In this document: positions 1 to 64,000 of the stretch, one piece after another
Position numbering within the stretch: the stretch's first letter is position 1
Layout of the letters: every line of letters begins with the position of its first letter
NCBI RefSeq assembly: GCF_964204645.1
Contig: NC_134030.1
Coordinates: 8,165,122 to 8,229,121, forward strand
Direction of reading: 5' to 3'
Source of the DNA: Tubulanus polymorphus
Lineage: Eukaryota > Animalia > Nemertea
DNA length: 64,000 bases
Program-made: the position numbers and the translations under genes
Notes under the pieces: generated by a model
What the model was told of the DNA's origin: nothing
Database searches by the model: none
Seen by the model: only the letters and a program-made list of their open reading frames with translations

Positions 1-3000
1 TTGATTCACAAATAATTCAGTCTTTTCAACAGGATTTTGCCATTTTTAAGTATCTCGTACTTAGATGAATACAACGGATTTCCAACCATGTTATTTGCAA
101 GCACGTTTTTGGCTCCCTCGAAGCAGAAATGAATTTGGTCAAGGAAGAGGGATTTGTTCCGACATGAAGAAATAGATACAACATGATGAAATGTATCCGC
201 TCAATATACGTAAACCCCTTTGCCACACAGCGAAGCGGATATGCAATCAAGTACAGTGTATACTTGTATATATATATCGACAGTTTTGTCTATGTATGGT
301 TAATAATGAAATAACCTTACGTGTTGATATTCCTATACTTTCATTTAAATAAATTATCTTCGTCGATGTGAGGACATATTTATTGACCCAATACAATTGC
401 ACTTATTGATATAAGGACGTCTGCTGTCTGACTGTATTTAGTTAGCAACCAGACACCCAATAAAAATCGGTTTGACAAAATGTCAATGATTTATAGACCT
501 GGAAGTCGGCACGAACAATTCATATAGGTTGATTATTCAAAGAGAAAAAAATCCCAGCAAAAGTTCGTCATTTTATAATTCGGAAAAACCGACTTTTGAA
601 CCCATAACAATACTGAAATCGTGTATTTGATCTTAGCCCAATAGAGAATATCTGTTGACTACCTTGAAAACACATATTCTCATGGTATCAGATATATCAT
701 TAAAGGTGAAATATATCGCAAACACACCTACTAAATAGGCCATTTTCTAAAGATAATCGTATGTGGTTGCCAGCATACTGAAAATTATTTGAGGTTTAAA
801 TCAAATGAAATAGCAGTCAACAATTGAAAGTTGTACTTTGTCCCTCATAAAGGAAACATTGACAGTTCAGGTGACTTTGATCAAATAGAAGCTTGAATTC
901 TATCGTGACATTTGATTTATGGTCAAGATTCTTGTGGTTAGATTGACGTGTTTGCGGTTTTGAATCTACAGTCGCTTTATAATTCAAAGCTTTTTTATCA
1001 GATGCAGATATTTTTCAAATGAGAACCATGGATACATGATCAGACATGTGCCAACAATTATTTGGAAACATGAAGACTATTTGTTCCAAAATATTTAAAA
1101 ATTGAGAACAATCATTCTGGCCTCTTCAAAGGCTGAGACAGATTTTGAATTCTGGAAAGGGAAGGAGGATGTGGAAGCCATGTTATCATGTTGTGAGGAA
1201 TATTTTGGCTGACTGGGGTGTCTGAAATTTAGGAAAATTAATACTTTTTGGAAGCATTTTCTCCGTCAAAACAAGAATATTGCCAAAGCAAGTAGATTTT
1301 TCATACCATAATGTGACTGAAGGGCAGTATATAAGGCCCCTTTTTTATAAGAAATGAGCTCCGCGCAGCCCCCTAAATCCACCTGATAGTTTAGCACGCT
1401 ATTGAGCTGCTATTTTTCAAATTTTTAAAATCAGAATTAGTTTCTCGTGAAAGCTGAGAATGCTCATTCGATGCGTTTTTGAGATTAGAGCTTATTTTGA
1501 CGATCAAATTTGATGAACCAAGATTGTCTAAAAGCGTATACTAATGTCAGATAACCAACTATAACTGCTTTTCGAGAAAAAAATAGTCATCGCTAATTTT
1601 AGACAAAACGTATACGTTCATTCATGTCGAAAAACTCAGTTGAATAGGAAGTTATGTTTTTTAACGTAGGCGTATATCATTCATGCAAGCTATACATTTT
1701 TTCCATGCATTTAGCTATTTTATAGAAGGCCGCGTATACAATGATTCTGTTCAAGAAACAAGCATACGACATCGCGACGCCATATTTAGAATAAACATGT
1801 GATGTCTTATGCAGTCACCTTAGAATTTGCCTACGTTGCATATTTATATCCTTTAAGAGCCATGGTAGCCAGGCCAGAAATTTCAAATGTCTCGTTCGAG
1901 GAGGCTTTTTCAGAGCTACTGATATCCTAATTTTCTGCATTTATTAATTGCATTCGTCCTGATAAATTCCGATATATGCGTATACAGAAATTTGAAAGGC
2001 ATTACTGAGTGTTCGATTGCATATTTTATTGTATTTCAACATAGGGCACTGAAAACACGCGTTCTGTGTTCTGCGATGTGTTCCTTAGGAAAGAGTCAGC
2101 TCATAGCTATCGAAAGAATTTGGGATTTTCCAAATATTCAGTTGTGTGAGTTTCACGATTGATACTCAAAAAATCTTTCAAATAATTTTCATCATATCAC
2201 AAATATGGCTTGAACCCCTCTGAATACCATCTCTCAGAATTGAAATGAACATTTGTATTGAAGGCATTGTTGTTAGCAGCATTTTTGAAATCAATGTTAA
2301 CCTATCTGCAATGATATTGATATCAAATATAATTAGAAACAGCGATATGTGGCCTAAATGATTAAATAACCAGTGTAAACCAATCTGTACATGATGGTCG
2401 TTGTTTTGATAAGCAAACAGTTTTTGGGATTCTCCATTTGTTTGAACGCAAGATATGTTTTTCGCCGTACCGGTATAAGTTACCGATGGCTCACAAAAAA
2501 AGTTGCAGCCCAATTACATGTGTACATTTGACAGTCTGTCCGTTTGTGTAGTATTTGAGTAAATTGGGATAATTTATGTGCCATTTAAAGTCGTTAGTTC
2601 CTCCCATCCCGTTTACATTATAATGCTGAATGCCGGCTGATCATGCACCCCGTATAAGGCTATTTTCTGTCACTCATATTTCATACTGCACACACGCGCA
2701 CGTGCAACTGTGAGTATACAAAAACGTTCATCGACTTCAACAGTGAATCTTTAAAAACATCATCAATAGCCACATTGTCTAATGACACAATATAAAATCA
2801 ACGATAGATTATTCATACAATCCACCAAGTTTTAATTCATCAATCCGTCTTTGATCTCAACCGATATTACTAACAAATGCAGCTCCCACAAGCAAGGGCC
2901 ATCTATTTTTTGTTACAAACGTCCCATAAATATATATTTATAATCAATCCAGGGATTTCTAACTGCCTTTAAAAGAAACAGCATAGCTTACCTGTAAAGA

Positions 3001-6000
3001 AGAAAAATATTCCCTGTTCACGGGGATTCAGAAAAAAGCATTTGCTTTACATAATCGGATTAAACGCCTAAAGCCGAAATAGGATACATTTCTTGTCTAT
3101 CATGTTCATGGTATAGATTTCTCCTTTTTTCATGGATTTTCATGAGGATAAAAGCATTTACATCAAATGCAACCAGAGTACCATATTCGCTGTCAGGATT
3201 TTATGATCAGAATTTTTTGGTTCCGGCCATGAAAAATGGGTATTTTCCATCTCATGGCATACTTCGATGGAAATATGATATAAAATTGTGTACATTCTAT
3301 TATTTTTTGTTGTATCTAAAGTTTTCTAAGTTCATCTATGAATTATGGGTTTTTGATAAGCATTGAAATTGTTGTGACCGTTTTTTACATTTTAAATCGA
3401 GTGCTGAGGTACCTTAAGTGAAATACCAAAAGAAGCATGTTCTCATTGAAATATACCCCCAGACATCAGGCATCAAATTACTTGCATACGGATATGCCCC
3501 ATACCATCATTCCATTATAGATACCTAGGTGAAGATCCACTGGGTATTTTGTATTATGGTCGGGAGTTTTTGAGGTCCTTCAAATTTTCATGAAGAAAAA
3601 AATTCAGGAGTGTATTACCATAACCAGTAGGGTTTTATGTGCTCTTCAAATGCCTTAGAACCATCCCACCTTCAAAAAATCTTGGAAGATCTCCAGAGCC
3701 TGCTATGTATATTGTGTTTTCCATCGCTATATAATTTCCATTTTAAGATACTCGATCGTGCCCGACAGATATTGTCCAAATATGGCTCTGAGTCAGCCTC
3801 TTATTCCAGTTTGCCTTTTCAGGTTGAAACTACAGCCCACACTCACACCTGCTTTGGAAGGATGTCTTCAAAGAATATTCTAATTCTTTTGACTAATGAT
3901 AATTAACATTACTGGTGTATATAGGTTATAGGAAATTGGATATAGGAAATCGTAATTTCTTAGTGTTCATTTTCATATGAATGTTCCCATGAAGTTGACA
4001 GAATAATTTTGCACCGTTCGATCCTTTCTCATAGAGATGTTGCACAGTTTTGTTTGTACTGACAGCAAGGTCTACGTGACCCTGTCACTGACTTCTAATT
4101 AACAACTGTCATCATGTCTGTGCAGAAAATGTTAGTATTGAGTTCAGGCACCAACTTCATGGATATTTGAAATTTCCTAATCATACGACATCATTAGGAA
4201 GTAAGTCATTAAGCCACCAGTCATTTGAACAAATATGGATTAAAAAATCAGAGATTTGGACAGTTTAAATTCTCGCAAGTGGATGTTATATATATTATTG
4301 GGAATCTGTAAATATTTATTATGTGCTTTGTTACTACAACAGTTGTTCTTTCATGCATATCATTCCTTAAATGACAGCAATTCGTGCCAAAAAATATTTC
4401 ATAGCACTTCCGTGTATCTTTATGATGGACTTGTTGTGTCTCGAGAAAACTTTAACCCTTTATCTTGAAAATAGTTTTCTATATCAAAGTTTTCATGCCG
4501 TGGTGCTTACCGAACTAAGACATTTTGGATATTTTTGACTGTATGATCATTGCTCTCTTTATTAAGTAGCTGCCGTTGCCTTATTTTTTAGACATTGGAT
4601 CTTCATTTTGTGCCTCGGTGCGTATACATTAAAAATGTCCAGTCAGTTCGAGAAATGAGACCCGGTATCTTGATCGCGAACACACAAACACTGAGGGTTC
4701 ACCTAGTACAAATATTATGAGAATTTTACACTCATTTTAGTGTCTGGCTGCTTTATGAAAATCTTTTCCTCGCGGAATACGTGTTAAGAGTTGAAGACCC
4801 ATTATACTATACATACCCCTGGCCGCCGCCGCCGCCATCATTTTTTGAGAGTGTTAAGGAGCGCTTTAACATTCTCGTAGCAGTGCGAAGGATTTTCTCA
4901 TAACTACTAAAAAACTACCCATGAGTGCATGAAAAAGATGTCACTTTCATCTATAAATTGGATAGGTATCGTTTAACTTTCATTTCATTACAAGCTACAA
5001 ATGTAAACTGAAAAATTGTCCATGAGCTCGGATCGGTGATCTCACCTGGTCCTGTATCATTTCTGGTGCGAATCCAGCGGGGGTGCTTTGGAACAGCAAC
5101 CCTCCTCCCTCGGCAAAATGTCCTTGTTGGCTAAAATTCCTATTCCGGAGTAGTGATGGAGCAGGAGAGGGGACAATTTTGTAAACATATGGTTTGGTCA
5201 AAAGCAATGTCTTAAAATGCTTAGAGTGCATGAAAATGTGACTAATTTTCAGTAGACGGCCCCTTTGAAAATCATGGATCTGTCTCTGCACTTACCATTT
5301 CCATCGAAAATTATGATATGATAGGCTACATGAGTTTGTATTTGGTAATGATCCTGCATGGCTAAGATGATTGTTACACTATATGTAGGTTTTTGTAGAT
5401 CGCAAAGTATGGTTTCATTTGATTCGAGTTATTTGAAAGTCTAGGCATCATTTCATCATTCAAGTACTGTGACAAGGCTAAGATCAAAGGGTTTTACCAT
5501 TGTTGTAAGTCCGGGTTGGAGCATGTGTCTGACATGTTCTGACAGCACATGCGTTTTCATCCTCAAACACTGGATGAACAAAAAATGGCCATTCCATTGA
5601 TGTTCAAAAGCAACTTTGAAAACCGAAGAATCCTGGAGATAGCTTTGGTCGGTATCTTAGCGTGGCATAGCTTCTTCACACATCTTGAAGCGAGTCTCAA
5701 TTTTTAGGGGCATTTCCTGAACAATTTTCTAACCGGCTAGGAAAGAATCTAAAGCGGGAGCTTGGAAACTCTAGTTATAACTGCCGGCAAAATGAAATGC
5801 TCATGTTTATCAGTTTTATCAAAAATGTATATAAACACTAGTCTTAGTGAATTTTAGTGTATACTGAAGTAATAAATAAGGAAGCATCATTTAAGCAGCT
5901 ATACATTTTGATAATTTTGAAAGCATCCACAATGCTTTGCTAAGAACTATAAGTACTATATTCTGAATTTCAGTACAGTGTTGAAATAATGATAGTGAGT

Positions 6001-9000
6001 CATCCCGATCCCACAAAAAAACAGATGTTTGCTAGATTTTCGTAAGATTGTATCGATATTGCATTTTCATCCTATTATCATTTGAGCTCTGATTGAAAAT
6101 GAATTTAGAGAAGCCCCATGTGTGTGGTGCATGTACATATTGACAGACTTGTTAGTTGTAAATCGCACTCATGTGATAAAAAGAGCCCACAGTGACTTAA
6201 TTAAACTTCTCTCTGAAGAACCCCCTTTAGTAAGTGGTAACTTAATGGAAATTTTTCACAGCATTTCATATTCCTAGGGGCTTCAATTCCTCGGGTATCT
6301 CGAGGCTTTATGGGTGCTTCCCCTCATGTTCAAACTGGTCAAACGTGGTCATAGATATAGATATAATTCTGTCCATATTGTGTCATCTGTCTCAGAGAAT
6401 CGATCATGAGCCCTCAGACTGATGACGTGGTACGCTTGTTGTCACGTCACTGCATGTGTGCGTTGTGTCTGGCATGTTGCTTTGATCAATACCGTGCTTT
6501 ATGAAAACATCTTCCGAGACATAAAATTATAATCGATACTAGATTAGACAACATATGACTATTTCAAAAATATCTACCGACGGTATACGCTGCGATTTAT
6601 GACAATATCAGTTGATGTATATACTTGTAGATCCAAACAAGACCGCATCAACTACCTGTAAAGGTATGAATCCAGGCAGCCATTTATCTGATTTTGATAT
6701 GTATATAAGGAATACTGCAGCCATAATAGGAAATAATCACCTGAAGCTATAGCCTGCGTTGGTTCAAAACAAATGTCCAAGGACTAATGAAAGGTGGAAA
6801 ATTATTCACAATCAATCCTTGGCATTGAGAAATTGAAATTTTCAACAAAAATCTTTATAAACAACACCCATCATTATATCGTAGAATGCTTTGTAGTTCG
6901 CATCAGGATAATTATGATTTAGTTTCTATAAACAAATCTCTAAAATCGTTCATAATTCGAAACCATGAGACTTCTTCAATTTATACTTGCAAAATGGAAA
7001 CCTTTACACTTGCAAAATAGAAACCTTTCTGAATGTCAAACATTATATATAGCGCATGAAGTGCAGTGGCATTGAAAAAAAAATACGGAAGATAATTCAT
7101 GATCGTCAATCATATATATATCAGTGTTTTCAATAAGAGCCAGGTCCCAGGTCTCAGACTGGCCCAGAATTTCTTATTGAAAACGCTGTATATTCAGCAG
7201 GTCATTAATAAGAGCCGGTCTATCACTGAAAATGAAATATACGTATAATTAGAAACCAATGATTTACCGTGTAGTAGCCGGGGTACATTTGATAGCGGTC
7301 ATTTCGATAGATTCAAGGAGTCTATAATCATTTTACACTTAGCATCCAGTTATGCCATGTATCTTGTATCTAGTAATGAAATAATCTGCCATATCAGTTT
7401 ATACATTGTGGTTTGTGTGGTTAACCAAATTACCGTTTGACTGTATAGGTGATCATTATGTTGGTTAGATGAAGAAAAAGTTGTTTTTTTTAGTTTGCGA
7501 TTGTGCATTTTGCTGTAGGGTAGGTTTAAACTTCCCTTTATATCTGTAAGATAATAAATACCATTGGTAAGAATATACCATCATATGAAAATGGTGGGTG
7601 ACAATTCACTACTGTTCAAATTTATAGAGCATCAAGGCATCAACCTTTGAAATATTTCCTTACAGATTAGATGGTGTTTTCTAGTTACACAATTTTCTGA
7701 CAAATGTTCGTTGTAATAGAAAACTATATATACAAATACGTGTGACACCATACTTTGTACATGTAGCATGAAAACGATCTAATAAAAAATCTAAGATATT
7801 CTTTTAGAATTAGCATAAGTCGACATCTTTTCGAGTCAAGTTCATATCAAATGGAATTACTCACCGAGGAACATTCTTTTATAGGAAACAGACTCGAATG
7901 ATTGATGAGCAAAAGTTTGTTCAATACCTCAAACTTTCGGTCGATAATTACCGTATATACTTTTCATAACGCCATCATAGAAATAATCAGCCTGGGACTC
8001 GGCCATCTATTTCATTTACTTGTACATGAATTTAGAAATGAATAAAGATCGTGCTTCATTCGAAAATGACTTTTACCATTTCATCTTTGATCACCTGCAA
8101 GTTTAAGCTGTCAGGTATTACATTACAATGATCTCGAAATTCATCGCCATGAAATACGATCTAGAAAAATATTCGCACCGGTACAGGTATCCTATATAGA
8201 TCTTATGCTGTAATTTGGTACGCCAAATTTCACACCAAAACAAACTTTGAAGGACTGAAAAATAGAAGGTTTTTGATTTATAAACTCCTTGTCGAGCTAG
8301 CAGTTTTACAAAGCTGTCATACGACTCATCCCAGTCTGATGTTTAATGTTTCATCATGAAATTTGAGTGATTGAAAATGCCTACACGTAAACATCAATTT
8401 TTTATCGAATGCCAAATGGCTGGCAAATTTTTCTCTCCAGCTCACTATATAGCCTACAAAATGGTTATTCTTTCTGTCTGGCTGAGGAACCCACGTCAAG
8501 CCAGTGTGCGTTATCACCCCATGTCTGGTTTCGAAGGCTGTGATTGGCCCTCGATTCAGCATGCGCTGAATCATCGAATTGTATTTAGTCTGTGCTGGTC
8601 TAGAGCCGGTGGTGTTATTATGATCAATTCGAACTATGTCAGAAACCGGAGCTCCTAACCCCATTTATCACACCGACCCTCATTATAATACAAGATATTC
8701 AAATGAACGAATAATAAGTTTCCTCCCATGGAACAGGGCTGTGCATTGGTGACTGATTATAGTGGAAACAAAATTTCATATACTGTCTGAGCATTTTTGC
8801 TAGGACTTGTGTATTAATTTTTTCCATTTGTGAATGCTTATTTCTGGTTATGACGATGTAAATTTAAGTCTCGATTCTATCCTTTTCAAACCCAGTCAAC
8901 CAGATATCTATTTGAGAACTTTATAAAAATTTCCTTTTAATCAGAATTAACCATTAGAGCAATGCCTTTAAGCAAAAATACATGCATTATTGCTTTTAGC

Positions 9001-10694
9001 ATTATTTGCTTCTTTCTGATGTCAGACTCCCAAAAAACTGGTCTTTCCTGAAATGTTCTTTGATTCTAGATAATTTTGGAATTTTACCCCATCAAATAGT
9101 CCTTGGCTCGGACAAATTTTTTCTAAACACAATATGAAAAAATTATCTTTATAAATCATACTATTGTTTCAAACATTCTAACCCTCCCACTACACCTACA
9201 TGTCTGTTTGATTTTGGAAATGAAACTTTATCATCAAGCGCCTATCATTGTTGACATTTGTTAAAAAGCTATGGTTTTGATTACTCATATCACCTTTTCT
9301 TTATTTTTGAAACTAGACACTATAATATTCTCTATTTCTGAAATTAGAGACCATATTTTTGTAGTCGGCAAATAGAACGAACAAACGCACATTCAAAACG
9401 AATAAACCAACAGAAATGATTAATCCAAGCCATTTTATGTGAATAAGAAGCTTATCGATCACTTGCCAGTTTAACAGTTTATTTATTTATTCGTCTATTC
9501 GTTTAAATCTAAATTTCTTGATATTTTACGGGTTGGTTCAGAGTATGAAGAAGCCATAATACATCGAGCATTGATTCAAACGATATCAATTATAGATGAG
9601 AACGTTGTTTACCTTCCATGAAGTTTTGTCATGAAAAAACTATGAAATGACCAATTTATCTCCATTAGATGAGTTTATCCCCATTACATTGCTGTGTGTA
9701 TTCATAGAAAAAAATACGAAATCTGTCTAAACTATCTTACTATAAACCTATTCCATTCCCTATACGTAAAGCAGGAAAATATTCAAGAAACTATATATCA
9801 TACTATATTTCTCAATTTGTTAAGCTGTTTATATGTTTAGAAATATTTCAAGCAGGAGACAAGAATGCTATTTACTGCTGTTTTGACTATTGAAACGAAA
9901 TATCTCGTTCAAAAGCCTCAATGATAAATAACCAAAAATATATATGATTATAAAATTGCGTTTACCGTGGAAAGCACATTGGAACAATTTTTTGTAACAT
10001 CCCCTTCTTTATCATTATACATTTGATCTTCAACCTTTTTAGAAAATAATTGTATAAATTCGTTATTATACATTTTGAGTCTCAGCTCGATATTTGAAGA
10101 GAATACTCACCCGTAGGGTTTTTGTTCAAAGAATCGAAGTTATCGGAATGTTTTCATTTTGATGATATCAATTATCATCAATCGTTGAGTTTGTGTTCTT
10201 CATTCTAAACAGTCCAAAAAGCAAGTTGAAGATCATTGACATAGACTTTTTGATATTCACAGTGTTCATATGTAAGAAAAACTCCATTGCCAGTAGCGGT
10301 GTGTAATGATATCTGGTTATCTGAAATTTAAAACATCTCACTTATCTTCAGCATGAAAAAAAGGTTGAGATATCAAATCCTATTCCTCCTAGACATTGTT
10401 ATATCTGGGGGGAAATTCTTTAACCAATACTGTCTCATTATGTCGTTCGGAGAAGACAGAATCTCTTGAGTTCGTTTAAATATGAACATGTTCGTCTTGC
10501 CTACCAAAGTTAACAAGTTCGGATACTAACAAAATCTGTGAATAGTAGAATTTCTCTAGAAGACCTTCTAAATCTTAAGAAGCCATCGTGCGGTCTATAG
10601 GTTACTTGTGGATTTTGTGCTTGACATGAAGTGATCGGTCTTAGGAATCCTGATTGTGGAACATCTATATCTCTAAAGCATTGAATTCTGATTC

Positions 10695-10810
10695 AGTACG
10701 CCTGATGATGGCTCATAGTTTTTAGCCGAAACGTCGCTCAAATATATATATATTTCTATTCAAGAACTTTGCAATTTTTGGCTGAATTATTGTGGGATTT
10801 CTCGCGTTTG
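10695..10810 (+). mobile_element. Penelope-like element remnant with degenerate minimal hammerhead ribozyme motif
   Basis: CTGATGA (10702-10708), stem II GGCT...AGCC, then GAAACGTC. This is the layout of minimal type I hammerheads in Penelope-like pseudo-LTRs; stem I has only about 2 bp. Confidence 0.5.
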
Positions 10811-11392
10811 TTGAAAATGTATTTACATTTTGAGTCAGACTCAAATTGTAGTCATTCCGAGAATGGGAAGTCTGTAAGCGGCAACTTTAAATTAGGGAAT
10901 AATACCATAATCATTATACATTTCGTACACATGGAGTTTTGGAGAGGAAATAAAAATCTTCATCAGGCAGGAGTATATGAATGTGTAAAGTATGATTATC
11001 ATATCAGTATCCACAAACAATATTGAACAACAAATTCTAAATGTGAAGACAGGTGAGGCGGATTTAAGACTTTGCTTGAAGGTTGAAGGTTGTTCCACAT
11101 CAATTGAAATATTTATAGATGTATCCGTTCAACTTATAAACTTCATGTATATGTAAACTCTGATAATTCTAATTAGGGCTGAATTATTTAAGAAATCCGA
11201 CGTTTGAAATTTTGAATGTGAAAATATCGATATTCTTATTCTACTAAAACATTTTATCCAACAATGATCAGTATCTTGTATGGTATCTTGTATCGGTATG
11301 ATCAGTATCTTGTTTCTCATATTTTGGCCGCAAAGCTTAAAATGATTTTAGCATTCGAACGCTTGCGATTCATCGAATACATTTTTCTGATG

Positions 11393-11395
<3 letters not shown>

Positions 11396-11474
<79 letters not shown>
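11396..11474. repeat. (AT)n microsatellite
   Basis: Seen directly. Confidence 0.98.
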
Positions 11475-11475
<1 letters not shown>

Positions 11476-13199
11476 GCTGTTGAGCATTTGTACACATTGG
11501 TAGAGATTTATTTGGTTCATTTATTCAGCATTAGACCTTTATTTTACACAAACCTATTTTTTGTTTGTCAGATCAAGTTGAGGACAGAAACGCTTGTGAC
11601 CACAGACAGTTATTCACCAAAGGGGTGAAGAAATAGAAATGCTCGTAACCACAGACTATTTCTCATTATACCGCAATCAATGCGATATCAAAACACTGCT
11701 AAACGCTGGTTTTCCTTATGATAAAAATTGGCATTTAGAGACTGTTCCGATATCAAGAAATATGAAATTCAGCGAAAATTGTCATGAAACCCTTCTTGTC
11801 TATTTGACATTGACATTTCAGAAGTTTGTATTGTGTCCAACATTTCATATTCCATCATATCATATCGGAGAGGTCACCTTTCTGAATCATTCCTAAAAAG
11901 CGTTTATTACTTATTTGCACTGAGTTATTGTGTCCAAGATCACTGGAAAAATTTAAGTAATGCTATAATTCTATGCAAAATATTTCAACAATTCCTTACA
12001 AGCAAACAACAAATGTTCAATTTTTTCATTTCGTCAGGAATTGTGTATTCGGGTTGATACTTTTTCCCAAATGAAGTTATGCATGAATTTCTGACTTGAT
12101 TGTTTAACATCTTTCAAAAACCGGAAGCATCTGTTTCATGTACGTTCTGTAATGAATTTGCTGCTTTGCCATTTTCTCCAGCATATGGTTAAAAAATATT
12201 TAATGATTAAGCAAACTACTCTTTTCCAACTTGATACCACAGGAGCACCGGAATGAGACAAACATTGCATCGGCCACCACTTGAAAAATCAAATGGATTT
12301 TAATGATCACTTCTATTTACTCACTAAAATCCTCTCACTCATCAGTATAGCCATGCTAATACATGATTACAAGATGTAAGTATATCTATCTGTTTAGGGC
12401 ACAAGAAAGTAGAAAATAACTCACACATATATACCTGATTAAGCCTACTGACTGTATAATGATATATGTGTCTCGTAATAAGCCGGTAAGACTGGCAGAA
12501 GGTCGATCAAAAAATTTTGAGGTTTGCCCAAGTTGTTGCCCCAACCTTTATCAAGGAGGCGGTTCAGGGTGGTTCAGGCACCCCTTTACCAGTCGGTTTT
12601 CTGTTCTTAAGCTTGGGGCACAAGCTTATTTTTGCCTGCTCACAAGGATTGAATTCAACAGCAAATTGATATGCCTGATACAAGTGGGCACATGTAGCGG
12701 TCAAATGTTCCAACAGTGTACAAAGCTTAGTGGGAGAGAGTTAACAAATCACATGATATCAATAATGCATCCTATTGGTTGATAAAGATCAGAATTTCGC
12801 CGAGTGCAGGTGAGAAGTAAATTTTTCAAGCGATTTATGAATTTGCGCAATCACGCAAAAAATACGCTCATGTGCCCCTTACATTTACATCCCTCATTCC
12901 TGTTAGAAAGGCAATTGATCTTGGTGCATTTAACAAGTTTCTAATAAATTATTGTAGCCCACTTCGTATGTGTCTGTTAGAATATCAGTTGATTTTGCTA
13001 TCTAATCAGTCCTTAAAACTTGTTGTTCTATTTGTCCTTCAAAATTTCCTTTTTCTCGATGTCAAAGCTTTAGTTCATAAGTATTTTCGTTCTTGTATCG
13101 GCAAATGTTCTTTCATCTCTAAAATCAATTATTTTGAGGCTTGTTTAGAGTAAAGTCTACTTGGCAGCGTAGGGACAGTAATATTCACAGTTGACCAAA

Positions 13200-13530
13200 T
13201 ACTTAGTTCCAAGTCAAGAATCGGTGTTGAATACCATTTTATGATGGAGTGTACTTTTTTGAAAGTCGGTATACCACAACAACTATATCAAGTTTCCATA
13301 ATTTAAGAAAAAATGAATCAGAATACCCAAACACCTAAGCTAGCAGTTTTTACAAAAAAGCCACATAGCCTCATCTAGCCATCGTTGTGCATGAAAGGAG
13401 TAACTTGACTGTAAATGTAACTGGAGTAACTGTAATTGCATAACTGTGATTAACTGTCTATCTTTTTGTATCTGTGCTCGAAAAAATGTATAATTTCTGG
13501 AGCAATAAATTTGAATCTAAAATCTGAAAA
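13200..13530 (+). mobile_element. Degenerate 3' end of a non-LTR retrotransposon (LINE ORF2 C-terminus plus tail)
   Basis: 13220-13261 translates IGVEYHFMMECTFL, like the GDE-x-H-x3-C zinc-knuckle end of invertebrate LINE ORF2s. AATAAA at about 13504 is followed by a short GAATCT-like tandem tail. Confidence 0.45.
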
Positions 13531-15948
13531 ATCAGGAAAATATATACATGTAGTTACCAAATAAATCATGGTGCAATTCACCTTACTTAGTTGACCAGTA
13601 ATAAGTAGGGGATTCTACTTTGAGGTAAATTCAAATTCGGATAACACATATATGCTCTAGTCTCATAAGTAGTATTGTTATACATGTTATATTTCCTTCT
13701 TTATAACTTATGAAAATACAGTCTTCTACATACCTATTGCCCTTGTTTTTGTGTATTTGATACTTTTCTGCCACTTTGATGTAATTCATCTGCCCGTTTG
13801 CTTGTGCTCATATTTATATGTAGATATATCATACATCAGTACATATACGAGGTAAGATAATGGGACTACAATTTCACATCAAACATCAAACAATGAGTAT
13901 ATACGGTATATAAAACGATATGCTTGTACATTTGATAACGTTTTTGATGTATTTTCTTTATATGTAGCATTTCATTTCATTGTTATTGTTTATACATTGT
14001 ATCGCATTGTATTGCATTTATCAACTTGTTTCGACGATTTCCAACCAGTGGCGATATTCAGGCATGAACATATTATGCAGTTCTAGTTCAAATAATAAGT
14101 CAACAAAATAAAACGAAGAAACGTTTATTCTTTCAGCTCTGATCAAAGGGTCTCAGACAACCGGGGAGATTTTTGTGTAAATCTACGCAATCAAAGGAAT
14201 ACCCGATAGTTATTTGATATATAGCCAATCTAGACACCAACAGAAAAGCAGTTTTTGTTTGTTTTTATTCTGCAGCAGGTGGCAACAGAAAACATAAAAC
14301 ACTGATGTTTTCTCTTGTTTCGTTCAGGTTTGACCGAAACAAGTGAAAACAAAGGGTTTTCACTTAAGCTTTTTTCTTATCTTGAAATAGGGATTGACCC
14401 TGTTATTTATTTGATTGGTAGATTTCGTTTGATTTGGTGTCCTTTTACAAACCCACCACACCAGCCGGGAATGAAACAGAAACAGGGGGTTTCACTTTCA
14501 TTTTAATGTTTCCAGCGCATGTCTAGCTTTGAGGGATCTCCGGACTTTATTCACACCTTAATAATGCAATCCAGCGAGCTCAATTCCAAATCTAGGTTTA
14601 AAAATAGGGATTAAAACTTGATAGCTCATGGTAGGAATTAGAAAACGGAAAATATCTATGAAGACAAGATGAGGTTGATGCTGCAGTATGTGTTCATTCA
14701 ATTTCACAGTTGACAATTTATTGGTACTGTTGATGTATCAAATCCATCTGTTAGTTTGAGCGTTGAAAATGATTGAAAAAGAATTGGGGCCAGTTCCATA
14801 GTCGAGACTTACGACCAAAAGTTATCTTAAATCTTAAGACTGGTCTTAAGTTGTTTGATGGCTATAGAACTAAGATGGTCTTAGACTAGTCCATGGCCTT
14901 AGATTCTCACTTTCAGAAGTTCTACCTCATATAGGCCTATGGAGCTTGCTATCTTAATCTTATCAGGTTAATTCAATTGACTGCCAATTGAGTTTAACCC
15001 CCAGTTTACAGTTAAAACTAGTTTATGATATCCTGTCTTCTTTAGTAATTGAAATTACAATCTCTTTTGGCAGTTAGAAAATAAAACGAAAAATTTGAGT
15101 TGTTGAGTAACCAATGAACATTTGTCTCTTTGAAACATGAGTTCCTTCCTTAATCACGCTGTTTCCTTTGTTTAAAAAGTGTAAAATTGTAGTGGAAAAT
15201 AAAGATTTGTTCACTTTCAATTGACCCTTATGGCAAATAACGAAATAATTGGTTTTGAAATACCCAGAAATAACGCGCAATTCATTTCACCGCATGTATG
15301 TATATTGTTTTCCTTTGTCCTGACTCGGTAAGTGGATCTGTAATAGTAGAACACAGAAATATGACAGTAGATAAACAGACATCAGTGGGACTTGTTAAAA
15401 TCATATTTCTACTCCGTCCTGAGTCTGGGGAATGATGGATATTTATGTCTTGTGCAGAACATCTCATGAGATCAACAAAAAGATTAGTATACTATGAATG
15501 GCTGCGCTGTAATGAACATTTTTAGTGAAAAACTAGGATTGGGTTCTCGACTGGTACAATCATGTATCCCAGCATATAAACTACTGTGCGTTTTATTCGG
15601 GCTCTTCCTTGAATTTCTTGATTTGAATGCCCTCAGTTGTAATTTCAGCAGCACTCAGGATATTTGCCCTAGCCCAATATGTAAAAGATGCGCCATATAC
15701 AACAAAACTAACCATTTACCAAAAAGAAGGTTGCGATGTAGGCTCATAAAATTTTGGCCATGTGTTGAAAGATGACTCCCAAAAATCTGTGTAAATTCCA
15801 GGACCATATTTAGCAGGGGGAAGTAGTTGCCCCCCAGAAATTTTGGAAAAATGCCCTTTTTGCAAATAATATTGTTATATCCTATAGAACTGTCCTCTTT
15901 CAGGTATTTGCCCCCACCCCAAAAAAAAATAAATTCAAATTTACGGCC

Positions 15949-16060
15949 CTGGGTCCAGTTTCACATAAAAGTTTAACTCTTAAATGATTTAATTCCTTAG
16001 TTAATTCAGTTTATCTTAAATCGATTTAGGCCTTAATCCTTTTTGTGAAACTGGGTCCTG
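15949..16060. mobile_element. PIF/Harbinger-like MITE
   Basis: TIRs GGTCCAGTTTCACA / TGTGAAACTGGGTC flanked by CTG on both sides (CWG target). Confidence 0.7.
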
Positions 16061-16176
16061 GATTCTATACTAAAGGGTGCTTTAACGCACTGAGACACCC
16101 CTGCATCAGCACCTGGGTCCTGGCTAAAGCCTGTTTCAATAGTATTTTGAATCATTGAAATAATTAAATTCTTACC

Positions 16177-16312
16177 CTGGGCCCGGTTTCACGAAAAAGT
16201 TCAAGCCTAAAAAGGTTAAGTTTGAATTGTTGGCCTCATTGAAAACATGAAGTAACCAATAGCGATTACATCAAAAAATTTGAGTTTAACTGTTTTATTC
16301 AACTGGGTCCTG
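16177..16312. mobile_element. PIF/Harbinger-like MITE
   Basis: CTG-GGCCCGGTTTCA ... TCAACTGGGTC-CTG; same TIR type as the neighbouring element. Confidence 0.6.
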
Positions 16313-17888
16313 AAGAGGATACACATGATATGATGGGCTTTCAGGTGTTGTTTGGTATAAAACTCATCTCAAAGCTCATTTCAATGAATTCAATGAGATG
16401 CATATATATTTCATTCCCTCCTCGAGCATAATGTAGCTGTCTAGACATTTCAGTCTACAAATCAAATATTAAGTGTTACGTGTCGCGCTGTATTATATTC
16501 AAGCTATTTTTTCGAATTCTTTATATTAAGTTATCTTAAAAAATTTTCTAAAATATCGAAGTCTGTCTATCTCTGATAACAAAAAAGTCATGGATCATTG
16601 TTGATAAGCGCAACCCTGGTTTTAAAACCTACTATCATCATACGTGTAGCCATTTTTGATCCAATCCAAAAACCGCATATACATTCTTCAAATCTCTACC
16701 TATGTTGACTGGTTCTTCTTAAAAATCTACGAGCCATCTTTCAACAGTATAGTCATTTAAAATAGAGACTGCTGTTTTTGCTTAATTAATTGAATCAGTC
16801 CAAGGTTGTTCACCGTCTGGCCCAGATATCCAGGGTTGCAGGTCTAAACAAAGTTTAACTCGACAAGATTTGTCAGGCTTTAAGAATCGATGCTTGTTGA
16901 ATTGGCCTTTTTTTCTGGACCGTCCGTGTGGATATCAAAAGACACACAACACCGTAATCGAATTAATTCTCTCATATCATCACCATGGCAACTATTTAAT
17001 TTCCTCAATTCATATATTTGCGAATTATGTGAATAAAATGCAGCTTTTTCATATCTTCATATATACATCTTGTGATCGAGTATGAATAATTAATGATTCG
17101 ACATTAATTCTGAACCAGCACGGAAACTCGGCACTTAACAGATTCGGATGATGTCCGTCTAGACAAAATGTTGCAGATTCATTAAAATTCATGAAAATTG
17201 GCCTGTACACGGCTGCGTAATTAGTGTTTTCCCGTTTCTCAAACCTGAAGTCAAAAGCTAACATTTTACAAGCCGATCAACCTTGATCAACTAGATCATT
17301 GCCATGGCAACATAAATTCAGAATTTGATTTGCGTAATATATCATCGTCGATGATTTTTTTTTTACAAATGATCGCGTCTCCCGCAAAATAATCACTTTA
17401 ACGAATTTACGTTTCATTTCTCATACCGCTGAGACAGAAATCCAGTTATGGCGTCAAACATGCTTTAAAAATATATATTATCTAACAGCCTGGAGTTCTA
17501 TTGTAAGTGATCAGGTTACCACGCATGAACCATGTACCAAAACGCTAGTTTATATGTCCATGATCATACTTATAATTGTGTCCTGTATACTTATAATTGT
17601 ATTCTTCTGTATGCTTTGATTTGTTTAATTCATTTTGTAATTCAATGGAAAATAAAGTTGTTGTTATCATTATCATAGCATATGTACGTTAATTTCATCA
17701 ATCTCACGAAACAAAATGGGAATGTACTCTTTTGATGATTTTCCGAATCAACTAGTCTCTGTCGGACTAGTAACTCTTGACTTCTACAGGGGCTAGTTTC
17801 TCATGGTGGAACCTCATCATAATGAACAAGGATATGATGATTTATCGGTCATAGTGAACTTAAAAATTTGTCCCAAGCAAGACAATTT

Positions 17889-18100
17889 CAGGGGTGCCAA
17901 CCACTGAAAAGTTCCATCAGTTAAAAATTGAATTCTAATCAGTAACATTTCATTGAAATATGAAAGAAAATGTTCACATTCAGTAATCAACAGTAAGACC
18001 CTCAGTAATAACTTTTTGTATGCAACAAACAAATAAAATCAGTATTCATCATCGTAAAATAGTATCAAATACTGGAAATCAGGAACAGTTGGCAGCTCAG
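17889..18100 (+). mobile_element. hAT-like MITE (CAGGG-TGCCAAC family), copy 1
   Basis: Homologous to 61547-61772 and 62418-62625 (ATCAGTAATCAACAGTAAGACC ... AAATCAGGAACAGTTGGCAG). Confidence 0.65.
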
Positions 18101-18202
18101 CAATCTATTTAGGTTCAAACTGGATAAAACAAACATATTTTGTTGTAATGAGGTTCCATTGTATAACCCATTTAAAATGTACGTATGAGGATTCCTATAT
18201 TC

Positions 18203-18371
18203 CAGGGCTAAGTTTCATAGATGTGGAAGAAAAGTAATCCCTAGGAATATTTTGAAATTTGTCAGTTATAACCATGGTTTCTCATTGTTACTTCCTATGG
18301 CGGTTGTCATCCGGATTGAGGATTTACCCCTAGGGATAACTTTGATACTCAGTCTATGAAACCGGGCCCTG
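18203..18371. mobile_element. PIF/Harbinger-like MITE
   Basis: CAG-GGCTAAGTTTCATAGA ... TCTATGAAACCGGGCC-CTG. Confidence 0.6.
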
Positions 18372-19017
18372 GTTTTTGATACCATGGTAATTTTCCCTGT
18401 CTCTTGGGATAAATTTGATAACCAGTCTTTGAAACCGGCAGTAGGATACGTTAGTTCATGTATTTATGGGGGTTGACAAAAGTCATCATCAAAATTTGTG
18501 TCAATATCATTCTACACCAATCTTCTACATGTTGACAAATTCTTCTGAAGGAATCAGATTTTGTCAACTCGTTAAACTCAACCCAATACCAGCAGTGTAC
18601 CCAATCTAGCACGGCTGCAGATCCAGTAGTACCACTGGAAGCATCTACACCATATTTTTGCAAAAGAACAGCAATTTTCCATTAATATCTCAATGCTAAT
18701 ATTCATCTTAGTAGTGTAAAAATGACGAGCAATTATCTAACTTATTATTAGATAATTGCTCCTAGCTTCAATGCATTCTCATAGCTGCTTCTGGGTTCAA
18801 ATTCGGGGTTGGGTTTTCCCAGAGGGAAAGTTGCTTTTCTATTCATGAATTCAAAGTACTCCAATCATGCCCAGAATGCAACACATCCTGCACATCTGAT
18901 TTTCGAAAAACTTTCTGGGTTGGATCCACAGAAATTCCACCCATGTTGATTTTTGCACCTACCCGAAATGGTGGATCGGCTACTGCAGCACCTACAACTA
19001 AGTTCCATTCGATTAAC

Positions 19018-19164
19018 TACAGTCAAGCCTGTTTAATCCGGATCAACTTAATCTGGATTTTGGTCTAATCCGGACAATATTTGCATTCCATTTGTTCATA
19101 AGTAAACAAGAAAATGACTTCCCCGCGGTCCCCAAATCACCCAAATTAAGCGGATTCTATTGTA
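19018..19164. mobile_element. Tc1/pogo-like MITE
   Basis: TA-CAGTCAAGCCTGTTTAAT ... ATTAAGCGGATTCTATTG-TA; a similar TACAGTAGACTCC element lies at about 20075-20168. Confidence 0.5.
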
Positions 19165-19246
19165 GACAGTTTTTTACTAAGATGAGATAATGTACCTTCA
19201 AACGATGGGTAGTTCCTGTAATGCCCTCAGTTGGTAAAATATCAGC

Positions 19247-19917
19247 AGGTTTGAACTTTTAAACAAATTAGATGAATTGTGTCATTTAGTTGTTTTTGTT
19301 GTTTTTGTTGGTAATAGGTTTCAAATGTCAATCAATATTTCGAGTTAATCAGGATCAAAATGAATATTTCTGCCTGGGCCAGTGTCACTGTTTGGCTAGG
19401 TTTTACCATTGCGGATCAATAACTCCAAGAAAATTGTCCAATTCATGTATTCATTTCCTCTGTAGACGGATAACAAGTTAGTCCAACAGCGACATATCCT
19501 TAATTTTTCTATTGGTCAGACATCAGACAGATTTCTTTCACAAAATAGATAAATTTTTGGAATTTTCAAAAGATCCATGTTTTTCGTTATGTATCCAACA
19601 TTAGTCGGACCTGTCACACTTGTGGCGACGTCATTGTCCAATTGAGCCCAGAACGCATCAGAAAAATGTCGGGGGACCCACAGTCATTCTCCGGGTTTGA
19701 ACTTTCAAACAATTCAAATGAAATTGTCATTTTGATCAGTTGTTTCGTTTTTCTATCGGATATAGGTTTCAAATGTCAATCAGTATTTCAAGTTAAACAG
19801 AATCAAAATAGATATTTCTGTCTGGGTGTCACCGTTTGGCTAGGTTTTACATCTTTCGCGAGCAATAACTCCTGGAAATTGTCCAATTCATGCATCTATT
19901 TCCTCTCTAGACGATAG
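19247..19917 (+). repeat. Diverged direct duplication of about 220 bp (19247-19470 and 19693-19917)
   Basis: Shared GGTTTGAACTTT ... ATAGGTTTCAAATGTCAATCA ... AAATTGTCCAATTCATG ... TTCCTCT.TAGACG. Confidence 0.85.
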
Positions 19918-19957
19918 ATAGAAGTTAATCCAATCTTAAGACGGTTCCTTTGTTATA

Positions 19958-20070
19958 CGGGACCCAGTTCCACAGTTGTGAGTTAAGATTTTACTCTTAG
20001 CTCATCGAAAATGAACTAACTTTACAACTCAAGAGTTAACTCTAACTCATGACTGTGGAATTGGATCCTG
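19958..20070. mobile_element. Palindromic MITE (CCAGTTCCACAG TIR family)
   Basis: CCCAGTTCCACAGTTGTGAGTTA ... TAACTCATGACTGTGGAATTGG; a truncated relative starts at about 14786. Confidence 0.65.
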
Positions 20071-20381
20071 TAGTACAGTAGACTCCAAGTCCGATATTCT
20101 GGCCCATGATATGGATTATGTTGACATATTTTTACACTAAAAGGATCCAACTCGAGCGGAGTTTACCGTGATGGGAGTTTACCGTACGATAGGCTTTGAC
20201 TAGCCTTAAATCTAAACCTCGACTGAAACTGCCCCTGGTACTTGATTTAACCTGAGGATTAAATGCTTAAAAATTGCAGACTACGCATGTACCATGGATA
20301 GTATCATTGAAAAACCACGGAAAAAGATAAATCTCTAAATATTCCCTTTGGTTAAAGTAAGTACCAGTCTTTAAGCTAGTT

Positions 20382-20595
20382 TTTATTACAACGACTCTTC
20401 AAACGATGAAAAAAACAAGAACGGTGTACTTGAATATGAAACTATTGAATGAAACTTTATTTTCAGCTGAAAAATTAATGTCGATACATATACTACTTTC
20501 ATACAAAAACTGGCAAAAAAATTGCTCAAGATTATGTGACAGCAATGATAAATTCATCATAGTACATACAACCATATACATGTAGAAGATTTATT
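20382..20595 (-). terminator. Cluster of candidate poly(A) signals ending the host transcript
   Basis: TTTATT on + (AATAAA on minus) at 20382-20387, 20456-20461 and 20590-20595, at the boundary between the skewed, repeat-poor region and the MITE-rich region to the left. Confidence 0.45.
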
Positions 20596-22273
20596 TACAA
20601 TTCTCCACTCAAAGGATATTTCTTCAATCACGTTATAACATATCGCTTATACAAAACACAGGTAATGTGGCAAAAGTAAAACTGAGTCATATGAGACATG
20701 AGAAAAAAGACCTCAGACTTGACAAAGACAGATCTGAAGACAGGCTTCGATCGATAATATAGAAGTAATACAAAAATTTAGTAAAAACCATATGAAATAA
20801 TGCTTCAAAAAATCTATGGTAAGGATTATACAGAATAGAAAAACATTACTTAAGTACTAGTCGATATAAATAGGTAGTATATGTACATATCAAACAAGAT
20901 CTAGAAGGCTTCAAAAGACGATCAAAATAATTCTACCATTGTTTAACTTGAAAAAGTCGCAAAGCGAAATGTACTTCGATCGTTTCTTGCAAATTAACAA
21001 CGCAAAAATGAAAGCCCCGCAGCTTATGAAAGACTTGATTCGTTCAGACACATCGCAAATATTTCCCCATATCCTCTTTTCATTGACGAAATTGTACGAA
21101 ATCGAGAGAAAAGTCATCGAATTTCATTGTGTCATCGCGACGGCCCGTGCACGGACATGGTAGTCGTCTCTGGCAGCGGAGGACTTGTGACCGTAATTAA
21201 CGATGCACCTTGCTTCAGCATGCGCAGTCACAGACAGATAACTCAACTACACAGTCGGGCTGCGCAGTCTAGAAGCAGCAGTGCGAGATTTTTATTATGC
21301 AAATGGACACATTGTCTGGCTTCGGGAACAGGAGCGATGGCTGGGAACGAAGTCATGGTGTACAGACGCACAGCGCAATTGAGTAACGAGCTCGGCAACC
21401 AGATAACAGTTTAATGTCATCGATTTTTGTGCGGGGAAAGATCATCAAAGACCTTTTGAGCACTTCGCTGTCCACGCCGATAACAATCCGGCGCGCGCAC
21501 ACGAACTGGCCTTGGTGAAAAAATCTGCCCAGAACGCGGTCTGTGGTGACTGTCGAATATCAGCGACAACGGAACTCCCAAATACAACAAGGCACTCCGA
21601 CAACCTGCAGATGTCGCTGACGAGAATCGAATGTCCAGAGACCATGTCATCGCATCGACGAGATTTCGTTTCTTTGATACGTGCCCAACAAGATCTCAAA
21701 ACCATAAAGTTTCGTATTCGGATACGATTAAAGGAAATGGCTTTTAGTATAATGATAAATACATGTTCTCGCTCACCAATGAATACATTTTTAATGATTA
21801 CAGTTACAGAGAAGTTTAAAAACCCATACAGTGTAAGTAAAATCAGCGAATAGAATAACCGTAATGGGTTGAAAAATTCCGTTGTCGGCTTCTTCGCGAT
21901 ATCCATTAATATACTATATGTACACAAACGTAAATGCGAATGTCGTCAATCTCGTTAAGATTTCAGGAGCACGGAGGTCGCGTGTGCGAGAAACCCGCCG
22001 CGAGCTCCGTTAGGCGTCGACCTCGCAGCGATAAACGATACAGGATATCAAAAACCCCAATCGCGCGGTTGAACTACTTACCACTCGGATTAAACGTACC
22101 GAGAATTCACGAGAAATATCTTCAATAGTACTAAAATCATAACTACGTACTGAAATGTCATCGTGCTAACTGAACAGCAGTTGAAACGACGATGATAAAC
22201 AACACTTAATCATCGACAATTTTCAACCGATCAAATATTGACTTTATCCCCGCATGAAGAACAAAAGCTCTAT

Positions 22274-22409
<136 letters not shown>

Positions 22410-25400
22410 CATATATACACATTGTCTGCGCGAGGTAATAATTGATAAGCTCCAATCTGCCTTGATCTTCTTGATGTTTGCCATCGGTTAGATTAAACCT
22501 ACGACAGCAATTATTGCTCGTAGGATGATTATCATTATATAAGTTTTGATCGGGAGCAACAAAATTAAATGGAAGAAATAGATACGACTAATGATAGTAA
22601 TAGAAATTAATTCTTCGAAGAGAAAAAGTGGGCCACTCGATTTTCGAATCGAAACGCTCGCCTCGTTAGAAAGAGTATCTTCTTCCAATCGGGAGCGCTT
22701 TGATAACTGTAAACAAGATCGAACTGACGAATTGGCTTATTATTACGTATCTATAAACGCGAGAGACACTTTTGAAAGATGCAGACAGGATGAGACAGTA
22801 GAGCGTCTGATATATGGAAGAAAATAATCTGCCCTCAGACGGTGAAATTACTTTCATATCGATTATCAAAAGCACACCAGACTCGAGTACGTCATTATTT
22901 GATTCCGGTGGAAGTCAATTCACCGGGCTCACGTTATATCAACTATATCAAGACTAGTTTCCGGCCCGGTGTCTGAACTAATGACGGCAACTGTTGGGAA
23001 ATGTCTGTCATGCAACGCAAGCTAGTGACGGCCATGACATACAAATATAACTTCAATGCAGCAATCACGGGTTTTCTGCGCTGTTGCGACACCATGCACA
23101 TATTCAAAATGAACTATAATATATGCACTAAAATATAGCATCGTTGATTCGAACCCGATGTAGCACCACTGCACTAAGTCATGTGTGGTTGATCCTAGGA
23201 TGGAGTACTCCTATTGTACAACATTGGCTGCTGGATATTGGGATCGAATTTCATAGTGAATATAGGTGAGACAATTGAATAAACCTGGACAATACTGGGG
23301 TACTTCATCGGTTGATCCAGTCCAGGGCAACTAATCTTATAAACCGCAATCACACCAGAGCTTTTGGCCCAAGCCAACCACTTACATGGGTGACGAATAG
23401 GCTAGTGCCTGTTTGACAAAAATGTAGGACCAGGCCATACCAAATACTAGCACAAATCATTGCGTTTGAATGAATGCCGGTTTCAGAAGTGACTCACCTA
23501 GCTTTGTCACACCATTCTTTAGTGTTGAGTGTCTGTTTTATGTGCTAACACGTTCTCTAATTAGGCACAGGCCAAATTCGAATAGGGTCTAATCTGGGCC
23601 AAATCGTCTTCATGCGATCGTGGCTACATAGACATACCGGTAATACAGGAGGAAAGCATTCTCATTCTCTAAGCAAGTTAAGCTGACTGGGTTGAATCTA
23701 CATGATGGACTCTGTGCAATGAGTTTAAAAAGATCAGCAGATACTTAGCATCAGAGCCTAAATCACTAATGCATCATACAGTTGACATCGCGTAAGTTGT
23801 AGTAGTCGGGATTATCATTATGTTGACGACTTATCCAAACAACGACTTAAGAATTAGAAATAAAAATTTGGACTGGAAGTAGAGATGACCTGTAAGGGAT
23901 GCCATGACTTATTCGTTGATAACTTAAGTGACTTTGAACTAAATCTAATCAGTTTGTTTCAAGAACCTCTGTCGATATCAAAGTTGAAACTGAAGTTAGG
24001 TCCCTTTTCAAATGTATGGCTAAGTCTAGATGATTACATGCAGTCACTTGTCAAGAAAGTCCAAAAATTGGCTTGATTCTTAATGACAGGTTTCATCCGA
24101 GACGTTTAGCGACACCCAAGGCCGGTCTCTGGTAACACATCCAGGAATGAATCTCTCCGTCTCCAAATCAGAGACGACTCGTAGCTAAGCCGGGTTCGTA
24201 TGAAATATGGCACGACGCAAATAATCGTTGCTGCGACAAAACAATCAATTCCGTAGAAAATCAGTCGCCAGATAATAAACATGTTGCCTGGCAACCTGTA
24301 CACTCATTCCAGACAAAAAATAATATAACACATGCCACGATGCGATAATATGACGTACGTTCGGTGTTGAACAAAACTACGTGTTCCAGAAAGTACTACG
24401 ATCTGAAAAACGTTGAAGCCTTTTTAGTTAAAAAGCAGGGATAGTGGGTGCAGGGCGTACCACCCTCTAGAAATGTCTACAATATTGAAACCTAAACAAG
24501 TTTAAATTCATAAGCTTGTTCTCTGTAATTCCAACAATGAGTTGACATTTTCCGATGGCCAGTAAAGGCTATATATACTGCAAGTGACTACAGGAATACT
24601 AATCTAACCCATAACGGTGAAACTGGAACCATCTATGCCGGAATATCTGCTAGTCCGTTCAAAAATTTGAAAACATCCTAAACACATAATAGGCTGATCT
24701 TGACTCTTAAAAGGTCAGATCTAACACTAGCTATACATATCAATTTTATATTTCGTGTCTTCACAAGGAGATATTGACGACTACAATGTATATTCTATAA
24801 GATTGAAAATACTTGCATCGATAACATAGGTCTATATATAACGGAGGAAATATACGTCCACACTTGTGGTTAATTAATGAGATCTAATACTCTTAAGTGA
24901 TCATTTTGACGGTTTCTGTGAGCAGCTCGGAAAGACATCTGATTTTTTTTACTATTGCGTATGAAAGCTAGCACTATGTATACTAAAACTAAAGCTACGC
25001 ATCGAGCTGATTTTGGGACATCAATGGCTCATTCACCATTCAGTACCAAATATCTTCAATTTACACCGAAGATATTTACACAAGTAACTGAAAACTGAGT
25101 TGATGCAAATAGAACAAAAAACATATATGACAAAATGGTCGGGTTTTTTCACTGGCGTTCCTGTCGAGTCCGATGAGGAGCCCTGTTGAGTTTGGTGAGC
25201 GCATCAACAACAAACCAGCTAAATCAATCATTCTTCTGATGTAGCTCTTATTGAATAATGAATGAACCGCTAAAACATACCGGATAAAGACAACCAATCG
25301 CTTATTAAGCAACGAGAAGTACCCTACCGAGTCGAACTCGTGTTTCATTAAACTGAATACTTATTAATCATGCACTGACAGGAGCAGCCACAATCCCTCA

Positions 25401-25461
25401 ACCTACCGATCACTGATATAGGATAGAAAAGTAAAGAAAAAAAAAACAATAATTTCAACCT

Positions 25462-25666
25462 GTGAACCCTAATGAGAACTCTTTGAACCCTAATGAGAAC
25501 TCCATGAACCCTAATGAGAACTCCACGAACCCTAAGAAGAACTCTTTGAACCCTAATGAGAACTCCACAAACCCTAATAACTCCATGAACCATAATGAGA
25601 ACTCCATAAACCCTAAGAAGAATTCCATGAGCCTTAATGAAAACTCCATGAACCCTAATGAACTCT
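25462..25666. repeat. 21-bp minisatellite (GAACCCTAATGAGAACTCCAT), about 10 copies
   Basis: Tandem array seen directly; explains the NPNENSM and RVHGVLI ORFs. Confidence 0.95.
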
Positions 25667-27361
25667 ATGTTCGACTCTGGCGAGTGAGGATCTGCCAGGA
25701 AGGCATTCAGACTCCAACGTCGATTCAGACATATTTGAAAATCAACTAAATTCTGACAAGTTGTCGCATGAAAACGTACGCCATCTAGCGGGATAGCTGG
25801 TGACACGGGTACCTCATTGCTGCAACCAGTAACCAGTAACCTGCACTCGGCCGCTGCACCTCTTATCAAATTAGGTGCATGAAAGACTTCAATAATACCA
25901 CTACACTCAATCATAATGAAGTGTACCTTACCTGTTGGCGACTGTCTGACCTTTTACAGGAGACACCAGCCGTACAATAGGCAACACTTGTGTCTAGGTT
26001 GTCATCAAATTGACGATATATCAGTACAAAATACCATCAGAGACTTCACTCGCATCGGAAACATTCAGTAACTAGGTGGCTACCAACATCATTATGAACA
26101 AGAACATGTATCATTACGACCATTATGAACATGTACATCGAACAACGAAGCAACTTTCTCCGATAAGCAATGACCGCCGACATGATATTTCGATTAAAAC
26201 CATAAGAAGAATAGGTTTTCCCGAGAAAAAAACTACAGACTCCGCCTGTATCAGAACTTTTACTAAGATAATCCTTCAAAGTGCTCGCGAATGCGACTTG
26301 ATCGCAAGTAGATTGATAGAGACTGCGATCGACTGCTTTAGGTTGATTCCGGAAATTGAGCTAATCTCATCGCAGTGGGTGACCAAGTACATCAATTGAT
26401 CGAATAATCACACCGAAGATAGGTCGAATAATTGCGCTTCAATGAACGTGTATTCGTATATGACCACGCGCAATTTTTCTCAGACAGGTGTTCCCGGAAT
26501 CAGAGAAGGAACGCAAACATTGCTTGCCCATCTTCATGGCCTATAGAAAGGAACAATGTTTGTTATTTGAAATGGCAATCTACAAACATTTAATCCATGT
26601 ACGATGGTAAACAATGAAAAATGCCGGCTTTGATGCTGTGATTACAATAAAAAGCTACAAGGCTTCGCTGATGAGAGAGACAAAGAAAAACTGTAATAAG
26701 CACTAGCATCAAAATTGACAGACTGCACGAAATGTGTGCAAAAAACTATAATCTAACCTATCGCGGTAACGGTTTGAATACAATTCATTGATCAGCGTAT
26801 ATCATATTCGGCGAAAAAAGAAGCTCCGCAGACTCGTCGTCATCGTATGAAGCATTTAAAATCGAATCAACGTCGAACGCGTTTAAGCCAGCGACACTCC
26901 AAGTGCACTTGAATCAACTGTGTATACATGACGAGAATGTCTGGGGCAGCGGTGCAGATCTTTACCGACACCGACGAATGAAACGTGCAGACTCAGGGTT
27001 CGAGTGAGACTGCGACAATTCCCCTCGCCACTCCCTTTCTGCCCACGTCCGCAGAAAGCATCGATATAATTCAATCGCGGATTACGCTTTTTTAATACGC
27101 GCAACTTCCCGAAAAAGAAACTATCCCAGCAAACTAAGGACCGGACCTTCTTTTCTCTTCGTGGAAAATTCCGTCGACAATTCCGTCGACGCGCACGTAT
27201 ACACAGCGAACTCGAGAACACGTCCTTCGACGTTACATTCTTTTCTTTTTTTAAATACAAAAATACGCAACACCACGAAACAAAAGCAACGAACAGCGTT
27301 TTACAGACATCAGGCTTTATAGCGATACCCACCCATTTTCCGACGCTGTGCATCGCGCTGA

Positions 27362-27448
27362 AACCAATCTCCCGATTCCAGAGATCCTAGCCTGGGAATG
27401 TCATATCCCTAATCACAAGTTAGGGTCTCAGGGAAAGGGCTAGTGGTT
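27362..27448 (-). ncRNA. mir-125: mir-125 (lin-4 family) precursor hairpin (mature 5p 27434-27413; star about 27395-27374)
   Basis: Minus strand reads UCCCUGAGACCCUAACUUGUGA, the canonical miR-125. The 3' arm CCAGGCUAGGAUCUCUGGAAUC pairs with it, and the basal stem AACCA/UGGUU is present. Confidence 0.98.
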
Positions 27449-28782
27449 GCCGTCGCCGAGCGACGGGTCGTCGGATATTCCAGCCCAGTCTCCTGCCCAC
27501 TGGATGTTTTTCATGTCGTCGAACCGCACAGGAATAAAGCGCCTGTCTGCCACTAGTGGCAGCGCGATCGTTCCAGACATTAACTCTTCCGCTATTCAGT
27601 CAGTCTGAACGCAGTGAATCAATACCACAGCCGCAGTCTGCTGCCTTGCGCGCTGTATGTTTTCATGTTTTCGTTGTATACCTTTTAAAACACAGCTGCT
27701 ATTGCATTTTTATAACGTTTTTATTGTTGCCGCTGCCGCTGCCGCCGCGCTATATATTTCTATACTTGCATAGATTTTAATAACCCTAGGCAACAACCAA
27801 CGCTATATCGGAGGATTACGACAGAAACTCTCTCCAAGTATGCAAGCTTTCTTTAATAACTTCGCCATCAATCCTGAATTGAAATATTGTTGTATCAGAC
27901 TAGAACTAAACAACGTTGGCCCTAGTATAAAGCTTAAAACGAAAATTACACCCATTACCATATTTCCCAGACCAAACAAATCAATACCAAATACATATAA
28001 CTAGAAAGTAGTTGAATTCGCCTGTATCATTTACCTCGCATAGAGTGGTGGTGGTTACTGGAGGTTGAGACTTGCTTAACACCATAAAAAGGGCGTCGTC
28101 AAAAAGGGCACAATTCTATCGAAGATGAATCAGAAAAGGACAATTCAGTCAAAAATGTGGCCCCGCTATTGGATTGTATCTTTTGACAATGACATTTTCT
28201 CAGGTACGCTGCCGTTTTTCATATCAATTAAACCGGACAGGTAGAGTTACCCGCAGAGAGAGAGACCTTCGACGATCTCGAATCAGACACTTACGATATT
28301 TATCTAATTATTGTTATTTTTTCAGTTGCCCGGACAAGCAGGTAGTTAATAGCTATACGCGGCGTTTTCTCATCGATCAACGTCTAGCGTTCACGGCGAA
28401 TCAATCATATAACATTAAGAGAGCCCCCCTCGACCGACAACGTGTAATACTAACGCCATCAAACATTCCAATTCCACCCGCGGGAGATCTCTGGCCGCCG
28501 AGGGACGACCAACGCTGCAGCTTCCAGACATACAAATAACTGCTTATACGTATATAGGCATGAATTACGTAGTCCCACAATGGAATTTTATACAATAAAA
28601 TTCATCAAAACGACACCACAACATTTTGGCTGTTGACTAACAGCTTGCATCCAGGCTGCTCGTCGACAGAACGTTTTAATTCAATCATATAAAATTCCTT
28701 TGTGGGACTTCTTGATTCAAGTCTACATGGATTAGAGAGTTTTATTCGACTACTAATGTAGGCATTTTTCAAACATACACAA

Positions 28783-28921
28783 CAGGGCCCAGTTGCTCAA
28801 CAGTTGGTGACAGTTAACCAGTTGATACCGGTAGTTGACATAGTGACCATTAAAAGTTCATTGTTACTATGGTATTTATCCGCCGGTTATCTTTTACCAA
28901 CTTTTGAGCAACTGGCCCCTG
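28783..28921. mobile_element. PIF/Harbinger-like palindromic MITE between let-7 and mir-125
   Basis: CAG-GGCCCAGTTGCTCAACAGTTGGT ... ACCAACTTTTGAGCAACTGGCCC-CTG. Confidence 0.75.
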
Positions 28922-29239
28922 CATTTTAACGTCAACAATGCCATAAATCCCGCCACAGACCAGTTATCAACTGTTTTCCATCATTGGAGCTATCAGTCTC
29001 ATTAAAACAGGAATTGCTTCAGTAATTGAAAACGAAACAAAAAAACCCAGAAAAATCAGTGAAGCTCATTAAACCCCTGGGACTTCAGACGAAATATTAT
29101 GAATGAAGCTAATCTATATGATCGGGAGAGCATGCGATGTATATCCTTACCGTGATGAATACTTTTCGTAAAACCGACGAAAAGAGTAAAATATTTGAAA
29201 CATGAATAGAATATCTATATGATGAGCTTGCGATGTTCA

Positions 29240-29330
29240 GGGCTCCCCCAGGGAAAGCTAGAAGATTGTACAGTTCTCCTGTTTTGATGTTATGCCAACT
29301 ATACAACCTACTACCTCATGCTGAAGGCTG
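29240..29330 (-). ncRNA. let-7: let-7 precursor hairpin (mature 5p 29318-29297; star 29273-29252)
   Basis: Minus strand reads UGAGGUAGUAGGUUGUAUAGUU, the canonical let-7. Star is CUGUACAAUCUUCUAGCUUUCC, the loop contains GGAG, and a CNNC motif (CAUC) lies 17 nt after the 3p end. Confidence 0.99.
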
Positions 29331-29839
29331 CCAAAAAGATCCTCCGATCAACTCTCTCTCGCTCTTCCGCAGCAGACATCCTTCGCAAACGCGCTAACCA
29401 CTCTTGTTTATAAATTAAGTATTAGAAGTTCAGGATTAAATGGTTTTTTTCCTATAAGACAGTACCTGAAATACAAGTCGACAATCTGACTGTTCCCGAC
29501 AGTACGAATAAAATTCATCGCTCGAGTAAAGCTTCATCGAGGTTGATGTCAATTGGAACGGTATTCGATGAATTGAATAAAATACCGACAACAAAATGGC
29601 TGCATTCGTATCTTACAGCCGATTCAGCATCAGCCTGTGATGAGACGTCTAGACTCGATGCGGAAAAATTAAAGTTCTTGACATGAAGAACGAGATTGAC
29701 GCTCAAGGCGATTGCGCTTATTTCTCGAATAACACCCCCCTCACAAAAAAAAAAAACGTTCACCCATTTCATACCGACCTAATGTCTTAACAAAACTCCA
29801 TATAACACGGGATCGTGGTATGCCGATATACCCCATATA

Positions 29840-29912
29840 GCAACACATACCCATAAATCCGACCTTGTGGGTTCTGTAAGGCTTACAAGTTCGGATCTAC
29901 GGGTTTATGCAG
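29840..29912 (-). ncRNA. mir-100: mir-100 precursor hairpin (mature 5p 29905-29884; star 29867-29846)
   Basis: Minus strand reads AACCCGUAGAUCCGAACUUGU(A), identical to miR-100 over 21 nt. The 3' arm CAAGGUCGGAUUUAUGGGUAUG pairs with it and resembles known miR-100-3p. A lower stem is present. Confidence 0.98.
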
Positions 29913-32119
29913 CTTGGTAAAATTCTGATCATCGTCGTCGTCCGATGCACCGTCGAAGTCACCTCCCGTATTCCGCAGTCGAATCCTACAAAGACACGAA
30001 ACAGAATAACGAAATTAAATACTTGCGATACATTCAATGATTTAATGGAATAGTTAACGGTGTCGGGTTTCCATCTCTCAACCGTGTAGCTATTAATAAA
30101 AAATTAAAAACACCGGACGAATAACGAAATTCCACCGTCGGGGAAAGTTCGATGAAAGTCAAAATATTTCCGCGAACATTTCATTGAAATATGAGGTTAA
30201 TTCGGTTTTTAATCCTAGGTAAGAAGCTCGGTGAAACCGTGGACAATTCCGTCCATTCAGAAACAGCCTTGCTGAAAGAATTAATAATTTCAATCTGATT
30301 CGGCTGATGAATATACGTCCCGCGGAAAACATGTTCTTCAAATTTCCCATACAAAGAAACGGATTAAGTTACGACCCCCCCCCCCATGGAGATAAATGGT
30401 ACTACGTGATTACAGTGTGGTTGCGACCAAAAAAGGCGCTGTAAGTATAATGAGCAATGCGACTGAAGCATTGCAACACAGACAGGATAGCTCTAGGTGT
30501 CTTACGCTAGACATCTGTAAGACCCCTAAAAATTTTCAGTGCCTAGCGTATCAGCGTTTATAATTTTGTTGAAAGAAAACCTAAAACAGTCTAATTTCTA
30601 TAAAATAAAAGCCAATTTTGTTGGCAATTCTGGTAAGGTGTCCTTTTCACATCGATTTTTGGTAAGACGATCAGATCTCGCATATAGAGAAATTCATCTT
30701 GAAATCCTGCAAACGTTATACTCAAACTGTGAGAGATATTTAGGCAATGTTAGTGCTTGTACACGCTTACTACCACCAGAGCAATAGTCTCGATATATCG
30801 CAAAAAGATTTTCGTCGAAATCCCTCTCAACTACACCATGCGGCACGTATGTGCAGCCAATATGTAAAATTGTGCGAACGTGAAGGTCGATGGGAGCTTA
30901 CACACGCAGAGCTTCGTCTGTCAAAGTCACTCGGTGCAAAACATTTCAGAGATGATGAAAAATGGTTGCGAGAATTAAACGTTTTGCACGCTGGCATCTG
31001 CATGGTGGTGGCGGCGGCGCTAGGTGACATGTCAACGATCGTTCTCGTTTCACCCGTAGAAATTACGAGTGAAAAAGCAGGATAATAACCATCGTCGAGC
31101 AGACAAGAAACATCAGAACACTGTATAACATACGTATTTTTATAAGTAAAATTGATAAAATATTTGCGTAAACACTGCATTCGCTGCTACGTTGTATATT
31201 GCCATTTTGTATATTGTAATTTTCACTCACATTGTCTAAATTGTCGACCTTGAGTTTGTCAAATAAACAGTAACTGTAAAATACCAAATAGACTGATGCA
31301 AATGCAAACGTCTCTTATATTCCGTCGAACAATCTAGCTAGTTTTTAAAGACTGCGCTTGATTAAAATTTTTTGATTCGAAAACCTACACGCCAAACAAC
31401 ATTTACGACGAAAAGAAAAAGGAAAAAAAAATGCGAGATCAACCAACGCGATGATCGCTCGCAACTCGGTTTCAACTAAATATGATTAATCGGAACAATT
31501 TTAAACAAATTAATCCGCGCAACTGATGATGCCTGCAGTTAAAATGATTTAATCCGGGACGACTAAAAAATCCGCCACCACCGATGTAGACATATTATGT
31601 ATCATCCGTACTGGAATATCAGGAAGATTTTTATCAAAGACACCCACTCTACTTCTATTTACAATTTTGCATAATGGATTATGCTTGTAATTAAAAATGA
31701 AATCTTTATGGGGGGGTCTTGTTACCTCCACCACCACCACTGTGTCGCGATCGGCAATTTCTCTTTCTCCGATCAATTCCGTAAGCACGTCGCATTGACG
31801 CAAGAAAAAAACAACACTATCACCGGCCAGTACACCGGTGGCGTATATACCGAGTATTACCCTACCCATAGCACTGCCGCCGCATTCTAACCACTCATTG
31901 TTTGATTGATCGATTCGATTCCGCTATACACGAATAATAAACTGAAATTTTAACGATATCTCGCCGACGAAAACCTTTTAAACAGATTGATTACTATCGG
32001 GGCTTGAAAGAAACAATTAGCTAGATACGCAGCAGCACAGGCTACATGAATCCACGAGCACTACTACACTGACTAGTAAAGCAGTATAGCACATGCACTA
32101 ACATTATTGGTAAATAGGC

Positions 32120-32521
32120 CCTCAGGTCGCCCTAGGACAGGTATAACCCGATTGGGGAGAGCACTCAGGTCACTATAGTAGTGATCATACCAACATTTTT
32201 GGCCCTGGCCAATTCGACCTGTGCCCAATTCCGGATGGAACAACAGTTCAAATGGACAGGGGCGAAATTTTCACATAGGGCCAAATTTTTGCGACGCATG
32301 AATTGCTGCCACTGGTTCCTGAGGTGACTCGCTTCAGTTCGTATAAGCATTGATCAGTATCGGGTGAGTGGTTAAATTTGACTCTGAACCGTGAACCGTG
32401 CCAGTTTGACCCGGGTCAAATCATCTCCGTGTGACTAAAGATTACAAGCAAACCGGTCAGAGGTCAACTTCCGCAAGTCGCAGAGCAGCGGTCTGGTCGT
32501 CGCCTACACGGTCACTGATCG
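32120..32521. promoter_or_regulatory. Cluster of nuclear-receptor half-site repeats (candidate hormone-response enhancer)
   Basis: AGGTCG-n4-AGGACA (32124-32139), AGGTCA (32167), TGAACC-g-TGAACC (32385-32397), palindrome TTTGACCCGGGTCAAA (32405-32420), CGGTCA-g-AGGTCA (32454-32466), CGGTCA-c-TGATCG (32509-32521). Confidence 0.55.
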
Positions 32522-33869
32522 TTAGAACAATTAACCACTTTATTGATACCAAAACGTCTCAATGAACAGATTGGAAAAATAAACCCCCTGCAGCACCTTC
32601 GAATCATCGTGGTCGGTGTCCGAACCCAGAAAATATATTTCGTCCATGAAACTAATCAATATTTCAACTTTCGTGTAAATAGTATACTATCGCAAAAATC
32701 CTTAACAAGAATACAGTGTTGAGAATCAGTATCTAGAAGCCAGTGTGCACAGAATTTCAGGGGCAGGCTTCTGTGATTTGACTTCCTTTTCCCCTGACTA
32801 TTCCCCGATTCGATCAGCAATTCAATCAAGAATTCAATTAATTAACAGTCAAATACTTATGACATTGACAGAAGCTGTTTGATTTTATGCGAGATCTAAC
32901 AATGTCAACAAATTTCCCCGATTTTTCCGTGAAATTTATAGCTTTTTTTCTGACAAAATTCCCTGACTATTCCCAGATATCCAGGTAAGTGGCCGCCCTG
33001 TATTTTAGACAATCATGTGATCGCAGTCCAGCTGCGATACGGCTGCAACCGGTCCAAATGCCGGGCATTGCTTAATGTTCTACTTGTTCAACCCATGGCG
33101 ACTGCTGATTTTTTTCGTTGTCGTCAGTAGTTAAAGTGTTCACAGGTCAACGCAACTCGTAACAAATCCCTTCAAGGTGTAGTCGCCAGTCGGAGGCCAG
33201 GCCGAGGACCCCTTTTAAACGCCTATCTCTATATAATATGAAAAATGCCACCGCGTTTGTACCTAGTGTACGCAAAACTTTGCCCATTTCAAACCGGCTA
33301 CCCTATACTGTGTCGGGATAAGTAGCCAATATTGGGTTAAAACCTGCCAACCCATGGAAGCATTGACCTCGATGAATGGCCCTGGAACTGGGACAGCCTA
33401 GTTTCCGTGAATTCAGGTCGATTGGTCTCGAGCAGGAATATATCAATTTCTTGCCATTAAAAATCACATATACAAATAATTTGACTCAGTGCACTTTGTA
33501 TGTATTGTCCAGCATGCGTCATATCAGTGACTACTAGGTTCATATCGTTATATATCCAGGTAACGCACTATAAATACCATAAAAAGAATATGAGCTATGA
33601 CAACAAAAAGTGAAAATCATACATCTTTAAACATTTCTCAGCGGGAAAAAGTTCTGCCATCGTCGCATCTTTGCGAGGAGACATTCAGTGGAAAAATTAG
33701 ACTGCCAGAAAAAATTAAGTAGAGTTTTTATCAAACTGGCTTCGGAAAAAATGGCTTAGTGAAATTAAATAAAAAATTAACTACCATTCAATTGATTTCA
33801 ACAAAAAATTAAATGCTTCAATTCCTTGGACATGTCACTTTACGATATTAGCTCAATCTTGAGTTGATG

Positions 33870-34200
33870 ACCAAAATGTGTAATTTCAGAATCAAAGATA
33901 GCCACCAGTCAGTCATCGTGGATGACATAATGACCTGGTTTGGTCACATGATGGACCATTCATATTTCACATACTCGCGCCAATCGGCCATCTTGGACCT
34001 GATTACCATAAATCCTGATGACCATAAATATTGAACACATGCAAGATTATTTGGCCATATATATCCGAATTTGAAGACGGTTGGTCAAAAATTGTTTTCT
34101 GTAGTGTTCACAAGAAACCAGTCGGACGCATGCCAGACTACCATTAAGACCCAGGGGTACAGCATAAGCCCGCATGGCATTCGGCCAAGAAGGCTAAAAG
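33870..34200 (+). mobile_element. Non-autonomous Helentron/HINE-like fragment
   Basis: GGCCATCTTGG ... CCGAATTTGAAG ... GTAGTGTTCACAAG ... CGGACG and a terminal hairpin AGCC..TGGC-ATTCG-GCCA..GGCT-AAAA, a layout typical of invertebrate HINEs. Confidence 0.45.
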
Positions 34201-34207
34201 AGCATAG

Positions 34208-34312
34208 GTCGCTGCCCATGAAAAATCACAACATCTGTGTACCGTGTATGATGCTGGCAAATATGATATAGATGATTTCCTACATGGTATTGCACATAAA
34301 ATCCACTTTTGA
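34208..34312 (+). pseudogene. C-terminal fragment of a Mutator-like (MULE) transposase
   Basis: Translates VAAHEKSQHLCTVYDAGKYDIDDFLHGIAHKIHF*, resembling the Y-x2-G-x6-FL-x2-I-x-H C-terminal motif of invertebrate MULE transposases. Confidence 0.5.
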
Positions 34313-36889
34313 ACTTAATGATTTACAGAAAAACGTTATTCTGGATTTGTTATGTATTTCAATCGTTCAACTCAAAATATGCCTTGTGAAAAATAAACAA
34401 TGTCGTTAGATATAAAGATCAATGTTGATATGAACTAGTAAGTTTCATCTCCAATTCCCAAAAATTATCCTTGGCCATTTTTTCCTATATGCATCGTCCT
34501 CTTTATCTTTGTGGGGGAACAAACATTCGGCGGAAATATTAGACGCCACAAAAAAATAAACAGGTATTTAAAAAGCTTCGTGTTTTTATCGGCCTCAACG
34601 TCCAAGGACGTCGTCAGCCTCGTATATAAATAAGTATTAAACTGTCATTCGAGCACCGAGTGAAATTGATTAAGCGTTATTTGATTATACTACTTCTACA
34701 CGGCAAATTATATATAGTGTACACAAGTTGACATTAAAAAAAAAACAAAACCATGTTTCTGAAAATAAGCGGCCCGGTGTTTACTACAGGCTAATGTTTG
34801 CTGAAACGAGTTCTTCTTATGACGAACACAATGAAAAAGTGAATTTCAGCAATCATGGCCGAATGCAGTTCTTAAACGATCAGAATTTTGATGAATATGT
34901 ATAAATACATCGAGGCTGTTATTCCTCGTTATTCTACGATGAACGTTGGATTAATCCAATTCTGATTGAATGAGCGCTGATGGTCTTTTGAGTTGCCATT
35001 TAGTTGCGCCCGTTCGTACTGCCATTTATATATAAGGGGGACCAAGCCATATATACACGCAATCATAGAATCCTAATAAAAATCATATCGATCGTTAAAC
35101 GCTGGAATGAATTAATCAGCGCCTGAACGCTGGCTGCGACCCAGACAGTTGAGGTCATCGGGTGGCCTAGTATGTGCCGTATTTTTATTACTGTGCAAAT
35201 CCAATACAGCAAAACCAGCGCACAGACTAATCAAAACAGGTGTCTGCCAGGAAGTTAACAACGAATTTGTAAACAGGGGGGGGGGAACAGGGGGGAGACA
35301 GTTTGCACTTGACAGTATACATACATATATATTTCCTACTGCAAATTGCTTCTATACATTACTACTCGCTAAAAAATCAATTAGCCACACGCCATATAAT
35401 CACAATATTAGCTGTTACACTCTCATCAAAAAACACCCACACTCTCTCAGAATGACTGGGGAAAGGTAACCATCGTACTCCAGTGACAGAGCTATCGTTT
35501 ACTGTTTAGGTTTATCAACCTTGGGAGAACGGTTGTTGTTACTCGGTTTCAATTCACCGTTGATATGGTTCTATGTATTATCATGCACAACATGATATAA
35601 TAATACTATAAAACTACGTACTGACAAAATGTATGTTTAATGTTTTTGTATTTTCGTATCTTATCGGGTTTGATGGTTCTTTCTATTTATGCGCCATCAT
35701 TGCCGCATACGGAACTGATCATTCTAAAAACATTGAATTCATTAGTAATGAAGTGATCAGGGAGGGTATTTGAAAAAAAGTGCTTTTTAAGGTCTCTTTG
35801 GATAATGATCCCCGAATATTCTGTTTACCGCCTACACTCGGCTGACGCCGCCATTTTTCTTAGTCACGCTATTTATTGAGCGAACCTGACATATATATAT
35901 ATATTCATTAGAACACCATTATCCGCCGCCGATTTTTTTCTGTTTGTGAAGTCAAAAGATGATGTTGCTATGGAAAAATTACAAACGTTTATTTTTCTTT
36001 CCATATCTATTGCTAATGATGAGGGGGCACGAGGTGAAAAAAATCAAAAACGACATTTTTCTATACTAAGAATTCGAGAAAAGTTCATCGTCGGATCCGT
36101 ATCAAACTAATAGAGAAAAAAAAACATGGCTCAACGCATATAACGAATACGAACACAGTCAGCGAGTATTTTCTACAGCATTGTAGAAAACAACGGCCAA
36201 GGAAGAAATGGCAGAGGAAGATTTATAAGAATCAGAGATGAAACGAACGGGAACCTTTTTTCGGGATTGATAATTTTTTTTGGCCGCGACGTTTTAACTG
36301 CCGAGCTTTGAAAAGAAAACGCTGACTTTGAGCATTATTCAGTATATACGATATCTCGTCTCGTTTCTGGTATAGAGAATGAATCGATTGAATAATAATA
36401 ATACGCCGCCTGCTTACAAGGGCACCGTACACTCAGCGCTGACAGACTGATTTCATTTCAATCATATAGGTTTTAATCGGCTGTCTGTACTAACGATGAT
36501 CGTGTCGACTATGAATTTACGACTGTCTAGACTGTAGTCACACAATGCAGACCCAGATATCGATGACGCAGACGACAACGACGATGGTTTATGAATTATA
36601 ATCAATCGAGTATACGCGTTAGCATGGGCGTCTGCGACGACCGCCGATTTCATTCCGAGACCAATCAGCCGACAGCGCGGGTCCCGTCGGCTGTTCATAG
36701 TCAGTAAGTAATTACCAACGATGGATTTAAAATCTCCAAGTAACGACGACGTATATAGACACTGATCGAGATCGTAATGTCGTCAAGCCGATGCGACGAC
36801 CATCGCTGTAACAAGCCACCCAGCTGGGTACATCAAGTGTCTCTATACCCTTCTTGCACCGACAGTCCTATGATATTCTAGTATACACG

Positions 36890-37385
36890 GAATATTACAT
36901 GATCATCAGGCTATTCCAAATGACTACTATGATAAGTTTTGCCAAAAATACTGGTTTTGCCCAATTGGGCAATTTCAATGTTTTAATTTACAAAGCCCAA
37001 CACAGGGAAACACGGAACAGAAACATGTTTCCAAATGTTTCCCTGAATCAGTTTCAACGCCCATATTACATGATCATCAGGCTATTCCAAATGACCACTG
37101 TAAGTTTTGCCCAATTGGGAAAATTCAATGTTTTAATTTTACAAAGCCCAACACAGGGAAACACGGAACAGAAACATGTTTCTGAATGTTTCCCTGAATC
37201 AGTTTCAACGCCCATATTACATGATCGTCAGGCTATTCCAAATGACCACTGTAAGTTTTGCCAAAAATACTGGTTTTGCCCAATTGGGCAAATTCAATGT
37301 TTTAATTTACAAAGCCCAAGACAGGGAAATACGGACACTGGAGACAGAAACATGTTCCCGAATGTTTCCCTGAATCAGTTTTAAT
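36890..37385. repeat. Tandem repeat, 3 copies of a 150-180 bp unit
   Basis: ATATTACATGATC.TCAGGCTATTCCAAATGAC ... AATGTTTCCCTGAATCAGTTT repeated three times; explains ORF 36854-37384. Confidence 0.9.
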
Positions 37386-38347
37386 GCCCACGATGCAGGA
37401 AAACATGGAAACAAGGAATCAAACATGCTTGATCTCATTGTTCCCGAAACACACATGACACAGGGAAACACTTGGAATGTTTCTGTCTCCGGTTTCTGGG
37501 TTTCCCTTTAGATGCTGGGCTTTATGAGAAACATGGTTTCCGAGATTTTGATTCAGCGTCTCGATCTGTTTCTCCGTTTCCTTGCGTCGCATGCGTTGGG
37601 TTATAGGGTTAGATTTTGACACTCGTGGTACTGAAGGTGAGGGAAAATTAGTGTATATATGTTGACAAATAATCAGTAAGTCATTAGAACTAAACTTTAA
37701 ACGGAGTCATGTGAAATCTTTCTAATTCTTTTTTCAAGAAGATGATTGCTGATAAAGCCATGTCACCATCTCTCTTTTATCAAAAATACATAAAGATGTT
37801 CATATATAATGTTATCAGAAACTGCACTTTTTTCTGTAGAGCGCGTCAACTGAATTTCTATTCAATTTCAAATTTCACGATGAAATATCCCGGATCTCTC
37901 TCAGGAGTTTTTTAGTCGAATCACTCGTAACTGAATCCTTCAAAACAAAACATTCATTTAAAAATGTATTTTCAAAATCTGATTGAGCTTTTTCATTTGT
38001 CGAACGACTTTTTTGAGCTGCACTCGAATGAAATAAGAATTCCCTCGCGACGGTGTATATGTCATACCTGTGTACGTCACTAGTCACAGAAAATACTTTT
38101 TTATTCACGATGCCGATAATAAATAAATCCATCGAGCCAGACACATTGCAATTGATTTCCTATACACACCCTCTGCGCGTATCTCGTATCAATTCTACAC
38201 GCAGGATCAAATGAAATAGTATATATATATACGTAGTCGAGTTTGTTGCAGATTGTCGTGTTTCTGAACTTATCTCTCGATGCAAAGAAGGCTGTGGGAT
38301 CGTTAAAAAATTAGAACACTATTCTGAGAAGAATATTCGATCAGACA

Positions 38348-38350
<3 letters not shown>

Positions 38351-38386
<36 letters not shown>
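38351..38386. repeat. (AATC)n microsatellite
   Basis: Seen directly. Confidence 0.95.
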
Positions 38387-38877
38387 TTTTCATTATTGAA
38401 GTAACTTGTAGCGGAGCTAGTGTTCTATAGATAAGCAATTATGTGGTATTAGCTGTAAACTTATCAACTGTTTATTCTAACACAAAGACCAAGAAACAAC
38501 TGATCAGCGAATCATTCCTCCTTAGTGGGGGGAGGGGAGGGTCATGTCATCGGGCAGATGAAATAACCATATGTGAAATGAAAATGAAGTACTTGTACGA
38601 CTGATATTTCTAATTTAATGGATGGGAAATGATTGTGTATACTACGCTTATTGTTTTGTTGGTTTGATCGTGAAGGTCCGTCTTAAAGAGTCCTGACATA
38701 TTTGGTTCTCTGGTGGGATCTGACATACGATGATGAAATGAATAAAGAACACTAATATATGTGTGGTGAAGGAAACAAGACAATTTACCTAATACTGAAT
38801 ACTCTTCCTTACTCCCTCAACTCGGCAAAAGTCTTGTTTTACCAAAATTTTATTTGGCAAAACCTTACAATAGTACC

Positions 38878-38986
38878 CAGGGCCCGGTTTTATAGACTGG
38901 TATTACCCGGGGGTTAACTCAATTGAAAATGAATTAAGTTAGCCCCCCGGGTTAAAGTTAATACCAATCTATAAAACCGGCCCCTG
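38878..38986. mobile_element. PIF/Harbinger-like MITE (same family as 63558-63672)
   Basis: CAG-GGCCCGGTTTTATAGACTGGTATTA ... TAATACCAATCTATAAAACCGGCCC-CTG; the interior is nearly identical to the 63.6 kb copy. Confidence 0.75.
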
Positions 38987-40799
38987 GTTCTTATCTCAAA
39001 CTCCTGTCATCTCAGTGTGATATTCCCAGTCCCAAGTCCCGACGACGCTATTGAATTAAGGCAGAGCCTGCTAATGAAATGAAGTTTTCGAAAAGATTAG
39101 CAGTACCAATGGGATACCGGCACTCACCACCAGATGGCGCAACAAAATAACGGGTTATTCGTAGTAGTGAAAATCAGTTGAACTTGATTTTCAGGTTTCC
39201 AAATCCGAAACTATCGAACGAGTAATCGGATAGATATTCAAGATTCCCTTTCTCACTCAGTGCATGGTATAGATTTCACGGAAAATTGATTAACTAATCT
39301 GAAGGAAATGTAAAGAAGAAATTGGAGCGCGGAAACCCAGTGAAACTAGCGATCCTTAGGAATTATCGTTTCCGTCAGTAACCTTGTTGGTATCCCACTG
39401 TATTTTCACAATTCATTTCGCCATATCGAGCCTCCGGATACTTCATTCAGATATCAAATCTTTGACAAAATATGGCAGAATATCGACTGTACAAATAATT
39501 TCTGGGTTCGAAATACTACTGATAATCATTGCTTCGCTTGGCACGAACGTAAAATACCTCACGATTATACGCTGTATATGGTTAACCCCGGTTTACTCAT
39601 ACTTCGTAAAAAAATATTTGATTCGTCATACGACTAGCTACGATTTTTTAAATTGTGGTCGTGCCTCGACCGTTTCGTTGAATTTGATTCGCGCCCGATC
39701 ACGTGAGGCGAATTCCCTCGAAAAACCGCAGAATCTGCCGCCACACGCGCAAAGTCAAGGTAGGCAAATTTCGCAGAATCAATTTTTTTTCACAAAAATC
39801 CAAATTTAGAACGTCCCTATCTCACAGCTGAAACACGTCGCGCCGCGAACTTCAGGGATTTCAACCGAAAAAAATGAGAACTGTCTGGGGGGAGGCTAGA
39901 GTTCACTGAAAACGACATTGCCGATGAATCCTTGCTAGTCGCCCGATTCATACACAGTTACAGTGACGATCAGTTCTCAATTCGGAAGCGCGAAAAGTTA
40001 AATCTACGAATATCACCAGATACGCAGATCGCTTCCCCCAAAACACCCCGAGATTAAGAAAGAAAAAGCTCACCAAACGAAATAGAAATCAACCTTCAGG
40101 GATCATCGGTGAAATAGGTCAGCTCCCGCAAGGAAAGAAGATGTCGATGTCGATGCAACATCGAAACCATGCCAATTGGTTAAGATATTGTTTCAAGGAG
40201 ATCCGTCTGTCTTCCATAGAAAGAAAGCGTTAGTTCATCCGTTTATGAAACCCTCTAAAAACTTGCTGGTAGTATCATGCATTTTAATCGGCGCCTTTTT
40301 TTCAAATGTTTTAATATCGGAAAAAATTACCGCGGATTTAGCAGCTCGTATATCTAAATAGCCTCACCCATGAGTCGCCTTTTTCTCAAAGAACGTCCTA
40401 CTATAATGGCTTCGCTGCGCTTACGGAAGGAACCGTTGTAAGGCTGCAAATTAAGAACACGAGTGTAGCCCTACGCACCCGCAGCATAATTTATATCATC
40501 CGAAGAAATCATAAGTAAGATTGAAGCCTTTGTTCCGGTTTAAAGCATACATACACGCGAGCTGCCGAGAGGGAAATGATGTATTATTGCTCATCAGTCT
40601 GAGCGTTCGTTACACACATACCTAACTGTCTGGCGTGTCAGTACAAACTGAAACTGATGCTATACATCCAGTCGGCTGTACAACCCGGCATAGTTGAACT
40701 ATATATCTTTTATACGTCTCGAAGAAATGTTTAACACGCGATGTTGATGATAAGCGTTTATTAGACGCGTTTAAGTTCTCTAAAAACGCAGGCCGGTGG

Positions 40800-41149
40800 C
40801 AGGGGCGGATCCAGGGTCAAAGTAAAGAGGGGAAGGTGTCCACTCGGGAAATTTAGGGCCTTTTCTGAGCTTCGCCGCAACTTTGTAGTTCATATGTACA
40901 CACAATATTTTTCATCTATTTATCTGGTATTCTTTTTTCACGAATTAAATTACGTTAGAAAATTATCAGCGATTTCTAATGATCGTCTAGATTTGGTAAA
41001 ACAGCTTATCATTTCAGTCGTTCAATAATAATTTTGATCTTTCTTCAGAAAATATTCAGTCTGGAATATTTGAGGATGGAATTCTAAGCCACCTCAATAT
41101 TTAAGAGGAGGTGTCCGGACCCCCATGGACACCCCTGGATCCGCCAATG
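40800..41149. mobile_element. MITE with CAGGGGCGGATCCAGG / CCTGGATCCGCC TIRs
   Basis: Terminal inverted repeats; degenerate relatives at about 5063-5290, 42909-43173, 45808 and 63110-63366. Confidence 0.7.
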
Positions 41150-41217
41150 AATGGGCATCGCAAATAAGGCAATATCTGGCTGGACCCAGTGCCACAGGTG
41201 ATTGTTCAATATCATTT

Positions 41218-41342
41218 AAGTAAATATCCACAATACATTACATATTGTGGGTTTTTTAGTTGGTTTGTTTTGGGGTGCCACTTAAATGATGAACAAACCA
41301 AGTAAAAACCCACAATATGTGATATATTGTAGGTATCTACTT
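41218..41342. repeat. Inverted repeat of about 125 bp (about 50-bp arms)
   Basis: ACATATTGTGGGTTTTT..TTGGTTTGTT pairs with AACAAACCAA..AAAAACCCACAATATGT. Confidence 0.85.
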
Positions 41343-42099
41343 CATTATAAAGAACTATCACCTGGCTATGGAAAGCAAACCAAAGCCAACTTAGAGCGAC
41401 TGACCAACTCCAACAAATTCATCAATCTGTCCAGCTAGCAATTTCTCGGATTTTAAGACAATCGAACGCTTACCTCTCAGTGGAGACACATACACACTTA
41501 ATATGTAATCCGCATCAGTAATCCAATGTACTAATCCAGCTATGAACGTGTTAATTCGAGTTTCGCACTAAATATTCCGTGTTTGCGACTCGCAGATCTT
41601 TACGTTTATACAGTTATTTTATGAATAGATCCAAAGATATATACATATACATATATACATAAAATCCGATCTGAACATTTCCATTCCGAGTTACGGCGCT
41701 TCAACCGGGATCGTCCACTTTAACCAAATAGTAGCCTCTTCTGCGAATCCTAATATAGAAAATAACATAAAAATGTAGATGATCTCAAATCAATCAACGT
41801 TAAATTTAGTTACCTTACAAAAAACACCGAAATACATAGTATATCAATTAACATATCGGGCCAAAACTTTCTTTTTTTTCTAATTCATCTCATGCATCTG
41901 AGGCGCTGAAAACATTAAAATTCTCTTCATCGGTCTGGAATTAAAAAACCCCATCCTCTCATTCAATCATTGGCGAAAAAAGAATTTCGAAAAATAATGG
42001 CCATTCACCGAGACGTATTAACAGGCTTCCAGGCACCCAGACTATATGGTATATATCGGCTTCAAAGACAGCCATTCATGCCGGAGTTGTGACTACGCC

Positions 42100-42640
42100 C
42101 CACTAGATTCGCTCGCACTGTTCAGTGCACAATCTAGACGAGATCGATAAATCGAGACTGCACAGTCGCCCGCGCGCGCGCTCGCTCGCTCTCTCGCAAT
42201 CGTACAGTTTGAATTTATGTGTCAACTGACTCATTCAATAAAAAACATACTGCCAGCGCGCACTACTATCCAGTAGCCTTTCCGGTGTATCATCATACAG
42301 CACCGGCCTACGGGGGATATGTGAAAACTAATTTCAAGTGGAGCGAGAGAGAACGGCTATGGCACGTCAGTCAGTCGAATGAGCGTTGAACAATGTCTGG
42401 GTCCAGCCTGATTTGACTAACAATAACCGGGTGCTCAGCCATTATCTCGCTGCTGCTTTCAGGAGGAGTTACACGATCCTATCCCGATGACCCATTTACC
42501 TCTGACGGGGGCAAGTTCGCGCGTCGCCGCGGCTAAAACCGGCCTTGACCCTATTTCAGTCCGCGCGGCTCTAGACAAGCTACTTTTAGATGACTAATGC
42601 AGAACTGCGCGGCCATATATAATTAGCATGCTGAGTCGGG
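42100..42640 (-). promoter_or_regulatory. CpG-rich promoter/enhancer-like patch
   Basis: CGCGCGCGCG/CTCGCTCG tract, TCAGTT Inr-like word on minus near 42226, a CTACGGGG copy at about 42308, and downstream minus-strand donors near 41812 and 41472. Confidence 0.35.
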
Positions 42641-43329
42641 GTTGTGAGCATGTACTCCAGGGTTCGTTACATGAGCTGCGCCATCATTTTTACACCCGTG
42701 TAAAATGAGCCTAGTATTTCAGCACAAAAGATCGCAACATAAAATCCTATAAAACGACCAGATTAACCACAAAAAGAACACAAATCCCTTAGCATGAGCG
42801 GATCGAGGGGTGGAACTTCCCATTGCCGATTTCGTCAAGACAATGATCGTCTAAGATCTGCAAATTTGACGCCAAACCTCTCAGAAAACGCATTTTTTTA
42901 TAGGTATTCAGCGGCGGATCTATGAAAATTGAAAGGCCAGGGTCCAGAAAAGATTTTATTTCTCTTAATAGCAGACCTGTCACAGGCCTCTATCAGGGTC
43001 CCGACCTCTGTTGAAGAAATACATGCGACTTTAAAAACAATTTCTCAGACGATGAAAATCAAATCTGCAGGTTTCAACAAACAATCTCTCTCTCTTGACA
43101 GATAGGGCAATCTTGACGGGAAGACACTGGTCCAGATCCCCGAGACCAACCCCCTCCCCATATATCAGCCGCTGGTACTTTTTTTGAGTTGTCCAAAAGC
43201 CTCAAAATTAACGATTTTCACGTTAAAAGTTTACGACGACCAATACGAAGGCTTGTTCGCGACGGATTTCACCGGGCATATGGAAGAAAAAATCACCATA
43301 GGAGACCGTCATTGGAATAAACAGCTTAC

Positions 43330-43413
43330 CTTCATTGTATCATCGAGTCAAAAACGTAATCCTGTCCTTCACTGAATCGGCGCTTAAAATCCGTGAAATA
43401 GGCTATCAGTGAC
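43330..43413 (-). other. Candidate 84-nt internal exon of the host transcript
   Basis: Acceptor TTATTGTGTTTTATTTTGCAG|G at 43414/43413 and donor GAAG|GTAAGC at 43330/43329; both are near consensus. Confidence 0.7.
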
Positions 43414-44456
43414 CTGCAAAATAAAACACAATAATCTCTACATTACATTGGAAATTCAAAATTCTAAAATGTAAATAATGTTAAGAAATACAGTCGAATT
43501 TTTTCTCCATATCGTTGAGGACACTGAATTAAAACCTTCCCTTGCTGACGGCGACAACAACGCATGCACACACAATCTCTACAGACAGAACAAAGCCACA
43601 AACAGGCCAACTCGACTTATATACTCGTTTCATCATCATCGCTGTTCAGTGACTTTGAAAAAAAAAAATTCCAACTAGTCTCTTGTCGAGGTTATAAGAC
43701 ATTCTACAAGGTCGCGATTGAGACAAAACCGAACCGAAAGTAAGTACGATAACAAAGAAATAGTGCTGAATGAAGTTCGTTTTTCCCCCTCAAAATCCAG
43801 GGTGGCAATAACGTTAAACAACAAGATTCGATATAGTCGTCATGGACATCGTTCACGAAAACGATAATAATGACGTCCAACGTTCAATAACGCAAACAAA
43901 AACATTTTTTCTAGGCTAAAAGATATGCGCCGAATACTTTTTGTTTTTCAAATATATCTGCAGCATGCAAATTTATATGCGAGCGAGTTTTTAAATGCGA
44001 GCAAGTCGAGGGTCGCAGACGAACTTGACAATCTGTTAGAGCCTAGACCAGACATAGATTGACATTGTTTCGCATTTCAGCCCTCGCTCCATTTATATGT
44101 GTGTACACACACACACACACACAAAGATTAGGAACAACGCCAGTTTTTTTTCCTTTTGGCAAAACAGTCAAAACAGTCGACAGAGCATAGATCTATATGG
44201 AGAACCCAAATGAAGTGAAAATTGCATATTTAGGCGGCCGACACGTAATTAGATACGTACGTGTTTGTCCGCATTCGATGATATGTACGCGTTACTTTTT
44301 AAAAACGATTAGCACACCCTGCAGCCGGCAGAAAATTATTCACGCTATTATTACATGCGAGACATGCGTGGCCTCGACATCTTATCGGGGTGAAATTGGA
44401 CGGGGGTAAAGAATACGGTTAAAAAAACTGAAAAACCGTGGAGTGGGCTTATCTCG

Positions 44457-44510
44457 CAATGAGAAATTCTCTTGCGCGCCGGCTTTATAGGCGGGCACGC
44501 ATGCGCGCTA
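44457..44510 (-). promoter_or_regulatory. TATA + Inr core promoter (predicted TSS 44460)
   Basis: Minus strand: NRF1-like GCGCATGCG, a GC-box-like CCCGCC, TATAAA (44489-44484) and Inr-like TCATTG whose A at 44460 lies 29 nt from the first T of the TATA box. Confidence 0.6.
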
Positions 44511-44648
44511 TCGCATTCTTGCGATTTTGCATGTCATTACCCCGCGATGACTTGCCGGACGTCCTTGTACATCATCCATGACCTTTTCATCAACGGGGCG
44601 AAAAACATCCAGAGCATGCCAAACAATATTCTCATGCAAATATTATAT

Positions 44649-44650
<2 letters not shown>

Positions 44651-44704
<54 letters not shown>
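44651..44704. repeat. (AT)n microsatellite
   Basis: Seen directly; about 160 bp upstream of the predicted TATA box at 44.49 kb. Confidence 0.98.
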
Positions 44705-44708
<4 letters not shown>

Positions 44709-47700
44709 GGTAGCGGATAATACAGAGTAATGGTGTTTCGTCTGGCCCCCATGCTAAGCGTATACACGAACATCTTTTTTAGAACATTACGTATGTCTCT
44801 CTCTCTCTCTCTTGGATTGAAATTTCTTTTTTTTAACACGAACCTGTCAATCATTTCGGTGTATACACACAGTCTAGCCTCATTATACAAATGGTTCAAA
44901 TACGAGTTCTATTGAATATTGAAGATGTCGACTACCACACCACAGACGGGGTGTTCTATTTATAGAAAATACTCGGTATTAAGTACACCAAGTCCGCCAC
45001 ATATGACATGTATGTTAGCTACCTTTCTAAACGGCGACGCTCGTTTCTTCAACGTGCACGTTTCGAAATTCCAGACCAAAACACGAATTCGTTACAGTAT
45101 AGAAAACGACATTGAGGATAATAACTATCAACGTAAACTACGATTAAATCGACTATTACCTAATACGTTACGCGCGCGGGCCCCGTACTAACGACAAGTA
45201 CTACTACTACTACGACGCAATGGCGACCCTCACATCCGCGGACTACTGAATGAATGAAATCTCTCTCGCGTCTTCGAAACTCTTCCCTCTCTTTATCTGG
45301 ACGGATCTTCCATAATATTTCAGCTCACCACTCATTCGCAGACAGTTTTCCTTTCACGAATGTGAACCTCAATAAAAAAACACCTATACGTATTTAGGTC
45401 AGGCCGTCTAGCCGCCGGGTGTACTACTACTATGCCTACATTCATAGGTATTCATGCTATATGCTGTAGCGTTACATTGTGTTGTGTATGATGGTGCTAA
45501 CGCACACTACAACGACGACGCCGGCCATGCTGTAGTTTTCGCATACACGTTTTTCGCGTTGGTCGCCATCGCTGTGCGCATCTTCGGCGCGCATCGGCGG
45601 CGACAGCAGACGCTTTCTCTCCTCCATCCGCGGAAGATAACGGAATTAGGCCGTATAGTGTCTTACAATAGAATCGAGACAAAGCAGCAGTCGTCGTAGG
45701 CTGTCATTCGAAAAACGAACTTCACAGATTTCTTATTTCTCGTTGAACTCTTTTCAAACGAATCCTGTCCTGAACGTTCTGCTCAAGTCCAAAAGATGTT
45801 TCAGTTTCAAGGGCAGATCTAGGATTATTTGAAGGGATGTACCTGGGCGCTTAATTTGAAAAGGGCGGATTTGCAAGGCAAGGACTGCCAGCCAAGCATT
45901 GGCGGGGGTTTTGGTGACCCTAAAACAGGAAATTGAAGGACAAAAAAAATGGGCTTTTCCGGCTATTAACAGAGCAAATTTGAATTATTTGTTTTTTTTT
46001 CAAACTTTCGAAAAACTTTCTCGAGTTAAATGCTTCAAAAGGGCGAGTGGGCATATGTGGTTCATAAGCAATATCATACGGCAGATTTCGACTTCATAAT
46101 AATTCAATAGTTCAAAACTTTTCATTATTCATTTGAACACACTGTTTCAGCTGTGCACTCAGACAATCCTCATGACAACCCACTTCAAGCCGTTTTTCTA
46201 TCAATAACATTATATGCATTGCTCCACAACAGGGAAAATAACGCATATATTCATAAAGGCCTATATATTATGATACTTTAAAACGAGCTTTGATGGATCG
46301 AGTTTCAAAGTGACCTTGACACTTGTCATCCTCGAGTTAAGGGCGAAGGCTGGAAATTAGAGTAACCAAACAAAAAAGACCCGTTGCAAGAATATCTACT
46401 TTCATTTCGTTCCAAATCACAAAAACCAGGTAATTAAATTTGCATTTGCTTAAAACCTGCAGACGTAATCAAATTCCGATGAACTTTTTCATCAGGAATA
46501 GAGCTTAAATGCAACTCGCATTTAGGCCGCATATGATTACGCGCTTATCTGTTATGGATTACTGCCGCAGTGGGGCGATATCAGACAAATGGCCATATTG
46601 AAAATATTTCAGCCGATGATATCGGCATCGATAGGCCGGGGGGTTAACCTTCACTCCATCATTGTCAACCGGGTCTCCAACAAAACGATAACGACCGCTG
46701 CCTCAATGAGACGTCCACGCGATTTATCTCGTCTATCTCATCTATCTCGAATTGCAGACATTGTAATCTGCGTATAAGAGTCAACACCTCAGTCGAAGAC
46801 GATGACATCGGCGGCATTTCTCGATCTCATCAACGTCATTTCATCGTAATCACCGTACGGCGCACGCGGAGCCCGCCGATAATGAAGCGGACGAGGATTT
46901 AGGTTGTTTAAGAAAAACGCGAAATGTCTGAGATCTGCCAGCCTATCAATTACCACATCGGGGACAACAAGTAAATTTTCAGGGTCACGATTAGGAAAAA
47001 TTGAAGAATAAGAACGATCTTCAAAAGGACAATGGAAAATTTTTTCAGGGACAGCAATAGATTTTCTAGAAAATCGAACAACCACCAGCGTGAACAGTGA
47101 TGCATTTTCAGGAACTGTCCCTACTAATCAGGGACAGTTGGCAGCCCTGGATTGGGTGAAGTGTCAACCGGAATGACAGGCGATGGGCGTCACCATGACG
47201 TAAGTGTACACCTAAATGGAAGGAACGATGCTATTTGCGCTAAAACAAAATAGATACCTAGTTCAGGGATAGCTTTTACGATACATATGTACGCGAAGTA
47301 CTCTCCCAACGCCATCGCAGCTTCGATAACCGTTATTTCTTTCAAGGTCGCTTCGAATTATTGAACTAGTTCTCAGACATTGGTAATCGCTCGAAGTGGA
47401 GGTCGGTGTTCAGCTGTCTCGAGGGTGCGCCGAGGTTTCGATTTCGAGAAGGTATGAATTCAAACGACGAAACAGAACTTGAAAACGATGAACATTTTTA
47501 AGCGAAAAGCGCCTGCCTGAAAGAACTCCTATGGAAAATCTTCGAAATCCAGATACTCGTGTACCTGGCGACATATTAACGTGTCACGATTTCTTGTTAA
47601 GATCGCCATGAATTAAGCCATAGAATGCCATATAGAATTATGCCATACATATATATTCTTAGATCTAATACATGCTTTATACACGTTTTCAATATCAATT

Positions 47701-48230
47701 CAATTTCTAATTGTCGCTTTATTCGAGCAGAACTTAACAACGGGTACCCGGCCCGACCATCTCACGCTACAACGGACCTCTGCATCGTAATCAAAATATC
47801 ATAATCGAGCATTTATGCAAAGGGCCATATGTCTCGGCGCCACAACGAGTCATAGACTACTTCATAACGAATATTCGAGACACTCGGCGGTTTGTTCGGG
47901 GTTGATATTGTCGAGACGACGGAGAGGTATATAGAGTGTACAGCGCATTAAACAGCGTATGTCTGAGTAACAGGTTGCCGAGACATTCTGATCGCCCAAT
48001 CAAATGTAATCAGATCGAGCTAGACGACACTTCCTGTAACGTTCGCAGGAAGTCATTCATTTTCATTACAGCTCCATTTCTTCGGCGACATTAAGCGCGC
48101 GTGAGACAGATTTCTGCGCTTCTCTCCTTCGGCGGCAGCGCGAAATGCATCAGACGTCGTCGACAATGGAGAGCATGCGCGACTGACCGCTGTACGACCT
48201 GTAACGCAATGATTCTGATATCTCTGCTCG

Positions 48231-48291
48231 TTAAACCATGGAGTCCATGGTTAAACCATGGACTCTAAAACGAAAAGAGTCCATGGTTAAA
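48231..48291. repeat. Short palindromic dispersed repeat (TTAAACCATGGACTCT family)
   Basis: Tandem and inverted AACCATGGACTC units; a related copy is at about 61797-61840. Confidence 0.6.
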
Positions 48292-49082
48292 CAGACAGTT
48301 ACAAATCCAAGAGAATCGAACGTAATAAAAATGATTATACCCTGATCGTCGAGTTATAACCCAGGCCTCTACAACCACCTCCCCCCCACCCCACTTTTCA
48401 TCGAAGAAAATTTTTCATATTACATTTTTCCATCGTTAATTATCTAAGCAGTTCAGCATTCGAATGAATTTCGGTATCTTTTAAAATGGCCAGGAAATGC
48501 ATCTCAAACGCTCCCCCAAAAAACTGCTTGTAATCCACCTAAACCTTTAATCGCACCTTCCCCCCAAAAAGCGAGGCAGCTCTAAGCCCTGTAACCAAAC
48601 CAGCTCAAGGCCCTATATCCTGTACCACTATGATTTCAATATCATTACATCCATTACGTATACATTTGATAATATTAGAAAATCTGATTAATTTTTGCTG
48701 ACTAAAAACAAAATGTAATTCGTTACTTACCATGTGTTACACTGCCACAACTCCACCTGCATCCTGAAGGCTTAGTTAATACACTACATCAAATATTCAT
48801 ACAGCGCCTCCCTACAAAGACATATACATACATACATATATGAAAATAATAAAACACGATTCTCATCGTCATAGTTGTCTCGAGTCAACATACATTTCCA
48901 TATAGGTCTGCAGTTTCAATCGATGTTCAAGGTTTTGCCGTTGTTTGAAAATGCAAAGCCTCGCGGCTAAATAGATATGTTCTAAATGATGGGAGCACAT
49001 CGGTGGCGAATCAATAGACGACGCGCGTAGAGGAGACCCTCGTGAAATAATTGGACATTTTTGGTACAATTGGAAAATCGGA

Positions 49083-49690
49083 TACCCAACAATGGGTACG
49101 AACGTTCACCCAACATAATGGGTATGAATGTACACCCAAGATAATGAGTATATATCTACTAACATCCAACATTATTGGTATAAATGTATGTACTAATACC
49201 CAACATAATGGGTATGAATTTCTACCCAACGTAATGGGTATACATGTAATAACACCCAACATCCAACATAATGAGTATGAATGTCATGTACTGACGCCCA
49301 GCATAATGGGTATGAATGTACACCCAACATAAAGAGTACACATGTACTAACACCCAACATAATGGGTATGAATGTATGTACTCATACCCACCATAATGGG
49401 CATACATGCATACCCAACATAATGGGTCAACATGTACTAACATCCAACATAATGGGTATACATGTATACCCAACATAATGGGTATACATGAAATAACATC
49501 TAACATAATGGGTACAAATGTATGTACTAATATCCAACATAATGTGCATACATGCATACCCAACATAATGGGTAAACATGAAATAACACCTAACATAATG
49601 GGTATAAATGTATGTACTAATATCCAACATAATGGGTACCAATCTATACCCAACATAATGAGTATGAATGTATCTACTAATATATGGGTA
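49083..49690. repeat. Degenerate minisatellite with core CCCAACATAATGGGTA
   Basis: About 20 variable-length units; the source of several overlapping spurious ORFs. Confidence 0.9.
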
Positions 49691-50119
49691 TCAATGTAGA
49701 AAATAACAATGTCAATATATTCTTATATCATATACATGCAGTGGTGTCTGCCTTTTCCATAGTTCGGCCCTTAAGCACTGCAGATCGGACAATCCATTGA
49801 GAATCAGAGAATTCGAAAGTACAGCATAATTCAAAAAGATCTTTGTAAAATTCAAAGGAATTCAGATACTGTAGACGTTCACTAGATATCGCACACCTTA
49901 AGAATACACTACAAATATAGTACAACACGACCAATTAATGACTGCTGACAATTGATTTAAATATCACATGTTAGATAATAATAAAACTAATCTAAAGCCT
50001 GTAGGCATTTGAAAAATAACGACGTCATTTCATGGAAGCACCCATCTTTTCTGGAATGGTCTATGCTAAAAAACTGAATTAGAATCAGCGTGATATACCA
50101 TATGTATCATGGTACAGAC

Positions 50120-50121
<2 letters not shown>

Positions 50122-50182
<61 letters not shown>
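50122..50182. repeat. (AT)n microsatellite
   Basis: Seen directly. Confidence 0.98.
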
Positions 50183-50186
<4 letters not shown>

Positions 50187-50989
50187 CATTTATAATGTAT
50201 GGAGACTGTACAGACACTCGCCGAGTCATAATTAACTGATCTATTAATTTGCTGGTTGCGCCACGAGTGTATTATACCTATCAATTGAACGATTATTTAT
50301 GATTGTTTTTTATCATATATTTACATCGACTACCAGACTGCTCGGCGGCATCGCTCATAAAAGAAACTACCGCGCGTCCTCTTTCGTTGGAATAACAACT
50401 CACCAATTCTCAGTAAGTTCTATCCCCGCCGATGACAATTATGACTAAGCTCGAATTTCAGCCGAAATGACACAAACAACAACAAACCTGCATCACTGCG
50501 CGGAATGATTGAATCCGTTTCGTAGATCACAATGCTGAACTACGCGTCTCAGCGGTTCCGTTCAGCCATATTTTCGGCCAGTAGAAAATGGTAGAAAGCT
50601 GCCACCTGACCAAGGGTCGTCACTCTTAAAATCCGGATTTGCACGAGAGTCTCGCATTGTCGATGACACCTGGCTATTGTCAATATGGCCTTACCGTCAC
50701 CTTTGAGTTATTGCGATGTACTCAGACAGTATTGTTATGTCTGAAGAGTCACGTTATTGTGGACAGCCATAAAAATGTCCCGTCTACAACACGTGTTCGC
50801 CCCTAACCACACTGACCAAACACGTTCAACTCCGTCCTAACACCGAAACCACCATCCATGCCGATTGGACGTGTCCACAACAATTGAAAAGACTGTATCC
50901 CATTCGAACTAATTGGATTTATTCAATCTTCACCCCCTATCTCGCCAATACTGATTCATTGACTGGACATCTATCTCTTCCACACCAGA

Positions 50990-52050
50990 TATGTTCAATC
51001 CCGTCCAAACCAATTGGACAAGTTCAATCTCCGCCATACCAATGGGAAACATTCAACCACACCAATTCAATTCCGATTCAATTCTTCCACACCAATTCAA
51101 TTCTTCCACACATGTTCAATCTTTTCCATACCAATTCAATTCTTCCATGCACCAGATATGTCCAATCTCTTCCATACCAGTAGGAAATGTTCAATCTTGT
51201 CCATACCAATTGGACAAGTTCAATCTCTTCCACACCAATTCAATTCCTCCATACCAATTGGACAAGTTCAATCTTGTCCATACCAATTGGACAAGTTCAA
51301 TCTCTTCCACACCAATTTAATTCTTCCACACCAATTCAATTTCTCCATACCAATTGGACATGTTCAATCTTGTCCATACCAATTGGACAAGTTCAATCTC
51401 TTCCACACCAATTTAATTCTTCCACACCAATTCAATTCCTCCATACCAATTGGACATGTTCAATCTTGTCCATACCAATTGGACACGTTCAATCTCTTCC
51501 ACACCGATTTAATTCTTCGACCCCAACTCAATTCTTCCATACCAATAGGACAAGTTCAATCTTGTCCATACCAATTGGACAAGTTCAATCTCTTCCACAC
51601 CAATTTAATTCTTCTACACCAATTCAATTCCTCCATACCAATTGGACAAGTTCAATCTTGTCCATACCAATTGGACAAGTTCAATCTCTTCCACACCAAT
51701 TTAATTCTTCCACACCAATTCAATTCCTCCATACCAATTGGACATGTTCAATCTTGTCCATACCAATTGGACAAGTTCAATCTCTTCCACACCAATTTAA
51801 TTCTTCCACACCAATTCAATTCCTCCATACCAATTGGACATGTTCAATCTTGTCCATACCAATTGGACACGTTCAATCTCTTCCACACCAATTTAATTCT
51901 TTCACCCCAACTCAATTCTTCCATACCAATAGGATATGTTCAATCTTGTTCATACCAATGGATTATAAATTTCATCCATACCAATTGGACATGTCCAATC
52001 TTGTCCATACCAATTTGACATGTTCGATCTTGTCCATACCAATTCAACAC
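50990..52050. repeat. Satellite with a 96-bp higher-order unit (29+29+19+19 bp)
   Basis: CCAATTGGACAAGTTCAATCTTGTCCATA + CCAATTGGACAAGTTCAATCTCTTCCACA + CCAATTTAATTCTTCCACA + CCAATTCAATTCCTCCATA. 96 bp is 32 codons, which explains the 334-aa and 300-aa ORFs. Confidence 0.95.
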
Positions 52051-53299
52051 ATCCTTAAAACAGCTCTGTGCATGGACCAATCAGATTGAGTCATACATAT
52101 GGAACTCAGAATATTGACCAATCAGAATAGTCTTTGCAACTCATATATAACTTGGTATACTGACCAGAGTAGAGTATCAGAATATACAACACGATTTAGA
52201 TAGGTTGCATCAAAACGAATAATATCATTTGAACATGATTCAGATATCATCAAAAATTCATAATGAAATTTTCATACCATAGATAGGATTAGTAAGGATT
52301 TCTATGTGTCCTGGATTGAACAAAAATCAACAGCAGTCAATATAAGACTCCCATCGGTGGGCTTTGCTCATTGACTAGAAATAGAATGAGAACTGCTTAG
52401 TGTGGTTAATGATTCTTATTGAACAATAGTAAGTACTGCATCAGCAAAGTCTTAATGCTCTTTTTGTAAAGTCAATTTGACAAACGTTGTGCAAAGATTT
52501 AAGTAAACTTCAAAAACTCTAAATTTAGAAGACCAACTCGTCATTGAATGCTTACGGTCTGAAAGCTCTATCGATATCCTTGTGCAATCATTACCGAACA
52601 AATGAAATAGAAAATCTGGCTCGACTCGGAAAGACCATCCTGATTCCCGGTATTGCAAGGACATTGCGTATAGAGAGACATTGGATTTTTAATAACAAGC
52701 GAAATCAATGTAGCATCGGAGTAAAATTTCATGTGAACCATCGACGTTCGGTTAAAATTTAGACTTAACGATCATGTGCTAGAATTCACATGGTGACATT
52801 CGCTTGTACTGCGATGGCAAAAAGCAATTTCATTCGAACAGATTAGAGCGTTGTCACGGGGCCCGACGAGGCCCCACTTTCACAACATGTTACCAGCTTC
52901 ATCAGTTGAATGACGAAGTGACTGAGTAAAGAAAAAAACAAACCCCCATGAAACAGGGGGGAGGGGGGTATCTTATCTTATGAAATCATCTTGAATGTTG
53001 AAACAAATTCGGAATCAAGTCTAAATGTTAGGATTACTGTAACGAAAACTTGGTATAACCAACAGCACAACTGTCATCTTTTATGGTGGCCCTACAACCT
53101 ATTCTGGCCATTGGTCCACTGACTGACTGTAAACTATCTGTAGGCCTTTACGTTCGATATTGAAAAAACCTGATAAGAAAAATCACCAAGAAATCCAACA
53201 CGACAAGAGATGAAAAGTGGAAGTTCTGCAATACATATTATGTAAGAAGTGGGAACACACATGATGGATGACGGTTATCAGCTCAAGAGAACATTCAAT

Positions 53300-54369
53300 T
53301 GGCACCTCCATGACAGTAATGAATACCTGGATCTTCAAAAATTATATGAAATCATTTTGAAAAATAAAAAACGGCTTAGAAAAATATGAAAATAATAAGA
53401 ACTTACTAGAGATGAGGATGGCGTGGAAAAGACGGCCTGACGGAAGAGAGCAAACGGTCGTGTGCGCCAACGACACAAACCCGGCGCCAACGTCTGAATC
53501 CGGATATCTGGGGACAAAATGGCGATGGTAGCGGCGCGGCGCGAAACTTATCAATTGGTGCTACGGGGTTCCAAAAAGACGCGTCTGAATAAAAACCGAA
53601 CGACGATCCCGAAAAGCGATCACAAAGTGAGTCTGACTTGAGAAAGTTTGGAAAAAAAAACTTCATCAAACTTTAAACAAATCGATCCAGTCCATCAAAG
53701 AAGTTGTTCATGCGCCAAATCGATACACCGATCCCATCGCCTGATCATCACCCCAACTGTCCCAGCATTGCATGTACATGCAATAAATTAACCATTCATA
53801 AAAAAAAAAACCACTCACCTCATCGCCGTATTAAAAAAGTTAACCAAACTTCACCATCGACGACTAAAAATGAGGAAATCGTCAGCAAACGCACCGATCA
53901 AATGCGCCAAATCCGCCCGAGAGTGGCGACGGCGGCGAGCGCGCACCAACCGAGAGCGCGCCACCATGTTCGGCGGCCCCAAAATTTCAGGGCAAGTCGA
54001 GACTACGGGGTTCACTCGACGTCGTCTGAGCCGCAGCGATTGGCCAAATAATAATCACCAAAAAATACGAACATACCCTCCATGCCGTCGATTGTGCGAG
54101 CCGCGCGAACGCCAAAAAATTCAAAAGGATTTTCGGCGGTGAGACACCTTTTAACCGTCGGCGGATGGATTTTTGAATCTTAACGGACATCCGGTGACGA
54201 GCTGGAGACATCGCCGCATACAATAATGAATAATGGAATTTATGTTGTTGCTCGTGGTGCCACCATAAAATGGCGGGACGAACGAGGCGTTCTGATTGGC
54301 TAACCTGAATGTCGCCGAAAAAATAACTCTCGCATTTTTTAAACACGATCAACAAACTATCATTATCTG

Positions 54370-54400
<31 letters not shown>

Positions 54401-56000
54401 CAAAGTTATCAGCTAGCTTTAAAATATACGTATAACATAGTGTGGGTATATACATGTATGCTCGTTCTGATTGACAGTACTCTGCGGATCAGTACCAATC
54501 GCAAACGACATAGTAAATGTATATCGCAACAGTACTATCCGCCGACAACCAATCGTAACAAAGAACGGCTACGAAACGGAAGAAGTGCTGAAATACCGGG
54601 ACGGGGCGGACGACGAACCTACCTGAAAACGCGTACGCGCGTATCGTATCCGAAATAAAAACCGAGATGAAACAGCGCTGTAATCCGGAAGAGGCGGCCG
54701 ATAAGGAGACTGCGCGAACTCGCTATAAACCGAATACGCGATAAATTATCATAATTATCCACGAAATTGACGACGAACGATGAACCCGGTAAAAATTTGG
54801 CGCGCCCCTCGCTCCCGGCGGCGTTACTACGGCCAGCGAAAAAAGCGCCGGTTTCCAAAATGTTTCCAAGAACAGTCCGGTTTTAGTCGAGCCTACGGGG
54901 TTCACCACCAGTCTGAGAGCAGATCCGTCTCGCGGAACACAATTGGCCAAATTTCACCTTCCCCTCTGTACCATCGGTTCGGTAACACAAAATGCAATTG
55001 CCAATATCCAACGACATCGACACCGTCGACCGATTCAATCCGCGCGATACAGACCGGAGGATTTATATACATCAGAAACACGCACACAATGCTGCTGGGA
55101 AGTACACACACACAACGTACATGCAAACGACGAACACAACGGCAGCCGGCAACCAAAATAAAAAACCGTACGCTTAAAAATGGCGGTTCAGCAATGGCGG
55201 GAACTACTTCATTATCGCCGGTCGAGATGCGCGCATGTGTAGTGTGTCATCGTAATTTACATGCCGGTCTACTATAATGATATGTACGCAGACACGAGAA
55301 ATAGTAAGGCTCTCTCCGGTTACGACGTGCGGGCAGACGAGAATTACGTTCATCATACTATAGCAGCCGCAGTCGCAGGCGACCGACTGGGGCTTTTTTT
55401 TCCTTCGAGAAAAAAAGGGAGACCCCGGAATTGTTTGCAAAGCACTTCATACATCGGTCTGTCGTCGCTCGATAAAAGAATATCTTTGGCAAACGCTACT
55501 TCTACTATACATGAAAGCAGCCGTATTGAAAGAGAACTGTGTTAGCTGGCCAGACATACTTGCGTATAAAAATATTGCGTGATAGACAATTAACTTCCGA
55601 GAGACCGGCTCTAACACAAGAGTTTGTTATAGCACGGCGATAAAAAACGCATAAAAACGTTCAGGACTTAGAATGGTATGACCTCCTTTTCGCGCACGCC
55701 GGAAAAAGGTGTCCGAATTCGAAGCGCCCGTCACCGGCGCCGCATAAAACTAAAAACGCCATCAAAAAGAACAACACGATTATAGGACGAAGTCGTACGT
55801 ACCCAAAAAACGGCCGCGGCCCGGCGTAGATTCCGCGCGATCGGCGACGTCCGTTTTCGGCGCGGAAATGGCGCGAGCGCGCGCTCGCGGGCGCAACGAG
55901 AGCGGGGCCCGAAAAGGGGAAGATCACGCGAGAAGAGACACACACCAGAAACGTAAGAGTGCTACGGGGTTCTCAGATGCTTTCACAATACCGTACGGAT
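53300..56000 (-). promoter_or_regulatory. CpG-rich multi-promoter region with candidate alternative first exons
   Basis: High CpG; YY1-like AAAATGGCG at 53516, 54267 and 55177; E2F-like GGCGCGAAA/TTTGGCGCG; several CCAAT boxes; four copies of CTACGGGGTTC; minus-strand donors after 55803, 54623, 53819 and 53407. Confidence 0.65.
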
Positions 56001-58385
56001 TTAAAAAGTGGAGCAAGTCAGCAAAACTTCTCGCTATATAATAGATCAGACTCCCCCCTCCCCAAACAACAATGGAAACTATATCGACGTGTATATATAT
56101 ATATCCAACTCAAAAAACTCGAATAGGACACCACCGATCGAAACGTTTGTTTAAAGTTTGAAGAAGCGATTACGCCATGCTCCGATTGAAATCGGAAGAT
56201 AAAACTTTTCCCCAAATCTCGAGAACAGTTTCTAATGACAGCCGTACGAGTACACCTGTACTTGTATCTTTACTAAGCGAAATCGTTTTTCTTTTTTAAT
56301 ACAATCGATGACAATGAACGCCAACTGGAATATCTCGTCAACATGCATGCGTTCGGAATTCATCACCAGATAAGGCGGGTCCCCCCTTTTTTGTCATTTA
56401 GCCTATCCAGCAAAAAAAAAAAACCAATTACGTAAAAACTGGTACGAGCACAATGACAACAATAGACGTTGGGCTGATTCGTCTCATAATAGTATTATCG
56501 TCGCCATAGTTGCTTAAAGTCTGTTCGGAAAAAAAGACGCTTTTGACGAATAAACGAGTCGGCAGAACAGAGACGTTCATTCTCATCGGCTTCGGTTTGT
56601 AATAATGAAAAAAAACAACCAAACAAACATATCTATGAACAGCGCGACATAATGAGTAAACACGATTTCAAAAGCCGGTCAACGGTTTTGTTTTCAAAGT
56701 GAGCTTCGTAGTCGGTCTGGTTTGATTTCGTTCACATCATTGTTTTGGAAAAAAGACACACTACGATACCCAGTTGCCCTAAATCACATCTACATGCGAT
56801 ATTAGTGTTCTCAACAGCATCGTCTTTGTCATCATATACCCACGCTAAAAACCACCGAAAAAACCTCAATTCAATTAGGACGTCAGAGACCCTGTGACTT
56901 AAAACCGCAGACCGGCTTCGTTACTACGGGGGGGGGCCCTGAAATAAACAGCGTAGCTGTCTTATAACTGTTATGATAGCTTCGTTTTCCTTTAACAGCT
57001 GAAAAAATCTTCTCATCATTTCTTTCCTCATTCGCATAGCGCAAAACATAGACAAAGGTTTTCACAAGTTTCAGATAGTGCCGCATATATATACGTAAAC
57101 ATATATATATATATATATACTCGTGATTATGCATGCATACTTGCCCGTAAATCCGAAATGATATGTAACAACATTAAGGTGTTCTCTGCCGCTGTATTCC
57201 AGAAGCTTCCGGCAGACATTTTTCGACATAAATCATTCGGCCTAGCGTTTATAAATCGTGCGTGCCGTGCCAATAGAATCTGTCACAACCTGACCTCGTT
57301 GGGTCGCGCGGGAGGCGGTCGTGATTTTCGCTAACCGCTCCGGTTCATTAACATAACGGCCGGCCCATTTTCGAATAAGGCTCGGCTGATGAACATTAGT
57401 TGAACATAAGATTTATACGCGGCAGAACAGTAGTGTAAATAACGCATTATTGACAGCTACACGGCAATGATATGTTAATATCGGTGAAACGAAAGGCGGA
57501 GCGAACGACTGGCTCCGCCCATTTGTTTCCACGGGGTATCATCACATCTGGAATCGATATAATAAGTTCTCATAGGGATGAACGTGTGTGTAACAATGTG
57601 TGTAAGTCAGTGGCAATTCATTTCTAATCATCGATACAACAATTTACACTAAGATACAAATCAATTGAGCGATATTTCGCGATATGAGCGCATTCAGTCG
57701 ATAAAAGGTAATTTCATGCAGCCAAGAAGGCCGAAAACTTCATCGAGGGCTACATTCTTTTTACATTTATTCTCAGGCTCACGACCATTCATATCAGATA
57801 TTTCGCTATACAGAGCCACGAAATCTCAATTGTGTAAAATAATAAAGAATAATTGTAGTAATTGTTAACAAATTGACAAAACTGAAATATACAGCTTTCA
57901 TAGAAAAACTGCAATAGTCATTTAGTAGCAATCACGGGAATAGAATACTAAAATCTAGTAAATGCTGAATCTTAATGTTGTATACTGCACAGAATACAGG
58001 CAGCATTGCGACTACAATAGTGCCCCCATCACATGAAATGGATTCACATAAAATGTCAGAGATATCATTATCATTCTATATTTCGCCATCGCATTCATGG
58101 CCATTTAAGACAATATTTGGTCATATAAAACATAAAAAACCTTTAAAAAGCTTAGAATGACGGGTTTCAACTATCAGTTAACAAATTCTAGAATTTTAAG
58201 GTTGCCCTTTTTCATTGCCTCTGAGTAATATGCTGGAATTGGCAAGTTTCTGTGAAGGGTACACCAAAATATGGCTAGGATACCTAACTTAAATCATCAT
58301 AAGAAAAATTCTCATTCGATTTCCTAAGCGAGGAAAAACTTCCTCAAGGCAACCGAAAACTTGGTGAAAAATATATCCGACGTAC

Positions 58386-58616
58386 CCGACAGCGGCTTGA
58401 GAGGATACAACGAAGAAGTTTCAAATTCCAAGGAAGGAAACTTGTCTTGGAACACGATGAGGCAGATGAAATAGCAGAAGAAATAGGAGTCGTACATAGA
58501 AATGCCGGACTGTTTCGAAAAGCGCTTCCACACGCATGGTAAGAAGAACTGTGCATGTGTCCTTGGAGAATTGAACAAATACCACCATATAAGAATAAAG
58601 CTTCAACGACAACGAC
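58386..58616 (-). other. Candidate 231-nt exon of the host transcript
   Basis: Strong acceptor TTTTCATTTTCTCGTCAGTTTTTTTGTACAG|G at 58617/58616; plausible donor CGG|GTACGT at 58386/58385. Confidence 0.45.
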
Positions 58617-59225
58617 CTGTACAAAAAAACTGACGAGAAAATGAAAATTTTCAGTCAGATACCTAAAGATCAATTCATAACATCGTGCTGTACCATCGTA
58701 TCATCGTTTCTTTAAGAAATGTGTTGATAGATCATTATTATTAGATTATTCGACCACCTACAATAAAAACCATAGAAAAAACCTTTTTTGACCTCGCTCA
58801 AAGCAAAATCATTGGTCGATTGTGTTGTTGAAAGCAAAGTTAACCACAAAACTAAGTGGCTATAACTGCTTAAGCGAGGGGAGGTCGTTCCACGAAATTT
58901 CAAATCTTATCTTCTATATTCCGGTCAAAGGAAAGAACGTTTTCCCAAGTTCTTAGCTTTTAAAACCTGGGAACTTGTTAACATTCACTCTTCTAATATC
59001 TCAACCATGCTGAAAACTTTACTAACTCATAAACTAACCCTGTAGTCAATCATATGCATTTGACACTATTTTAGAAGAAAGTGCCAAATCAGCAGAGGTT
59101 GTAGAAACTGTGGTATTCGTGTACATTGACATTACTTTGTCAGTTGCAGGCTTGAGATATTTATGTGGTATTTACAATCATTATGGCAAAGCAAAATAAG
59201 AGATTATACATAGTGTACTTGGGAG

Positions 59226-59400
59226 ATGAAACAGTTCTTAGTTTCTTAGATTGTTAGGGTCTCCCCCTTCACCCCGTAATGCATGGATGGATCTAGGGTG
59301 ATCATCATAGTGCATATTTAGAAAATGAAACATTCCTTAGTTTCTAAAGATTGTTAGGGTGTCCCTTCACCCGTCCTGCATGGATGGATCTAGGGTCTCA
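59226..59400. repeat. Tandem duplication of a unit of about 100 bp
   Basis: ATGAAACA.T.CTTAGTTTCT..AGATTGTTAGGGT ... TGCATGGATGGATCTAGGGT occurs twice. Confidence 0.85.
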
Positions 59401-61546
59401 TTCAGAGAGGGTAACGCCCCCAAATTAGGACACGTCGTATAATCGAAGGAGCCATCCGGACAGCTCATTCCAAACCATTACGGTAACTCAATTTTGGAAA
59501 ACAAGCTTATGAATCTAAATCTAATTTAGGTATCAGATCAATATTTTTAGTTTTCCCGTGAAATTTCAGGGCTACTCGACATTTTTAGGGGTACTGAATG
59601 CAGTTCAGATAGCGCACAACACCAGAATTCTATTCTATACTATACAGTTACTAAACAGTTCTTCGAAATCTTTCTTACAGTTTTTCTAAATCTATCTTAT
59701 TTCCAAGATAAGGAACACCATTAGAATCTAAGTCTAACAAATCAAAGTGTCTCCGACTCTTTGTGAGCAGCTCAGTCATGTCATAACAGCTAAAAAAAAT
59801 ATAACATCACGTGCTTTACACCAGAATTTCAAAACTTGCACAAAAATATCGACAATTTTGATGACGAACTCGGATGTGCTAAGGCATTTATTCAAAACGA
59901 AATGCAATTCGGCGAGTACAATACAACATGGTTCACTCCACAATCGAACAAACATGTCGATGATTCTTTCTTTATCATATTAAGTACATACCTATAACAC
60001 TGTTGTCTCTTTCACACCTTCTACGCTCATTCAGCAAACAATTTAACCTTACAAATACCGTATCTGTTCTCAGTACGTGCTGCACACCGCATCCAATTTT
60101 CAGTTATAGATTACCTGGTGTATTACTCTCAACCCGGTGCGCGCAACCGATATCTGTGTCTCCTAGCGTTCGATTGCTCCAATTAATTTTGCACTTTTAA
60201 CTCTTAAAGTCCGACGGGCTATAATCACCTAGCTTCAAATATCCGATAATGATAACCGGAATCGTTTTTTTTCTCGAAATTCACGTTTCTTCGACCTCGT
60301 TGAAATGCTATACCCCGAGTCCAGACATACTTAAAGACACAATAAAGCTCTAGATAAAGCTCTACTCAGCGTCTCAGCGTCGACCGGCCAACCCGGACCC
60401 GGTTCTATTGCTAATCATTAATCGTGACCCAAAAATTTTTGCGCAATACGATACACGCACACACAATGCACGGCGAACAACGCCGCACTCCGCCGCCGTG
60501 CAATCAGTTCATCTCGGCGGTTATTTTTTGAATTTCGAACAAACGAAAAATGAACAAAAAATCCCCTCGATTTTGAACGGCCGGTATAAAATCGAAACCA
60601 GGGGGAGGGGGGCCGCGGCGAGACGCGGCATCGATAGTATATGTAACACAAACTGGAATAATCAGAGCGAAAGAATCTATGATAGAATTTATTAGAATCA
60701 GATGTTCTGTCTGATGTTCTGAACAGAAATCTTTTTTCAAGAACGAACATCAAAATTCGACAATATCTGGTGCCCTCCCTTACTCAAGGTTTCACAGGAA
60801 CGCCCTGCCCTTACTGTTCCTTTTTACATCTAACCCTCTGGAAATCGGCCGTCTCCGATCAAAAATCTGATGCCGTAGTTCCGTTCATGACTTGATGTCA
60901 ATGTTTTCTATCACTGAAAATGTTTTATATCATCAATTACAAAATTGCCATCCAAAATAGATAGGGTAAATCTATTGATAGTATAGATTATGCCGACATA
61001 AGGGTAAATTTTAAGTAAATAGTTTTTATGGACAGAGACCCCCAACTCCCTACGAAAGTGTACAGCATACAGCGTATATAGAGAAAACTGATATGTTATA
61101 GCACTGCAATTCTGATCTGTAATACCAGATGAGCGACGTGAAATATCTGATTTTTCGATACGAGCAGAAAAAACTGAAATACAAAAGTTAAAAAACACCT
61201 TTAAGCCGATGACAATCGCTTCTCATATCAAACGTGATGGAACATGCGCGCGCCCGCGCAAACCGACAACATTATCAACGAAGGTATATTGCCATGGCAA
61301 CGGAAAACAGAAATCGCTGGTTGGCTGCTTCGAGTGCGTTGACAACTTATTGCGGATTGATACGATCAAGGAACATCAGTTCATCAACATAACGTAACTT
61401 ATAATACTTCAAATCAGTCTCGTCTGAATAGGTCGCAGGGTGTTGCTAATGCAGGGTGCCCACTTTCCGCCCGTTTACAAATCCGTTCCCCCACCCCAAA
61501 TTTTCCCAGATTTTCCCATGTGATTATACAAAATTCCCGAATGAAT

Positions 61547-61772
61547 CAGGGCTGCCCAACCTCTAAAAAGTGCTATCAGTATTCGAATTTTTTTTGGTAA
61601 CATTTCGGATTGGAATATGAACGAAAATATTCAATCAATCAGTAATCAATCAACAGTAAGACCATCAGTAACATCTTTCATTTTTCTGTACATGAATCAA
61701 ACAAATCAAATCAGTATTTCTCACGATGTAAAATACTTACAAATACTGAAAATCAGGAACAGTTGACAACTG
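61547..61772 (+). mobile_element. hAT-like MITE, copy 2, nested in a CAGGGTG(G/C)CCAC-type element (about 61452-62032)
   Basis: CAGGGCTGCCCAACCTCT ... GGAACAGTTGACAAC; the flanking element ends are CAGGGTGCCCAC and GTGGCCACTCTG. Confidence 0.6.
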
Positions 61773-62417
61773 TAGAGAATCGAGAGAAATTTCTAGGTTT
61801 AACCATGGACTCTAATAAAATGTTTTTATAGCCATGGTTCAACATAGAACATGTTACAATTCATTCATTTCTCATTGAATCAAGTATCGATAAAGAAACA
61901 TGTGGTCATTAACATTATCTGAAATCCCATCTGAGTTTTCCAGATTTTTGGTAAAATTTGTCAAGTTCCCCAAGTTTTCTCTGTTTTTTTCTGCCCCCCC
62001 CCCCCACATTTTTCAGGTCAGTGGCCACTCTGTAATGCATTTAGGGTGGCAGTAATTGGAGTCGAGAATGACCAATAGATAATGGACTTATCATGAAAAC
62101 CCAAGTGGCTTTAATACCAGTTAGCTGTCATCATGTTTTCTCTTTTGAATTAAGAACGTTTCGATCAATTCAGGCCCGTATTTCAAAGGGGGGTTCTAGG
62201 AATTGGGGACGGACCCCACTCATCGATAGTCAGCCCTAATGTCAGTTTGATGAAAATTTTAGCATCAATCTTGCATAATTCACTCATAGGTGCCACTTTT
62301 TGTGAGTTTTCCTTTAAAACTTCCCTCACTCATTTGATTCAATTGCAGGAAAATGAAGCAGAACTTGGCTTCCGTTTTCATTCAGGTGTGCCAGAAGTCA
62401 TTAAATTGCTTCTCTTT

Positions 62418-62625
62418 CAGGGCTGGCAACCTCTGAAAAGTGCTATCAGTAACAAATTGAATTCCATTGAAATATGAACGGAAATAAGTTCACATCTATC
62501 AGTAATCAACAGTAAAACCCTCAGTAACATTTTTCATATTTTCTCTGTGTATCAAACAAATCAGTATCAGTATTTCTCGTCATGAAATAGTAACAGATAC
62601 TGAAAATCATGAAGTTGGCAGTCTG
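62418..62625 (+). mobile_element. hAT-like MITE, copy 3, nested in a CAGGCCCGTA ... TACGGGCTTG element (about 62171-62726)
   Basis: CAGGGCTGGCAAC ... GTTGGCAGTCTG flanked by the direct repeat CTCTTT (TSD-like). Confidence 0.65.
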
Positions 62626-63557
62626 CTCTTTGTGTTTGTCAATGTCATATGACGCCATGCACTTATACTGAGTCCAATTTCGTCATTTTTCAACCTCCCC
62701 CCTGAAAACAGCTGGCTACGGGCTTGTAATTAATTTCATGATGTCAATCTACTTTCCGAATTCTTATTTAACGCTTGATGAAATCACCGCAGTATTTGAA
62801 TTTCATTTGTCATCATGGAACAACAATAACCAGCGCGCGCGATACGAAACGAAAACAATGAGAAACGAAAACAATGAGCACCGTCAATTATTCAAACCTA
62901 ATGTATTTTACGCAATATTCAAAACAGATGGCAGCATAGTCTATGTATACAGACACAATAAACAAGATATAAATAGTTGATTTAGTCATTGATGATTAAA
63001 AACTGTGACCTAAACCGTCAACGACTTTTTATAGAAGTACTAATTTCTAGAATAGAATCGAGATCTTTATAGATCATAGACTAGAAATTTCAATACAGCC
63101 GACGCTGACCAGGGGCAGATCTAAGCTATATTGCACTGTATTCCAGAATAAAGTCAGAAAAATGAGAATAACGCATTTTCTAGAAGTACCGGTACCTAAT
63201 CTAACAGGTCCAGAATGCCTTCCAATACACGGAAAATTAGTTATTTTTCAAACTTTTCTCAGGGAGGAACCCCAAATCCCCCTTTAATGAGCTTCGCCGC
63301 CGGCGTATATCATTGAGCGATAATTTTGAGGAACATAGTCAAATCCATCGGCTGGATCCATGCCTGAGACGATGAAGACGATGTAACACCTGGCCCCTCC
63401 GTTCGTCTGACCGTGGTCCACTACATTTATAGGCTACACCGCAATTATGTAGATTCCAAGCTGACCAATTTAGACGAGAAATCCAAACAATAATCAAGAT
63501 AGAACCACAGAATCTACACTCGATCGAGATTTCAAACTGAATCCAACTGGAACCTAA

Positions 63558-63672
63558 GGCACCGGTTTTAAAGACTGGTATTAGCTTATCTTTAACCCGA
63601 GGGTTAACTCAATCGAAAATGAATTAAGTTAGCCCCCGGGTTAAAGTTAACACCAGTCTATAAAACCGGGCC
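63558..63672. mobile_element. PIF/Harbinger-like MITE (same family as 38878-38986)
   Basis: CCGGTTTTAAAGACTGGT ... ACCAGTCTATAAAACCGG, with the shared core GTTAACTCAAT-GAAAATGAATTAAGTTAGCCCCC. Confidence 0.75.
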
Positions 63673-63735
63673 AAGGAGTTTAGGCTAACTAGGAATGCTT
63701 AAGCCTTCGGTCGAAATTAACAAAGCAATACTTAC

Positions 63736-64000
63736 CCTGGCTAAATTGAATTTGACTTAAATTTCAAAAAACCTCGCGACCTTCGGCAAACCCGAATTTT
63801 CTTGGAAGAAGCACTCTCGAGATAATCGGAAAACGACAGACAATTAACAAAACGTTACAACGGTGCCAAGTAAGTACCATCGTAGCATCCATCGTCGACG
63901 AGACAATAATTCAGGGAAAAACCGCAATGCCATAAAAGTTTGTTTGCAAACGACGACAACGGCGGATGCCGCAAAACTGTAGTCGTAGCAACAACAACTA
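63736..64000 (-). other. Candidate upstream (5') exon continuing beyond the window
   Basis: Consensus donor AGG|GTAAGT at 63736/63735, preceded on the minus strand by CpG-rich, U-rich 5'-leader-like sequence up to the window edge. Confidence 0.45.

Follow-up and report, generated by a model that had tools for sequence, protein, structure and literature searches.

The genes for mir-100 and let-7, together with that for mir-125, belong to a cluster that was born in the bilaterian ancestor around an older mir-100 (Mohammed et al. 2014, PMC4238352). In most protostome clades, the three genes form one tight cluster that has been taken as a polycistron; among the lophotrochozoans, the same survey names the annelids Capitella and Platynereis and records losses in flatworms as well as a missing mir-125 in Lottia (Hertel et al. 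2012, PMC3384580). MirGeneDB 3.0, to which the nemertean Lineus longissimus, of the same phylum as Tubulanus polymorphus, has been added with its own entries, likewise treats the LET-7 cluster as ancestral. In vertebrates, the gene order is the same in the MIR100HG, MIR99AHG and mir-99b clusters; however, these three paralogous clusters are accompanied by let-7-only clusters, have spacers of up to 46-50 kb and are carried by long non-coding host genes, whereas T. polymorphus has one compact copy.

The locus considered here lies in a window of 64,000 nucleotides, that is, the whole stretch of T. polymorphus DNA that was analysed, and the coordinates given below count from its first letter unless a contig is named. 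With a probability of roughly 90%, it is the animal's single let-7 complex, in which three real microRNA (miRNA) genes share a strand, follow one another in the ancestral order and are most likely carried by one transcript. T. polymorphus is said to be a palaeonemertean, and we take it to belong to a class other than that of L. longissimus. The likeness to the typical protostome cluster of Hertel et al. 2012 extends to the same three miRNAs, their order, their common strand, their single copy and a span of a few kilobases, whereas the differences from the protostome and fly loci are two MITE-like insertions in the spacer between let-7 and mir-125 and an A instead of a G at position 22 of miR-100. 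The expression and the hormone control of the fly locus are known; no paper describing a mir-100/let-7/mir-125 cluster in T. polymorphus was found. The locus is what the published surveys predict, a single compact cluster being expected in a protostome; it is real but ordinary and would not surprise a specialist.

A direct reading of the sequence between 27300 and 30000 places, on the minus strand and in the order in which they would be transcribed, miR-100 at 29905-29885, let-7 at 29318-29297 and miR-125 at 27434-27413. An earlier note on this DNA had proposed this order and strand, and all three mature sequences were found at the positions that it gave; its claim of exactness is borne out by 22-mers of let-7 and miR-125 that are identical to the canonical sequences and by a miR-100 that is exact over 21 of 21 nucleotides. 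These canonical forms of let-7 and miR-125 are those of vertebrate let-7a and miR-125b. The spacing of 0.57 kb and 1.86 kb that had been noted corresponds to measured gaps of 566 nt from the end of miR-100 to the start of let-7 and of 1863 nt from the end of let-7 to the start of miR-125, and the whole cluster (29912-27366) occupies 2.55 kb of the single minus strand, which keeps the order 100, let-7, 125 within 10 kb. The identification of the locus as the conserved mir-100/let-7/mir-125 cluster likewise stands, with exact mature sequences, the canonical order, one strand, a length of 2.55 kb and a match to the Rfam family mir-10.

The uniqueness of the three sequences was determined in the animal's own 268-Mb assembly with up to two mismatches allowed and with reversed patterns as controls; the size of this assembly agrees with the 313-358 Mb that flow cytometry gave for T. 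polymorphus (PMC8468679). Under this search, miR-100 and miR-125 each have a single genomic match, which is the cluster locus, and their reversed controls have 0 matches. For let-7, one extra match with 2 mismatches was obtained on contig C2, a different chromosome, and the reversed control gave 1 match; this candidate for a second let-7 was rejected, since it has a broken seed and does not lie in a hairpin of miRNA type, and since matches to the reversed control were equally frequent. The let-7 at 29318-29297 is therefore the only intact let-7 in the 268-Mb genome. Three unique 21- to 22-mers that lie on one strand, within 2.55 kb and in the canonical order exclude a chance origin of the matches.

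Folding bears out the hairpins that had been described for the cluster: each mature sequence forms part of the 5' arm of a hairpin and faces a partner arm, with energies of -38.1 kcal/mol for mir-100 (z -5.6), -35.2 kcal/mol for let-7 (z -3.0) and -31.2 kcal/mol for mir-125 (z -2.2), the last of which has a bulged stem. Below the mature sequence, each of the three hairpins continues into a lower stem of about 11-13 bp, and a lower stem of this kind is needed by Drosha substrates. A CNNC motif follows the predicted Drosha cut in each case, at +21 in mir-100, at 17 nt in let-7 and at +15 in mir-125, and the partner (3p) arms given below were predicted with a 2-nt-overhang model.

The mir-100 precursor hairpin (29840-29912, minus strand) is identified by its Rfam match, its fold and its uniqueness in the genome. 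Scored against Rfam mir-10 (RF00104), the hairpin at 29912-29840 reaches 52.7 bits (E 3e-10), above the gathering score of 47.5, and the seed ACCCGUA, the mature sequence and the covariance model all assign it to the mir-100 branch of the MIR-10 family. The mature miR-100, AACCCGTAGATCCGAACTTGT, occupies 29905-29885 and is followed by an A at 29884, so that the 5p product with position 22 included spans 29905-29884, opposite a predicted 3p arm at 29867-29846. That the genomic base at position 22 is A and not the usual G had been remarked upon before and is correct. The A abolishes the terminal G-C pair found in the Rfam mir-10 consensus; in the fold, the loop opens with it as an unpaired base, and neither the seed nor the 3' supplementary region includes it. 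As for an assembly error or a polymorphism, this explanation was rejected on the evidence of Illumina whole-genome reads (run X5) from another sample and study with the same species label, which were mapped on 26100-32000 and for which no difference is listed at 29884 at a depth of about 5-6x. The A is thus probably genuine; being unpaired, in the loop and not part of the seed, it is probably trivial and without consequence.

The let-7 precursor hairpin (29248-29324, minus strand), supported by Rfam RF00027, by its fold and by its motifs, carries the 5p product at 29318-29297 and a predicted 3p arm at 29273-29252. Its 22-mer agrees at every position with the mature part of the Rfam let-7 consensus and contains the seed GAGGUAG, and 19 of the 22 mature positions are paired; membership of the LET-7 family follows from the canonical mature sequence and seed and from a position on the 5' arm with a partner arm at an overhang of about 2 nt. 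Searched at permissive thresholds, the hairpin at 29324-29248 aligns with RF00027 over the full length of the model and scores 51.1 bits (E 1e-8), 2.4 bits short of the gathering score of 53.5, a deficit due to a loop that is shorter than that of the consensus; the gathering threshold is the curators' cut-off, not a biological criterion. Like its vertebrate counterparts, the hairpin has a star arm that resembles the Rfam let-7 consensus. It also carries a GGAG at 29279-29276, in the loop and directly before the 3p arm, and GGAG at the corresponding position of pre-let-7 is bound by vertebrate LIN28.

The mir-125 precursor hairpin (27366-27445, minus strand) is recognized by its exact 22-mer, its fold and its position in the cluster, with the 5p product at 27434-27413 and a predicted 3p arm at 27396-27375. 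It falls into the mir-125/lin-4 branch by its seed CCCUGAG, a mature sequence identical to miR-125 and its location on the 5' arm. In a search of 141 bases, the Rfam models did not recognize it, as lin-4 (RF00052) gave 16.5 bits against a threshold of 40 and mir-10 (RF00104) gave 10.7 bits; such recognition is a convenience threshold, not a defining trait. The arms align with the models, and the loop and the star arm differ from the sequences from which the models were seeded, so the assignment of mir-125 rests on mature identity, hairpin shape and cluster position.

Across the whole window, a single Rfam family, mir-10 (RF00104), passes the curated thresholds, and the matches that mir-10 and mir-3596 have on the plus strand mirror these same cluster hairpins. 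When all 64 kb were searched against Rfam at permissive thresholds, no further credible miRNA appeared, the matches elsewhere being low-complexity chance matches. The open reading frames of at least 150 aa near the cluster, including the one at 26883-27353 just past mir-125, have no Pfam match. In the assembly, a search for COX1 gave no match.

The spacer between let-7 and mir-125 contains two inverted repeats, both of which are MITE-like insertions. The first (28783-28921, assigned to neither strand) forms a 146-nt hairpin with a fold of -65 kcal/mol; its ends are terminal inverted repeats, as seen in an alignment with three other copies, and its family has 83 scored matches across the genome, next to 1679 first-look candidates, at 83-90% identity. 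Over this element, the X5 depth rises to 190-570x per strand versus about 5-10x in the flanks. The second and older element (28552-28728, likewise assigned to neither strand) has 51-nt arms, a fold of -56 kcal/mol and a raised read depth; across the genome, its family has 57 scored matches, next to 266 first-look candidates, with identities of 71-87%. Both families are spread over all large contigs, and as dispersed repeat families the two inverted repeats were rejected as extra miRNA hairpins. If transcribed, both elements would form very stable hairpins; without the two insertions, the spacer measures about 1.55 kb.

The same spacer harbours a candidate intron of the primary transcript (28116-29150, minus strand), delimited by the best donor and the best acceptor in the DNA between the hairpins: a candidate donor at 29150, in which ACG precedes and GTAAGG follows the cut, and a candidate acceptor that ends in CTTCGATAG before the cut at 28116. 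Splicing between these two sites would remove both MITE-like elements. This candidate intron is put forward as an idea only, and it is prompted by the splicing reported inside such clusters, for which an intron between let-7 and mir-125 has been demonstrated in an acoel and predicted in 63 clusters from 43 bilaterian species (2026 preprint, bioRxiv 10.1101/2024.12.01.626237).

These observations bear on the alternative that survives best, according to which the three miRNA genes are real and yet form no obligatory polycistron, since mir-125 might be driven by a separate promoter within the spacer, or the output of let-7 and mir-125 might be uncoupled by splicing between them. Such uncoupling would suit a gap between let-7 and mir-125 that is three times that between mir-100 and let-7 and that took two transposon insertions, as well as the strong donor-like and acceptor-like sites that flank both of them and the precedent of the acoel. 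Against it, the splice sites were ranked with a rough, home-made scoring scheme that had no control, and it is established that comparable tight clusters on one strand, such as that of Drosophila, are polycistronic in every case that has been tested (Hertel et al. 2012, PMC3384580). The alternative is accordingly considered unlikely, and the reading of the locus as a single let-7 complex that most likely yields one transcript is retained.

Further evidence comes from the classical targets of these miRNAs. Among the NHL-repeat genes, a 785-aa open frame on contig C3 was found to be the TRIM71/lin-41 orthologue, matching the solved filamin-NHL structures of TRIM71 at E 1e-176, compared with 1e-48 for TRIM3 and 1e-45 for TRIM2. 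Past its stop codon, let-7 has a perfect 8-mer at +931 and miR-125 has one at +40, both of which are candidate 3' UTR sites. For five TRIM-NHL open frames, the 4 kb that follow each stop codon were scanned; there, the four frames other than lin-41, including Brat-like and TRIM2/3-like ones, contain no let-7 or miR-125 8-mer, with two of the four having one weaker 7-mer site each. Similarly, a Lin28-like gene on contig C1, with two exons for the cold-shock domain and one more that encodes a pair of CCHC knuckles closely similar to the Lin28 motif, is followed by a perfect let-7 8-mer 857 nt past the stop, again as a candidate 3' UTR site. In 250 kb of this genome, true sites included, the let-7 8-mer occurs at a background of 0.018 per kb per strand, so that one site behind each classical target is unlikely by chance; the chance of finding it in the first kilobase behind both is roughly 3 in 10,000. 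The perfect sites for let-7 and miR-125 that follow the orthologues of lin-41 and lin-28 lend indirect support to a role in developmental timing.

The matching 8-mers behind lin-41 and lin-28 also weigh upon a second alternative, by which the cluster would be a relic, decaying or silent, that is no longer expressed and whose sequences persist by chance or through recent ancestry. This explanation can draw on nothing other than the missing RNA signal in the available RNA-like runs, in which X7 and X6 gave no contig on 26100-32000 and X8 matched the transposon only; such runs consist of contigs assembled from ordinary libraries and would not reveal RNAs of 22 nt. In contrast, three perfect mature sequences within intact hairpins, all of them the sole genomic copies, and target sites that have been retained elsewhere in the genome make a relic very improbable.

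Contamination or mis-assembly, by which the cluster would come from the DNA of another animal, has a negligible chance of being correct: nothing was found in its favour, other than that mature sequences identical in many animals are by themselves no proof of origin, whereas the cluster sits within a 23-Mb contig of chromosome scale, is broken by two repeat families with hundreds to thousands of copies on all large contigs, and is covered contiguously by the independent X5 reads at a single-copy depth of about 5-10x. No part of the window looked human. Among the variants listed from these reads at their modest depth, beside which stand 32 weaker differences, single-nucleotide polymorphisms occur in the flanks and none inside the three hairpins.

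For the single let-7 complex favoured here, the sequences, hairpins, uniqueness, order, target sites and loop motif are direct observations, and that the genes are transcribed together, how they are processed, when they are expressed and whether they repress their targets may be inferred by analogy with the behaviour of the family. In such a course of events, RNA polymerase II would start from a promoter upstream of 29912, at higher coordinates, and most likely produce one non-coding primary transcript. Past mir-125, the first canonical AATAAA is 6 kb away, and ATTAAA variants are located at 267 and 769 nt. From the transcript, Drosha (in the Microprocessor) and Dicer would release three duplexes, the 5' arms of which would be kept and loaded into Argonaute. 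Subsequently, let-7 and miR-125 would be expected to repress lin-41/TRIM71 and Lin28, factors of stem cells and early stages, through the predicted 3' UTR sites, with a repression presumably timed to the stage at which the animal leaves an early, proliferative state, and Lin28 could in turn restrain the maturation of let-7 through the GGAG in the precursor loop.

The chromosomal surroundings of the cluster add one more observation. A ten-gene, co-oriented homeobox array is located at C6:5.32-5.63 Mb, on the same 23-Mb chromosome as the let-7 complex, and holds an exact miR-10 (C6:5,479,994) together with three diverged miR-10-type copies. All MIR-10-family genes found in the genome, namely the four mir-10-type copies in the Hox array, mir-100 and mir-125, are consequently on one chromosome and within about 2.8 Mb, with 2.56 Mb between the let-7 complex and the last Hox homeobox. 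Random placement would bring the complex this near to the Hox array in about 2% of cases, a figure that belongs to a post hoc observation. To our knowledge, such a linkage of the let-7 complex with Hox genes is absent in flies and vertebrates. One might regard it as what remains of ancient duplications, local ones, from which mir-10, mir-100 and mir-125 arose, in which case the let-7 complex would have been born beside the Hox cluster; this interpretation is a long shot.

Altogether, the locus provides a coordinate-level annotation of the let-7 complex for a ribbon worm, in a phylum with very few miRNA annotations. Slightly beyond the routine are the two transposon hairpins in the presumed primary transcript, the candidate intron and the linkage to the Hox chromosome. 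Together with the lin-41 and lin-28 target sites, the cluster makes up a parts set for studies of developmental timing or regeneration in nemerteans.

Between let-7 and mir-125, the cluster contains two MITE-like inverted-repeat transposon families (window positions 28783-28921 and 28552-28728), which have hundreds to thousands of copies in the genome; the element at 28783-28921 is ~140 bp long, and its terminal repeats start with CAGGGGCCAGTTGCTC. This ~140-bp element is also present in the assembled contigs of one RNA-like sequencing run (X8), and some copies may therefore be transcribed somewhere in the genome. Upstream of mir-100, a further element of moderate copy number is suggested at 31222-31418, where read depth is ~4-5 times that of the flanks and variant positions are numerous.

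Further upstream, nuclear-receptor half-sites (RGKTCA) number five in the 500 bp of window 32001-32500, where the average for the whole window would give 0.66, and they include an abutting pair, TGACCC/GGGTCA, at 32407-32418; the sites lie ~2.2-2.6 kb upstream of mir-100. The enrichment is only modest, because two other bins, at 51001-52000, are equally rich in half-sites.

Two open frames, both on the minus strand, were searched against Pfam, and neither yielded a match. The first is a 156-aa ORF with an ATG start (window 26883-27353), beginning 9 nt past the mir-125 hairpin region, which is probably a chance ORF in view of the ORF density in the window. The second, of 504 aa, is located ~15 kb before the window (C6:8,148,175-8,149,689; L013:3054-4568 in the local piece); the atlas clusters closest to it in language-model features comprise FAST-kinase/RAP-domain mitochondrial RNA-binding proteins, which offers a weak lead only.

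Elsewhere in the animal's own assembly (G000), three TRIM-NHL genes each seem to occupy a single uninterrupted open frame of 770-787 aa: lin-41/TRIM71 on contig C3 (L035:7324-9678, minus strand), and a Brat-like gene (L034:1152-3512) and a TRIM2/3-like gene (L036:595-2904) on the plus strand of C5. Hence, the coding parts of all three may be intronless or nearly so.

The chromosome that carries the let-7 complex, C6, also carries a Hox-like array, which precedes the cluster by ~2.56-2.85 Mb; the window occupies C6:8,165,122-8,229,121. The array (C6:5,318,228-5,634,747) consists of ten homeoboxes, all co-oriented. An exact miR-10 lies at C6:5,479,994, flanked by homeoboxes at 5,460,591 and 5,498,579, and three diverged miR-10-type copies are located at 5,357,989, 5,402,703, and 5,524,869. 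As the let-7 complex resides on the Hox-array chromosome, all of the MIR-10-family genes found fall within ~2.8 Mb.

Follow-up and report, generated by a model that had tools for sequence, protein, structure and literature searches.

For the mir-100/let-7/mir-125 cluster, which counts as one of the most ancient animal genes of developmental timing, it is known from a few model species only how the primary transcript is started and how one start is chosen over another. The locus analysed here raises the question in a specific form, as an 11-letter word stands four times, letter for letter and in one orientation, far upstream of the three microRNAs. In the following, the word and its surroundings are described within the window, i.e. 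the whole 64-kb stretch of DNA that was analysed (C6, positions 8165122-8229121, in a 268-Mb assembly), to which all coordinates refer; its distribution in the genome, the signals that accompany it and its resemblance to miR-100 are then examined, and the explanations that may account for it are weighed against each other.

The microRNA cluster and its upstream region

The cluster lies on the minus strand. The mir-10-family hairpin (29912-29840, 52.7 bits with Rfam) reads miR-100 in its 5′ arm, let-7 (29318-29298) and miR-125 (27434-27413) are exact, and an acceptor on the same strand is found at 29985, just ahead of the mir-100 hairpin. The four copies of the 11-mer, which reads CTACGGGGTTC on the plus strand, are placed 24-26 kb upstream of the cluster; because the microRNAs sit on the minus strand, the copies are read in that sense as GAACCCCGTAG (table 1).

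All four copies are held by the stretch from 53.3 to 56.1 kb, the most GC- and CpG-rich of the window: over these 2.8 kb the GC content is 0.47 and the CpG observed/expected ratio 1.61, against 0.39 and 1.06 for the window as a whole. The T>A asymmetry of the minus strand also peaks here, across 52.5-56.5 kb. On a finer scale, each copy stands at the upstream edge of a GC/CpG spike, with a GC content of 0.76, 0.68, 0.78 and 0.54 at +50 to +99 and 4-11 CpG per 50 nt.

Table 1. Features of the window that bear on the four-copy word, with positions counted from its first letter.
Feature	Positions	Strand	Remarks
TATA-like TATTATATA, unit 4	56035..56043	-	~60-70 nt upstream of copy 4; read directly
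Copy 4 of GAACCCCGTAG (first on minus strand)	55962..55972	-	TCAGAC upstream absent
Weak donor TGG/GTACGT	55795..55806	-	last exonic base 55803; 6.3 bits; 170 nt after copy 4
Palindromic CCAAT box ATTGGCCAAAT, unit 3	54942..54952		25 nt upstream of unit-3 TCAGAC
TCAGAC, Inr-like or Smad-box-like	54911..54916	-	7 nt upstream of copy 3
Copy 3	54893..54903	-	extended form GTGAACCCCGTAGgCTCGACT, common to copy 2
Strong donor CAG/GTAGGT	54615..54626	-	last exonic base 54623; 10.8 bits; 281 nt after copy-3 start
Palindromic CCAAT box ATTGGCCAAAT, unit 2	54039..54049		9 nt upstream of unit-2 TCAGAC
TCAGAC	54024..54029	-	10 nt upstream of copy 2
Copy 2	54003..54013	-	extended form GTGAACCCCGTAGtCTCGACT
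Strong donor GAG/GTGAGT	53811..53822	-	last exonic base 53819; 11.8 bits; 195 nt after copy-2 start
TCAGAC	53583..53588	-	11 nt upstream of copy 1
Copy 1	53561..53571	-	GAACCCCGTAGCAC common to copy 4
Additional TCAGAC	53631-53636 and 53492-53497	-	
Weak donor CTA/GTAAGT	53399..53410	-	last exonic base 53407; 6.9 bits; 165 nt after copy 1
Candidate internal non-coding exon	43331..43413	-	acceptor ttttattttgcag/G; donor AAG/GTAAGC, 11.0 bits
mir-100/let-7/miR-125 cluster	27413..29912	-	would be fed by upstream modules

Four exact copies in diverged surroundings

The preliminary description of this DNA, made from the letters alone, had reported four identical and co-oriented copies, and this holds: CTACGGGGTTC has four exact matches in the 64-kb window, all on the plus strand and starting at 53561, 54003, 54893 and 55962, a number that was reached in none of 100 dinucleotide-preserving shuffles (0/100). 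Relaxing the search to one mismatch adds no copy within the window, and with two mismatches nothing rises above background. The partial copies reported at 42308 and 56924 are present and in the same orientation, in that the 8-mer CTACGGGG recurs there on the plus strand, with the part in common limited to CCCCGTAG and GAA absent. Among the non-simple 11-mers that occur at least four times in the window, CTACGGGGTTC is the sole GC-rich one and also the sole one clustered in otherwise unique sequence, the remaining ones being scattered AT-rich words or members of tandem arrays.

Similarity between the copies beyond the word is limited to short stretches. Copies 1 and 4 have the flank GTGCTACGGGGTTC in common, and the shared flanks noted earlier for copies 2 and 3 were found as AGTCGAGnCTACGGGGTTCAC and the palindromic ATTGGCCAAAT, along with GTGAACCCCGTAGnCTCGACT; these two copies also have a common 21-nt core. 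When the four units were submitted to MAFFT, only the word aligned, and local alignments of the unit flanks scored no better than shuffles (one of the 12 pairs gave P = 0.01, out of register). The flanks being unalignable, with scores at shuffle level, the 11-mer is an island of identity, intact at 44/44 positions between flanks that have decayed to random. A recent segmental or tandem duplication was considered as the source of the copies and rejected, the units being unalignable outside the word. Among contigs from other individuals or haplotypes, variants relative to the assembly were seen at 53556, 53573, 54014, 54015 and 54020, which puts them within 1-7 nt of copies 1 and 2; 0 fall inside a copy, in a comparison whose 28 differences over 5.9 kb carry little statistical power.

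A coding reading of the word, as a peptide repeat, is unlikely, since the plus-strand open reading frames across copies 2 and 3 do not read the word in the same frame. A search of protein space with the 165-aa frame that spans copy 3 found nothing.

Rarity of the word in the genome

A genome-wide count, one of the checks proposed in the preliminary description, returned 42 exact copies of CTACGGGGTTC in the 268 Mb, about 10 of them at the let-7 locus or in repeats, whereas the reversed control word gave 22. Because the genome has only 42, four copies in 2.4 kb are far beyond chance, which would give ~0.0004 copies over that length, and the word is nearly confined to the locus. With up to one mismatch, 1477 occurrences of the word compare with 1324 of the control.

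As to the 38 genomic sites outside the locus, four lie in a tRNA-like SINE (GGTTCGAACCCCGTAG; sites L002, L013, L019 and L021) and two in another repeat (L020 and L022), neither of which matches the units of the window; at the remaining sites the flanks are unrelated. When 52-58 kb was compared with the 38 sites by BLAST, only matches of 13-16 nt were returned, which are the word itself. A dispersed repeat family, which the preliminary description had raised against its own proposal, is thus not the source of the copies: the flanks in 52-58 kb are unmatched at, and unrelated to, all 38 other sites, and an origin from a SINE or other dispersed repeat was rejected. A metagenome scan for the 21-mer of copies 2 and 3 found nothing, and the literature yielded the word only within unrelated primers. 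To our knowledge, it fits none of the Krüppel-like, NF-kB, Myb, GCM, CTCF and Su(H) sites.

Signals accompanying the copies

Upstream of three of the copies TCAGAC does occur, as had been claimed, although at distances of 7, 10 and 11 nt instead of the 8-12 nt given at first, so that copies 1-3 conform to the composite TCAGAC-N7/10/11-GAACCCCGTAG. The hexamer is locally enriched, with five minus-strand occurrences in 53492-54916 (1.4 kb) against ~0.4 expected. Genome-wide, TCAGAC-N7-11-GAACCCCG is found 11 times against 5 for the control, 3 of the 11 being at the let-7 locus, and the composite of TCAGAC and the full word is private to that locus. A role as a general promoter word or composite was considered and rejected, a genome-wide excess over the control being absent; the word, unenriched genome-wide, is not a general promoter element, and such a role cannot be argued for it or for the composite from other genes.

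The absence of TCAGAC at copy 4 and the varying distance between TCAGAC and the word are features that would be incompatible with a strict downstream core-promoter element. Palindromic CCAAT boxes are found in units 2 and 3 and a TATA-like sequence in unit 4. If the CCAAT boxes stood at their usual -60 to -100, the starts would fall downstream of the word and not at TCAGAC. The CpG-rich region further contains the E2F-like TTTGGCGC and four co-oriented copies of the YY1-like AAATGGCG, the latter pointing the other way and counted against the multi-promoter reading discussed below.

The 5′ splice sites were scored with a generic position weight matrix. All four donors described after the copies are where they had been placed, those ending at 54623 and 53819 being strong and those at 55803 and 53407 ordinary, with scores (6.3 and 6.9 bits) at background strength. 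In the whole window only nine minus-strand donors reach at least 10.5 bits, and two of these are the donors after copies 3 and 2; with this threshold, 2/4 copies have a donor 100-320 nt downstream (P = 0.006 against random positions), and 4/4 copies have a downstream donor of at least 6 bits (P = 0.015). On the plus strand, 52-58.5 kb holds no donor of at least 10 bits. For the upstream donors, the small and convincing candidate exon at 43413-43331 could serve as a shared splice target.

Sequencing runs covering the region

A search of sequencing runs for transcription gave four runs and one possible RNA run (2015). In the four runs, the share of words present tracks the fraction of the genome covered by the contigs, by which they look like DNA, and the possible RNA run has no contig on 52400-58300. 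Run X1 covers the whole of 52400-58300 in the manner of genomic DNA. The contigs of X2 and X3 are patchy and stop at GATC, after which the same 12-nt linker GATGGACGAACC follows; the linker with the letters after it is absent from the genome, and contigs that end in GATC plus linker indicate proximity-ligation DNA and not transcripts. No spliced joints were seen in the run contigs over 52400-58300, the four runs being DNA.

Resemblance to miR-100

On the strand of the microRNAs the word equals the 5′ end of miR-100 (AACCCGUAG, its first nine nucleotides) with one extra C. It contains AACCC and CCCGTAG and matches miR-100 nucleotides 3-9; a match of 7 nt to any one of the three microRNAs would arise by chance with a probability of ~0.03-0.06. 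This resemblance is unexplained and statistically marginal, and is not counted as evidence.

In 52.5-57.5 kb the Rfam mir-10 model has no match, even with E allowed to rise to 10. For eight windows of 111 nt that surround the copies, the folds are not better than those of shuffled sequence (z from -0.5 to +2.8) and in six they are worse (z +0.8 to +2.8); no hairpin was found in them. When the sequence past the word was compared with the rest of miR-100, the best value was P = 0.03, not significant over four tests. Hence, while the word carries letters of the seed region of the mir-10 family with one C added, the copies differ from members of that family by being devoid of hairpin, Rfam match and extended similarity, besides being sense-oriented to the microRNA, and decayed mir-100 paralogues were rejected on the first three of these grounds. 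Long-range pairing of the word within the transcript was rejected as well: the best complementary partner on the minus strand of 24-58 kb reaches -13.7 kcal/mol, compared with -19.3 for a perfect duplex, and shuffled words find better partners. The RNA-level element that the preliminary description had offered as its second possibility is thus unsupported, neither hairpins nor a complementary partner having been found in the predicted transcript.

A possible zone of alternative promoters

A word that is perfect and co-oriented while its flanks have diverged, paired with TCAGAC in three of its four copies, regularly placed and near-private to one locus bears the signature of a selected cis-element. 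The reading that we favour, at a probability of roughly 0.4, is that the word is an oriented cis-element, selectively kept, which would tag alternative promoter/first-exon modules of the host transcript of pri-let-7. The CpG-rich stretch of ~53.3-56.1 kb would then most likely be the multi-promoter zone of a non-coding host transcript, each copy of GAACCCCGTAG tagging one promoter with its first exon. The modules would be clearest in units 2 and 3, where a CCAAT box and the Inr-like TCAGAC are followed 7-10 nt later by the 11-mer, and onward by a putative GC/CpG-rich leader of ~200-280 nt and a strong 5′ splice site. We infer that the 11-mer would be bound by a single factor of high sequence specificity, probably a DNA-binding protein whose recognition site is long, and that this factor would co-regulate the alternative starts or select among them. 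The array of alternative first exons proposed in the preliminary description finds partial support in the architecture (strand, TCAGAC three times, CCAAT, TATA-like sequence, GC spikes and two strong donors), whereas its other two donors do not exceed background.

If the copies were instead homotypic sites for one DNA-binding protein in an enhancer, a silencer, a Polycomb-type element or an insulator of let-7, they would not stand one-to-one with starts, and TCAGAC would serve not as an initiator but as a partner site, e.g. the Smad box CAGAC. The variable distance of 7-11 nt fits two paired protein sites better than it fits core-promoter geometry, the AAATGGCG words may be taken as YY1/Pho-like and accompany the CCAAT boxes and the E2F-like TTTGGCGC in the region, two of the four donors are weak, and in humans SMAD2/3 occupies the MIR100HG promoter and drives the gene (PMC12239510). 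However, typical site clusters are degenerate and these four sites are exact; with orientation free, all four would agree by chance in 1 case in 8; the word has no genome-wide excess at up to one mismatch; and it is regularly placed at the upstream edge of a GC/CpG spike, with the donors next, so that this explanation is regarded as rather unlikely.

Base pairing or an RNA-binding site would also require copies that are exact and strictly co-oriented, and the word could act at the RNA level, either in the 5′ leaders of pri-let-7 or, as CUACGGGGUUC, in antisense promoter-associated RNA, where its reader would be an RNA-binding protein or a small RNA such as miR-100. The likeness to the miR-100 5′ end would fit, and surroundings that fold worse than shuffles would leave the word accessible; yet the similarity to miR-100 stops at the end of the word, the 7-nt match is within reach of chance, hairpins, a mir-10-family match and a competitive partner are absent, and a sense copy, lying on the strand of the microRNA itself, is no target for it there, which makes such a role improbable. 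More doubtful still is a neutral relic or a product of chance, left over from ancient duplications at the locus or from a repeat family and functionless now. The common 21-nt core and CCAAT word of copies 2 and 3 would fit an old duplication, and the word also occurs inside the tRNA-like SINE elsewhere in the genome, but it has stayed intact at every position while the flanks decayed, BLAST finds nothing longer than the 13-16 nt matches between the window units and the SINE or any of the 38 other sites, and the expectation by chance is minute.

A more specific proposal, and the least probable of those considered, makes the word a feedback handle between miR-100 and its own host gene. Antisense promoter RNA of each of the four modules would carry CUACGGG-G-UU, a bulged match to miR-100 nucleotides 1-9, through which miR-100 in nuclear Argonaute could adjust the choice of the pri-let-7 promoter that fires. 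In a milder variant, the word would be a private promoter-choice element for the cluster, served by a dedicated DNA-binding protein with a long site.

Relation to known systems and significance

As a tag of alternative promoters, the word would belong to an arrangement that is itself already known, namely that of alternative promoters of a microRNA host gene, within which the element is a variant. In Drosophila, let-7-C is a long spliced non-coding primary transcript. Human MIR100HG, the homologous host gene, gives rise to 101 transcripts in 11 TSS clusters, a precedent in accord with the multi-promoter reading, and its promoter is SMAD-responsive and bound by SMAD2/3 (PMC12239510). The window resembles both in that a cluster far downstream in a non-coding spliced host, with several possible starts, is predicted, and it resembles MIR100HG further in the local enrichment of TCAGAC, which contains CAGAC (cf. 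the SMAD-responsive promoter); it differs from both in that its starts and exons are sequence predictions. A repeated exact word for each start was not found described for MIR100HG or let-7-C in the literature examined.

In the clustered variable first exons of the protocadherins, the promoters share a 'conserved sequence element' that is bound by CTCF. The likeness consists in a short co-oriented element present once per putative first-exon promoter, the remainder having diverged, and it suggests that promoters could here too be chosen through a single factor; in contrast, the word has no match to the CTCF consensus, there are four units only, and the host RNA is non-coding. The initiator consensus is YYANWYY, and the downstream core elements MTE, DPE and DPR need fixed spacing and recur at many genes. 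TCAGAC fits YYANWYY and the word would be at about +12 to +26, whereas in the window the spacing has a spread of 4 nt and the composite is restricted to the locus.

The sequence observation is well founded, and the function is a proposal drawn from it. An oriented element found at a single locus, once for each putative start, would provide an experimental handle for finding the factor by which let-7 is switched on in a spiralian, and could help to test whether promoters of microRNA host genes are chosen by means of a shared tag.

Elements accompanying the 11-mer

Besides the four exact copies of the 11-mer, the putative promoter region contains a YY1/Pho-like word, AAATGGCG (see table), which occurs only once more in the window (35849, minus strand); its four copies run in the direction opposite to that in which the 11-mer reads towards let-7, and no register is found between these four words and the 11-mer copies. 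The minus-strand word TCAGAC is present five times in 1.4 kb (53492-54916), against about 0.4 expected, and is compatible with the YYANWYY initiator consensus and with the Smad CAGAC box alike. An E2F-like word, TTTGGCGCGCC, lies at 54796-54806, within the putative leader of unit 3, the surroundings of the third 11-mer copy.

The partial copy CCCCGTAG (42308-42315, minus strand) forms the end of a pyrimidine-rich stretch, ttttcacatatcccccgtag|G, which by score is a 3′ splice site; such a tract is absent from all four full copies. Among the other exact 11-mers in the genome, L002 (C1:12.06 Mb), L013 (C4:9.37 Mb), L019 (C7:6.83 Mb) and L021 (C8:0.53 Mb) belong to a tRNA-like SINE family with GGGTTCGAACCCCGTAG and, since this sequence is carried by the SINE, part of the other genomic copies derive from a T-arm-like sequence. 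Two further sites, L020 and L022, represent another repeat, with two copies that are 87% alike across 480 nt.

Sequencing runs and repeats

The contigs of sequencing runs X2 and X3 break at GATC (53621, 54925, 55925 and 56047) and from there run on into one identical 12-letter stretch, GATGGACGAACC; this stretch plus what follows it in the contigs is absent from the genome. The GATC ends and the 12 letters thus identify both libraries as linker-containing proximity-ligation DNA, so that their patchy coverage must not be counted as expression.

The long arrays at 49-52 kb, whose GC skew is extreme, produce long spurious ORFs. Weak, sub-threshold Rfam matches to mir-297, mir-3149 and mir-1277 were rejected as spurious products of the (TA)n microsatellites at 54364-54398 and 57083-57146.

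Features of the window (positions in nt)
Feature	Position	Strand	Remarks
Tandem array, 21-nt period	25463-25660		downstream of miR-125
Good acceptor	29985	-	closely upstream of the mir-100 hairpin
Tandem array, three units of ~150-170 nt	36890-37470
(TCAA)n run	38350-38380
Further strong donor	41474	-
Candidate non-coding internal exon, 83 nt	43331-43413	-	strong acceptor and strong donor
Long tandem arrays	49000-52100		extreme GC skew, down to -0.57
YY1/Pho-like AAATGGCG	53517, 54268, 55178, 55866	+	n=4, all in one orientation, in the same 2.4 kb as the 11-mer copies

A candidate host transcript

Judged from the splice signals in the sequence, the 83-nt candidate exon, the donor at 41474 and the acceptor at 29985 may together sketch the outline of a spliced host transcript, which would carry the microRNAs in its last exon.
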